Source of the DNA: Microthyrium microscopicum | Lineage: Eukaryota | NCBI GenBank assembly: GCA_010405405.1 | Contig: MU004233.1 | Coordinates: forward strand, 189,067-253,066 | Reading direction: 5' to 3' | DNA length: 64,000 nt | In this document: one piece after another, positions 1-64,000 of the stretch | How the letters are laid out: each line of letters begins with the position of its first letter | Position numbering within the stretch: the first letter of the stretch is position 1 | Notes under the pieces: model-generated | The model's database searches: none | The model's input: only the letters and a program-made list of their open reading frames with translations | Told to the model about the DNA's origin: nothing | Program-made: the position numbers and the translations under genes

Positions 1-2
1 TA

Positions 3-377
3 TTACAAATCATCTGTGGCGGACTCATGTCGGAAGAACTGCAATTGACATTTGACCATTTCCGTCTTCATCGCAATGCCTGGCGTGCTCTTCAATCAAT
101 CGACAAGGAGAATCACGCAGATTTGGTCAAGTATTATGGCGGCTTGTACAAGGAGACTGAGAGCCAGCTACCGTTTGTAGTTGGGTACGTTTTCATGACT
201 GCGAGCGGCACGAAGCAACTTGCAGGTATTCTGCAACCGAAAAAGGAGGATGTTGTCACTAGCAAGATGTTGGTGCAGACTGCAGGAGTGTTCAAAGGAA
301 TGATTGATTCTGGCATTGGCGGTTTGGAGATCAGAATATTGGACAAAATGTATAACATAGCGGTGGAAGTTGAGTAA
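3..377 (+). CDS. Hypothetical protein, probably the 3' end of a gene cut by the window edge
   Basis: Frame open from base 3 through ATG 27 to TAA 377; no recognisable motif. Confidence 0.4.
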   Translation, partial: LQIICGGLMSEELQLTFDHFRLHRNAWRALQSIDKENHADLVKYYGGLYKETESQLPFVVGYVFMTASGTKQLAGILQPKKEDVVTSKMLVQTAGVFKGMIDSGIGGLEIRILDKMYNIAVEVE

Positions 378-1031
378 AAGGTGAATGTTACTACTCTACC
401 TAGAGTAGAGTACTCGGGGAGTTGAGAACAATAAATTCTATACAGAGAATCCAGGTGAACTACAACCATGCCAGCTCAGGACAAGACTGTGGGATCTGGA
501 TGAGCCTTGAAGTCAAACGTTAATCGTGACGGCTCCCCCTGTCGAGATTCGATGTCACCCGTATTTCGGAGCCTTCGTTAACAATGACAGGCTACTGCCA
601 GCTACAAAATCGAAGTCTAGAACTTGATCATACCAAGACATACTCAGTAGGACGCTTAATCACGTCCATCACCAACCTTCTGGAGAGCTTCGCAGCTTGA
701 ATGCAACAGTACGTCAGTGGCTGATTCTGTATCAACCAATGGCTTGCTCTCAGCCTTGCACGCCTCCAGACCTTCGACGATTGAGCCTTCTTGAAGATAG
801 CAAACATGCATGAAATTAGACTCACTTTCTCTTGAACCACAGAGACGAACCATACACCTTATGACAATTACAAACGACATCCCACTCGTGTGGATTCTAG
901 GCCAGGCACCATGCATGAACAATACTACCTTGCAGTTAGCTACAAATACTGCCCAGATCCTTGCTCAGATCGAGGTCCTTGAAAAAGCTTCATTTTTCCA
1001 AAATTGAGAAACTCCAAGATAAGTAGCAAAG

Positions 1032-2207
1032 ATGAAGATTGGATCGTATGCACGTATCGCTACTGTAGCTCTGTTGAGCACTTCGACTACAGGTCTCAAT
1101 ATCCTGTTAGGAAATGACGATTCCTGGGCTTCTGCCAATATCCGTCAGTTCTACAGTGCTCTCAAAGCTGCTGGGCACAAAGTCTTGCTTGTCGCTCCAG
1201 CTGTCAACCAGTCCGGCAAGGGAGGAACAGTGAGTTGACAATCCGCTTACTGGCAGAATTCAAACTGACCAACAATACAGACCGTCTTCGCGGAGTCGGC
1301 AAATCTCACTGGTCCAGCAGAGTTTAACACCGTCAAAGCTGGCGCCCCTTCTTGGGGCACTGATCCAACCGACAGTAACATCTGGTACTACAACGGCACA
1401 CCCGCAGCCTGCACATTCTTTGCTCTCGATTATGTGATTCCAAAAGCGTGGAATAGCACTCTTCCGGATCTTTTCGTCTCTGGTCCAAATGAGGGTAACA
1501 ACCTAGGCCCCTTCCTCTACACGCTCTCTGGCACCATTGGCGCCGCGTATGCTGCGATCGAGCGAGGTATTCCCGGCATCGCATTCAGCGCTGGCAACGG
1601 TACGCACCGCAGCTACACAACCGTCGCCAACGGCAGCACAACAGACGTCGCCGTATTGAACGCAAAGGCTGCCGTAAAGGTAGTTAACCAGCTCGCCAGC
1701 AGCGTCAAAAGCGGTCGTCTCCTACCATACGGCTATGGCATCAACGTCAACTTACCCGTGCTGAACAGCACCTGCTCCACACCAACATACACGCAAACCC
1801 GTCTCACAGGCGGCGCATTGGGCGATAAAGCCGTGCTCAACACCACAACCAACGTATTCACCTACGGCAACGATGTGAACGACCCAGGTCTAAATACGTG
1901 CATCAACGGCAACTGTAGTCTCCCTGGCGAGACGGATGTTGTGGCTACAAAGTGCAGCGTGGCGCTCAGTCCATTTACAATTGACTATGATGCGCCATCA
2001 TGTAATGGCGCGACTGACGTTCGTGGATACTTTAGTGCGCTTGTTGCTAATGCGAATACTAGTACTGCTGCCAGCGGTACCAGTGGGAATGGGACGACTG
2101 TGACTACTGGAGCGCCGGCGCAGCAGACTACAAATGCTGGAGCTGTTGTTGAAGTGAGCGGTTTGGGGTTGTTGGCTGGTGGTGTTGCTGCGCTTATGAT
2201 GTTGTAG
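1032..2207 (+). CDS. SurE-family acid phosphatase/5'-nucleotidase, secreted, probably GPI-anchored
   Basis: Signal peptide, NILLGNDDS, APAVNQSG, NGTPAAC, VSGPNEGNN and SGTIGAA motifs; intron 1230-1280 joins the two ORFs; Ser/Thr-rich region then hydrophobic C-terminus. Confidence 0.9.
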
Positions 2208-5200
2208 ATGTCATGATTTAGAATGAAGTTGATGAGAGATGGTGCATGGCCTGCCTTACCTTGATAGGGGATTACCTTGAACATAATGAATAAGAAGGTC
2301 AATGGACCATGTACATACCAATAAGACCTTTATGGTGATACTGCTGTGCGAGATGTATTTGTTAGTTGGAGCCTGGCGATGTGGATAATGCCATTGCTAA
2401 ACCATATCCATGGTGGCTTTAGATTTATGGTCTGCTCCAAACCGAGTATCAAATACTTTCACATACCGCGCATATGTCTTCAACCTGATCGCTTCTACCA
2501 GGCCTCACCGTTAGTCATCCACATAGCAAACATACCAGCATCGTCCGCAACTAAAGACTGCACTCGAAAACGGAGTACCTCCGAGAACTAGCGGCGATTT
2601 CCCACGGTCCGGCAGAGATCTCATTTCCGCACCTGTCATAGTGTCAAAAACATGCCATCTATTTCTCCGCATTTTGAAAAGGTTGACAGCGGGTGATCCG
2701 AGCAGATGGTCGACAGCTTGTGAGCTGCATATTAGGGGACCAGGGGACGTGCAAGCAGGTGACGCACACTGTATGTTTTGCGCGGAACGACAGAATTCGT
2801 AGCAGTCATGAGAGCGGATTATTTTTTGAGTTGTTCGCTTGTTGAAAAAAGCCATACAGAAATGATTCCCATTTTTGGAGGCTGGATCTGGCGCGCGCTG
2901 TCGGTAATCTCAAAGCTTGAGCTCGCTCCAGGTAAGGTATTTGTTTCGAAACTCTTTTGTTTGTATCTTTCTAGGAGCGATGAACCTTGAATATGGTGCT
3001 GTTTCTCGCAACGCTAGCTGGCATTTGCAGATGCTGAATTAAACTCAGATTTTGCAGCAAGTTCGCTACATCGTACGTGGACAAAACGTTGTCTATCAAA
3101 CGATGATTGATAGACGCCGAAGTAGGGCCAGATGGTCAGAGCTCCAAAGCTCCAACCGCTGAAGTGCTGCAGATCGAAGGCGTTTCTGTATGATTTAGCG
3201 GCGGTATGTCATCATCCGTACTGTAGACTGTGATGAAGATAGCAACATTGCTAACCAGAACCGGAGCTATATTTGCAGTTCTTTCAGCTTGATTCTTGAA
3301 TATTCACATCTTCAAAAGATCAAGTGGATTCCTTTGAACTTCTGGCAATACGATGGGCTGCGACAGGGTTGATTTGAAGGTAAGATCCTCAGCCTCATTT
3401 CCGAGGCTTGTCTTTGCTGGTAGATTTAGAGTGTGCATGCGACTCCGATCAGAATTGCGTACAAAGTGCGTTTGGTCCGGGATATATCCAAGTCGCTTTC
3501 CCCAGCTTTGGACAAGGTCACACGGATGATAGTGACCATGGGTTTCGGAGTCGGTTAACAGGTGTAAAAATCAGCAAAATGATTTACTCCAAGGTGTGAG
3601 AGATGCCAAGAATGCATAGGAGAGCAGATTGACAGTTTGCCGGCAATCCATTCGCTTGTCGAAAAAAGAGAATAGCCGAAGAAGCATGCGGCTCTTGGTG
3701 GTTCCGTTGAAGGAAAGGCTTGATATGTCAAGGATGTTGCTTGACGTGGGAAAAGGCCAAGAAATAAATAGAACCAACAGATCTGTTTGGACAAGACAAT
3801 TTTTCCAAAAAGGATGGACTGAGCACCCAAGCAAGGCGTGAGCAAGGATTGGATAAAATGGTAGAGAAGAGGTCGGAAAGGGTAATATCAAGCGTAGATC
3901 TCCGGTGCATGTTTTCTTTTGATGGTGAGCAGCAGTCGATCATCGAGACATGGGCAGCCAATCGGCATCTCCTGGTTGATGGTTTCCCAAGCGTTCGTTG
4001 GGTGGGACATCACATCAAGTGGTACTTTAGGACCCTTTGAACAGTAGCACAACGTATAAGGCTGGTGATGTAAGGCTAGATGATGTATTTTTAGTAGGAA
4101 AACGGTTGTCCAGCGTGAAAAGGACAAATTGGTTGACGCAACAAGAAGAGAAGAGCAGGTCGAAAAAGAGATCTGAAGGGGCTTTCAAGGGATCTCTTGG
4201 AGCCGATATTTGGCTTGTGGTAGCTCGTATCAGCGCGGCTAATGCCACCTCTTGAAGATGGGCGCTCGCGACATTTGACGCGAATATTGAAACAAATCTT
4301 GGATACATGACAGAAGGAGAGCAGCGATTTTGAGTCTTTGAGTAGACGCTTCTTGAATTATTTTTGGAGTACTAAGCAAGTAATTGTTGGGGTATATATA
4401 AAGTAGGTCGCGCATTAGGTGGTAGGCAGCTTGCCAGGTTAGGTAGGGAAACCCGAAAAACAGAAGCATAAGGGTAAAATGGTATTTTAGCATGGGAACG
4501 ATAGGCCTGCAGTGGTGAGAGCAAACAGGCTTTGAGCGCGAGAGAGCAGCATTTTGACAGCGCTTGTCTGGCCGATCTCATCTCAAAGCACTCTAGCGTC
4601 TGTAGATGCATACTTTATTGATCTTGCCCTTTATGGACATGGCATACATGGCGGATTGGTGGCACACAGCGCAATTGCTTCAAAGTGATGAATGAATGGT
4701 GGTGGAAGTTGCGATTGAGCGCGGCCTGAGCGGTTCTTTCCTTAACCCTGTCCTGCTTCTCTCCACTGCTCCACTGCTCCTGCTTTAAGCTTGTTTGCTG
4801 CTACAAACCCCCAACGCCCACTTCTACTGTAGGAAGTCGCGCTTGTCGCCCTACCACCAAAGTGCCTTCCTTCTGTGCATCCATTCGCTGGTTGTTCTTT
4901 CCCCAGAACCCAGTCTGGCAGTCGCGGTCCACCAACATCGGCCTTACTTCCTTCCCTCCTTTTTCCTTCGCCATCAACTTCAGCTGCCCTCTCAACTTCA
5001 TTCCATATTCTTTGACCCAACCATACACCATACACCATACACCATACTATCCTCTTATATTCCTCTTATATTGCCTCTTTTCTAGTCGTTTTATTACGCC
5101 CTTTGGGCATCTGTAGGAATCATCTATTTACCTCGAAAGCGCGCCCTCATATCTTTGACGTAACTGGCACCTTGGTACGCTGCTGGCTTGTGCTGCCGAC

Positions 5201-5459
5201 CACCCGCTCAACCTGGCCCACCCGACTACTCGACTGGTCCCATCCCTTTGGCTCTGACGTTCTTTTCGACTGCTTCCAACTCCATTGAACCCTCGACGTC
5301 CACCTCTGTCCTCCCCTATCCTATCCTCACCATCCCAATACCGCCATATTCATCGACCACCCACCTGCATCTGCCCGTTCCGTCTGCCGTTTCGTGTGAC
5401 GACCTCCACCATCCCCCCCGACTCCCTCTGTGCGCAGTTCCACCCTCACATATATAGCC

Positions 5460-8059
5460 ATGGAGCAAAGTTCAGGCGGAAGCGCCGCCAACTCGAGCGA
5501 CTTTGTATGTTGTGCCCTCAATGGAAAAAAATCAATGACACGCTCCCATCGACTTCGACATTTACCATCATACTTGACGTGAAAAAACACTTTTTACTTC
5601 CAAGCGCATCCCGTAGAGCATCTATGGTTGTCGCATTCAATGGAAATAAAGCACGTGGTATTCAAGCTTAGTTGATGGTAGACATCGCACATATCGGGAG
5701 CGTACCATTTATTGTCTAACTATTGCCTTCTCTGCATTGTGCTCTATATAAACTTATCGCTAATGTCTGCTACAGGTGCGCAAACTTTACAAGTACATCT
5801 CCCTTCCGCTGCGCGATCGCATCCTGAATATTTCAGCTCTCCACGATGTCTGCCAATAGTTCTCCCAAAAACAGAAAAGGCTCTACTTCCCATCTTTTGC
5901 GTCGGGTATTTGGAAGTCTTTCGAATACGATGGGAATTGGAGCCTACTTTCTTGAAGAATGGTCATGGCAGACATTGAAGTCGTTGGAAGCACCACTCAA
6001 ATGGCTCGCTTGTCTCATCATCAAAAAGTCGCACAATATGTAGATCACAATTGCTAACATCATGTTTACAGAATGCTTGAGAATGGCACAGACGACAATG
6101 TAGTGCGCTGGGGAGATCAAGGCGACAGTTTTGTTGTATTGGAGGTACGTACCTTTTGTCTCTTGCATTCCGTTCCATTGCGTTGGAATCTAACGACCAC
6201 AGAATGAGAAATTTACAAAACATATTCTTCCGAAACATTTCAAACACAGCAACTTTGCTAGTTTTGTGCGACAACTCAACAAGTACGATTTCCACAAGGT
6301 TCGGCATAATAATGAGGAAGGAGGTGGTTCGCCGTATGGCCCAGGAGCCTGGGAATTCAAACATCCCGACTTCAAGATGAATAACAAGGATGCATTGGAT
6401 AATATCCGACGCAAGGCTCCTGCGGCTCGGAAACCGGCTCCACAGGCTGAAGATATGCTGGTCCCGACGCATCAAATGGATATGCTCAATAGTCAGCTCA
6501 CCGCAGTACAACAACAAGTTCAAACACTGGAGAAACAAAATCACGATCTGACAATATCAAACTCCCTTGTGGTCCAGGAACTGATGAATTTACAAAAGTT
6601 TGTCACAAACCACGAACACGTACTACAAAATGTCGTCAAGGCTTTGGGCGATTTAGATGCCAAGAGACGGAGGGAAAGCAAAATACTATTCCAATCGCAT
6701 GGAACAGAAGTTGCGGGTGGTCCTTCAGCAGCTTCTCAACTTGCCGCAATTGAAGATGAGGCTCCGCCATCTCCTCTCCAGCATGCATCAAAACTACTGA
6801 ATGAAACCAACTTGGACGTGCTGATGAACACACGGAATCTGGAGCAGATGAACGAAATGTCATTGCGACTGAATGGAGCCGGGGGCATGCCGTCACCGTC
6901 TGAACTCAATGGTCGGGGGTCATCAGGTAGTGGCCCTCCGTCTGCTGGATCGACTGGTACTATGCGCTTTGCAGAGCTCGATCACTTGGTGTATCCTGTC
7001 GGGGGCACTAATGGTATCAACCCGATGTATCCGGAACATTCCAACAATATTCCATATGCGATCAACGAACGGGCCTTGGAACCACAACATTTACAAGTAC
7101 AACATCCTCCCAAGAAAGGCGCAGGGATGTTAGATCCTGGCTGGATCAGACAACCAGAAATTCTGCTTGTTGAAGATGATCAGACTTGTCGAAGAATTGG
7201 CTCCAAATTTCTTTTGGCATTTAATTGTCATGTCACTGCTGCTGTGAGTTTGACTTTTGTACTTCGCGGCAGACTGAAGCTAATCAGAATCAGCATGACG
7301 GTCTTCAAGCAGTGGAGAAGCATCGAGAAAATAAGCAATATGACCTGGTACTGATGGATATTATCATGCCAAATCTGGACGGCTGCTCGGCTGCGCATTT
7401 TATACGACAGCATGATCAAACCACACCAATCATTGCCATGACATCTAACATACGAAGTGATGACATTGCTGCATATTATAACCATGGTATGTAGCTGTGA
7501 AACTTCTTTCTGGATCAACGCACTAATCAATTCAGGCATGAACGATATTCTTCCCAAACCGTTCACAAAAGAAGGATTGCTTCAAGTTCTTGAGAAGCAT
7601 CTCTTCCATCTTAGAAAACCAGAAGGATTACATGCTCTCTCGAATCCATCTCCAGCTGCGCCTGTCACAGCGATGACACTACCCCGGCCAGGTGGTCTCA
7701 AAGAGGAAGACTCCCCGCAAAAGTCGCCTGCCACGATATCTTCTTGGACCAATTCACCAAGTCACACAACCCTCCAAGGCATGTCCCCTATTACAGTTGG
7801 CACCTCAGTGGGAACTTCAGTCGGTAGCGTCGCCCATGACGAATATACGCATATGGCAGGCATGCCATCTCCCTATGGTATTCCCCACCCTGGACATCCC
7901 TCCGCTATGCCACAATTAGGTCCCAATGGAGTCCCATATACACCCACCGGTCCACCGAGGCGGCATATAGATCAGATAAGCGGCGGCGAGGACATCAACA
8001 TGGCAGCCAAGCGACAGCAAATATACGGCGCACCTCCTATGAACCTGGGCCGACGATGA
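5460..8059 (+). CDS. SKN7: Stress response regulator Skn7/SrrA (HSF DNA-binding domain, coiled coil, receiver domain)
   Basis: Manual splicing: exons 5460-5504 (MEQSSGGSAANSSDF), 5776-5792 (17-nt VRKLYK), 6072-6144, then 6203 onward (FKHSNFASFVRQLNKYDFHKV); receiver motifs LLVEDD, YDLVLMDIIMPNLDG, LPKPF; further introns near 7244-7292 and 7487-7535. Confidence 0.95.
5519..5725. mobile_element. Degenerate MITE-family copy within SKN7 intron 1
   Basis: Starts CAATGG, ends CTATTG; contains GCTCCCATCGACTTCGA identical to the 44182 element and a complementary GGGAGCGT near the right end; ~207 bp; TSD not clean. Confidence 0.6.
5844..5977. repeat. Long imperfect inverted repeat in SKN7 intron 2
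   Basis: ATGTCTGCCA...TGGCAGACAT and AGGCTCTACTTCCCATC...GATGGGAATTGGAGCCT. Confidence 0.7.
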
Positions 8060-8977
8060 AAATGAAATAAAAAGTGTATTACGATCCTTTCTCAAAGTTT
8101 CAGAAACCCATCCTGCATGCGATGTGGCCCAGTCATGAACCACAGCGTTCAGAGCGACACAGCGATACTGCTTTTTCACCTATCTGGCATACCTCTAGGA
8201 TACCCCGACGTGTCTAGTTGATTCCCATCCTAGACAGGTATCCCACTCGCTCCAACCACGAATGTGCCCTGCTTGCCTTTCTTGCGCGCTGGTTTGGCGC
8301 TGGTTTGGCGTTGCTTTGGTCTTCTATTTCCAACAGATGCCTCTGGCTCTAATTGGCGTTGTACTTAATACCCGCGGAAACAGGGGAATATTGTTACCTT
8401 TTCATGTTTGCACTGCAAGTTTGGTTTGCTACTGTGCTTTTCTTACCATTTTAGACGATATTGTAGTTACCATGATGGAACTTTCCAAGGACTTGACTAT
8501 AGGAGAGTCGAGTATCCCTTCTACGGAAGTGCCATGTCTGGGGGACACTGGGGGCCTTGAGATTGGTTTCAATGGAATTTTCTTCTCCAATCTTCCACGT
8601 CTAGTCGATGTGTACCTATATATATGCCATTAATGAAGCTACTTTCTTGATCATTGAATGTGCTTTTTAGTGTAATATCTAAGATGTTTTGCTTTTCATT
8701 AATTGTAAGTGCTGGTTTAAGGACATTACTCTATATACGTGCGACTTTTTGCTTCATCCAAATCGTTGCGACCTGTGTTACGTGCCACGATCTTTCCAGA
8801 TGGTCCTTATATCCCAACTCATTACGTGCTCCCCTTCTCATAGCCAGAAAATAGAAATGCCAGATATTTCCAAAATCCCTAGTCATACACCATCTTCACC
8901 TCTAGCACTTTCAAGCGCATCCATAGCTGTGTCGTCATTGTGCCCCATCCACTTATTCCTCTCTCAGTCTCGTCTTC

Positions 8978-10215
8978 CTAGCTAGCCCCAGCCAAAGTAT
9001 GCGTCCCCATCCCCATCCCCGGCCCAGGTCCCTTCCCATTCATCCCCGTCACAGCCTGATGTGCGCCCAGTGGACCCGCAAACGCCGCACTCGAGCCCGT
9101 TAACGGCGGACTCGGTAGAACCCCCGCCCTTTGCGAGAGCGGCGAGTTGGTATTGTGTTGATTCGCGTACTGGGGCGTCGGTTGGCTATATTGGACTGGC
9201 TGTGTGTATTGCAGTGGTTGCGCGTAGGTGTGTGGTTCTGTGGCGAGGGGTTGGCTGTATTGGGGAGATGTGTATTGCGCGGATATGTATGGCTGGCCTG
9301 GAGAGTTGTATTGCTGGGAAGAACTTTGGGAATGGGTGGTGGCTTGCGACAGGTGGGAGTAGGTGGATTGGTTGTGGTTGAGTTGCTGGGGCGAGCCGGT
9401 TGTTGTTGGTGGGGAAGTTGATATTGAGTGCGAGGCGCGGTGGCTGCGGACGTTGGGGAGTGGTGGATGAGTGGGTGAGAGGGATGATGGTGAGGATGTA
9501 CCGTTCAGTGTGCGGGAGCTGGAGATGTTAGCTTTGTGGATGGAATTGTGGGATGATGTTGGGTTTAGTGGTACCTTTTTGATTTCCGTAGATCGCGGTG
9601 GAAGAGACGTGCTAGTTTTGAGCGCGGCTTTTTGTCTTGCTGAGGTTGCTTGTTAGATATGTGTTCAGCAATGGTGTGTAGGATGAGTTACTTTACCTCG
9701 TTGGAATATCCATTGCTGTTGGTCACGGTCACATCACTCATGCCGTCGCGAGCATACATGCCATTGCTGCTGCTCTCAAGCATCTGCACTGTAGGTGGAA
9801 ACGAGCGCTCCGTATCGCCGCATACCACGACGAACCAGGCCACTTTCTCGCCTGGTGCGAATTTGTCGCGAAGGTCAACCATGGCACCCCACGCATCGTT
9901 AGTGACGCCTTTGCCGCGTACTTCGTCGATATCGATACCAAGCTTAATCTCATGCACTATGTCAGCGACGTAGGCAAAAGGTTGGCTTTTGGCCTCAGCG
10001 GAGTGGTCAGAGGGATCGTATTGTTCAATGAATTGTAGTGTGGGTAGATGGTGTGTGATTTCGGGATTGGTGGAGGCCAGATTCGATTTTATCGCGCGTG
10101 TTGTGCCGGGTGCCATGAGCCATTCTGCGGCTGCGTCGTCGAGATTATTGAGGATGATATGTATGCGGATAAGTGGCCGTGGCCAGCGAAAGCCGTGAAG
10201 GAGGTATGTAGGCAT
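8978..10215 (-). CDS. FlbE-like developmental regulator family protein with a Pro/Gln/Ser/Tyr-rich tail
   Basis: N-terminus MPTYLLHGFRWPR...IRIHIILNNLDDAAAEW and FIEQYDP resemble FlbE-type proteins; two introns (~9696-9640, ~9572-9519) give an open frame to TAG at 8978-8980. Confidence 0.7.
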
Positions 10216-12781
10216 TTTAAATGGTTGAGAAGGTATAGAATTACGAATTGTAGGGATATTTGAGACCAATTGGTGTAGAAATACGATTATGCGATGTCTC
10301 GTGTCAGACTGAAAAACGACGAGCGTAGCGGAAAAAGGCCGGTTCAAGAGAGAGAGCGGAGGAGGTTGGCCAAGTCCGAAAGGTGGAGTCGTCTCCTGAT
10401 TCTTGTACTTCTCGAGAATCGATGCAAAATGAGTTGGCTAGAAGCGCCTCCTGGAAGAATGCGTCTATCTCCCGTCTTTTCAGATATGGTGGAACAATAG
10501 ATTGTATCACTGTTGTTGCGCACGGCTGTTCGAGGTCGGGCCAACACTTTTTCTCAACCTCGTGCTCGTTCGACTTTCCAGAACACCAATTGTTTCTCCT
10601 CTCGTTATCCTCGAGGACTCCAAGATTCTCTAGTGCTCAATTATTCCGGGTTCGCGTACGCGCTGATAGGATGGTAGTATCTGCAGATGGGCTGACACGG
10701 ATTCGGCGACGACGGCAATCGATGCTGGATCCCGAAGATGCAGAGGCGGGCGCAACCGTGACACAACAGATACTAGCTTGTGGATCGCAAGCTCGCAATC
10801 GATGGCTGGACGTCCGGGAAATTATGCCAATCTTCGAAGGAGAGGAGGGCGAAGTGGCAGGAAGCGGAATATTGCGATGTCGAGGGAAGTGAAGTCGCAG
10901 AGTGGTGTGCTCGTAAAAATAGCACACGCGTCGTCGCAAAGGGTTTGTAGAGTAATTGCGAGAAGAAACACCAGTAATAGTGTCAGTATAGAAAGGAAAG
11001 GGTGTAGAAGATGTAGTCGGAAAGGAGAAAAGTAGCCGATAGAGTAGCAACAACGACGTCTGGTTCCTACAGATCGTTGGCGTGGTGGTTTTAACCTTTA
11101 AGGAAAAGTAGACGAAAGAATACGAGGTCCAGCCAATCGTCCTGAACGGCAGCACGAGTTTTGACATGCGCCACTATTTGGCCCAGAATGGATTGTATGA
11201 AGGGTTTTTTGAATTTGGTATTTTCTAGCTTGGTTTTCCCGACGATTCTCATAAAACAAGGAACCACAGCTGAGCCAAGAAAGCCCACCACGCGTTGATC
11301 CAGAACAACTGTTTCATATCTGTTTCTTGCTGTGCTTGGTGAGTACATAAATCTTCCGCTTCCTCCCAACTGCCATCGTGATTCGTCGCCTGTCATGCAC
11401 AGTAGATCTGTCGATCCTCAACGCCTACCCGTGCCATCATCGCAAGATCTGAAGATCTTGATCATACAAATTGCGCTCTTCAAACCTAAAATCGGAACAT
11501 CGCGTCGATCTGATTTCTAGAAATCATCTAGAAGAGTTCGGCCCGAGTACAGATCGCGAACGGGAAGACTCAGGGGTAGATATCCGGTAACCTATTCGCA
11601 CTATTGACTGCAATGTTTACATTTTCCTCGTCTCGGCAACCTCTAACTTCTCCATCTCATCGCTGGCATTGAAAGAGTTCAATTTTCTTATCCAAGGTCC
11701 TTTTTGATCAACTATCGATACGATTAACAATAACAATCGACCCCGCCCGCTTCTAAAGCATACCACAATACAGCTTGGCTTCCTCGGTTCATCATCTCTA
11801 CTGTAAACCTAGACTACTGATGCCAGGCTTCTCATGGACGTGGGCTAGCCATCGATTCTCGAATACTGCTTATTGCGTCTTACTCTCAAAGTATCGCATT
11901 ACACTTCCTCAATGCTAGCAGCACTAGAAGGCAGCAACGACCGCCAGAACAACATCAGTCTTTGTTTGCTTCATTTTTGAGGTGTGCTAAGCAAGTATTG
12001 CATTGACCTTGACGAAAATCTACCCGTCAAGAGATTGAAGTGTTCTGTTGACATCCAGGCCTCCTACCTCTACGTTATTGTAGCTGATAGGCTTTCGACA
12101 TCGCCATGGACAGCTATAGCAAAGTAACATTATATCAAGCAAACTTGAATACTTCTTTCATTTTGACATGAATATAATCTTGGAATTCAAAGCGAACTCT
12201 AGAATTGAATCAGCCCGATAGACACAGCAATTCTGGAACCTCGCATACAAACTCCCAAAGCAATCTAAAGCTGCAAGTATCGTCAAGCGAGACTGATAGC
12301 TGCTGCGCCTCCTTTCTGGAAGCTTTCCGGAGTCTTATCCGACAAACATGCCACACAACCTTCCTCAGTGACAAGAACAGACCACTAAGCCAGCTTCATG
12401 CAGTAGCGGGGCTGCCGAAATACCTTGAGGTTCCAAAAGCAAAGCGAGCCTACCTACGACTCTATCCACTCAAACATCGTGGGAATATGCAGCTAGTTCA
12501 TATATCAGCAAAGTGATTGGGGTAGGTAAGCTATCTCAGCTTGATATGGTACAAGCCAATGCTGCGCGTCCAATGGCGCAACTTCTCTGGAGTAGCTATC
12601 TCGTTTCTTGAAGTCCAAATGTTATCGCAAGAACGATAGACGGCGTTGTATAAAGCTGCCATATCTCTTGTTTGAGTAAGGCTTTCTTTCAGCACATCTT
12701 GCAAAGTTCCAATTCGGTTCACAAATCTTTATCGAACTCCTCTTATCTAACCACTCCCTTTCCTCCCAAACAACCACTGCC

Positions 12782-13320
12782 ATGGATTTCATGAAAGAAG
12801 CACAAAACCTCGCCGGCCAATACCAACAAAACGGCGACAACTCCGAACTCATCGACAAAGCCAAAGAGCTCGTCAGCCAATACGGCGGCAGCACAGATGG
12901 CGACAACTCAGACCTTATGGCTCAAGGTCAAAAGCTAATGGGCCAATTCGGTGGCCAGCCAGGCAATGGCGATAACTCTGAGCTGCTCAACAAGGCCAAG
13001 GGACTCGTTAGCGAGTATGGCGAGAAACAGCCTGGTGATAACTCTGATCTTGTCAATCAAGGAAAGGGTCTGATTGACCAGTTTGGAAAGTCGGATGGCA
13101 GTGATCAGTCGGAGCTCGCTGATAAGGCGAAGGAGTTGGCTGGTCAGTTTGGTGGAGGTCAGGATACAGGGGATTTGCAGAGTAAGGCTAGTGAGTTTTT
13201 GGGGTCGGGGAAGTCTGAGGAGGGAGGTGATATTGGTGGTCGTGAGTACATTCTTAGCTTGCTATGAGAGATCGGGTGTGCTAATTGTCTACAGAGATCA
13301 ATAAGTTCCTTGGCAACTAA
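12782..13320 (+). CDS. Small hydrophilic repeat protein (LEA/hydrophilin-like)
   Basis: About six ~22-aa repeats (GDNS[ED]L..[KQ][AG]K.L..[QE][YF]G); upstream TATAAAG ~12648; intron 13242-13294 gives the end QINKFLGN*. Confidence 0.75.
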
Positions 13321-13480
13321 AGTCTTGAAAGACAATGCTACGATGATCCCATCAGCCTGCGATTGGAGCTGTGACATGGAAGTACACCGGTGGATATGAC
13401 ATTCTAAGATAAGATTTAGCTACAGCAATTGCAAGACTCAAACAACATCTCACGCTTATGAAGAATTTACAAGCCTATGA

Positions 13481-14291
13481 TCATATCGGAAGCCCAACAA
13501 TTCTCGGTCCAACACCTCCACGATGCGATAGATCTCCAAGCGAAGCTTCGAGCTTTCGATATTCCTCTTCCAGTTCTTCTTGCTTATTGCAACTTCTCGT
13601 GGTTTCAAAATCAACCAAAAGGACACCCTCTGGGTATATCAGAAAATTGTGCTTATTGATATCTCCATGCTTCAAGTCCATGGCATGTAGTTTTGTCAAT
13701 ATGCCTTGACACTGCTCCAAGTCTTGTAGAGTGGCAGTGCGAGCATCTTCAACAAATTCAGTCACGAAGCCAATCGTTCTGCCAGCTTCGGTTACATGTC
13801 CCAGGAACTTTGGTCCAATGCCAGAGCCATCAATCCATTGATAGGCAGTGGTTTCGCACTCTACCTGTGGTATCTGCCAAGAGAATTCTGCAAACTTGAC
13901 AAGTATGGGCTGAGAGAAGCTAGGGTGAGAGACTTTGTGGATGTTCTGGCGGAGGCGTTTGAGGTTGGTAAGCTCTAGCGGTCAATTTTGATGGAATGCC
14001 AGTTGTTTTCAACTCCAGGAAGTTCACTATATGTAATTCTTGAGAAAACAAGCTCGTTGTTCGTCTCGGCTTTACAGATGTGTGCTGAGTTCCAATGGCC
14101 AGTCGGGAATTCAGGCAATAGTGGGATCAGAATCGGCGCGAATGTTCGATGATCTTTTGGAAGGATTCCTGGCGCAGTCGTGACATTTTTGACGTCTTTT
14201 TGTCCACGAGGAAGCGATACTCGCCGCCTTCCAAGTCATCCCAGTCAACAAGGCATTGAAGAAGCTTGACGTTGCTGTTTCGTGCGTCCAT
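13481..14291 (-). pseudogene. Fungal protein-kinase-like gene with two frameshifts
   Basis: Conceptual translation MDARNSNVKLLQCLVD...EYRFLVD / VKNVTTAPG...FPTGHWN / ...VKFAEFSWQI...ETTAYQWIDGSGIGPKFLGH...HGDINKHNFL...LVDFE; needs 1-nt insertions near 14190 (A5 run) and 13980. Confidence 0.75.
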
Positions 14292-14404
14292 CACGACTGA
14301 CCTCAATCGAGCTTTCTGTGAACAAAGTCCTCTTGCTAAGCATAGTTTCCTTAGTTTCAGAAAACTCTGCCTGGTTTGATTACGCGGTGTATTTAGCCTA
14401 AAAG

Positions 14405-14560
14405 AGTCGGCCGATTGGAGATGAAATTCGGCGAGGCTGCTTACTCATCCTACAAGCGGGCGAAATTTCGCCGACGGCCAGGGTTTGTCGGCGAGGCTAA
14501 GATGCTATAAGGCTGGGGTTTGCGTCCTCTGATTGGCGGAATGAGATTTCGGACACCGTC
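14405..14560. promoter_or_regulatory. CGG-rich motif cluster, candidate Zn2Cys6 binding sites
   Basis: TCGGCGAGGCT at 14428 and 14488; perfect palindrome GGCGAAATTTCGCC at 14459-14472; additional CGG/CCG triplets. Confidence 0.4.
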
Positions 14561-14844
14561 AAAATAGCGAGTTCTATACCAATGCATCAGTGATTTAGTA
14601 ACCTGCTGAGAAATCAGCAGAAACTGCGGCTAGGAGCTAATGCATCTGTATAGATAGTGAGAGTATAAGATGGAAGCTGGAGAAGTCGAAAAGAACAACA
14701 TCAATTCAATCCCAATCATCACTTCCGCCATCAACAACAGCATTGTATACCTACCTAATTACTTACATAACTTTCCCTCTTCAAGCACTTCATATCCCAG
14801 CAAATCACCCAATTTCATAAACAGAAGCATTCAAACCTAAAACC

Positions 14845-16120
14845 ATGTCTCCAGCTCCAAGAGTTTTTGTCACTGGTGTGACCGGGTACCTGGGAGGTCA
14901 CACAGTTATGCGAATCATCGAGAAGCATCCTGAGTGGATCATCGTCGCCTTGGTACGCAATGTCAACCAGAGAAACACCATTCTTGCTCGTTGGCCGAAG
15001 ATTGAAGTTGTCCTTGGAGATCTGGACAGTAAAGAGCTTCTTATAGAAGAGGGCAAGAAGGCTGATGTGGTCGTTCGTGAGTAGCCCACAATTCTGCATG
15101 AATTCGTGAATCTTCCATGGAAACATATCTAATCTTCAACGACTAGAAATTGCATCATCGGACCACATTCCAGGTGTCCTGGCTCTCATTGAAGGTCTTA
15201 GCCAGAAGAAGCCTGCGCCAGGTCGGCTCATCCACGTCAGTGGAACCGGCATGCTCAACGATGTATCCAATGGATTTGGTAGGTCTATTTCTGTTGAACC
15301 GAAGTAGATCAGTCATACTAACGCGGCTTAGGACAACCTTCCGAGAAAGTTTACCATGACATCGCCGATGTGGTTGAGATAACTTCACTCCCCATTGAGA
15401 ACCATGTACACCGAGATGTCGATATCGCGGTGCTAGAAGGAAACAAGAAATACAGCGTCCCAACCGCAATTCTCTCGCCTCCTATGATTCATGGTGTAGG
15501 AAAAGGTCCAATCAAGACTAGGAGTATTCAAATTCCATTCCTCATCGACGCCATACTCAAGCATGGCAAGGGATTCCAAGTTCTGGAAGGCCAGAATATG
15601 TGGAACTGTAAGTTGTCCCCATTCTTCTCCTAATAATAGGCGTGGATATGCTGACATCCTCAATTCAGCACTTCACATCGATGATGCCGCATCAGCATTC
15701 ATCCTCCTCGTGGAAGAGGCTCTGAAACCCAACGGCGGTAATGCCCAGTGGGGCAGCGACGGATATTACTTTGCTGAAGCAGGCGAATTTGTAAGTTGAA
15801 CTTACGGCATTTCTAATTGCGCACATTACTGACCAAATTAGAAATGGGGAGACGTTTCCAAGGCCATAACCAATAGCTTATTGGCGCAAGGCGCCATCAA
15901 GAACGAAGATGTTGACAAGCTCACCGTTGAGCAAGCCTCCGCTCTACACCCATGGGCTCCGTTGCTTTGGGGAGGCAACTGCAGAGCTCGAGCTGATCGC
16001 CTCCACGCACTCGGATGGAAGGCTGCAGGACCGGATATGTTTGAAACGCTGCCATCGATGGTTGCGGAGGAGGTTAAGAACTTCGGTGCTCAATCCAATA
16101 CGACAACATTTGGAAAATGA
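14845..16120 (+). CDS. NAD(P)-dependent epimerase/dehydratase (atypical SDR)
   Basis: RVFVTGVTGYLGG Rossmann motif, LIHVSGTG, HRDVD, PPMIHGVG, HIDD; four short introns. Confidence 0.9.
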
Positions 16121-16590
16121 GGGGAATTTGTCAGCAGCTTTGGCAGGATACGTTGATAGATCTGAAGAATATGAATACTTTCAATATCAATAGATGAATT
16201 GGCATAAATATATTGTTGATTCTCTTATGCTCTTACAATGAAACTTTTCTCTGTAGATTGTACCGCGCTGGGTCATCTCTCGTTTCCTGCTATCTCATGC
16301 TCCGCCCCTGTCTTACGAAGCTTGACATTGACCCACTTTTCGTTCAAAAACAAACTTGGGCTTGATCATAACATCCTCACACCACAGTTTCAATCTTCTC
16401 GCTTCTCAGGGTTTATTTCACAGGCTGCAAACTGCAATTCACCTTTGCCGGCCAAGCGAAGCCGGTAGATCTGAATCTTGAGATCTCCAAGCCGAGACCT
16501 TGTGTCTATAAGTTATAGTACAGGTACATCTGCCCAAGAGGCATAAACTATCACCAACCGCTACAAGTGCCTTGACGACAGTCAACTGAT

Positions 16591-18760
16591 ATGGATGATG
16601 ACAGCGCCACATCGGCTCATGGCCGACCTTGCGTGACCTGTCGCAGAAGGAAGGTCAAATGCGACAAGACAAGGCCTTGCTCCAACTGTATCAGATCAAA
16701 GCAGCTTTGCACTTATGAGAGCAATGAGAACAACCCCATCATCCAAGACACCAGCCGCGCTAGTATAGTGCAATCAGATGGAGATGTTCGCGAGAGATTG
16801 GCGAGATTAGAGGCTCTGATGGCGAAGATGATGGTTCGAGATAGCGCTTCTGCGAGCCCTGGTGAGACCGATGAAGGCCAGCAAGACACCCAAGATGCCA
16901 TGAGGCTGCGCCATCAATCGTTGCAATTGTCTTCTTCACCACCAGCCTCAATTGAACATCCTCAGGCTCCTGTCGGGCAGATAGTATTCCAAGAGGGCTA
17001 TTCGGCCTATTATGATTCAGATTTCTGGCCTGTCCTGATAAGTGAGGTACAAAGTTGTCCATCCACTTCGCAGTAGAGAAATCAACGCTAAGTTCAAACT
17101 AGATCGAAGACCTCAGGCGTTTATTTGATGCTGAGCCGAATAATAAGACACCATGGATGTCGTCGTCAGTTCTGGGACTTCACATACAGATGCCGACGAC
17201 AGATCAGAGCATAATGCGGCCCACAGTACAGGAAAGCAACATGCTCTGTAGGCTATACTTCGAAAACGTTAATCCATTCATGAAGATATTACATCAATCC
17301 CACTTCGCGAAAGAGCTTGACCAGTATCGTCGAGGTGTGTTTCCGTTCTCTGAGGAGTATGAGGCTCTACTCTTCAGCATATATCTCTTGACTGTCAATA
17401 GCTTGCAGCCGCAAGTAGTTGAGACGATGTTTTGCACGGCAAAGCCGGCTCTCGTTGCTCGTTTTCAACTCGCTACTCAAGTCGCTTTGATGAGAGTCAA
17501 CTTCATCCAGACGGATAAGGTCTTAGTCTTTCAGGCATTGCTACATTACTTGGTAAGATAAACCTCATCGTCTGGGTGACTTTTGTTACATCCAAAACGC
17601 GAGATACATTTTAATCTGTTGTTATTGACCTTTCCCATGATCCAGACATTTTTATTCCAACAAAATCAGTCTCGACAAGCGACCGTCATACTGGGAAACG
17701 CAGCACATACAGCTCAAAGAATGGGCTATCATCGGGATCCAAGCCACTTCCCATATGCACCTTGGATATGCGAGCTCAGAAGACGATTATGGAATTATCT
17801 CTGCTGTCTTGATGCTCTTGCACTAAGTTCATACGGCGCAGAATCCTGTCTTCCAGCAACGGCAGATGCGCAGCCGCCCAAGAACGGAAATGATGAAGAC
17901 TGGCATGCCAATCGTTTTGCGAAGCTATCATCTGTTCCGTTGGATGCGAAGGGGTTTAAAGAAACAACATTCATTCTGGCGAGGCGAGGAATTGCTGGTT
18001 TAACTGTACAGCTTTCTCAATTCGATTCTAACGACCATGCAGCTAAGGAGAGACTGATTCGTCAAACAAAACTTAGCCTCGATGAAAAGTATCTCAATGA
18101 TATAGACCTGAGTAACCCATCTCAAACTGTTGTGGCTGCATTCATCGAAGTAAGTCTTTCAAGTTTGAGACTTACACTTCGCCATCGAAGAGTGATGCAA
18201 GCAACAGCTTCCTCACGCGACGCCGAGAGATATGAGTAAGTGCACAGTCTCTGCCCTGTTTCTCTCTTACCCTCGATAGTGAATTTGTTGCATCGTTGGA
18301 GTTACTAGAAGCCATCGAATACCATTGCTCGACATTTTCAGCTCTAAACTGGGAATGGGTCTTTCAGACGGTCGTTCCCTGGCTCGCAACCGCCATTGTT
18401 CTAACCTATCTTCCTCACGCAACTCAACAAATTGACATCGACCGTTCTGGAAAACAAATTGGAATCGTATTTCAGCGGTTTTCGGATCCTTTGAGCTCGA
18501 TATCGACGTGTCCAAAATGGCAACTTTTGGTGAGCCTGAGGCAACATATGAGCCAGACCGGTGGACAATTGGATCAGGGAGGGTCGAATGTAGGGCCAAG
18601 TGGAAGTGGTAGCAATACTGGATATGAGAGCGGGCTGCAAGATCCAGCACTGATATATATGGATGGTTTGGTGGATTTCGGGTCAACAGGGCAAATGGAT
18701 GTGCCTTTGGCTGATGAAATGGGATTTCAGGATATGATAGATATGCCGTGGAACTTATGA
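16591..18760 (+). CDS. Zn(II)2Cys6 transcription factor with fungal-specific TF domain
   Basis: CVTCRRRKVKCDKTRPCSNCIRSKQLC; YFENVNPFMKILH, AQRMGYHRDP, ELRRRLW; introns near 17047, 17553, 18236. Confidence 0.93.
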
Positions 18761-19270
18761 GCAAGCTACCTGGTAATATAGAAGAGGATTTTGTCTAGAT
18801 GAGAGTGATATAGGATGCTTTTCGAGAACTTTCAGTGGTAGACATCGCACGCAACGGACGCACGTCATTTATATTGTTGCCCCGTTGCCGCTCATTCACC
18901 TGGCCATAGATATTTCGGATAGAAATCAGCTCTTTAGCTTGTACACTTGAAGTCTTGTCTCGATCCAGGTCAATCGATCTTGAGGCTTCATAATTTTTGT
19001 TCATAGCATAAACTCTGATTGCAGAAAATCACACAGCCTTCAAGCTATTGCAGACCGTGTGGAGCTTTTGTGGATGGAAATTGAAATGTCGGAAAGTTTG
19101 TTGCTAAGGCTTGATGTGTATGGAAGACCGAATCAGACCCGGAAAACTGAAGATGTCATTGAGAGTTACAGATGTAGTCAGATGCCAATGACATCTGATT
19201 GCGATTTGTAGACTCTAACGTAACCGGTGAGCTCCCAGTCTCAGACCTTCTATCTTAGATATAGTCGTCA

Positions 19271-20197
19271 TTACGCAGTCTCTTTAACATGCATAAGAGA
19301 GAGTCGGCCGTAGCGCAAAGGCCCAATTCGCCTCACTGGACCGAAGTCTTTGAGGTGATCAAGTATGCCTGCTTGACTATATAGAATGTGGTAGCGAGGA
19401 GATTGCATGTCTTCCGAGCAAGCAAGACATGTCAGTCCCCATTGAACGTCCCCGGCGCTTGGCCCTAGGTATGGTGCCGAGATGATGGCTTTGTACCGTA
19501 CTGGCTCCACCGATCCGAAGTCCCGCTCTTTTTCTGTTGCTTTGGTCCAAAGAGCCGGGTCCGCTTCTTGCTCGACAGCGGTACGGTCAAAGTACTTGGT
19601 CCTCTTCTTGTGCATGAGTTTACCGGCTGTATACCGCCCAGGAAGGCTTGTGAAATGAGGAAGCTGGGTTAGACGTTTATTCGACGTACCGGCGCGACGG
19701 GCTGCTGTAGCAGTGATTGGCAAGTAGGCTTTCTTTTTCAAGTAGCAAGTAGAGCACACGCGCTGGCAGGTGATCAAGTATAGGTGCTCGCCAAAGTTCC
19801 CACAAGTTGCACATTCGCTAGTGATAAGACTGTTGTACAGGTGGTTGATGCTAAAACTGTATGCTTCTGTGGCGACGCAGGCGCCAATAATATATGGACA
19901 GTGTTCCAGGACTTGTCGGTATGGTTCGAGCGACTCGATCAGGATCCTCGCTCGTCGATTGACGCCCCGAAAAGCCAAGAGTGAGGGAATCGTAAGTTCC
20001 AAGCACACGTACAGGATTAGTTCGTCGGGAAGTTGATCGACTTGACCAAGTGAACACGAAGGTTGAGATGGATGTTCGCTGATGCTATAAGGGTAGTATC
20101 GTTTTAGGATCTTGTCGTCTAGAATGCGGCGATCTTCAATCAATCCTGGTCGCCGTCTTTGTCCACCAACGATGTAAGAAAAAGGCAAGTTCTCCAT
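19271..20197 (-). CDS. F-box domain protein with Cys-rich region
   Basis: LGQVDQLPDELILYVCLELTIPSLLAFRGVNRRAR F-box; CATCGNFG...LITCQRVCSTC; start could be as far upstream as ATG 20425. Confidence 0.85.
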   Translation of the reverse strand: MENLPFSYIVGGQRRRPGLIEDRRILDDKILKRYYPYSISEHPSQPSCSLGQVDQLPDELILYVCLELTIPSLLAFRGVNRRARILIESLEPYRQVLEHCPYIIGACVATEAYSFSINHLYNSLITSECATCGNFGEHLYLITCQRVCSTCYLKKKAYLPITATAARRAGTSNKRLTQLPHFTSLPGRYTAGKLMHKKRTKYFDRTAVEQEADPALWTKATEKERDFGSVEPVRYKAIISAPYLGPSAGDVQWGLTCLACSEDMQSPRYHILYSQAGILDHLKDFGPVRRIGPLRYGRLSLMHVKETA

Positions 20198-20827
20198 CTC
20201 ACGAGCTGAAGTTTCGCTCAAGCTAGATGGAAGAAGAAGTTGTAAAACATTGACATCGTGGTGAAAAAGGAACAAGAGGAGTAGAAGTTTCGAGACCCAC
20301 GCTACCAGATGGAGCCTAAACTCATTGAAGTTAGCGCCTGGAGTTGCCTGGTCTAACAATTGTAAGGGTGGGACGTGGTACCCCTGCTTAATCTGTACCA
20401 ACCTCGCAGTCGCGTTCGACACCATCTGCACCTCGAATCCCTTGATGTTTACCTCCTACTTCTCGAGTCTTTCCCACCACTCTTTTTTCTCTTTTCACCT
20501 ACTAGTCCTTTGCATTGTTAATTTCGGCCTGGCTTATACTGTTGATGTGTTTTTTATTATCTGTTTTACATTCGCTCTTGAGACAATCGTCTCCCGTCCT
20601 TAGCCATTGAAGTTGCGGAATGAGAAAGAGCATGGAATGTTGATATGTCCAGGTGGCTGTGAACTCTCGAAAACCGTTGATCGCGGACTGGCCTTGCCGA
20701 CTAAGTACTGCATGGAGAAGACTCTCCCTACTTCCTTAGGATACATCGCCGGACAACGCCTCCAAGAGAGCTTCACTCTCTAGGTTTCGATCAATCTTTT
20801 TTTGCTTCATGATTATTCTCCTCTAAA

Positions 20828-23800
20828 ATGCCTTTTCTTCGACCAGTCGTTGACTCGAGTGACGAAGATGTCAGATCAAGCTCGGGCTCGGGCTCGGGCT
20901 CAAATGGTGATGAAAAGACTGGGCTTTCGTTTGTTCAAGTGGACGCTGGAGAGACTCGAATTCCAACGTCGAGATTTTTGCCGTTCCACCCACCACTTCC
21001 AATCTCCAACGAGAAGGATGCAATTGAGGGACTCCAGAAACTTTGGCGAAGCGATGTCAGTAAACTTAAAAACAGAAAAGATGATATCGAAGAAGAAGAT
21101 TGCCCTGTGGTCCTACAGCATTTCACCATTTATCGCCAGCGCCATGGTGTCTATGAAATGGTCGAGCTGCACCACCTGGAAACAACTGACCGCATGCAAA
21201 CCATCAGCGAAATGTTATTCGATGGGATTTTGACGCTCAAGAATAAGGAGTTCTTTGTTCAGAAGTGTCGTTTCAGCATTCTATCTGTTGGAGGCTACGA
21301 TGCACTGAATTCTCCACGGGAATCTTGGATACGGTCCAAATGGTCTGACTACCATGGGCAATGGTACAAATTGGGAAATCCAAGCGGAGAATACAAAAAG
21401 TATTTCGAAGTCTTCCAATGGGTCGCCGATCTTGGAAAATACTTCATTTCCTATCTTGAGCACTTTCCTCAAGTCCAGTTCTCGTCATTTGAATCGGAGT
21501 TTAGTCGTTGGCTAGACCAAAACTGCTACTCGGATACATATGCCTCCTGGCGTCAACAATATGGCAAGACAGATTTCCGGAATGCCTTGACAGCGTATCA
21601 TCAATGGCTTTGGAAAGAAGCCGATGGTCTGAGTAATCGTAAACTTATCAATCATCCGATATGGCAAGAGTTTCGTCATGACACTCTTGGGGCCATACCA
21701 GAACAACCAATTGTGCAGAAAGACACCATCGTTACTCCATTGGTACATAACTGCTTTAAACACATGTATTTTGGACTTTGTCTGAAGCCTACTGGCTTTC
21801 AACCCCAAGTGGAACAGCGAAGACAACTGCGACGAAAAGAGTTATGTATGCCTGAAGTGCCTGCTACAACCAAACCAATCCTTTGCTTTACATCCTCTAA
21901 AACCGTCAAGATGGGCGATTTTGTTGCTATAGATCGAGACTCGGATGATCATGGATCTCGGTGGAAAGGGGCTGCCAGTGTGGTGTGGTTCGCCTACGTA
22001 CGCGAGATTATTCCAGCGAGAGACCCAATTCTGAAGATCACCTGGCTCTATAGTCCAGAAGATACCATCATCGGGAATGCATACTACCCGGTGCAAAACG
22101 AACTCTTCTGGAGTGACCATGAAGGAGACAAAATCCCTCTTAGCGAGGTGATAGGAGTCGTTGATATTGATATTTGTCCCAGAAGTATTCCAAAAGATAA
22201 GTACTTTATTCGGCAGAAGTATCAAAATACCGAGCATGCCTTTGTCGCGTTCAATAAGAAAGACCTTCAGCAGCTGCGTGCTAGAGCAACAGTAACAAAT
22301 AAGCTTGCTTATGCCTGTGGCGACACAGTGCTGTATCGATACGAGGGCCGTCTAGAGCCCGGAATCATCGACGACATATCCGAACATCGCATACGAATAC
22401 GCCGGCTTTCCCGCCTAGGTTCTTACTTCGAATCAAGCGCCATGAACGAGCTAGCATGGACCGAGAACTTCTTGTCGTTAAATCCGTCATGTTTAAGTCA
22501 TAAGTGCTATATTATCTTCATCAAACCACGAGATAAGGTTCCGCTGCTATATGACCGAAATGGCCAGGGAAATTGCTTTTTTATAAGCCACGTCTTCAAA
22601 GACGGCGCCATGGTCGCTCTCGAAGCAATTCCATCAGGAGTTATGAAGATAGGACCATCATTTGAGTCAGTATCACGTCTACCTTTACGATCAATTAGCC
22701 TGTTTTCCGGTGGCGGTAATTTTGACCGTGGACTTGAAGAAGCAGGCGCAATCAGGACAACTCACGTGGTAGAGCTAGATCAAAACGCAATCCACACCTT
22801 TCGTGTCAACTGTGAACACGTTGACGAAGTAAAGTTCTTCCAAGGTTCAGTTGATGACCACATCTACGCCGCAATCACCGGTCTCACCAACCCAAACGTT
22901 CCTCTTATTGGCGAAATTGATAACATTAGTGGTGGGAGTCCTTGTCAAGGGTTTTCTATGCTACAAATGGATACCAACAGCCTTGATTCGATGCGAAAAG
23001 CGTCGAAGATTGCTTCGTTTCTTAGCTACGTCGACACATACCTCCCAAGATTTGCTATTCTTGAGAACGTGCCAAGCATGAAGCGTCTTTTAGGACCGCA
23101 GAAAGACCAAAGTGTGCTAAAGCAAGTCATCGCTACGCTCGTGTCTATGGGCTACCAAACTCAGATTTGCCTTTTGGATGCTTGGAGTTTTGGCGCGCCT
23201 CAATCGAGAACTCGCCTCTTCATTCAAATTGCGAGCCCAGATATGGTTCTTCCAGAGATTCCTCGTCCCACGCACGCTCATCCTCTCAATCCGCGCAAAA
23301 GCTCCCTAGGTAAGAATTTCGCAGCCTTCGAAATTATACAACTACTTGATGCTAAAGCAAGCCAGGTGTCGCTCCTAATGGCGAGAACTTTGGAGAACGA
23401 AATCTCGATATTGCCCCATTTCCAACAGTCACAGCCCAGTCATGTACAGAAGATCTGCCGAAAATGGAGTTCTATCAGAACATCAAATTTCCCAATCATA
23501 AATCCTTCCGCGCGAAACCAATGGAAGAGCTGATTATTCGACGGATCCCCAAAAACACAACGATGGGACTCGTCGATGCCATTAACGGAGGACTTATGCC
23601 ATCCGCAATTGCTGAATACTGGTCGAAGCACACGAATGTGAGGCGAGCAAAGACTTCAAATTCGTTCAAAAGAATTCCATCCAACGCCTTGTTCCCCACA
23701 ATCACTACAAGTATCAATGCGAGCGATGCCATCAATGGTCGAGTTATTCACTGGGACCAGAATCGCATTATCAGCTTGGAGGAGGCTCGACGAGCTCAGG

Positions 23801-25098
23801 GATATCTGGAGAACGATGTGATCCTTGGAAGCATGCGAAACCAATGGAAGATTGTTGGGAACAGTGTCGCCAGACCAGTGGCATTAAATCTTGGACTCGC
23901 CATTCGAGAGGCGTGGCTGGCTAGTCCCGACCCATCGAATACGCCTCGTCGCACCCAGCATTTTACTTCGAATGTGATTATTGATTTAACCGGCTCACTC
24001 GGTTCCAGCCAACGAGAGGTGTCATCGCAGCTCTCCCAGCTTTCACTTACCCGAGTTCAGGTAGTCATCGATATTGACGTTTCACAAAGCAACCATCAAT
24101 CCCGCAACGAACAAAGACATGGCAACACTGTGTGGCATAAGAACGACATCATCATGACTGAACCAGAGGCCATCAAACATGACCTGCATGATCTTGTAAA
24201 TGGCCGTATGGTTGAACTCTTGACTCCGGACCAAAACATGAAGCATGATACGCGTCAAGTGCAGAAGTACGAAAATGGTTCGTCAAATAGCCCGATTTCA
24301 TCAGCGAGTACGAGTCAGTCTGGCACACGTCGAAATATACGTGCACCTACACAAACAATGGCCATGGCTGGAGTACCCGCCAACGATCGAGTCAAGATCC
24401 AGTCTACCTCAAGAGCAATGACTGCTGTTGTTCGAATTTCCCCTTCAAGAGCGTCGTCTTCAACAGAGCCTCTGAATGTGGTTTCAAGGAACGATCTATT
24501 ACCCAGGAAAAGAAATCTAGAAGATAGATCTGATGTCACCAAGCAGAATGGCGAAAAACGCGCGAGGTCTATCGACCGGCCAAGATTCGAACCATCTTTA
24601 CCAGCCAGTCTGAGCAATTCCTCCTCTACAGTATCCACTAATAACGCACCTGAAATACGGCGACCAGCTTCTGCGTGCTCATTCCGCGGGCCTGGCCAGT
24701 GGAGCTCAGGCCCAATCACTCCCAAATGTGCAGTTCCTGACACTCCAAGCGTTTTTTCAGCACCGTCTGCAATGGCAACATGCCCCCAGACGCAAATTCC
24801 ACTTACATTCAGCGGCTCAATGAAGCCACCTACCAGTAGAGCATCACTCCCGGGAGTACTAGCAACTTCTGCTTCTCCAACCTCACGGCACGGAGCTACC
24901 TACCCTCAAATTGCCGTCCCCTGCTCGCGCTCCCTCGGCTCACCGCAAATCACTTCTTGGAAGTCTGGTCCTTCTTCCAGTTCATGGAACCCGATGCCAA
25001 ATACGAATTTAGGAGGCCCTCCTAATCGTCCACTGACAGAAGCGTCATGGACTAAATTCTCGGAGCCAGAATTCAGCAGCTACACTGGAGCTTGGTAG
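20828..25098 (+). CDS. dim-2: DNA (cytosine-5)-methyltransferase, DIM-2 type
   Basis: BAH region (WLYSPEDT...ELFWSDH), motif I LFSGGGNFDRG, motif IV GGSPCQGFS, motif VI ILENV, QSRTRLF, EARRAQG, GNSV; intron 23310-23365 joins the two long ORFs. Confidence 0.92.
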
Positions 25099-25266
25099 CT
25101 TTGAGCTCCAGGTGGTTTGGATATTCGTAATGTCTAGATGAAGTGTATGAAGAGCATTTGCATAGCATTAGCATTGTATAATAGCATAGCACAGCATTTT
25201 CAAAGCCAAGACCAAGTCTTGTTGAGTAATTAACACTTCATTACTATCAATTGTTCTGCACTGCTA

Positions 25267-25494
25267 TTAGCAGTTACAGGATGGTTTGTTTTCACTGTAG
25301 GCGCAAGCACAGCCTAATCCACATTCCTCAACCACCTCCCAGCGTTCTTTATCACATTTGGCAATATATCCGTGAAAACCGTCGTGAAGCTCGAATCCAC
25401 CACAGGTAAGTGTGCCATCTGGCACGCGATGTATGGTATCTGGCCGCTTTCCACAGTCAGCTTCCACTCCAGTAATATAGTGCAATGCGCTCAT
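25267..25494 (-). CDS. Small Cys-rich CBM19-like protein, copy 1 (ancestral start appears mutated ATG->ATA)
   Basis: DGTLTC...IAKC...WEVVEECGLGCAC; aligns codon-for-codon with the 26824 paralog, with ATA at the position of that gene's ATG. Confidence 0.6.
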   Translation of the reverse strand: MSALHYITGVEADCGKRPDTIHRVPDGTLTCGGFELHDGFHGYIAKCDKERWEVVEECGLGCACAYSENKPSCNC

Positions 25495-26226
25495 GAATGC
25501 TAGAGCAAGATAGGCCTCTATTTGGGCTGCATGTTGTTAGCCGTTAGAACTCCATTACTGATGAGGACTTTGTTCGGGTATTACTTTGTATTGTGCCTAG
25601 TGTACTCTGTAGGAGATTAGGTTTTTTAAAATTCTAGTCGTTTTCGGCGCTGATGTTTAAGTCGATCTTCTGATGATCATAGGTAAATTTGGACTGGAGA
25701 AGAGCTTATATAGCTTGGGGTAGATATCATTCACTTCCAGCAAGTACTGTCCGAGCATCACTTCTGTACAATTCGTAAATCTGGTTCGTGACTAAGTTCG
25801 CAAGTGTGCCAGAACTTCTGTAAGAAGGAGTTACATAAGATGAGTAATTGATACATAATGCTTCGTAGCGTGGTAGGTCAAGTGATATAATTTTTCCGAT
25901 GAGACTGGTTGATGTTTGACTGGTAGAGTAGTAGAATTACCAAAAGCTGATCGACTGGCACTTCTTGTGCTCTACTTCAAGTGGTTATGCTAAAATATCT
26001 CTAAGGTATGCATAATCTACATCTTAATTGAGTGCTGTTCTAGTGAATCTTCCAGTCCTAAGGATTCATTGGTCTGAATATTTACCTTGTAAGCTTTTCA
26101 GATCTTTCGTTGGCTGCATTGGACTCTCACATAGAAAGGTTCTATTCCATACAATTGATATCCAGCTGGCTTGTTACACGATCGATGAGAAATGATGTCT
26201 TGATGAAGTGTACGAAGAGTATGTAC

Positions 26227-26462
26227 CTCTCGAGGGACAAAATAAGTGAGCCGTTTCCACAACTACTCCCATCAATTGAGATGGCTGCCATAACATTTCT
26301 TAGAGAGCGATTACTCTAATTCCTACTAGCGTCGTAAAATATTTCTCAAACCATCAAATACAACGGTAATTATAGTAGTCGCTCTTTAGGAAGTGTTATG
26401 GCAGCCATCGCAATCGATGAGAGTCGTCGTCCAGACGACTCACTTATTTTGTCCCGCGAGAG
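26227..26462. mobile_element. MITE-like hairpin element (related subfamily)
   Basis: Inverted arms CTCTCGAGGGACAAAATAAGTGAG...CTCACTTATTTTGTCCCGCGAGAG and GATGGCTGCCATAACA...TGTTATGGCAGCCATC; flanked by GTAC on both sides (palindromic, so a TA TSD is also possible). Confidence 0.8.
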
Positions 26463-26589
26463 GTACATAGCAGGCACTGTAAACTACATAGTACTGTAGG
26501 ATAGCATTGAGGCGGCCTAAGACCAACTCTTTTCAAACAACCAAGCTCTGTTTCAATGAGCTTATTTACATGTTGTAGAGTGCTTTCTT

Positions 26590-26824
26590 TTGTCTTTAAC
26601 ATGCACAGTAGGGTGTCTTGTCCTTGAAGAAAACAGCCTTTGGAACATAGCGCAGCTAAGACCCAGTGGTCTACATTGCAGACATTGATTGCTCCAGCCA
26701 AACCACCAGGAACCCAGTTCGTGTCGCAATCATAGGAGCCATCTGGCAAGCCATCGCAGTCCGCCTGGACTCTCGTGATGCAATGCAACACGTTTCAAAA
26801 AGTTAGAGCAACATGGAACTTCAT
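26590..26824 (-). pseudogene. Small Cys-rich CBM19-like protein, copy 2, with TGA in the signal peptide
   Basis: MKFHVALTF*NVLHCITRVQADCDGLPDGSYDC...INVCNVDHWVLAALCSKGC; 3' end uncertain. Confidence 0.6.
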
Positions 26825-27512
26825 GTTTGCTGCCCATCGTCAGCAGTGATACTCGTTTACTCATGGCGACACTAACTATTTGACGTGTATGTCGTGCCTG
26901 GTATGTTCTCTGGAAGTGGAAATTGTTGATATAGTGAAAGATTTTGAATTGCAGCTGATTGTCAATGAAGAATGAGACGGCCTTTTCAAAACTTAGAGCC
27001 ACACAGGAGCTTATATAGCTCGATCTAGATGTCTTTCACTTTGAGCAGCTACTAGTAATATTCACGATTATATGAACCGTGCAGATGATACGTTACCTAA
27101 GTACTCACATTCGCAAGCCAGCCAAAGCTATGGAGAAGCAGTCAATTGAGAGACAATAGCTATTGAACGATGCTTTACATCGCGTTACGTCTAGGGAGAT
27201 CCAGAAATTGTGACTATGGTGTGCTGATACTGGACCGTATTGCTACCTGCGCTGGTACCTGTAGATCCACTGATAGCTCAATGACTGGCACTTTTCGTGC
27301 TACATTAGAATGACTATTTTGACACATATTCAATAATAGAGAAGGATAAACTGGACATCACATCTAGCAGTCATTCATCCGAGAGAACACTCTGTGTCTG
27401 GAATTCTATCTCTAGTTTGACTGATAATCTATTCTATGTGACGACTGCATCCTAACTCTCATCATCATTCCTCGGAATCACGTCTGTAACCAAAACTCTC
27501 CAGCAGTTACTA

Positions 27513-28457
27513 TCACCCTCCAGGCGTATGAACAACCAAATCCGCCTTCCTCTCCTCATTCCCCAACGCCGCATCCCACGCGCTCTTAACCTCCGCCCAG
27601 TATTCGTCCGGGTACATCCTCATATGCCCCACATGCGCACTCTTCTCAAAGATCTTCACCCTCGTATCATACCCCTTCTCCTGCGCGTGCTTCCCATTCG
27701 CAATGATATCCTCCCACCAAACAATCTCATCCTTCTTGCTCGCCATATACAGTCTTGTGGCATCCACATCACTCACACGCTTGTCCATCAGTAGCCGAGA
27801 GCTATGTTCAGGTATGCTGTAGCCCCATAGTCGCACGTTGATGAAATGAGAAACGCTTAACACACCTGCACATATCGTCTTGGTGAGCACGAATGGCAGC
27901 GGTAGAAAAGTGAGACCGAGAGCCATAGCGTGTCCCCAGCGCCAGATGTTGGCCTTGTATAAATGTCCGCCCGGCGTGCTATCGCATATGAGCAGTTTGT
28001 GTGGAAACACCGCCGACGTTGGCGTAGGAACGCCTTTCATGCCTTGAACAGCCCACGGTGCGCCGGCGACCCATTGGCGGTAGGTATTGAGCATGGCGAG
28101 CATATTGATACCGCCTGTATTTGAGAAACAGTGGATCAACACTTTCCCATCCTTCAAATCCTGGCCAGTGGTGCTGGAGAGAGCGGCGCGCAACGCAACG
28201 AGCATGGTGCGTGAACGTTGCGCGAAGGTGCTGAACATTGCTTTGCTTATTGGGCTGAGGACGATGACTACGCGCACGCCTGGATATAGCGATTGGTACT
28301 TGTCAGAGTACTTTGCTATGTGTTTTATGAGGCCATCGCCCCAGGTGAAGAGCATGACAGTAGTTGGGCCATTGTTGACTGGCGGTTTTGGCGCCGAAGG
28401 GGAGGGTTCGAGGAGGATGACCTGGTCGGATAGTCGCGTGAACTCGTAGGGAAGCAT
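27513..28457 (-). CDS. DUF829/TMEM53 (PaxU-like) alpha/beta-hydrolase-fold protein
   Basis: FTWGDG..KHIAKY, LIHCFSNTGG, ICDSTPG, LYMASKKDEIV, SAHVGHMR.YPDEYW. Confidence 0.85.
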   Translation of the reverse strand: MLPYEFTRLSDQVILLEPSPSAPKPPVNNGPTTVMLFTWGDGLIKHIAKYSDKYQSLYPGVRVVIVLSPISKAMFSTFAQRSRTMLVALRAALSSTTGQDLKDGKVLIHCFSNTGGINMLAMLNTYRQWVAGAPWAVQGMKGVPTPTSAVFPHKLLICDSTPGGHLYKANIWRWGHAMALGLTFLPLPFVLTKTICAGVLSVSHFINVRLWGYSIPEHSSRLLMDKRVSDVDATRLYMASKKDEIVWWEDIIANGKHAQEKGYDTRVKIFEKSAHVGHMRMYPDEYWAEVKSAWDAALGNEERKADLVVHTPGG

Positions 28458-29678
28458 CGAAAAGATTGTCAAGGGTAAGGGAGTGGTTGTTGAGTATCCA
28501 TATTGTAGGAACTGCGATGGTTGCGATGTTGGAAGATACAGGGTCTTTCACATGTTTGAGATTTAAGGGTGAAGTTGACAGTTGGGAGGTTGATTATTCA
28601 ACGAAAGAAGTGAGATTGGAGATGCCGAGGTTGATTTGGAAAAAGAAAAAGGGGCAGAGGAAAGATATCTTGATCTGATCTGATAGCAATCAACAATGAT
28701 AGACCAAAAGTCAATCTTTACGAGATATAGTTCTGTAGACTGTAGAGTACATTTCAAATACTAGTATTTGTATCCGGTCGTAATCATTGGGCAATATCCC
28801 CAAAAGTTCGAAGGATCAAAATCTTCATCCGAAGCATTCGACAAATCAGAAGCAGGGCGACCATGTTCTTCCAATCATAGCTGTGATATTTTCAGACCTT
28901 CTAAGTCTTGTACCAGTTACAGGTACTGTCTGATCTCGATCTGGTCAGCTCAGCTCTTGTTCCCCTTAGAGCTGCCAGGAAGCTATGAGATGCAGTTAGA
29001 CCTTGCGTGTACTATTCATTGAGCTAGCAGCCTAATTGGTTGTACACTCTATCAGATGACATCGGGATGCCGCAAAATTACATTAGACAGACGTCACAGC
29101 ACGACTCATGGATATACTTCTTGGGCATCAACAGTTGAGTAAAACACTTCAGGTCTAATGCTGAAATCTGGGATACCAGACACAATAGGAGCGTGTCGTT
29201 ATTTTGCGGTAGAGTGGAAGAGGTAACAGGTAGAACATTTGAATTTCTCGCTGATCTGGCTTGAAGGACCAGTAGACGGCCATTGGTATAATCAATCTGG
29301 TACAACCCAACTCATGATATCAGCGCAGTTCACCCGCCCAAGGAGGTCATTGTAAATCATGCACCTAGGAATGAAGGTTCCAAGCTTCCATCATATCGTG
29401 TTCCCTCCGCTGGCATTGCCTTTGTCATAAAACATGTTCAATCAGCTAGGCATGACGATGCGCCTAAGCAGAGACAACGTGACGCTGGTGTCCTGCATGT
29501 AATGCTGTCTTGGATACGCCACGAAGCGCCGACTTGAGTGCGCCAAAGCGAGCTGACGATGGCAGTTGGCGGGTCAAGGTCTTGCTGCGAGTAGACTCCG
29601 CGCCTGCGACCGTCTGCAGCTGCTCGTGAAACGCGACGGACTTCCCGCCGCGAGTTTCTAAACTGCTTCGTAAAGACT

Positions 29679-29710
29679 GCGGGTTCACAGCCCCCACCGC
29701 TGGAACCCGC
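29679..29710 (-). promoter_or_regulatory. Stem-loop 8 nt downstream of the p14 stop codon (candidate recoding signal)
   Basis: GCGGGTTCCAGC-GGTGGGG-GCTG(T)GAACCCGC: 12-bp stem with one bulge and a 7-nt loop. Confidence 0.55.
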
Positions 29711-29718
29711 GCCTCATG

Positions 29719-30329
29719 CTAATCGATACCGTGCTGCTGTTTGAGCGCTTCTAGGTTGGCCTTGCGCTCTTCCATATCTGCTTTCGACTTTGCCATCTTT
29801 TCTGGCTGGTGGTATAGAACTGGGGACGAATATTAGTGCTATCCTATATAGATCGGTGTGATAGGGTGTATCGTACCGACGAGGTAACGGTTCTGAAAGT
29901 TGAAACCGTTCAACTTGTCGCAGGCTTGCTTGGCGTCGGTTACTTCTTCATAGACGACGAATGCAGTGCCTTTGGTATCGTTGGAGATGCCCTGTCGAAT
30001 TTGACTATGTTTTCTGTCAGTCCATGCCTCCCGGGTATTCCGTTATAGATTCGACATACCGAATGGGCCCAAACTTTCCGAAGAGCTCGAACAGATCGCC
30101 TGCAGAGGAGTTGTAACTGTCCAGTGTCAGTCATACATTATACTAAATCGCCCAGCCCAGTATTCCATCTTGGAGAGACTTGGATCGCGTAGTCGTACCC
30201 TAGGTTCTTTACGAATAGGATTCTGTGAGATATCAGGTCAGCGCTCTGTGATAAAGTGGTCGCGTGTCCGCGGAATAGCATTGCCACTTACCGGTTGACT
30301 TCCGGGGCTAGTTTGCCAGCTCGACTCAT
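29719..30329 (-). CDS. SF3B6: Pre-mRNA branch-site protein p14 (SF3b subunit 6)
   Basis: Five exons spliced by hand: [115 protein letters not shown]. Confidence 0.95.
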
Positions 30330-30796
30330 ATCCGGGTTATAGTGAAGAGTATAGTTGGAAGGTTCAAGTAGTTGGTATGCGCAGTGGGGTGGATGATGTT
30401 GAAAGGGTGGGGTGAGGCTCTAGATAGAGGGTGGGAAAGATTAATATGTGGTGCAATTGGAGTCGAAGGTTCCGAGCAGAAGCGGAGCCTGCCCAGCAAG
30501 GAAGACAGCTGACTAACCGCCTGATGCCCAGTACACGTGCCCTACCACACTTGACCCTTCTGAGCTAGTGTGTTCGTCGTGTGCACTTGCCTCAGTTGAC
30601 TCTAGCTCGCTCCTAGTGTGCGTGTCCCCTGCAACTCCCTTTGGATATCAATTGAAATGACGACAACCTTTGTGTTCATATGTGATCTCCAACTCAACAC
30701 TCATACAACTATCAATAAAATAAGCCTTCGGATACACGGCAACACCTATTCCGAATCCAAGATCACCCCTACTTTAAACCTGACACGACCATCATC

Positions 30797-31189
30797 ATGT
30801 CTCGGCGGGTAGGACAATCACATTCACCATCAAATGCACCGGAGATATTCGCTGCTAACGTGAATGCTTACAGATCAAGTACAAGGTCACAGGCTCTGTC
30901 CAAGGGGTAAACTTTCGGTAGGTTCTTATGGCTCGGAATTCGTGACTGGCTTCTCAATTGACATTCAAGATACTACACTGCGCGAGAAGCAAACAAGATT
31001 GGCGTCACCGGTTTCGTTCAAAACGACGACGATGGTTCCGTCTCTGGTGAAGCTCAAGGCGATGACCAAGCTCTGAAGCAATTCCTTGAGATCGTCAAGA
31101 AGGGTCCGCCAGCAGCTGACGTATCGGACGTGACCAAGTCTGATATCGACTCGAAGGAGGGCGAGAGCAAGTTCAATCAAACTCGATAG
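30797..31189 (+). CDS. Acylphosphatase
   Basis: [49 protein letters not shown]...KGPPAA; two introns. Confidence 0.92.
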
Positions 31190-31214
31190 AAAAATATATT
31201 GCTTGGTGTAGACT

Positions 31215-32742
31215 TCAATCTAGGTCTTTTGTTCGTGACTTGCGTTTTCTCGTTGATCGTCGCAAAACTGGTGCTGGTTCTGGTTCTGCCTCCTCCTCAG
31301 GCTCAGGCTCAGGCTCTTCTGGTTCTGCCTCTTCCTCAAGCTCTAGATCCTCAGGCTCTAGATCCTCAGGCTCAGCTTCTTCTGGCTCTGGATCTTCTGG
31401 ATCTTCTGGATCTTCTGGATCTTCTGGATCTTCTGGATCTTCTGGATCTGGCTCTTGTGGTTCTGGATTTCCTGGTTCTGGTTCTTCTGCCTCTTCCAAC
31501 TGAGCTCCTTCTTGTGACTCCGCCTCTGCTTCGGCTTGTGCCTCAGGCTCAACCTCCAATTCTTGTCCATGGTCTGGAGCCGACTGCAGAATAGGTTCCT
31601 GGTTTACATGAATCTCAGGCTCAGGCTCAGGTCCAGGTTCAGAATCATCAGAGTCAATCTCAACCACTTGCTCTCCATCATCTTCCTCCTCATCTTCCTC
31701 GAGTTCCGACGCTCCATCCTCAACCAACAATTTCTCTCTTTCAATGAAATTGGGCTGTCCATCTTCATCATCCTCTTCCGATACCTCCCACAAAACCTGG
31801 CCCTCCACCAGTACTTCCTCCCCGTTCTCTTCTTGATCACTATCCATCTCGTCGGGAAACTCAATCGAACCTGGCAGAATCTCCATCTTCCTCTCTTGCA
31901 TCGCAATCAAGTCCTTCAGAAACGCGCCTCTCTCCATCTTTCCTCCCACCTTCTTAGCTTTAACCACCAGCTCCTCACCTAGCAGTCGTGCGCGAGTACA
32001 CGACACAAGATCCCAATTGTGAAACGCGCTCAGTCCGCCGCCCTCGGCATTCGCGTTCCTGCGCTTGATGAATAGCATATCGGTGCCGATGGTGTTGCCC
32101 CATTTGCAAGTATACCAGTGGTCGTTGAGGGCAAACATGGGGTTTTGCGTATGAAGACCGGCAACGTGGAACTTTGAGATGAATTCTGGTTCCGGAGGCT
32201 GCTTATTTGTGCTGTCATCTTCATGATCTGAGGCTTCGGGTGCGACGGCATCATCATCATCATCTTCGATTTCTTCCTCGCCACCTTCTTCATCCTCAAG
32301 CTCATCGTCCTCGTTTTCATTTTCATCGTCTTCGTCGTCGGCATCTTCATCATCGTAATCTTCAACCTCTTCATCATCGCCGTCTTCTTCGTCATCGGAG
32401 CCAGACGCGTCTGCATTCAAGTCGGCGTCAGCTTGAGTTTTGCGCCGCTTTCGTCTCTTTTTAGGTTCTTGGTCGTCCTTTTTGCGCTTTCTTGAATATC
32501 TATTTTGATTCCCTATCTGAGAATTAGATCCTTGTCAAAGAACCTATGCAAGTTGAGACTTTGACTAACACTGCGGTGGGAGGTCTACCACGAGGTAGAA
32601 ATCCTGTTGGCTGTTAGTGAGACGGCTATTCAAGTGGGGCGCGCGCATCCACCTCTGTCTCATTTTCATCATATTCATATTCCCATTCAGATTCGGACTC
32701 TGGGATAGTTTGACTGCTACTATTATTACTCGGAGATGACAT
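31215..32742 (-). CDS. TFIIIC triple-barrel domain subunit (Tfc7/sfc7-like) with acidic low-complexity regions
   Basis: N-terminal EWEYEYDENETE|DFYLVVDL and GLHTQNPMFALNDHWYTCKWGNTIGTDMLF; at least two 5' introns; C-terminal basic NLS-like RRSTRKRK. Confidence 0.75.
31380..31450 (-). repeat. 9-bp coding tandem repeat (GGATCTTCT)n encoding (DPE)n
   Basis: About six consecutive copies seen directly. Confidence 0.9.
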
Positions 32743-33575
32743 GTTTGGTTGAAGTTGGCAGCTGGAGGGTGCAAGAAAATTCTCGAGGTTGGTGGTTAGT
32801 CGGAGTCTTAAAAATGGACCAGGTTCTCGAGTCCAGGTGATTTTTGGGCCCAGTAATTTGCTCTATTGTTCTTAACAACAATAGAAGCAACCTCATAGAA
32901 CATATTTTTTTAGTTGATTCCAAGTTGACATATTCTCATGGTACAGGCCTTTCAATAATTTTTATTCTTTTGTCTCAAGTACTTCACTTTGTCACTAATG
33001 GAAGCAGTTCAAAGAGGTAGGAATAATGATCAACAATAGAGTACCGCCTAGCAAAACACTACATAATTTTATACGCTATTGTAACAATTATTCGAGGTTA
33101 TTTGTATTTACAGATTTTCTCCATAAAAAGACAGCGATTCTTTCGTCCAAACCGCTATCATAGGCTTCTTTTCTAATAGAGTTTCCCTCGCACCTTATGG
33201 TAGTCTATGAAGCATATCCGTTATCAGGTGAATGTCGAGCCGTTTTTGAACATACTACCTACCGTACTTATACACACATGAGTCATTTGACAATTCCTTT
33301 TCCATCATTGGAATAGAACTTTGAATTTTTCGGTCTTTTGGACTGGAACTACCTTAAACTCCATATTGATATCAAGAATTACTCTAAGACTTCTATCCCG
33401 CTAGTTTTCTTCACAATCATCTCATCAACACGGGGCCCATCTGTACTCTAACCGTTGGCACCCAAATCATAACCAGCAGGACTCGTTCATGAATTGGAGC
33501 ACCACTGCCTTGCCTACTAGGTACCTAAACACGATCAAAAACTCTCGAATTCATCAATAAAATATTTAAAACAAA

Positions 33576-34280
33576 ATGGAGCCTCTACTTCAGCCAGCCT
33601 TGGACATGGACGAAGCACAGCAGCCAGTTGACGCCGTCTTGAACACATCATCAAGACCTCAAGTAACAATCTCCAACACACCAGAATACTGCCACCGCAT
33701 TGCAGACATCACTGCAAGAGCACTTTTATCTGATCCACCTGATCCTCTAAACGTGCTTTTCCAACGGGACTGGCGAGGCCCTCTGATAGAAGTTAATTAC
33801 GACCAAATCTACGAATATGCACTCAGTCGTGCGGAATCCAAGACCAAACTTGGCGCTTCCATCGTCGAAGCTGACACTTTCGCTGCCGTGGCATGCTGGG
33901 ATCCCCGACCTACAGTTGAAGACGATCTCAGCGCCAGAAATCTTGAAGAATTGGCAGAAAAGAGGCCGGTGTTTGCCGCCTTCATTAGAGATTCTGAAGA
34001 AACAAAGATGCAGTGTCTTGGTATAGGTCAGAAGCATTTGGGGCTTAGTTTGATGGCGAGGGATCCATTGAAGACGAGTGAGGGCGCAGTGAGGGCGGTT
34101 ATTGAGCCTTTGGTAGAAAGAGCTAAGGAGCAGAAGTTGCCCATTTGGTTGATTGCTGGGAATGAAAGGGCGAGGGATGTTTATGCTCATTTTGGGTTTG
34201 AGGTTGTCAAAGTGATATATTCGGGTGAGGAGAGAGTGAGGAGTTGGTGTATGGTGTGTAACTGGCCTGCCAAACGATGA
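33576..34280 (+). CDS. GNAT-family N-acetyltransferase
   Basis: AAVACW, LSLMARDP, PIWLIAGNERARDVYAHFGFEVV. Confidence 0.8.
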   Translation: MEPLLQPALDMDEAQQPVDAVLNTSSRPQVTISNTPEYCHRIADITARALLSDPPDPLNVLFQRDWRGPLIEVNYDQIYEYALSRAESKTKLGASIVEADTFAAVACWDPRPTVEDDLSARNLEELAEKRPVFAAFIRDSEETKMQCLGIGQKHLGLSLMARDPLKTSEGAVRAVIEPLVERAKEQKLPIWLIAGNERARDVYAHFGFEVVKVIYSGEERVRSWCMVCNWPAKR

Positions 34281-34514
34281 GATTGCCTGTAATACCGAAC
34301 CTGGATATGACACTGATTTCAGACGAAGGAGATTTTCAATTGATATAGAGTTAGGAGAGAAGGACGTCGACAAAAGTGAACCACTTGAGCGTCACCTAGA
34401 TCTGGATATTATATTATTGTTCTTGCCAACAATGCCAAAGAATAAGGTTTGCTAGAGCATTTCTTGAAGATGAAACATTGACCGTTCTTCAGTTGCAAGG
34501 ACGAGAGCTCGAAC

Positions 34515-36611
34515 TTATTTGCCGTTCGCGCTCAAATCAACTTCTTTTTCTTCTTCAACCACTGCATACTTGAGGTAGTGGCCTTTCTCTTTGTCCTCAT
34601 CCTGCAGTTCCTCAAGGCCCGACTTCCAAGTATGCGACTTTCTGTTTTCATGTGCCAGCCTTTGAATCTCAAGCGTCTCATTTTGTCTCCATTCAAGTGA
34701 CTTGTACCCTTGTGGATCCATTCTTTCCACGATAACTGGAAGGGTGTATCCCAGAATGATGATCAGACCACCAAGAACCAGAACTAGGACGATTCCCAGG
34801 ATACTGAAAGATGTGTAACTTGTGTTTCGAATGCGTTGGTTGGAACATATTTGGTGATCCATGGTTCCATTCGGAGGTTTTACAATCCAGGAAGTATCTT
34901 TGCCACTGAGACCAGAGGAGAGATCGAGAACAATACGTTGTACATCGGCCAGATAGGTTTGGAACCATCCTTCAACTTCAAGCTCCCATCTGGTGTCTTG
35001 TTAGTGATATCTATAGGTGGTGGTATTATCGTCAATACTCACTGATTCTCAGGCATGGAAATCACCTCATTCTGAAACATCATAAAATGGGCCTTCAAGG
35101 CTGCAGAGCCGAAATACTGAATTGTAGTCTCTAGTCCAGTGATCATACTCCTCAGACCTTCACTGGTTTTCCTGACGTAAGCTTGCTCATCAGGGTCGGT
35201 CCATATCTTGTCGAAGTAGACAGGGGACAGATTGTCAACACTGGTAAGCGGCGAGCATGTGTTGTTGCCATTGAGACCTGGTTTGCACATTTGATAGGAT
35301 TCGACGCAGCCAAGAACACGGGCGACATCGTCTCTAACATATACGTGTTGAGGTGAGCCGCTTCCTAGAGAATAGTTCGTAAATGTAGTTGCTGAAAACC
35401 ATGGGTCCTTGACCGGTGCGAAGTTCATAACATCGTTGGTGGAGAGAAAGATTAGATAAACATCCCCATGGGATGGCTTGACTGTGAGCTGTTAGCAGAA
35501 ACTTCAAGCGGAATCTACGCTATCACCTACCTGCAGAAATAGGTTTGAAGTTTCCCTGGTTGCTAAAACTGCCATTAGGCAGAAGCTTCGCCGAGTAGTA
35601 TTTTAGCGAATAGTCCTGCCACAAGTGGAGACTTGAATTGACCGGCGGAGTGTTTGGATAAAGGAACGTATAATTATTGGAAAATTGGGCAGATTTGCCG
35701 AAAGACCATCCCTTGAAAGGCGGCCCGTCAGGGACAGATACGTCACTTTCAAATCCGTCGTTATTCAATGGCACACAGGTCAACACTTCTCGCCATAGGT
35801 ATCGATACTCTGGTGGTGCATTGATTCCAAGATCAAAGTGACTATTGATGTATCCTGAATCCAGGGTCATGGGTTTGACACCTTCGCGACACACACCTTG
35901 GCCAGGAAAGGGGCAAGTGCTGTTTCGTGTTATATTGTAATTGAGGCTGGCCACTGGATATGTGGAGCAATCTCGTGGAAGTGGATTACTGTTGTTGTTG
36001 GCCAACGGGGCGTAGCATAATTGACCATAGTTGGAGCTGTCGTGTCTGCGATCCATATCGTACTCTACGAAACCGTAGACTTGCGCGGTTGTAAAGGTAG
36101 AATTCTCAGAGGCCACGGCAATAGTACATCCACCACTTTCCAGTAGCACTTGACCATGCGTTGTAGCCACCCATGATGAAAAGACCGATGCTGTAGAGAA
36201 AGCGGCGAGGAGTAAAGTACTGAGCAACGCAATCGGTAAGACTCTTCCAAGCAATCGCGTGGCTTTGTGCTTTCTTCCTGAGTAAGCAATGACTCCCAGA
36301 TTCCAGAGACCATAGCTAAAGTTAGCTGAGTTGCGAAGCACGACCTGGCGTTGATGATATATCGCATCCTGATTTTGTCTCTGGCTCAAACAGCGATGAA
36401 GTAAAAACGAAAGAATCTTCCAGGTACAGGCACCAGCAAGAGAAATATAAAGTGCGATGAATGCAACCAAGAATGAACCATTGCGATTTGTTGTCGTATA
36501 GGTGTGACTGAGAGTTGGTGACTTGGAGTAGTCCCTCCATGATCCAGTGTATACGCTGGCGGGCAGAACAGAGATGGGGTTGACCGTGTAGGATGACACA
36601 ATTTGAGTCAT
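34515..36611 (-). CDS. Uncharacterised fungal multi-pass membrane protein
   Basis: VYTGSWRDYS...LVAFIALYISLAG..WKI, DAIYHQRQVVLRNS, LDSGYINSHFDLGINAP, QWELEV.GWF, ICSNQRIR...SFSILG; introns near 35530-35485 and 35042-34991. Confidence 0.8.
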
Positions 36612-37986
36612 TGCGGAGGCTTGACAGGAGGATGACAGACAGCTGAACCAGAGGACTCGTTGTAGTTTTGAGTCCAACAACAATGGTTTTTCGGCGTGCC
36701 ACATGTACATGGCCTACAAGCATTGTGGTCTCCTATATGTTGAGAAATTCGCCCCCACAGAATACCGGTACGACTGCACTGGTCTATCACAGCGGCTAAG
36801 CGGCAGTCCGATGGAATGTATCGACAGGCTAAAGAGTCAAGGTTTCAAGCCCAGAGGTGAGTTTTGGCTAGATGTTGCCATCGGTGCGTATCGGAAAGCC
36901 ATCAAGGTCATCAAACCTTGCAGCTAACTGGATCAACTAGTCGACAAAAGCGATGGAGCGCTACCACATTCCACTCACTACATTCGTACGTTACGTATCC
37001 CATTTCTTTTGTAGAATTAGTTGTGAAATGTGGAACACTATGGCAATTAGAGAGTATGATCTTCATTGGAGTATTGGGTGCCATTGATATACCTGACTGA
37101 TGGCAGTGTTCCAGTTCTTCGCAATGATGGCTTATTCCCTGATCTATCACTTTAATCACAATCAGCCTTGACATTTTCGAACCAGTTTGGAACGAAAATG
37201 TCATCATCTCTTAAGTACGGAGCATCTACCTGTTAGCTTAAGGTTGGTTTGTCAGGAGTATGTCTTTTTGATAGGGTAATCCTCTTAACTTCTTGAGAAA
37301 CAGTCATAGGAAAGAGCTACCAGAACCTAGGTTTGTGCATTTTATTCTAGAAAGAACCACCGAGAAGGGCCTGCGGCCCCCAATATGCGAGCGAGCATGT
37401 TTGAATGCTGAAAGGGAATCTAAGCGCCATTCATAGGCAGCCACGACAAGGAAGTTGTGATTGACAACCCCTTTTTTGGTACGTCGTCGAAGTCACTTCC
37501 AATCATTCCACATGTTCCTCATATACATAATCCAACAAACACATTATAATCCTGAGGTGTTTTGGTCTGTTGAGGATTTGACATATAGGTTCTGGAAAAT
37601 CTTAGATATTGCAAGTTCGTCGCACTTCAGATGAACCCAAGCAGTGGTGAGGTTCTTGGGCATGCATGAAATCGCCTCAGCAACCGGAGTACTTAAGTTA
37701 ATATTAGGGGATATCGCGCATCCAATCGAAGTGGCCGAGCCTGATGTGTTGGGGGCCAATATGAGACTTACGAAAGACGTTGAGTTGTTTCTAAGATATT
37801 TTATCAGAAGTCTTACGCATTATTTCCAATCTTAGACGAATGGCAAACGTTCGGAAGTAAATAATGCGACACTAAATAGCAAGGAGGCCATTTATTCATA
37901 ATCTACAGTATCTAACATTCTCCTGCTTGGAAGCAGTCAATTATTGACCTCTAGGTAGGGTAACTGGAATATAGGCACCAAGGATC

Positions 37987-38200
37987 CAACCGGTGGACAA
38001 AATAACTGGCGTGCTCTGATCAACTCCAATGGCTCCTACTAACGCTTCTAAGCAGCAAATACCATAACTCCCATCCTAATCAATCGATAGTGGTGGAATA
38101 AACGTAGTCCTTAGGAAATAAAACACTCGATAATAAAGCGTAGCAGATGGGAGCCATAGAAGTCGATGGGGGCCACGCCAGTTATTTTGTCCTTCGGTTG
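37987..38200. mobile_element. MITE, 214 bp, 5-bp TSD GGATC
   Basis: TIRs CAACCGGTGGACAAAATAACTGGCGTG / CACGCCAGTTATTTTGTCCTTCGGTTG; GGATC at 37982-37986 and 38201-38205. Confidence 0.88.
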
Positions 38201-38468
38201 GGATCCCACCTGATGTCTCATGAACAATAGGATGAATTGACGCCATGGTGCTATTTCTGGTATTAGTCACAGAATAGAGGCGTTGGATCCTCCAACAGTG
38301 AGTACCTTAGCCAGTCCTGAAAACATACAGTATTAAGGGGCCAAGCACCAAGAAAGTGTATGAACAATCTACTTTTTCGGCGATCTGAATTGTTCTCTTA
38401 CCCAAAAAGTCTCCATCTGTCATTATCTATTTTCAGTTCTTAGTCGTTCATTTTTCAATTTATACATC

Positions 38469-40778
38469 ATGAATCTTTTCCGTTCCTCAGTCGTCCTGTC
38501 GCTACTTTCCGCAACCATATCTGAGGCTCAAGACATTGCAACACCAAATGGACTAATTCAGTTTCCAATTTCCAAAGTTTTAGGCAGTAGCTCAACCTCA
38601 GAATCTGGTCTAGTGAAGCGACAAGCTTCAACTTCTTTGGTGAATGACTTCAGTATTTATGGCGTCTACCTCATTAATTGTATACTTGCCTTCGACGTTT
38701 GGCTGATGTAGCTTATCCTTTTCAGTGACGATCGGGTCGAATAATCAGCCCATTTCAGTTCAGTTCGATACCGGTTCTTTCGAACTTTGGGTAAACCCAA
38801 GCTGTAGTACCGGTCTCAATCCAAGTTTCTGTTCCAGCCTGCCTCGATATGATCCAGCGACTTCGACGACAGCAAAAGGCTTAAACTCCTCGCACAGCAT
38901 CATCTATGGTAGTGGGAATGCTACATTGGCAGACTACACTGATAAAGTCCAACTCGGAACAGCAAGTGTGCCTTCAATGAAGTTTGGCGTTGCAACAAGC
39001 AGCAATGGTATTGATGAAGGCATTTTGGGAATGTCTCCCGTCAGCGCTAGCAATTCGAGCAGCTCATTCCTCCAGGGACTAGTCGCAGCTGGCTCAATCA
39101 ACACTGCTACATTTAGTGTTGACCTGGCACATAGTACTCATTATGAAAGGCTTTCCGCTTGAGCCAACTAAACTAACATCATATAGGCTCTGTGTTATTC
39201 AGCGGACTTGACTCCAATAAGTATCAATGTGGCCTTGCTGTGAAGCCTATCCTCTCACCATCTCAGGCTCCAGATAGCCAAACCAGGTATACATTCTTTA
39301 AGTGCGCTTCCTGGTCAAATTGCTGATAACATTGCACAGATACTGGATTACGTTGGATGGTCTTACTATAAGTCAGATAGGAGGTAACACGTCGACAGCT
39401 TTATCGCTGCCAGCTGGTGGACAACCCGTCGTTCTTGATACCGGAACTACCTACACCTATCTCCCCCAAACACTGGTGGATACTATTGGTACGACATGGC
39501 CTAACTCTGTTTTCAACGCCTCCGAGAACGCATACTTTGCGCCCTGTTCACAACCCGGTTCATTGAATTTTACCTTCGCCACAACAGTCGTGTCAGTACC
39601 ATTCAGCTCTTTGTTGGCTTCTGGTGGCTCAGTTGCAGAGCAGGAGGCCAACTTTTGTCAAATCGGCATATTCGCCGGGCCACAGAATGTATATGTTCTT
39701 GGAGATGCGTTCCTCAACCATGCTTATGTCGTTTTCGATAACGAGCATAGTCAAATTTTGATCGGGCAGTCTGCCAACTGTGGTACAAATCTTGTGCCTT
39801 TCGTACGGGGACAATCAAGCGTGCCCCAAATCTCCGGCTGCAGTTGTCCCACATCCAATTCTTCATCAATTGTTATACCTGGCAGTACTTCTTCTAGCTC
39901 GCTTACGGGATCTTCAACAAATTCGAAGACATCCTCTACAAACTCGTCAACTGTGCTTTCCTCCGCGACGGTTGCACCTACCATATCTACCATTCTGACT
40001 TCTGGCGCCCAACTAACGGCGACCACAGTCACAACGAGCAAAGCGTCAAGTTCCAAAATCTCGACAAGATCTTCCGTCTCTAGCGGGAGTAAGAGCTCTG
40101 TAGTTGCTTCCCCCAAAAACGTAGCGACTTCTAGTGATGCCCCTTCAAGCAAGAAGCCATCCTCATTTAGCCACTCTCCCTTGAGCAACAGTCAAGTCAA
40201 GCCTAGTCAGGCATCTCAAAGACCTTTGTCTACTTCGAAACGCCCCTCGAGCAAAGTTCCTGGCGTGAGCAACACTGCTTCTGTAAAGCCGCAGAGGTCG
40301 TCTGGTCATGCTACCGCGAGCAAGAGCTTTCAAACCTCCTCTAAACCATCATCCTCTGCTATCGTCAAAGGACCCGACCCGAGTGGAAACGATCGATGTG
40401 GACCGCAGAACGGCAACTACAAATGCTCAAATGATCAATGCTGCAGCACCTAGTAAGTTTGTCTTGATATACACTAAGAATACTCTAACATGACCTAGTG
40501 GCTATTGTGGAGAAGACGATGACTACTGCAGAGTTGGATGCAATCCTTTGTATGGTCGCTGTGAAGGCTCCTCGTTATCAGTGATGATTGATCCCACTGG
40601 AAACGGACGTTGTGGTACAGCAAATAATGGCTTTCAATGTCCATCTCAATGCTGTTCCGAATAGTAAGTTAATTGTGCTCAGTAAGATCATTTTCTAACC
40701 TGTAATAGCGGATACTGCGGAGATTCCACTTCATACTGTGGACGGGGATGTCAATCAAAATTTGGAACTTGCTGGTGA
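38469..40778 (+). CDS. Secreted pepsin-like aspartic protease with Ser-rich linker and two C-terminal hevein/CBM18-like domains
   Basis: Signal peptide and KR; FDTGSFELWV and VLDTGTT catalytic motifs, LGDAFL; RCGPQNGNYKC...CCST|GYCG and RCGTANNGFQC..QCCSE|GYCG...CGRGCQSKFGTC; five introns. Confidence 0.88.
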
Positions 40779-41086
40779 AAGATCAGTTCCACCCTTGCTA
40801 TACCGATTATAATAAAGGGGCAGGACGAGAACAGGGGCAATTCATTTCATGGACCTTTTACTCCTATTTCCTAATACCTTGCTGTACTCTAACTTCTTAC
40901 GAAACACTTAGCTTGTTGCTAATTGAACGGACGATTTGTTTGGCCGCGTCTATACCGCAGAAGCTATCATTTAGAGGAGCAAGATTTTGAACTTATTCAC
41001 CACGTCTCCTAAAGAATCTGAGATCTATATCATTCGATCGAGTCTGGCTGAGGGATAAGCAAAATATAGGGGATCATCGTGAGAAC

Positions 41087-41299
41087 CAACGGCATGGCAA
41101 AATAAATGGCGTACTCCCATCAACTCTGATGGCACCCAGATGCTACGCTTGGTTACTGAGTGCTGTATTTGCCATAACTGGCGTTTAGACTGGGGATCTT
41201 TATAAGAAACGATGGGAATTAAAGCACCTTTTGGTTAGCAGCGCTGGTGGTAGCCATCAGAGTTGATGGGGGTACGCCATTTAGTTTGCCATGCCGTTG
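41087..41299. mobile_element. MITE, 213 bp, 5-bp TSD AGAAC
   Basis: TIRs CAACGGCATGGCAAAATAAATGGCGTAC / GTACGCCATTTAGTTTGCCATGCCGTTG; AGAAC at 41082-41086 and 41300-41304. Confidence 0.9.
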
Positions 41300-41386
41300 A
41301 GAACGTTATTATTTACTACATGTTAGTGAGAGGAAAAGCTATCCTCCTTGGGCAGTGAAATCCCCTCTGCTGATCTGTCACAGCTT

Positions 41387-42100
41387 TCAACTAGTGACTT
41401 GAGTCGCAGAGCTGACTGGACCGAACAACAAGTCGTCAAGAGCTGGTTGTATAGCAGCACCGCCATAGGCCACATTATTAGTACAGTTCACAGCCACATT
41501 CAGCTTGACAGTCGTCTCTTCCGACCCCGTCTGATAACAACATGTCGTGTCAACAAATGATTTCGCTGCAGTATATGCCAAAGGCGAGCCTGTGGCCACA
41601 GCCACTTCATTGACTTTGAGTGTCAGTCCGCATTGAAGGTTGGCGTTGGAGGTAGCGAGTAACATTGCCATATAGGCGTCGTAACGAGACACTGTATTTG
41701 GACAGACCACAAGAGCGGCTTGGCTGATTTCAAAGGTGACTAGGGTGCCTGGGATATAGCCATCTTTAGGAGGGCAAGATCCAAAGGTAAGACTGTGGGT
41801 TTCGGAGCGAGCAGTAGAACTGAATATCAGATAAGACATGTTCTTTCCACTGACGAGGTTCCATGGACTTGGCGGACCGGAGCCTGAGAAGATACCACTG
41901 TCGAAGCCAGCGTTGAAGACAGCTTGGCCACATCCGGCAGCAACAGACGGGAACACAGGTGGAGGTGAATTGCTGAATGCGGCCGGCAATGGCTCAGCAG
42001 CCGTAGGCGTCGGAATCCGAACAAATGAAGCATCACCTATTGCAAATGAGGCAGCCACACTGACAGGACAGTTGAGAAAGAGTTTAGGGTTTCCAGACAC
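41387..42100 (-). CDS. Hypothetical Cys-containing, probably extracellular protein; 5' exon(s) not identified
   Basis: 237-codon open frame without an upstream ATG; CGQAVFNAGFDSG...PW resembles the start of galactose-binding/CBM-like domains. Confidence 0.45.
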   Translation of the reverse strand: MSGNPKLFLNCPVSVAASFAIGDASFVRIPTPTAAEPLPAAFSNSPPPVFPSVAAGCGQAVFNAGFDSGIFSGSGPPSPWNLVSGKNMSYLIFSSTARSETHSLTFGSCPPKDGYIPGTLVTFEISQAALVVCPNTVSRYDAYMAMLLATSNANLQCGLTLKVNEVAVATGSPLAYTAAKSFVDTTCCYQTGSEETTVKLNVAVNCTNNVAYGGAAIQPALDDLLFGPVSSATQVTS

Positions 42101-43351
42101 TGTTCCTGAGATTCCTTATATAAGAATTTACATAACATTATTTTGTGAAATTTACAAGAGAAATAGGCACGGATCCCAAGATTTGGAATGTCGGATTTTC
42201 AAATGAAGTCGACGCAGATCAGAGTTCTCTATCCTTCCCTCTAGACAAGCAAAAGTCGTCAATATAAGCCTAGTCGATCACACTTAAGTTTAGGTATCTT
42301 GAGATCGTAACGTGCACTTTAGAATCCATTGCATAAACAAGCTTTTCTGGTGACTGATCGCTATATGCATCGTACATCCTATTGAGCGACTGCAGCTGAA
42401 GTGCTTAGCTCTACAAAGTTCATAATACATTTGGCCTAAAAACTATAACGAGACACTCAAATCCCGGTTCCATTTCTATGGAGTAAGCTCAAGACTGCAA
42501 TTTGATAGGTGAGACTTCTTGCTTGGCGTTGTACGAGGAGAATTCAGTCAGGTCCAGCTCAATGCAACTACTGCAATGCCTGTGGATGATCGACGCAGCT
42601 CTGTACTTTCGTAGTTATAGCTGCTAGTGTTCATTCTGTTACATCCAAAACGCCTAGTTTCTCAAGTGGTGAAAGTAAGTTCTTGTAAGTACTTAGATAT
42701 ATATCAGAAATGAAAGTAGTGATCTATTTATCGTGTGCATCTATATTAGAGCGTCGAGTCATGTCATGTTTCTTGCAAGCTCTAGGCTTTCCGACTTGAT
42801 GAGTATAATTTCATTCTGGCTAAGTGAAATGTGCTGAGTATAACGGGTACCTACTTTACCTGTTATACTGTTCTCGAATATCAATGACGACTTTACCGGT
42901 ACGAAGCACACTGGATACTTTACGATGTCGTGTTTCTCGGTTTTAACTTTTTAGCGCATTCCTTCAATGCCCGAAGGATTCAGTGTAGATCATTTGGATG
43001 CAAGGTAAAAAAACGGCAACCAAATCACCAATGGGCACAAGTCTATGCTCCAGTAGTGTTGTACGATTATCTGGTATGATCTAGACATCCATCGTGAAGA
43101 ATCAAGTTGCAATAATTGAGAAATGATCTGCATTGGCCACTGTTTTGACCATTGAAGTTTTGGACCAGCAACTTGGAATCAATCTGGAGGGAACGAATAT
43201 GAACACTATATAAAGCACGCTCTTCAGCAGTCAAGTATTCCTCATCTTTCTACATCTTACCATATCCCACAGCGCTTCTCAGTTTGTTGACTTGTTCAAT
43301 ATCAGCTTCCACCACAATAGCTCTTTGTCACAACTACTTCATCTGTCCATC

Positions 43352-43665
43352 ATGTTGTACATCAAGTCGTTCCTAGCTGCCCTTGCATTTAGTCAACTTG
43401 GGTATGGCGTAGTCATCCGATCCGCGGACACCACTATTCAAGGATCATGTGGTGAAAGCAGTGCCGAAGGCATTTATGGGTGTATTTTAGATGGCAGTGG
43501 CTTGAACTACGGTTGTGACACTGGATATGTAAGTACTTTTAGCTACACCTTTTCCTGTACCGACACAAATGGCTGATGTTCATGTTACTAGTGCACCGAC
43601 GAAGATATCGGACAGTCTTGTTACAACGACTCGACCGATGGTGCAACCCATTGCCCACCTGTCTA
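43352..43665 (+). CDS. Small secreted six-Cys protein (83 aa), effector-like
   Basis: TATATAAAG ~43208; signal peptide MLYIKSFLAALAFSQLGYG; intron 43529-43591; ends CTDEDIGQSCYNDSTDGATHCPPV*. Confidence 0.8.
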
Positions 43666-44181
43666 GTCTTATTGATGAAACCTTTTGGAATAGCGACAAC
43701 AACGGCGGTCCCTAAGACTTTGCCAGGGGCGTGAAAAGGAAGTTTGAGAACTCGAACAAAGAAGTCGAATTTCTGTGGTGTGGCCTATTGACAAGAACTG
43801 ACGACAAATTGTGGCTATTACATACGGTAGAATTGTAGCATCTCAAATCAATTGACCCTGTGGCTCACATCCCGTTGTTCTTTTCGGAAACAAGAAGGCT
43901 TGATGACTTTTGCATGAGACTGACTGTTATACGATATCGTAGCTGTACCTTGATTATCTTGTATGAATGAACTGGTTGATATAGAACGGACGACTGCCAG
44001 TACAGCTTCAACATGATCCATGAGGCTAGTGCTACGAAGACAGTAAATGCTGTCGACTCAAGGCTGCTGTTCAATAATATGAGCTGACCATATCTACCTA
44101 CCTACATATCTTGCATTAATTAACGTTGATAACCAATGATCCATTACTGCGCTTTACTTACTAGGACGAACCATAACAAGC

Positions 44182-44389
44182 CAACTGGTAGACAAAATAA
44201 GTGGCGTGCTCCCATCGACTTCGATGGCTCCCAGATGACCCGATTTACTATCGAGTGTTGCATTTCCCTAACAGGGCGTTCAGAATTAGACAGTCTATTA
44301 AGTGCAATGGAAGATATAAAATCTGTTACTTAGTAGCGTGCGTGGGACCCAGCGGAACTGATGGGGGCACGCCAGTTATTTTGTCATTG
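44182..44389. mobile_element. MITE, 208 bp, 5-bp TSD CAAGC
   Basis: Left TIR CAACTGGTAGACAAAATAAGTGGCGTGC; right TIR GCACGCCAGTTATTTTGTCATTG (short deletion); CAAGC at 44177-44181 and 44390-44394. Confidence 0.85.
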
Positions 44390-44905
44390 CAAGCAACATT
44401 TCATATTGAAAGAAAGGCTCTGAGAGTTCTGTACCTCCATAGATATCGAGGCTTACTGCTATTCGACTTCCATTTCAGACTTTCTCTCCAAGCAAGTCAT
44501 GTTTTCTGTTGCCAGTTCAAGATCGCAATTACAGACAGAAATTATCATCAAGCATGAAAGTGATTCGAATATTCAACCTTGGGAACTATCACTACACCCA
44601 GCCCAATCCAAAGCATACAAAGGATATCTAAAAAGAGACCCAGAATTCCAATACCTTGAAAGCAAAAGAACGCCAGCCAATTGCCCAATCGTACACGGAG
44701 TATTTATCGCCGAGAATCAAATCGAAAATTGCTAACCCAAACCCACCTGCATAACAGCAAAGGTAATTATACAGTGCAATCAACAACAATCCAAGAATGG
44801 GATACCCAAGAATTTTACTCCACGCAACCCCGTCCGTAGATCGTGTGCTCGCTATCCAACATAAGCAAAGCTCAAAAGAAATGCTCTTCAAGCCTTCAAT
44901 TAGTT

Positions 44906-46738
44906 TCATGATTCTTCAGCGCCTTCAACGGCAACTTCTTCCACCACGCGCTCAGACTGTGTGCCTCGCGCGTGCTGTTCTGCCCATTCACCCCACAGCC
45001 CACGTTTTGCGCGTAATCGAATTGGGCCACCAATTTCTGAGCCGCGCTGCTCAACTTTGACGGCATCTTTAGTGGCGAGCACGAGAACTTCGAAGAACAT
45101 TGCTGTTGCTTGGCGGCGCGTTGTCCGGCGCTCAGGAATGAGATCTTGTAATAGGACGCTTGACTTTGCGCGCACGCTGTTGTTAGTAGCTGCGGCTTCC
45201 GGGAAGACATCTCGTAGCACATGTACCGCATGGCGTGTGCCCTGACTGATTGGACCTGCGTCGGCGGGATGGAGGAGTGGATATGTGGTGTCGTCGAAGG
45301 TATTGTCGCCCATGGGCGTGTGAGCATCATCTGGCATCATAGGCATGTCTTCATCGGCGGGCAGCATTTCGTCAATATGTGAGGGGTCGCGAACGGAATC
45401 ATCGAACGGTGTTATGGCAGGAAGAGTCGTGTCGTCCTCGGGAACTTGAAGCCGGTGTTCCTCGTCAGAGTACATGTCAGCGACGCCACTATCGCGCTTG
45501 CGCTTCAGAGTGCCAGCTCGACGGGCCATGTCGACAGAGAGGATTTCGCGGAGCTCGGGAGCCCAGCCAAATGAGCGGCCATCGCCAAGAATGTTGGAGA
45601 CAAAGCCGCCGCTTTTTTGGAGGGAGAGAAGGGCAAGTAGCATTGGATCGCGGGGAAGAAAGGAGGCCGGTTTGAGGATTCTCGAGCGGTCACTCTGTTG
45701 CTCTTTGATTTGGGCATTGCGGAGTTCGAGGGTGCTGTCCATTTCGAGAACCTTTCGGCGTTTGAGTTTTGGCGCAACGCGAACTATGTCTTCCTCCTGA
45801 GGCTCATATAGTGAGAGATCTTTGCCTGCAAATGTCTTTTCTAGCTCACGCTCCTCAGTCGCTGAAATGTCGGAGAGTGGGGATTCGGAATCGCGAGCTC
45901 GCTGTGCCAGACCGTGGATCTCTTCTCCTAGTTCTTCGCCCATATCGTGTCCAAGGCCGGGTAGATCGGTCATGTCGACATCGCCACCAAGGTCCAGTGG
46001 TAGATCGTCGTCGTATGAATCACCCAAATCAAGTCCTTCGACGGGGTCCAAAAGTTTGGAGCCTTCTCCAGTCTCTTCATCATCCCATGCTCGATCAATT
46101 TGATCTCGACCTTTTTCCATGTCTAGGAGACTGGTATCATCAAAGCCGTCACCAAGGTCAAGACCCTCAACCGCATCCTCGTACCACTGAGCCTTTTCAG
46201 AACGTCCCTGGTCGATGGTATCGGTCACTATGCTCTGAGTTCCCCAGTTTATCGTTACGCTCTGTGGACCAAGGTCAAGGCCACTATCCAAAGTCAAGGC
46301 AAGATCCGGGAATGGCGCAAGGAAATCAGTCTGAGTGTATATTTCGCCTTCAAGCTGTAGTGACGCGGGGTCCGCGTTGTTGTGTAGATCGGCAGTGCGA
46401 TCAATATTGCCTCTACGAAGGAACTAAATCGCGTGAGCTTGGAACCAGAAAGTTTCTTATACGAGACAACTTACGACTTTGAGTTTGATCAACACGTCAT
46501 TCACATCGTCCAGTAAGTATCGCGCCTGTTTACTGTATACCTTGACGGTACCGAGTAGAAGATGACCACTTAGACGCAGAGCCATTGGAGCATTTGAACC
46601 GTTCATCATGAACTCGACTGTACTCTCGAGATTAGAGGCTAGAAAGTCCTTTTTGGACAGCTTGCGCTCCATGTTGGCGGCCAGCCATACAGTGGCCAAA
46701 GGGCCAGTCTTGGCGAGCAATACATCTGAGTAGAACAT
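44906..46738 (-). CDS. rad21: Cohesin kleisin Rad21/Scc1
   Basis: MFYSDVLLAKTGPLATVWLAANMERKLSK...ALRLSGHLLLG and C-terminal TRRQATAMFFEVLVLATKDAVKVEQ; intron 46474-46424. Confidence 0.93.
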
Positions 46739-47969
46739 GACTGTATGATAATGGGTATTGAATAAATGGGAGAAAGGTTAAATATGGAGGAGTTGCGCGT
46801 TGTTTTGGGTGTGGGGTGACGCGCCGAATTAGTTGGTAGATGATGGCAACACGGATGCGCCGCGCTTTTCCAACACGATATAGAGACTATTGTTGTCGCA
46901 AAAGCAGTGGCAGATATATGGGAATGAAAGGGAAAAGAAAAAGAAAGGGAGAATGATGGGAGATGGCGATGGAGGGAGATGAAAGCGTTGCGACTGGGGG
47001 ATGTTGGGGTCTTTGAGGTGGTGTTGTGGGAGGCTGGGATTGCCTGCGGATGGCTCCTAGGTTCCAAGGCAGCAAGCCCTAACCCTATCTAGACTTGGTC
47101 CGCTCAAATTAATCGATAAGTATCTTAACGTCAACATCTTTCTTTCTACCAGTTATCTTGTTTCTATTAGCCTCGATCTTGACTTTGTCTACACCAACCC
47201 GAGATCCCACTTTGAAGAAGCATCAGTTCAGTATGTACCCTCGAGGGAGCAATACGCGCACTGAACCAGCATGTCGGTACACATTGAGCCTGTTCTGTGA
47301 TCGCGGAGTGTTAGACTTTATATTCAAATTACTTGGAGCATGACACGAAAGCCTTAGAACCATTGAAATGGATCATTAGATACAATTGAGTTGGACAATT
47401 GGATGGATGGATGATACGAAGTACGAGTCAGGAACCGTTAAAATGCCACTCTAGTAATATATCGCGTGCATTTTAGCGTGGGCTTCAGGGTATGAATAAG
47501 TTGCTGGCAGCTGCTTTCGGTCATGGACTCGCAAACTCATGGAACCTGGCGACTCGATACGGAAACTGGCACGTTTATTGTTTGATATATTCTCGCCTCT
47601 TTTCTACCAACTTAACTACTACCACAATAAATACACATCTGTCTTCATCTTAGAGAAATTGGTTCGCCACTAGTCCTCCGAACCATTAATCACCCCTGCT
47701 TCTTCTCTGCTTGGCATCTTTCGCTCCACGTCTGCGGCTCTGTCAGACGCTCCTTTGTGCAACCTCTCATCAACAATTTCCAAGACCCGATTCATATATC
47801 GAATTCCAAGTTTCCCGCGTCCTAATACTCCTCCATAATCACCGGCATGTGTATCGCCCTCACTCGTTCCGTCAGCTCATAGTCCTGCGGCCTTCCGGCG
47901 CATCTTCCACCACCAGTCTTTGCCCCGTGGCCATTGACTGCCCCTTTTGGTTCGCGCGGCCATGCCATA

Positions 47970-50900
47970 ATGTCCAGATCAGGAACTCCCATCTTGCCTA
48001 CCTACAATGCCTCAAACTCCAAACTACTGGGCTCTAAACCACCAACTCCTCCACCAAGGCGATCTCCGTCCCCAAGACCGCCAGGACAGAATGCGCCAAG
48101 ACCAAGAGTAAGCACCACCACTTTCTACTACCAATGTACAAAGCTAACATGATCATCTAGTCCGAGACCGCGGAGTATTCCCTCTTGACCCCCAAAGAAA
48201 CCGCCGATCGTCTTACCACTTCCATACAACATGGCCTACACCCGACCGAAGCGAGTTCTCGACTTATAACACATGGCACAAACGAGCTTCCACATGAAGA
48301 GCCCGAACCACTATGGCTAAGGTTCGTAAAACAGTTCAAGGAAACGTTAATATTACTACTTCTTGGCTCAGCGGGTGTTTCGTTTTTGATGCGAAATTAT
48401 GAAGATGCTATCAGTATTACTGTGGCAGTCGTCATAGTTGTCACAGTAGGCTTTGTACAGGAGTACAGGTCGGAAAAGTCATTAGAAGCCTTGAACGACT
48501 TGGTCCCGAACTTTGCTCACACCATCCGAGGAGATTCTGCGCAGATACAACGGCCGACACGCAACACAAAAGAGAATGGGGACGTTGAGCTGCATAAACT
48601 TGACACGTTAGAAGGACTGGAGCAGGCAGAGAGTTTGTCAAAGACTATACCAGCTGCTGAATTAGTTCCTGGAGATCTGGTTCTTTTCCACACCGGCGAT
48701 CGCATACCGGCAGACATTCGTATTACGCATGCAGCGGATCTAGCGATCGACGAGTCAAATTTAACTGGAGAAAATGAAGCCGTGGAGAAACATGCTGAAA
48801 AGTTGACTCGAGCAACTGTCCCTCATGCCAGCTTTTATGCTTCACCGGCAACCGGAGTCGTTGGAGCAGACGTTCGGTTGAATGATCAACATAACATTGC
48901 ATTTATGGGTACATTGGTTCGGTCTGGATATGGCCAAGGAATTGTCATTGGAACTGGCGGTAAAACGGAATTTGGCGCTATTTCTGCATCGTTACAAGAG
49001 ATTGAAAGTCCAAGGACTCCATTACAACTTTCCATGGACAAACTGGGCAAGGATCTGAGCTACATGAGTTTTGGCATTATCGCTTTTATTATGCTTGTAG
49101 GACTGCTAAGAGGATGGCAAATTCTGGAGATGTTCCAGATTGGTGTCTCACTGGCGGTGGCTGCCATTCCGGAAGGTCTACCTATCATTGTCACAGTTAC
49201 TCTAGCACTCGGGGTTCTGAGAATGTCAAAACACAACGCCATTGTTCGAAGACTGCCGAGTGTGGAGACTTTGGGATCCGTTAATGTGGTTTGCAGTGAC
49301 AAGACAGGTATGTTCGATTCATATCATCAACGGGCAAGACTAACAGGCGATAGGTACATTGACCACCAACCATATGACAGTAACCAAAGTTTGGCACTTT
49401 GGAGAAGGTCAACCCGTTGCTGTCACTAGCAAGCAAGGACATTCTCAACTTGATAGTGCGACCCGTACTATTCTAAGAATTGGCAATATTGTCAACCACG
49501 GCAGACTTCAGTCTGGAGAAGCGGGGAGCACCAGTACAGCTTCGATATTATCCTCAACAGCTGGTGATGACCCGATCCATGCTACCAGCCGATGGGTGGG
49601 TCAACCAACAGATGTCGCCTTACTAGATCTCCTCGATAATCTAGGAGAGGACGATGTTCGCCATAGGATTGGCAACCGTCGATATGAAACCCCCTTTAGC
49701 TCCGAAAGAAAATGGATGGGTGTTGTCATTGAGGGCTCTGGTGGTTCTGATACTGCATACATCAAGGGAGCGCTGGAGCAGATCATCAAGAAATGTGATA
49801 CATATATCACAGCTGATGGCAGAGAAGTTGTACTTGATGAGAGCCGGAGAAAGGAAGCCCTCAATGCAGCAAATGCAATGGCAGTCCAAGGTCTTCGTGT
49901 CCTTGGTTTTGCTAGCGGCTCAATACGAGATCAAAAATATCCTACCAGAAGTGGAAGATCAACACCTGCTCTCAGGCCTACCAGTGCTGGTCCCAAAGTC
50001 GACTCGCCGTCCAAGAATGACGACGAAATATATCAAGGTCTCGCCTTTGCTGGTCTTGTCGGCATGAACGATCCCCCAAGAAAAGGCGTCGATCGATCCA
50101 TACGCCGCCTTATGGACGGCGGCGTCAAAGTCATAATGGTAACTGGCGATTCAGAAACCACCGCCGTAGCTATTGGCAAACAACTCGGTATGCCCATCAA
50201 TACCTCCAACCTCCACTCTTCCGTCCTCCGTGGCGACCAAGTAGAACAAATGAGCGATGCAGACCTGGCCCAAGCCATCACCACCACAATAATATTCGCA
50301 CGCACCAGTCCTGAGCACAAATTGAAGATTGTACGCGCCCTGCAAGCTCGCGGGGACGTAGTCGCCATGACCGGCGACGGTGTCAACGATGCACCGGCTC
50401 TCAAGAAGGCTGACATTGGCATCAGCATGGGCAAACACGGCACCGACGTCGCCAAAGAAGCAGCCGACATGATCCTAACAGACGACGATTTCTCCACGAT
50501 ACTCAGCGCCATCGAAGAAGGCAAAGGTATCTTCTACAACATCCAAAACTTCCTTACCTTCCAGCTATCCACCAGTGCCGCCGCGCTCAGTCTCGTTCTC
50601 CTCAGCACCATATTTGGCTTCAAGAATCCGCTCAACCCAATGCAGATTCTCTGGATCAGTACGTTCATCCCCCATAATCTCCCTTCCTGCTTTTGCTAAC
50701 ACTATGTCAATAGATATCCTAATGGACGGACCCCCGGCCCAATCCCTTGGCGTCGAACCCGTGGATCCCTCAATAATGTCCCGCCCACCCCGAACAAAAC
50801 ACGCCCGCGTCTTGACACCCGCCCTCCTCCGACGCGTTCTAACATCAGCATCCATAATCATGCTCGGTACCCTTCTAACCTACATCCTCGAAATGGCAGA

Positions 50901-51252
50901 CGGCCGTGTCGTCACCAAACGCGATACCACCATGACATTCACATGTTTCGTCCTCTTTGACATGTTCAACGCCCTAACCTGCCGCTCGGAAAGTAAAAGT
51001 GTGCTTCGGGGAGAGGTAGAGGTCTTTGGCAACAAGATGTTCAATGTCGCCGTCGGCAGTTCATTGGCAGGCCAAGCAGCGGTTGTATACGTGCCAGTAC
51101 TACAACGCATTTTCCAGACGGAAGGATTGTGGATTAGTGATTGGATTCGGTTGATTTGTGTGGCTAGTTGTGTGCTTTGGGCTGATGAAGCGAGGAAGTA
51201 TCTCAGCGCAAGGGATAGAGGACGCATGGGGCGGTATAGCTCCAATGTCTAG
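47970..51252 (+). CDS. PMR1: Golgi Ca2+/Mn2+-transporting P-type ATPase
   Basis: [23 protein letters not shown] (split by an intron near 49308), [36 protein letters not shown]. Confidence 0.95.
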
Positions 51253-51632
51253 AAGGAGATATTTTTACTTGTATTATAGCGAAGAGTGGTGTTGGTGTAA
51301 ATACCCAATCTGGGATTCGTCGTTTGATTTTTGGCATCAAGCATTGGAGCGGTGGTACGGTTGAGAAATATATCTACTCCCTGCGATAGACTGCGCGGTT
51401 TGTTAGCAGAGCTGTAGATATCTCATGCATTTGTATAGGAAACGTTATATGTGTTTATACAGCTATTCCAAACCGTCCTTGGCTCCTGTGTAGTACAATC
51501 TATATCCGTCCCACGAAACGCAGCATTCCTAAACCCAATTCCATAATGCAAGACGCCAAACGACCATCCATGCAGCTATTGTATATATCACAAGTATCCA
51601 GACGAGTATGATGCTGTATCCATCTAATGATT

Positions 51633-53101
51633 CTAATCACGATGAGGTCTCTCATCATCATCCTCAAACTCCTGCGGCATCGGCAACGGATTCGCCTCCT
51701 TCGTGCGCGCCACCACCTTCCCACCCTGCGGACTAATCCTCCTCACCGGCCCACTCCCATCCTCTGAGTCACGTCCTCTTCCGCCGATGAGTCCTTCACC
51801 CTCACTACCAGTCTCATCCTCTTCGCTACCAACAGCTCCATAGCCTTCATAGTCACCCGCCGGGTCCTTGATGAAGCTGTCGATGATCCAGTATTGCAAC
51901 ACATTCATGATGAGCGGGAAAACAAGCATCACGAATACAATCTGCATCCATTCGCGGCCCTCAGTCCAGCGTAGTGCCCAGTCACCTACCCAGCCGAGCC
52001 ACGGGAAGAGCTGGAAGAGGAGGAAGACTACGATTTTCATGGCGAGGAGGCCGAGGAAGTAGATGAGTGCTTGTTTGCCCCACCAGCGCCATGAGGGCGG
52101 ATGGCCGTAGACGCCGGATTTGAGAGACTCGGGTGGATTTGCTAGTGGTGTTTTTGCGACTAGCCAGTGTAGAATTCGCAGGAATACGACGAGGATGGGG
52201 ATGCCGATGGTTGTGTCAATTGCTAGGTTCAAGAGGTAGAAGGAGCATGGGTTTGGTGATTCGCGGCCATGCTTGGCGAGATTTTCGATGTCGGTAGATT
52301 TTGTGGTAATGTTAAGATTGCCAGAAGAGAGCATGGAGAGGAAGAGGTTGGCGAAGTGGAGCATGAAGCTGCCTACTACTTGCTTGGAGACATCAAAGAA
52401 CCAGACAAGGACTGGACGGCGTGGCTTTTCGCGCCAGCGCTTCCAAACTAGGGAGAGAAGGGCGAGTCCGCCTAGTGCGGCTTGAATTAGGATGGCGAAT
52501 TGGCCGAGAAGTTTACATTCGGCGTGCTCTTTTTTGGGGCCGTCTTTGTTGCCAGTGAGCGCGATGTTGACGTCGTGGGAGCCGTCGGGGGTGCCTGCGT
52601 CGGAGACTATTGGCGGAGGGGTTTCTTTCTCGACGCCTTCAATGGCCAGCAGTTCGGTTTCGAATACTGCGAGCTGTTAGATTTGATCGTGTGATCGAAG
52701 GGGATGAATGATAACTTACTGAGGACCGAATTAGGGGGTATCTTGCCCATATCGCTGCTTCCATATCCCAAAGCGGGAGGTATAGTCAGCTTGCGTCCCT
52801 CTCCAGGACACATATCAGCCATTCCCTGGTCCCATCCTTTGATGACTTGCCCTACACCAAGCGTGAAGCCAAATGGTGTACCACGACCATAACTGCTATC
52901 GAACTCTGACCCATCGCTTTGTAATGTGCCTCGATAGTGTACTTTTAGCTGATCGCCTGCTTTGCTCTTACGCATGCAAGACGCGGGTTTTGTGGTTTCC
53001 ACCTTCAGGCCATTATCGAGTATTTGAGCATGTGACACGTTCAGGAGGGTGGCGAGGAGGACCAGCGTGAGCGACGCGGAGGATGAAATGAAGCCGCGCA
53101 T
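51633..53101 (-). CDS. Secretory FKBP-type PPIase (Fpr2-like) fused to a STIMATE/vacuolar membrane protein domain
   Basis: Signal peptide, VHYRGTL...[15 protein letters not shown]...IPPALGYG; after intron 52719-52667 the frame is continuous through ECKLLGQF...[17 protein letters not shown]...NPCSFYLLN...DTTIG. Confidence 0.88.
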
Positions 53102-54004
53102 CTACGCGAGGACCTGGAGCATGGGGAGATGCTCAGAAAGTGGTGCGATGGGGTGGAGGGAGTGCGGTGGGAGGAAGAAGAAGGATGGAGAGACAAGGCC
53201 AGATAGGAAATGGTGGTGATGTCTGGGGTTTGCAGGGGGCGGCGTTTAATGGTTTGAATGTCTGACGCACGTCTCAAGTCGCTGATAACCACCAACACAC
53301 ATGCAAATGCAAAGTATAGAGTGAAAAGCAGAAGTCGTAGATAATGATAAAGTATGGATGATGACTCTAGGATTAAAGTTTGGAAGGTAAAGGGCGTGAC
53401 ACAGCCAAGACAGTAACCAGTTGAGCTGGAGGTCTCAGGTCGTGAACCGGTTGCATCTAATCTTGGATATCGCTTGCCTGTGATTGGTCTAGACCCCCTC
53501 AGCCACGTTCCATCAAACTTAACTTCATCCCATCAAAGACGTCGACACTCCCGTCGAGTGCCATGTCCACCTCCGCACCTTATAAAGATCATACTCTCTA
53601 GTTCCCATCGAATTCCATATTTCTTTACTATCTCTACGTACTCGATGGAAGTCAAAGTGATTGATGATAGAATGCAGCGGAAGTGAGCCGACGAAGCTGA
53701 TGGGAGCGAGCCATGTATTATGTTAACTGGTTGAACGTAAACTGCGATTCTTCTCAAATCTCGGTGCTACCTGCCGAGTAAGATGGGAACGTGCCTCTGA
53801 CTGTGTTCTTACACTCGAGTATGAGCTGGGGGCCTTGAACTCGACCCGCAGCAGTATGCAGCTACGCCCCGGCGCATGCGACATCTTGATTGGGATATGT
53901 GCAGCAGCTGAATAAACAACGGTCAATATGCCTACGGGAGCAAGACCCTGAAGTCCTTGAGCTTGCAATGATTTGGCCTTACCGCAATCGAGAAGGTGCG
54001 CACC

Positions 54005-57000
54005 ATGGATGAGCGAAAGAGACACAGAGGCTTACGACATCGTTTGGGTTTGAGGAAGGAGCCGAGAGACAACCCTCCTCAGCCTGATGCTCCAGCTCCA
54101 GCACAACAACCACATCAAGAACCTCCACCGATAGCAGATCCAGCAACAACTTCTGCCGTAAATGCAGTGACGGATCCAGTGCCAGACCTAGTGGCAGTCG
54201 CAGAAGCACCTCCAGTTGGCAATTCCAATCAAGACCCTCCGCCAGCAGTAAAACCGCCAGAACCTCCTGTAGCTGAAGTATCCTTGAGGCTATGGACTGG
54301 CGCTTATCATGCTGTCAAGGATTCCGAGCCTTCTCTAGTCGAGGACTATGAAATGATCCTAACTCGATACAAGAATGGTCCAAGCAAAGAAAACGCCTTT
54401 GCAAATGTCGACGATGAGGAGCGGTTGAAGCTGATGAAGGAAATCACTGACAAGTCTCTTCGAAAAGCTAAGAGCAGGCCGAAAGCTGAGGCGGCTGTAG
54501 AAGGCACGGTGCAAGCAATTGAATTCGCACGTGAGCTTGTCGGTGGTTTCCTTGAGCCATATCCTCCAGCAGCGTTGGCCTGGTCTGGCTTCTGTACGAT
54601 CACTCCTTTCCTACTGAAGCCGATTTTGGAGACCAAGAAGTTGCGTGATGGACTTGAGGAGGTGGTGGGCAACATGCGATTTTCCATGAATTTGGCGCCC
54701 TTGCTGTTGAGAGAAAGCTGGAAGAATGACGTACAGTTCCAGAGTCTGCAGACAGAAATGAGCAGTTGTATCCAAAAGTACTACCAAGGAATGCTCATCT
54801 TTGAGATGAACTGTGTTAAGGCTTGTCATAATCGTTGGAATTTCATCAAAGACTGGGTCAGCGCGAACAATTGGGATGGTCAGGTCTCCGACATCCGAAA
54901 AGCCAAAGAGGAGCTCGAGAGCAAGATCAGTCTGTACAGCAACGAAGCCATAAAGGAGCATCTGCGCACAACTATCACTACCTTGCAAGGTATGCAAAGT
55001 GATTTGGGCGAGATGCGAAAGAATCAAGAGAAGAGTATGCTTCGGGAGTTGACCAAAGATCGTGATATTATGGTCGGCGAATTCAATATTACACAATATG
55101 TTCCGGCAGATGCAGAAGAGCTCAACAAGCGACGAATTCCAGGCACTTGCGAGTGGTTTCTTACGGTAAGTTTTATCAATTTCATTATCGAAATTCCGTA
55201 AACCTAGGCTCAGCTTACTTACACAACCTAGGATGATAAATACTTGGAATGGCTCAATTCGAATGACAGTAAACTTTTGCTCGTTTCGGCGCCTCCTGGA
55301 TGTGGCAAATCAGTTCTGAGTGCCTACTTAATTCAAGAAGAATTTCGCCGTCAGTGGCCTGATGAGCAAATATGCTACTACTTCTTCAAAGACCAAGTGG
55401 AACAGAATAAGATTACAAACGCTCTTCGTGTTCTCCTCCATCAGTTGTTCCTTGGCTCTCCGGATGTAATCGAATATGTCGAGAGCGAGATTCGTCGAGC
55501 TGGAAAAGCATTGAAGGATGATTTCAAGAAGTTAGGCGGTATTTTCCAACAAGCAGTGAAGACTGGGCTGACTGCTCATGTTATTTGCGTTCTTGATGCA
55601 TTGGACGAATGTGATCCTGGAAAGCTCCAGAATCTTATTGATTGGATTGATCGTCTGATCTCTGCCACGAATGTCAAATCAAAATCCAGCATCACAGTAA
55701 AATTCTTACTTACAACGAGAGGTCTTCCAGTAATTTTGAACGCGTTCTCAAAATGTCATCAGACTTTAAGACATGTATCCGCAGAAGAGAAGGAGGACTC
55801 CTTACAAAATGAGATTGAACTGGTGATGGAGGCCCAGTTCGAGCAATTTGCAAGAAACAATGGTCTTGATAAAGAACCGGAAAAACGGAAAGATCTTTGG
55901 GACAATTTAACGCGATTGGGACAACACCAACGGACGTACCTATGGGTAGAGCTGATCTTCAAAGCTCTGGGTGAGACTCGTCTGAAAATGAAAAGCGAGT
56001 GGGAAGCATTGATCAAAGACCCTCCTCTGACAATCTTTGCAACCTATGGCCGACTCCTAAAGTTTGTGAAGCCCAATGAACAGAGTCGAGTCAAAGTTCT
56101 CATGCACCTCGTGTTTGCTGCGCAACGTCCGCTGTCGCTTGTCGAGGCTAGTATGGCAATGACTGTTCATACAAGCAAAAAGGATTCGGCTGCAACCGTG
56201 GGAGAGTATGTCGATGACCTTATGAAAGAGCGAGCCTTTCGCGAGTGGCTCCTTCCAACTTGTGGATTCTTCATATCTGTGTACGGTGACCGGCTTTTCT
56301 TTATTCATCAGACTGCCAAGGACTATCTTTCCACACCGATGTCAGAGGGAGAGCTGGCAGACCCTAAGATAGAGCCTCAGCTCTTTCGGGGGACTGTCAC
56401 AGACCGATTGGCGCACGCCGTAGCTGCGGAAGCCTGTATTGCCTTTCTTTCCATCAAAGAAGTATTGGACTTGGAGGAAGACGACTTGGGAAACTTCTTT
56501 CCACTACAACCCCATGATCATGACAACTTCGACTCCTATTTATTATCCACACTTGAACAAAACGAAGCATCGAGAGCTAATATCGAAACACTACCTAGGT
56601 CTACACCTGTTCAATCATATGATTCTGATTTTATAGCGGCACCATCACTAGACTTGCTTGGGTCTTCAAGTTCGAATTCGCATCTGTCGGAGAAGGCGTC
56701 GCCTACACAACGATTTTATGTGGATCTGTACTATTTCTGGCAATTCTGGGCCTTGCATTTCGAATATGCCCAAGAGCTTCCCACAGAGAAATCCCAGTCT
56801 GTCATCGACGTTGAAGATCGATTTATGGAACGCTATTACTCTCTCTGGATACTGCCGTTGCCAATAAGTGTAAGGAACCCTCTGGCATGGTCTGGATATC
56901 CGACTGTACCTGAAACCTGGCACCACTTGATTCTACTCAGCGTTATCCTTGGCCAAGCCAAACTGGTCGAACGAGTCATCCAGACCACCGAGAGCACTGC

Positions 57001-57679
57001 GATATTACATGAAGACTTTACCTTCACAAGGTACAACGCTACCTACTTTGGTCAACTCTGGCATGCAGCATACGAGTGGAACCACAAGCCTCTTGTCAAG
57101 TGGCTCCTCAACCATGGCTCCGAAGCTAAGCAGCCATTACTGATCAACGATACCAGCATGTCTGTCCTTGAACGTTGCATCACTAAATGTGACCGCGCAA
57201 CAGCAAAACTTCTCATCAAGCGAGGAGAAGACATAGACGAACTCAATGGCAATGGACTAACACACTTGACTCAGACGCTCAAAAGCATTGTGTGCTCGGG
57301 CATAGACGAACCTGATGACTTTACACTTCGACGGGTTGAACTTTTACTCCGCATGGGTGCGTCTTGGAAATCGGCCATGAAATACATAGGTGAAAACACG
57401 GAACCGTCAAGCGATAAATCCGAGCGTGCATTGGCGGTCCAGTTGCTGGACCATCCATCTCTACGGGCGTACAAAGCGAAATGCATCTCCAGTATGCGAG
57501 AGCAGGATGGAGAGCCGGCAAAATCGCTGGAACAGCATGGCAGGCTTAATCGTCCTCTGAATGGTCGCAATGTCGGTAACTATTCGCCAAGTATAGCAAT
57601 AGTTCTGATTCTGCTGGCATATTCGTTCTGGTATCTTGCATCTCAATCAGTTCTGGGTACCGTACCACCAATGGGGTGA
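54005..57679 (+). CDS. Fungal NLR-like NACHT NTPase (NACHT_N region, NACHT, degenerate ankyrins, C-terminal hydrophobic segment)
   Basis: LWTGAY...LVEDYEMIL, PPAALAWSG, RIPGTCEWFL, Walker A APPGCGKS, Walker B CVLDALDEC, FIHQTAKDYL; intron 55166-55231. Confidence 0.88.
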
Positions 57680-58069
57680 AAGAGAACGAAGAGGGCGGCT
57701 GGATATTGCAGAACATACTGAGCGCTGTGGTCAGATACAATACCCACATCAATCATACTTCATCTCTAGTGAAGATAGATCATGAGTAATACTTTGCGAT
57801 ATTGAAAGATCTTTCTTCTAGACCGACGAGGAGCCACTACCTTTGCTTAACAGGGTTGTTCATGTTAGCTATCTCTAAATTCTTGGATCATAAACTGGCT
57901 CCGGCGGAAGTCGAGCTTCCTCCCACTCCTTCGTGGCAGCATTGAAAACCATAAAGCAAAACGGCGCCGATCTTATCAACTTCCTAACAGCCTCCAAAGC
58001 CTTGCTCCCACCACCAAGATGCCATGGATCGGCATCCCAAGTCGATGATTTCCACTCCTCATGCAGCTT

Positions 58070-59142
58070 TCACTTGCAATCAATCGCAAAAAGCTGGAAA
58101 TCTGAACAGCCTTCAACATCAAGAAGTGCCTCAAGGAACTGTCCGCTTTGTGTAATGACCCATGGCTGCATCTCCAAGTCTATCCGCAGCTTCCTCAAAT
58201 TTCGGAAAGAGCATAAAGTCGCGCAAGCGGAGCGAAACCCATCTAGACTTTTTTTGGGTTGCTGGTAGTACGGGGCAAGTCTCCAAAACTCATACTTTAC
58301 TTGCCATTTGATGTAGATTGAACGCACGAACTGGAGTTTGTGCGGTACTATTGATTTAGTACTTTGCTGTACATATGGCCATTCGGGATTCTTGACAGGG
58401 AGACTATTCGTGTGTTCTATGTGGTAGAAGAGAAATGTGTTCGTGGAGTACAAGATTGGTAGCGCCTCGGAGTAGCTGATAAGAATGTTAGCTTATGCTC
58501 GGGGAAATCAATAGATAGAGCAACGGCTTTTTTGTATCAGATGCTAGTCTCCTTGTGGATACAGAAAATAGACAAGCATATTCTTCTGTGGAAATGTGAT
58601 CATAGTGTTGAAACCTACATCATACGACAAGTTTGTAACAAGGCGATAGCTCCAGATATACCTGTATGCTTGATACCTTCATCACCAAGACGACCCCGGT
58701 TCAAATCGAAGTAAATCATGTACCCATTGTAAGGTGTACGGTACGGATGTTTCAGGCAAGTACAAAGCTCTGGGGGCTTCGGAAGATCTCCATCCATGCA
58801 GGTCATGGAAATCAAAGGACGAGTGAAATGGGTCGAGGGGATGTGCTGGTTTCGGTGTCCAAAGACATGGCGATATATCTGTTCGCGAACATCATAAGGC
58901 AGTCTATTGAACAATGCTGACTGTGTTTGGGTCAAACTCGACTGCTCCAGGCTCAGCTTTTCGTTGTCGATAGTCAATGCCCGAGGACGCGGCCCCTTCT
59001 TGTATTGCGAGTGGCTGGGATGCTCTTCTGGTCGGAATGATTCAAGGCCCGATCTTTCTTTTTTGGAGGATTGAAGCCAGCGCAGGCATGGTATGGATTC
59101 AAGCCAAAGTCCGAATACACTTGTCCTTGTTTTCTGTGTCAT
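58070..59142 (-). CDS. DUF7730-like (F-box-like) fungal protein, possibly truncated by a premature TGA
   Basis: QSALFNRLPYDVREQIYRHVFG...ALLQTCR|YSEALPILYSTNTF; intron ~58617-58475; frame stays open to TAG at 57875. Confidence 0.7.
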
Positions 59143-59964
59143 TGTGCAAACTCTTTTGAAGTCGTAGTTGTAGTCCGATTATCTGTGAGCTTTTCGCTTT
59201 ATACAATCAGCGAGATTATGGCAGATGAGCTATTGTCGGAAGCAGTTGATGACAAGAAAGAACCACTCGAAGTTACTAGGCAGAGAATGCAAAAGCTTTC
59301 GATGATTTCAACCCTTTTTTCGCAAGATGAATATAGCAGAGTCGCAGAATTCTTGAAATGGGAGGGGAATTGCATGAATCTTCTGCTTGCATGAGCTCAA
59401 CTATCATTGGGCATTGGCTGCTGAACGGGATACATACAAATGTTATCTGACGCTTTTGAACAACTGCCTTGGACAACAATGATACTCTGCCCTTTGGTAC
59501 TTCTTGCAATTCCTTGATCATAAGGATGCTAGAAGATACCGAATCAAGAGAGAAGGTTCTTAGATCAACGTGACGCAATCTTGCTTCCACCCTGTATGGT
59601 CATCTTGTCTCACCGTTGGCCCAAATATATCTGTTTCAGACTCTGTCTTCAGCAACGTGTACTAGAACTCAGGTTGATTCAAAAGCACGAGAGACTAGTT
59701 GCAAATCAGCGCTCAAAACTTTAGTATAGACCCCCAGAAAACCGCATATGCTATGCCGCCCACCCGCTATGATATAAAAAGCTAATCAGTCTGAGCTGCA
59801 AGGTGAGATGCCAAATATGACCAACGATACGTTCAACTGGTATGTATACAGCCCATATACCAACCCGATCCGCCATGACCCCCAACGATGCGTCCTCCAC
59901 CCATCAATCCAGGCTAAAATCAAGCAAGCGGTCCAGTCCTGTTGTCACTGGCCGCAAACATATA

Positions 59965-61506
59965 CTACCTCTCCACGAAAGCACTCTCCCGTTCAACAGT
60001 TGTGATCTCCGGATCAATCGCAATACTCGACTCCTCACTGCCTTCGGACAGCTGCGACTTCTTCCCCGCGCGTTTCGACTGATGGCTAAAGTCCGTCAAC
60101 ATAAGCGCCAGCTGCATCTTCTGCTTTTCCTCGCCCTCCACACCGCCTTCCGCTGTAGTCTGCGACGTTGTTTGCGACCCCATAAGTGACAGCGCCTGAT
60201 CAGCTATCAAAGATGATTTAGAAAGGATAGATGGATGCGAGGTTGCTTCGGATGTGGTGTCTAGATCTGATTTCGTTTCTGGTTCCGCGGGAGCCGGATG
60301 CCTTGGAAGCGCGTAACTTTTCAAGTCTGCGTATGTAAGGAATTCGCTATCCTGCGTCCCGCGCTCCTCCTTCGCGTTTCCAGTATTATTAGTATTTTGC
60401 GGTGAGCCAGGCCGTCCGTCCGTAGCAGATTGTTGCGCGGCGTCAGTTCGTGGGCCAAGAGAAAACGAGTTTTGAGGATGATTCCCACTATCGAAACCTT
60501 CCTCGGAATCTTCACTTGGATCCCGATTTCGTCGAGTGCCTGTTCGTTCTATGGCTTCTATACTTGGTGATAACGGTACATCTGCACTTCCATGCTCATT
60601 CGTCATATGTCGCCTTAGATTATCCTTCCTACTGAAAGCCTTCGGACATATCCGGCATCGATACTGTTTCGAGCCTGAATGTGTCGTCTTGTGCCGCCGC
60701 AAATCCTTGGGATATAAAAATGAGCGCTCGCACTCGTCGCAATTATATGGCCTTCTTTCGTATCGACGCGCATGATGTCTAAAAACACCATTCATATTAG
60801 CAACCACCCTCTCATTATCACTCCGAATACCCGCTATCAATGTGACTGACCTGAGCTCGCTCTTATTATTAAACGCCCGCTTACAATTCCCACACTGAAA
60901 CTTCTCCACTACCGCCCTTGTAGGCCCCACCACCATCCGCACAGGCTGCTCCTCCTGCGCACCCCCAGTCACTGCGCTGACCTCATCTGCCATACCCTCG
61001 TCTTCGCGCCGCGCCCGTCGCTGCGTGTCAACAGAGAACTGTGTCGGGCCACTTGGTCCACGCAACCAGCTATCCACCAGCGATTCGCGCCCTACACGTG
61101 TATCAAGCACACTCAATGTCTCCTGCGACAAGCCAACGTGTAGCGAAGCCGAAGTAAACGAGCGCGAAGGAAATGAATGCGGCGTGAAAGAAGAAGTAGG
61201 ATCGGGAGTCGTAGATATAGTGTCGTCGGCGCGTATATCGTGTTCGTCAACGACTTCGAGTGCGCGTCGTTTGCGCGGTGGGGAGTTTTGGTCGTCGAGG
61301 TCAAAGGTGTCGGGAAGACTGCTAGCGGAATCGCGAAAGCGGTCGCCAGTTAAGGCGCCGAGGCCAAAGGTGTCTGGAATGGTGCGCAGAGGGAGCGTGG
61401 TGATTGTTGTGGGTGCTGGTGCTGGAGCTGGTGTGGCGGTGTAGGTTGCAGGCGCTGGAGGTTGTGGGTTTAGAAGATCGCGGTCGCCCATTGAAAGGCT
61501 GGCCAT
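59965..61506 (-). CDS. C2H2 zinc-finger transcription factor
   Basis: YNCDECERSFLYPKDLRRHKTTH and YRCRICPKAFSRKDNLRRHMTNEH; 72-nt intron 60850-60779; start and 3' end approximate. Confidence 0.85.
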   Translation of the reverse strand: MASLSMGDRDLLNPQPPAPATYTATPAPAPAPTTITTLPLRTIPDTFGLGALTGDRFRDSASSLPDTFDLDDQNSPPRKRRALEVVDEHDIRADDTISTTPDPTSSFTPHSFPSRSFTSASLHVGLSQETLSVLDTRVGRESLVDSWLRGPSGPTQFSVDTQRRARREDEGMADEVSAVTGGAQEEQPVRMVVGPTRAVVEKFQCGNCKRAFNNKSELRSVTLIAGIRSDNERVVANMNGVFRHHARRYERRPYNCDECERSFLYPKDLRRHKTTHSGSKQYRCRICPKAFSRKDNLRRHMTNEHGSADVPLSPSIEAIERTGTRRNRDPSEDSEEGFDSGNHPQNSFSLGPRTDAAQQSATDGRPGSPQNTNNTGNAKEERGTQDSEFLTYADLKSYALPRHPAPAEPETKSDLDTTSEATSHPSILSKSSLIADQALSLMGSQTTSQTTAEGGVEGEEKQKMQLALMLTDFSHQSKRAGKKSQLSEGSEESSIAIDPEITTVERESAFVER

Positions 61507-61959
61507 GGAAGTGCTTGCACAAGAGAGAGCGCCGTTATGGTGATTTGCGGTGCTTATTTGTCCGGAGAGATCTTGAAGTTGAAGATGGGAAGAGATCAGG
61601 TGGAGAAGAAGCTGGCGCAATGGAAGGGCGATGTCAGCATTTAGGCAAGAGGCAGGCGCATTGGACGATTGAGGAAGGAGCGCAGGGAGATGCCAGCTGA
61701 GATGGAAGGCAGGAGCAATGCAAACGCGCGAATCAAGGAAAATTGTAGTGTTACCACTGGCGCTGAATAGATTGTTCAAATGTTGGTACCAACAACGACT
61801 CTAAAAAATCGACAAATCCAAAGGCCGTAGGCGCGCGGTGGCGACCAAAAGAGAAGTGGGAAAGATGGGGGAAGTTCTTTCTGATGCGAGTGGTTGTGGA
61901 CTTGTGGATTCTCCACTCTCAGCGCATGCGTTTCACAGCTCAGGTGGGAAAACGTGGTA

Positions 61960-62698
61960 TTCTTAATTGCAAGATACTGTGGACTGCTGCAGAGTCTTGG
62001 CAACCAAAAAAAACTACCAACGTGAAATCTACCAAAAGGTAGTTTTTGACGTTTAGATCTACCATTCTGCCAAAATGTGACTTAACAATATTCTGAATTT
62101 AGATTAACTTATTGGGTCCCTTTCTCTATAGCTTATAGCTTTGAAATACTTATTTACGACCTTTATTCGTAGAGTAATTTGCTTTAGAACCTTACCAATG
62201 GTTTTTGAGGTTTTTTAGCAACAAGACCAAAAGTCTTGGCGAGCCAAAACCAAGATTCTTGAGATTCTTAAGGACCAACTATGGTCAACTTCTAGCCTAA
62301 ATTACTCTATCAATAAAGGTCGTAAATAAGTATTTCAAAGCTATAAGTTATAGAGAGAGGGACCCAATAGCTTAATCTTTAATCAGAATTTGATTTGGTC
62401 CTAAAACCACTTTATAATAAGGTATCAAAGTAAGGTCAAGAAGGACAAAGATAGCTAATTTCAACTTAAAGCTGTCTTACCAAGACCTTATATTATTTAA
62501 TTCTGATTGAAGAATAAGCTATTGGGTCCCTCCCTCTATAACTTATAGCTTTGGAATACTTATTTACGACCTTTATTGATAGAGTAATTTAGGCTAGAAG
62601 TTGACCATAGTTGGTTCTTTAACACTTGAAATTGTGATTTTGGTTTTTATTTTCTGCCAAGACTTAGCGTGCAGTCCACAGCATCTTGCAATTAAGAA
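61960..62698. mobile_element. AT-rich foldback/non-autonomous TIR element with internal repeats, TA-flanked
   Basis: TIRs TTCTTAATTGCAAGATACTGTGGACTGC...GAGTCTTGGCA / TGCCAAGACT...GCAGTCCACAGCATCTTGCAATTAAGAA; internal copies at ~62110-62190 (+), ~62270-62373 (-), ~62516-62620 (+). Confidence 0.85.
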
Positions 62699-63840
62699 TA
62701 AAGAAAAGAAAAGCAACTCTGACCTCACAGCATCCGTGGGGCCAAATCAAAAACTCAGCCAGCGAACTAATATTCTAGAAACCGACGTACGAAGCGAGGG
62801 CTGACAAGTTGGTTTCCTGCACCTCGACTGCGACTATGCACCATAAATATCTCCTACCGTAGCAGTGCCGCTCGCCAGGAAACATCGGACCCGACGTGGC
62901 CATGAAATTACAGATGGAACAGCATCAAGAAGCCAATCTCCCGAGCATCCATATTTAAACTCCATCCGTCAGGGCAAGAAAAAAAATATCTAACCACGAC
63001 TGCCGATCGATGCCCTGTTCCTCGAATCCGAGAGGCCGGAGGCCGCCGTACAATCCATTCAGTTGCGGGTTTCGTGTAACTTCACCGCCAGACCGCTTTT
63101 CCTACACCACATAATTACTGTTTACAAAAATCGCTATCGGAGATAACAGTGGGCATTTCTCACGCATATGCCGTAACCACACCTTACATTTAGTCCCGTT
63201 TGAACCAACTATCGACGCGAATTGTCTGTGGTCGAGTCATTGCCAAAGTGTAATCTTCTAGCTGACGAAAAGCTTCGATTGTGGCCGCTATGCATTGCAT
63301 GCAAAGTATTTGTTTCCCCAAATGTCAAAGAGAAGAGACGAACCTATGGGGCGGAAGGCGACTCTACTCTAGAGTAGAGTAGTTTTCTCCCTGCAATAGC
63401 AATGCAACGCCTTGCGAGGATCCTGCACTGCAGCCGCATCATCTGACTTATCGTCGAGCAGCCTCGGAGACATCAATATGCCGACCGCAATGCGAGTGGG
63501 AGCATCCATAAGATTACTGTCAAACCCACCGGCTCTGTTTTGAGGCCATTCAATTTCTATTGATACCTGTATAGCCTATTCACATGATACCCATCTGATG
63601 CTTTTCCGTGTGCCCATCTATAACTCACGCTCAAAACTGAAAAACAGCTCGCGAAATATCAATGCCCACCATAGGATTGAACAAGAAAGGCCTTTTACAT
63701 GCCTCAGACATCAGAACTGAAAATCAAGTAGCAATTGCTGGGGAATAAACGCCATGGTCGTAATCAGTCTTGCCAAAAAGGCAACCTGAATCAAAGAACA
63801 TAATATGCTCTACAACAACGCGCAAAATACATCATGCATC

Positions 63841-64000
63841 TTACAAATGCGCACCAGCAACAGCAGACTTGAGGCTCTCAACGGTGCCATTGGAGCCATT
63901 GCTCTTGATTCCGAGGTCCTTGATCTCCTCCTTGATGTGGTCAAGCTCCTTGAATGGATCGTACATACGCGCACGGATATAATCATCGAGCTGCTCATCG
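63841..64000 (-). CDS. 3' end of a gene entering from the right edge, possibly malic enzyme; ends in PTS1-like AHL
   Basis: DEQLDDYIRARMYDPFKELDHIKEEIKDLGIKSNGSNGTVESLKSAVAGAHL*; strong codon bias. Confidence 0.55.
   Translation of the reverse strand, partial: DEQLDDYIRARMYDPFKELDHIKEEIKDLGIKSNGSNGTVESLKSAVAGAHL

Follow-up and report, generated by a model that had tools for sequence, protein, structure and literature searches.

The window, a 64,000-nt stretch of DNA, carries on its minus strand a five-exon gene for p14/SF3B6 whose UAG stop is followed by a short spacer, a predicted stem-loop and an open frame of 84 codons in register with p14. The features on which the analysis turns are listed here with the evidence used to place them.

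29719..30329, minus strand: p14/SF3B6 gene (translation, RNA contig X5, PDB and Pfam matches)
29719..29721, minus strand: p14 stop TAG, preceded by GAT and followed by C at 29718 (sequence)
29711..29718, minus strand: 8-nt spacer CATGAGGC (sequence)
29673..29715, minus strand: predicted stem-loop (RNAfold, arm search, 171-nt fold)
29467..29718, minus strand: 84-codon in-frame extension ORF, ending at TAG 29466-29464 (reading frame, relatives, codon score)
29658..29729, minus strand: candidate 72-nt in-frame intron, GTATCG...TTTAG (GT..AG scan)
29629..29643, minus strand: KSVAF, a match to the RVxF-type PP1-docking pattern, inside the block S-x-x-R-G/R-K-S-V-S/A/T-F (regular expression)
29521..29550, minus strand: RFGALKSALR, the second conserved block (alignment and AF2 model)

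The p14 coding sequence runs through exons 30329-30292, 30222-30199, 30116-30060, 30004-29877 and 29819-29719 and encodes 115 aa followed by TAG; all four introns, 55-82 nt long, are absent from the spliced RNA contig X5 (cDNA). The best PDB matches of the exon 4 peptide are p14/SF3B6 chains (E 1.5e-12 to 2.5e-11), and the same peptide matches Pfam RRM_1. On these sequence comparisons the gene is p14/SF3B6, with a single RRM and a product size within the ~115-125 aa of the family. Translation also placed the end of the protein, ...QQHGID-TAG, at 29721-29719 on the minus strand, where the first-pass annotation had put it.

The stop lies in the context GAU UAG CAU GAG, with CAUGAG at +4 to +9. 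Set against the leaky motifs tabulated in the available part of the readthrough literature (UAG-CARYYA, UGA-CUA(G) and UGA-CGG), this context agrees at +4 C and +5 A only. The spacer described at the outset, CATGAGGC, does occupy 29718-29711, and the GC-rich stem of 12 bp with one bulge is present at 29710-29679. This core consists of two helical segments (8 + 4 bp) formed by arms at 29710-29699 and 29691-29679, with perfect 8-nt arms spaced 16 nt apart, a 7-nt loop (29698-29692) and a single bulged U at 29687. RNAfold assigned the hairpin -27.4 kcal/mol, against -16.6 +/- 2.8 in 200 dinucleotide shuffles, none of which was as stable (0/200; z -3.88), and added five weaker outer pairs (29715-29711 with 29677-29673) that reach to 3 nt past the stop. 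The core helix was retained when 171 nt of context were folded, a context in which two hairpins are predicted, and Rfam gave 0 matches over 28500-31000 at E<=1.

The hairpin core begins at +12, that is, 8 nt 3' of the p14 stop. According to the accessible portion of a review of readthrough, structures begin at +12 for MoMLV, VEEV and CTFV and spacers of at least 8 nt are typical; the proposed readthrough layout of UAG-C, spacer and structure at +12 agrees with those entries. As far as the excerpted sources describe them, MoMLV gag-pol, with UAG and a pseudoknot, and the extended stem-loops of alphaviruses and coltiviruses share with p14 a stop, an 8-nt spacer, a structure at +12 and a start-less in-frame ORF, whereas p14 is a cellular fungal gene with a predicted simple hairpin of 12-17 bp and a +4 to +9 sequence, CAUGAG, outside the motifs tabulated there. 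In three related fungi, contigs from runs X6, X7 and X10 align with the window over the closing codons of p14, the stop position and the spacer, and their alignments end at 29710, 29710 and 29707, or 9-12 nt past the stop. In the 30-nt loose end of relative F, a possible 8-bp stem, GCGGCCCG/CGGGCCGC, can be drawn by eye (it was not computed) at the same +12, its inner four pairs differing on both sides from the window's GCGGGTTC/GAACCCGC.

Past the TAG the frame stays open for 84 codons (29718-29467), as the first-pass annotation had noted, although openness alone does not exceed chance: 663 of 5000 dinucleotide shuffles were also open (13%, p ~0.13). A second minus-strand frame is open here as well, for 91 codons. 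The extension contains no ATG among its 84 codons. Its reported GC richness relative to flanking non-coding DNA was borne out, at 0.57-0.65 across 29450-29750 vs 0.35-0.48 in the spacer at 28550-29450. By codon-usage log-likelihood the extension frame scores +6.6 bits, ahead of the other five frames and alone in being positive, on a scale where true coding chunks of the window score 15.7 +/- 10.3 and 61 downstream-spacer windows score at or below -2.1. RNA contig X5 is collinear with the window over 28800-29819, so the extension region and the spacer are transcribed. The mRNA contigs of relatives D and F stop ~140-147 nt past the p14 stop, short of the length of the 84-codon extension; these contig ends are not poly(A) sites. 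Two other arrangements were examined at the locus. A plus-strand gene was ruled out by 2-4 stops in every plus-strand frame, and a 53-nt intron ending CCCGCAG (29679) was rejected as out of frame, leading to the other open frame with its negative codon score.

Nine small proteins, all on JGI/IMG contigs and falling into six clusters at 90% identity, are related to the extension peptide. P0001 was recovered at E 8.7e-18. Of the four matches that a first profile search drew from 1.84 billion representatives at E<=0.001, P0002, P0003 and P0005 were taken as family members and P0004, a spurious repeat protein, was discarded; a second profile search gave six matches, with P0006 and P0007 new; and P0008-P0010 were added as members of 90%-identity clusters. 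Such relatives are a biased sample, because only ORFs open enough to be called appear in protein databases. Eight of the nine are called from a V (non-ATG) start and the window's extension lacks ATG; an ordinary separate gene is therefore impossible. The idea that the 'VR' start of the relatives corresponds to the 'AR' codons directly after the stop was dropped, since an ungapped fit to V8-G-A-V-N-P-Q of the window is better.

Searches beyond this family returned little. Pfam gave nothing above cut-offs for the extension and six relatives (best E 0.047), the ESM Atlas held no usable match to the extension, and a PDB profile search with it found nothing significant (best E 0.27, the SPT3 N-terminus). 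In metagenome DNA, a pattern search for the locus matched 158 stretches, none confirmed as relatives, and a degenerate pattern for the second block had 0 matches. Longer or fused proteins holding the peptide were absent from 8000 scored candidates, which is weak evidence, and an all-lengths representative search yielded no longer protein with it besides P0004.

Alignment A3, with nine rows (the window and eight relatives), has 14 invariant columns, all confined to two blocks, R-G/R-K-S-V-S/A/T-F and R-F-G-A-L-K-S-A-L-R. The invariant residues include K26, S27, V28 and F30 of the first block and G59, L61, K62, S63, A64 and L65 of the second. Between the blocks lies a linker of variable length, 22 to 31 residues, and the blocks share one frame in 7/7 non-redundant sequences. 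Mismatches are conservative, with a mean BLOSUM62 score of -0.34 vs -0.99 +/- 0.05 in shuffled alignments (0/5000 shuffles reach it), a test subject to bias from the aligner and from pairs that are not independent. Upstream of 29658, the acceptor of the candidate intron, the peptide V-x-x-V-G/N-P-Q-S-S-x-S-S-L is conserved as well as the remainder, and P0006 carries an in-frame 8-codon insertion there. These results support the view that the ORF behind the p14 stop, as judged from sequence comparison, is a selected coding extension rather than a chance open frame.

One relative complicates its connection to the stop. Across the p14 stop, P0007 residues 2-18 agree at 12 of 17 positions with the window's translation in the +1 frame, and this overlap with the stop region ties the extension family to p14. 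The conserved ORF of P0007, however, is continuous with that +1 frame of the p14 stop region; compared with P0006 and the window, P0007 has a single additional base. It has an Asn codon at the stop region where the window has Ser AGC, so its stop is not TAG. The shift of frame means that plain readthrough would miss the conserved peptide there, unless this single contig has an error. Recoding of the p14 stop, as first proposed, draws support from the conserved extension peptide, its in-frame length variation and its favourable codon usage, and is opposed by the out-of-frame ORF and non-TAG stop of P0007.

We favour, tentatively, a reading in which the 84 codons are a conserved, start-less C-terminal extension reached most likely by structure-assisted readthrough of the UAG, to which as a whole we give somewhat less than an even chance. 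Most ribosomes would halt at the UAG and release the normal 115-aa p14, while a minority would bypass it and add a disordered tail of 84 residues; a near-cognate tRNA would decode the UAG, aided by the C at +4 and by the stable hairpin with its core from +12. A rare longer p14 with a likely phosphatase-docking motif is probably made, and structure-assisted readthrough, a route that we infer with real reservation, would be the likeliest way past the stop.

The same conserved tail could be added to p14 by a minor splice isoform that removes a 72-nt intron (29729 to 29658) together with the stop and the hairpin, joining ...KQQH to ETRGGKSVAF.... Both alternative splicing and readthrough are known to produce C-terminal isoforms in fungi. 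The GT..AG pair preserves the reading frame and lands in the conserved frame, its 72 nt fall within the gene's 55-82 nt intron range, its acceptor lies upstream of both conserved blocks, and the one-base frame difference in P0007 would be tolerated because the base would be intronic. The splice signals argue the other way: positions +5 and +6 of the donor are C and G, where all four confirmed p14 introns have G at +5, and the candidate intron has no CTRAC-type branch site, whereas the real four have GCTGAC, ACTGAC, ACTGAC and CACTAAT. The joint does not appear in RNA contig X5, although contigs drop rare forms, the peptide upstream of the acceptor is equally conserved, and P0006 carries its in-frame insertion in that segment; we regard this route as unlikely. 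It is also rather unlikely, in our judgement, that the extension is untranslated, being instead a GC-rich structured part of the p14 3' UTR, or of the long transcript toward the DUF829 gene, that is conserved as RNA or DNA, with the database 'proteins' being gene-caller artefacts on homologous UTRs. The relatives are indeed all unnamed or 'hypothetical' short ORFs from automatic calls, on contigs of ~1 kb in five of the six clusters and 28.7 kb in the sixth, and no annotated longer protein with the peptide was found. Two hairpins are predicted in the 171-nt fold, the second frame is open and the openness of the first is alone within chance (p ~0.13), and two frames are conserved simultaneously in the nucleotides adjoining the stop, which shows constraint at the RNA level. 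Against this, conservation is concentrated in two peptide blocks that keep their frame despite a linker varying in length (22-31) and sequence, replacements are conservative by BLOSUM62, codon usage is positive in the extension frame alone, and Rfam had 0 matches.

Editing and independent initiation fit the data less well. A-to-I stop-loss editing would convert UAG to UGG in sexual tissue, with the extension made only then, a pattern known from hundreds of Fusarium and Neurospora genes. C-terminal extension by this means is common in Sordariomycetes according to the available parts of two reports (PMC11156358; PMC13123824, the latter on Dbf2). The p14 case resembles those in having a UAG preceded by U at -1, the triplet that editing favours, and an extension encoded in the 3' UTR, so the suggestion that this UAG is a preferred editing site stands for its triplet. 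It does not extend to structure: fungal editing favours adenosines in hairpin loops in the accessible text of PMC11156358, but the A at 29720 is predicted to be unpaired between two helices, outside any hairpin loop, in both the minimum-free-energy and the centroid folds of 171 nt. The same source, as available, reports that no genome-wide editing was identified in either Aspergillus nidulans or Botrytis. The window itself is placed to phylum level, in Ascomycota, and the P0007 lineage differs from the Sordariomycete cases in lacking the TAG. The single RNA contig X5 shows no other letter at the stop, although contigs hide minor variants; we consider editing very unlikely here. Translation of the extension by itself, whether initiated at a non-AUG codon or on a shorter transcript starting inside p14, would be independent of the p14 stop and could accommodate P0007, whose ORF is out of the p14 frame and opens with in-frame ATGs overlapping the end of p14; the spacer, moreover, is transcribed. 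The window ORF, by contrast, has no ATG, the V starts of eight of the nine relatives are a caller convention, and eukaryotic reinitiation is inefficient after a 115-codon ORF, so that we rate this the least probable account.

If the extension is reached by readthrough, as we favour, what it would add to p14 can be read from its conserved blocks. KSVAF fits the RVxF consensus, as had been pointed out: the pattern [RK]-x(0,1)-[VI]-{P}-[FW] matches at 29643-29629, and KSV[SAT]F matches at the aligned site in 9/9 family sequences, with basic residues before the motif and acidic residues after it. By chance, the pattern occurs in 941 of 20000 shuffles of the extension peptide (4.7% per sequence). 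The AF2 model of the extension has a mean pLDDT of 56 and is non-regular, its sole helix lying at 56-66 in the RFGALKSALR region; the extension is thus predicted to be disordered apart from one helix, and carriers of short linear motifs are typically disordered. The tail would then hold two short linear motifs kept across relatives, the RVxF-type K-S-V-x-F and the short helix RFGALKSALR, which might dock protein phosphatase 1. p14 sits on SF3B1. The sources available to us in part describe SF3B1 as dephosphorylated by PP1, with NIPP1 as the animal adaptor, so the long p14 isoform could bring PP1 to SF3b. The invariance of KSVxF across the family strengthens this idea, and recruitment of PP1 by the p14 extension is plausible. 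The fullest version, in which an ascomycete clade recodes the p14/SF3B6 stop to make a minor isoform with a disordered tail that serves as an inbuilt module for docking PP1 (RVxF and helix) and tethers PP1 directly to SF3b beside the phosphorylated region of SF3B1, is a long shot. Were it true, these fungi would possess a translationally dosed equivalent of the route, NIPP1-PP1 in animals, by which SF3B1 is dephosphorylated during splicing.

Viruses, insects and mammals offer well-documented examples of conserved, structure-associated stop bypass; among fungi, we know of it in only a few metabolic enzymes. Among the listed papers that name both SF3B6 and readthrough, all unrelated by title, we found no description of p14 stop bypass, and a core spliceosome subunit would be a new setting for it. 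If it occurs, SF3b would gain an isoform so far hidden, and the access of PP1 to SF3B1 in fungi would become open to concrete tests; its occurrence would also mean that start-less ORFs on short metagenome or metatranscriptome contigs can reveal recoded extensions overlooked by eukaryotic annotation. By the PTS1 tripeptide rule, the p14 extension, which ends ...HVVSA, lacks the signal that characterizes the dual-targeted peroxisomal isoforms of fungi and animals, and it has 84 aa with two internal motifs. In the part of PMC4207609 available, those isoforms resemble the p14 case in that a short linear motif is carried on a functional C-terminal extension, reached by stop bypass or splicing, although the signal there is, by title, a short UGA context, whereas p14 has UAG and a hairpin.

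Closer in proposed function is NIPP1 (PPP1R8), the adaptor of PP1 to phosphorylated SF3B1, with which the extension would share the role of bringing PP1 to SF3b by way of an RVxF motif in a disordered segment. The two are not homologous: the extension has no FHA domain, Pfam match or significant PDB match (best E 0.27), and the tether proposed here would be a covalent fusion to p14. Around the motif itself, the NIPP1 peptide ...KNSRVTFSEDDE resembles the family's ...RSRKSVTFAEDIE and ...SRGKSVSFHEE.

The TAG stop of p14 (SF3B6, a spliceosome protein) is probably followed by a conserved coding extension, 84 codons long and in the p14 frame.

Features of the p14 locus (window positions)
30329-29719, minus strand: p14/SF3B6 gene, five exons, spliced CDS encoding a 115-aa protein
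30291-30223, 30198-30117, 30059-30005 and 29876-29820, minus strand: the four p14 introns, GT..AG with branch-site signals
29721-29719, minus strand: p14 stop TAG, followed by C, read from the sequence
Directly after the p14 stop, minus strand: 8-nt spacer CATGAGGC, read from the sequence
29710-29699 paired with 29691-29679, minus strand: predicted GC-rich hairpin core of 12 bp, one bulged U, 7-nt loop
27516-28457, minus strand: DUF829 (TMEM53-like) protein of 314 aa, apparently intronless, downstream of p14

A 3638-nt contig from sequencing run X5, identical to the window, has all four p14 introns removed exactly and is therefore cDNA, confirming the gene model; exon 4 finds its best matches in p14/SF3B6 chains of known structure (E 1.5e-12 to 2.5e-11) and also matches Pfam RRM_1. 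The same contig extends without a break from DUF829, across a 1.2-kb spacer and spliced p14, to further upstream (window 28800-29819 and past both ends). Either transcription covers the intergenic spacer or transcripts of the adjoining genes overlap, and so this contig cannot place the p14 3' end.

The first-pass annotation had described the TAG, the 8-nt spacer, a 12-bp GC stem with one bulge and an 84-codon open in-frame extension richer in GC than its flank, all of which, positions included, was borne out. The post-stop frame stays open to a TAG at 29466-29464 with no ATG, and GC is 0.57-0.65 in the extension region versus 0.35-0.48 in the spacer beyond. RNAfold gave the hairpin -27.4 kcal/mol versus -16.6 +/- 2.8 across 200 dinucleotide-shuffled sequences, not one of them equally stable (z -3.88), placed five weaker pairs below the core, up to 3 nt after the stop, and predicted that the helix is retained in a 171-nt context. 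That longer fold also predicts a second hairpin at 29651-29633 (minus strand, outer pairs about 29663-29622) with a 7-bp GC stem and the loop GAAGU, lying exactly over the codons for the conserved R-G-G-K-S-V-A-F block. Overlapping the p14 stop is an out-of-frame ATG (TAGCATG), which opens a 10-codon ORF, MRRGFQRWGL, ending in TGA (29717-29685, minus strand).

Accurate as it is, this description of stop, hairpin and open frame would by itself be weak evidence, because 663 of 5000 dinucleotide shuffles (13%) also keep the post-stop frame open, 4.7% of shuffled peptides match the RVxF pattern, and a second minus-strand frame (29438-29713) is open for 91 codons over the same GC-rich stretch. That second frame appears to be a side effect of composition: it scores -7.3 bits for codon usage, and the relatives match the other frame. 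Under a codon-usage model trained on the window's 26 ORFs of at least 200 aa, the extension frame is the sole positive one, at +6.6 bits, the remaining five ranging from -7 to -34; stretches of 84 codons from genuine coding sequence score 15.7 +/- 10.3 bits, and downstream-spacer windows (n = 61) reach at most -2.1.

What places the extension beyond chance is its relatives. A word-indexed search with the extension peptide returned one match, P0001 (74 aa, E 8.7e-18), and a profile search of 1.84 billion cluster representatives of any length returned four proteins at E<=0.001, of which P0002, P0003 and P0005 (72-78 aa) are family members; the fourth, a 1684-aa repeat protein, is unrelated and was discarded. 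Profile search of 90% clusters yielded six proteins, P0006 and P0007 being new, and a cluster look-up added P0008, P0009 and P0010. All lie on JGI/IMG contigs (0.93-1.36 kb long for five clusters, 28.7 kb for the sixth), are nameless or 'hypothetical protein', and in eight of nine have V as the called start. The peptide was absent from Pfam families, Atlas clusters, significant PDB chains and longer annotated proteins. Two metagenome scans for DNA of the relatives gave no confirmed match.

When the window was aligned with eight relatives (nine rows), 14 columns proved invariant. They form two blocks: S-x-x-R-(G/R)-K-S-V-(S/A/T)-F, with acidic residues after it, and R-F-G-A-L-K-S-A-L-R. The linker between them varies in sequence and is 22, 27, 28 or 31 residues long, yet both blocks share a single frame in 7/7 non-redundant sequences. 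Mismatches average a BLOSUM62 score of -0.34 versus -0.99 +/- 0.05 in shuffles (0/5000), a difference that the aligner and the non-independence of pairs inflate.

Two observations tie the family to p14: alignments of related fungi through the stop, and the overlap of P0007 with the stop region. Three related fungi (runs X7 and X10, RNA-like; X6, DNA) align over the final ~46 nt of p14 coding sequence and the stop position and continue for 9-12 nt past it before likeness falls below 80%; in the 30-nt loose ends beyond, read by eye, the p14 frame is open in all three. Runs X7 and X6, labelled as other organisms, also hold contigs of 2-3x depth that match the window at 100% identity, one being spliced (29436-29637, 29877-30110 and 29889-30423); these look like carry-over of M. 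microscopicum reads between libraries, not conservation. By-eye reading of three relatives offers a lead on the stem: in F an 8-bp stem is possible at the equivalent position, with the inner four pairs changed on both sides relative to the window, and D and C have weaker hairpins a few nt further on.

P0007, which branches furthest from the rest of the family, bears directly on the junction. Its residues 2-18 are identical at 12 of 17 positions to the window's +1 frame over the p14 stop (VSINMRRGPQGWGLLVR), and its contig thus carries p14 C-terminal codons and post-stop sequence. Here the conserved ORF is joined to that +1 frame: relative to P0006 and the window there is a single additional base after the V-G codons and ahead of the Lys-rich stretch, and the frame of MRRGFQRWGL, its TGA missing, is fused to the conserved ORF. 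An Asn replaces the Ser (AGC) of the window's +1 frame, so that the middle-to-last base of the stop would be A, giving TAA if the first stop base is kept. On this branch the conserved peptide would be missed both by plain readthrough and by editing at a single site; behind the difference may lie a genuine frameshift or loss, or a sequence error confined to one contig.

Readthrough is, tentatively, the single most likely route to the extension: the layout fits structure-assisted readthrough, with UAG, then C at +4, and from +12 a stable predicted helix. Structures starting at +12, as in the p14 hairpin, are tabulated for MoMLV, VEEV and CTFV in a 2026 review, which calls spacers of at least 8 nt typical. 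Against readthrough, the hexanucleotide after the stop matches none of the proven leaky motifs, and P0007, off-frame and with an apparently non-TAG stop, also counts against it. That the extension is not translated is rather doubtful; a purely non-coding reading must explain how the linker changes length while the frame is kept, why conservation falls in blocks and why codon usage is favourable. Independent translation of the extension, which must explain the missing ATG, is highly improbable.

Alternative splicing is unlikely. Of 72 GT..AG combinations found by script to skip the stop and land in the conserved frame, just one has a plausible intron length, a 72-nt intron from GTATCG (29729) to TTTAG (29658) whose removal would join ...QQH to ETRGGKSVAF and render the extra base in P0007 harmless. 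However, position +5 of its donor is C, as against G in each of the four confirmed p14 introns, the candidate intron has no CTRAC-type branch site, and the QQH/ETRGG joint is not seen in the X5 RNA contig. The peptide upstream of its acceptor, V-x-x-V-G/N-P-Q-S-S-x-S-S-L, is moreover conserved equally to the rest and carries an 8-codon in-frame insertion in P0006. A-to-I stop-loss editing, also raised in the first-pass annotation, is improbable: the UAG with U at -1 suits it, but the stop A falls outside any predicted hairpin loop. According to PMC11156358, fungal editing prefers such loops and was not detected in either Aspergillus nidulans or Botrytis cinerea.

If readthrough or another route yields the tail, PP1 recruitment by it would be an attractive proposal. 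The match of KSVAF to RVxF, the PP1-docking motif, stands, with K-S-V-(S/A/T)-F at the aligned site in 9/9 sequences. p14 binds SF3B1 within the latter's phosphorylated N-terminal region. AlphaFold2, run on the nine-row alignment, gave a low-confidence model (mean pLDDT 56) whose sole predicted regular structure is a helix at residues 56-66, that is, block 2. The G-A/V-L-K of block 2 is only an approximate SILK motif, on the wrong side of RVxF. PP1 regulators usually carry their short linear motifs in a disordered region, RVxF being the primary docking motif, and extra motifs or short helices raise their affinity; PP1 dephosphorylates SF3B1 late in splicing, with NIPP1 as the adaptor in animals. 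The family's K-S-V-(S/A/T)-F resembles PNUTS KTVTW; taken with the acidic residues that follow, it also resembles the NIPP1 sequence ...KNSRVTFSEDDE.

As a cellular stop-bypass extension, the p14 tail would be unusual in both host protein and cargo motif. In agreement with the claim that an extended p14 is undescribed, our literature search found no publication on it among the papers listed, those naming both SF3B6 and readthrough being unrelated by title; the stop-loss site lists in supplements of fungal editing papers could include p14.

Genes upstream of p14
30962-31189, plus strand: acylphosphatase exon (E 9.4e-18)
31218-32534, minus strand: TFIIIC subunit-6 domain protein

The DUF829 protein downstream has a letter-for-letter copy in NCBI-derived collections and assigns the organism to Ascomycota. 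The TFIIIC subunit-6 domain protein carries long acidic and PED/EPE repeats, which become Ser/Gly repeats when the opposite strand is read.
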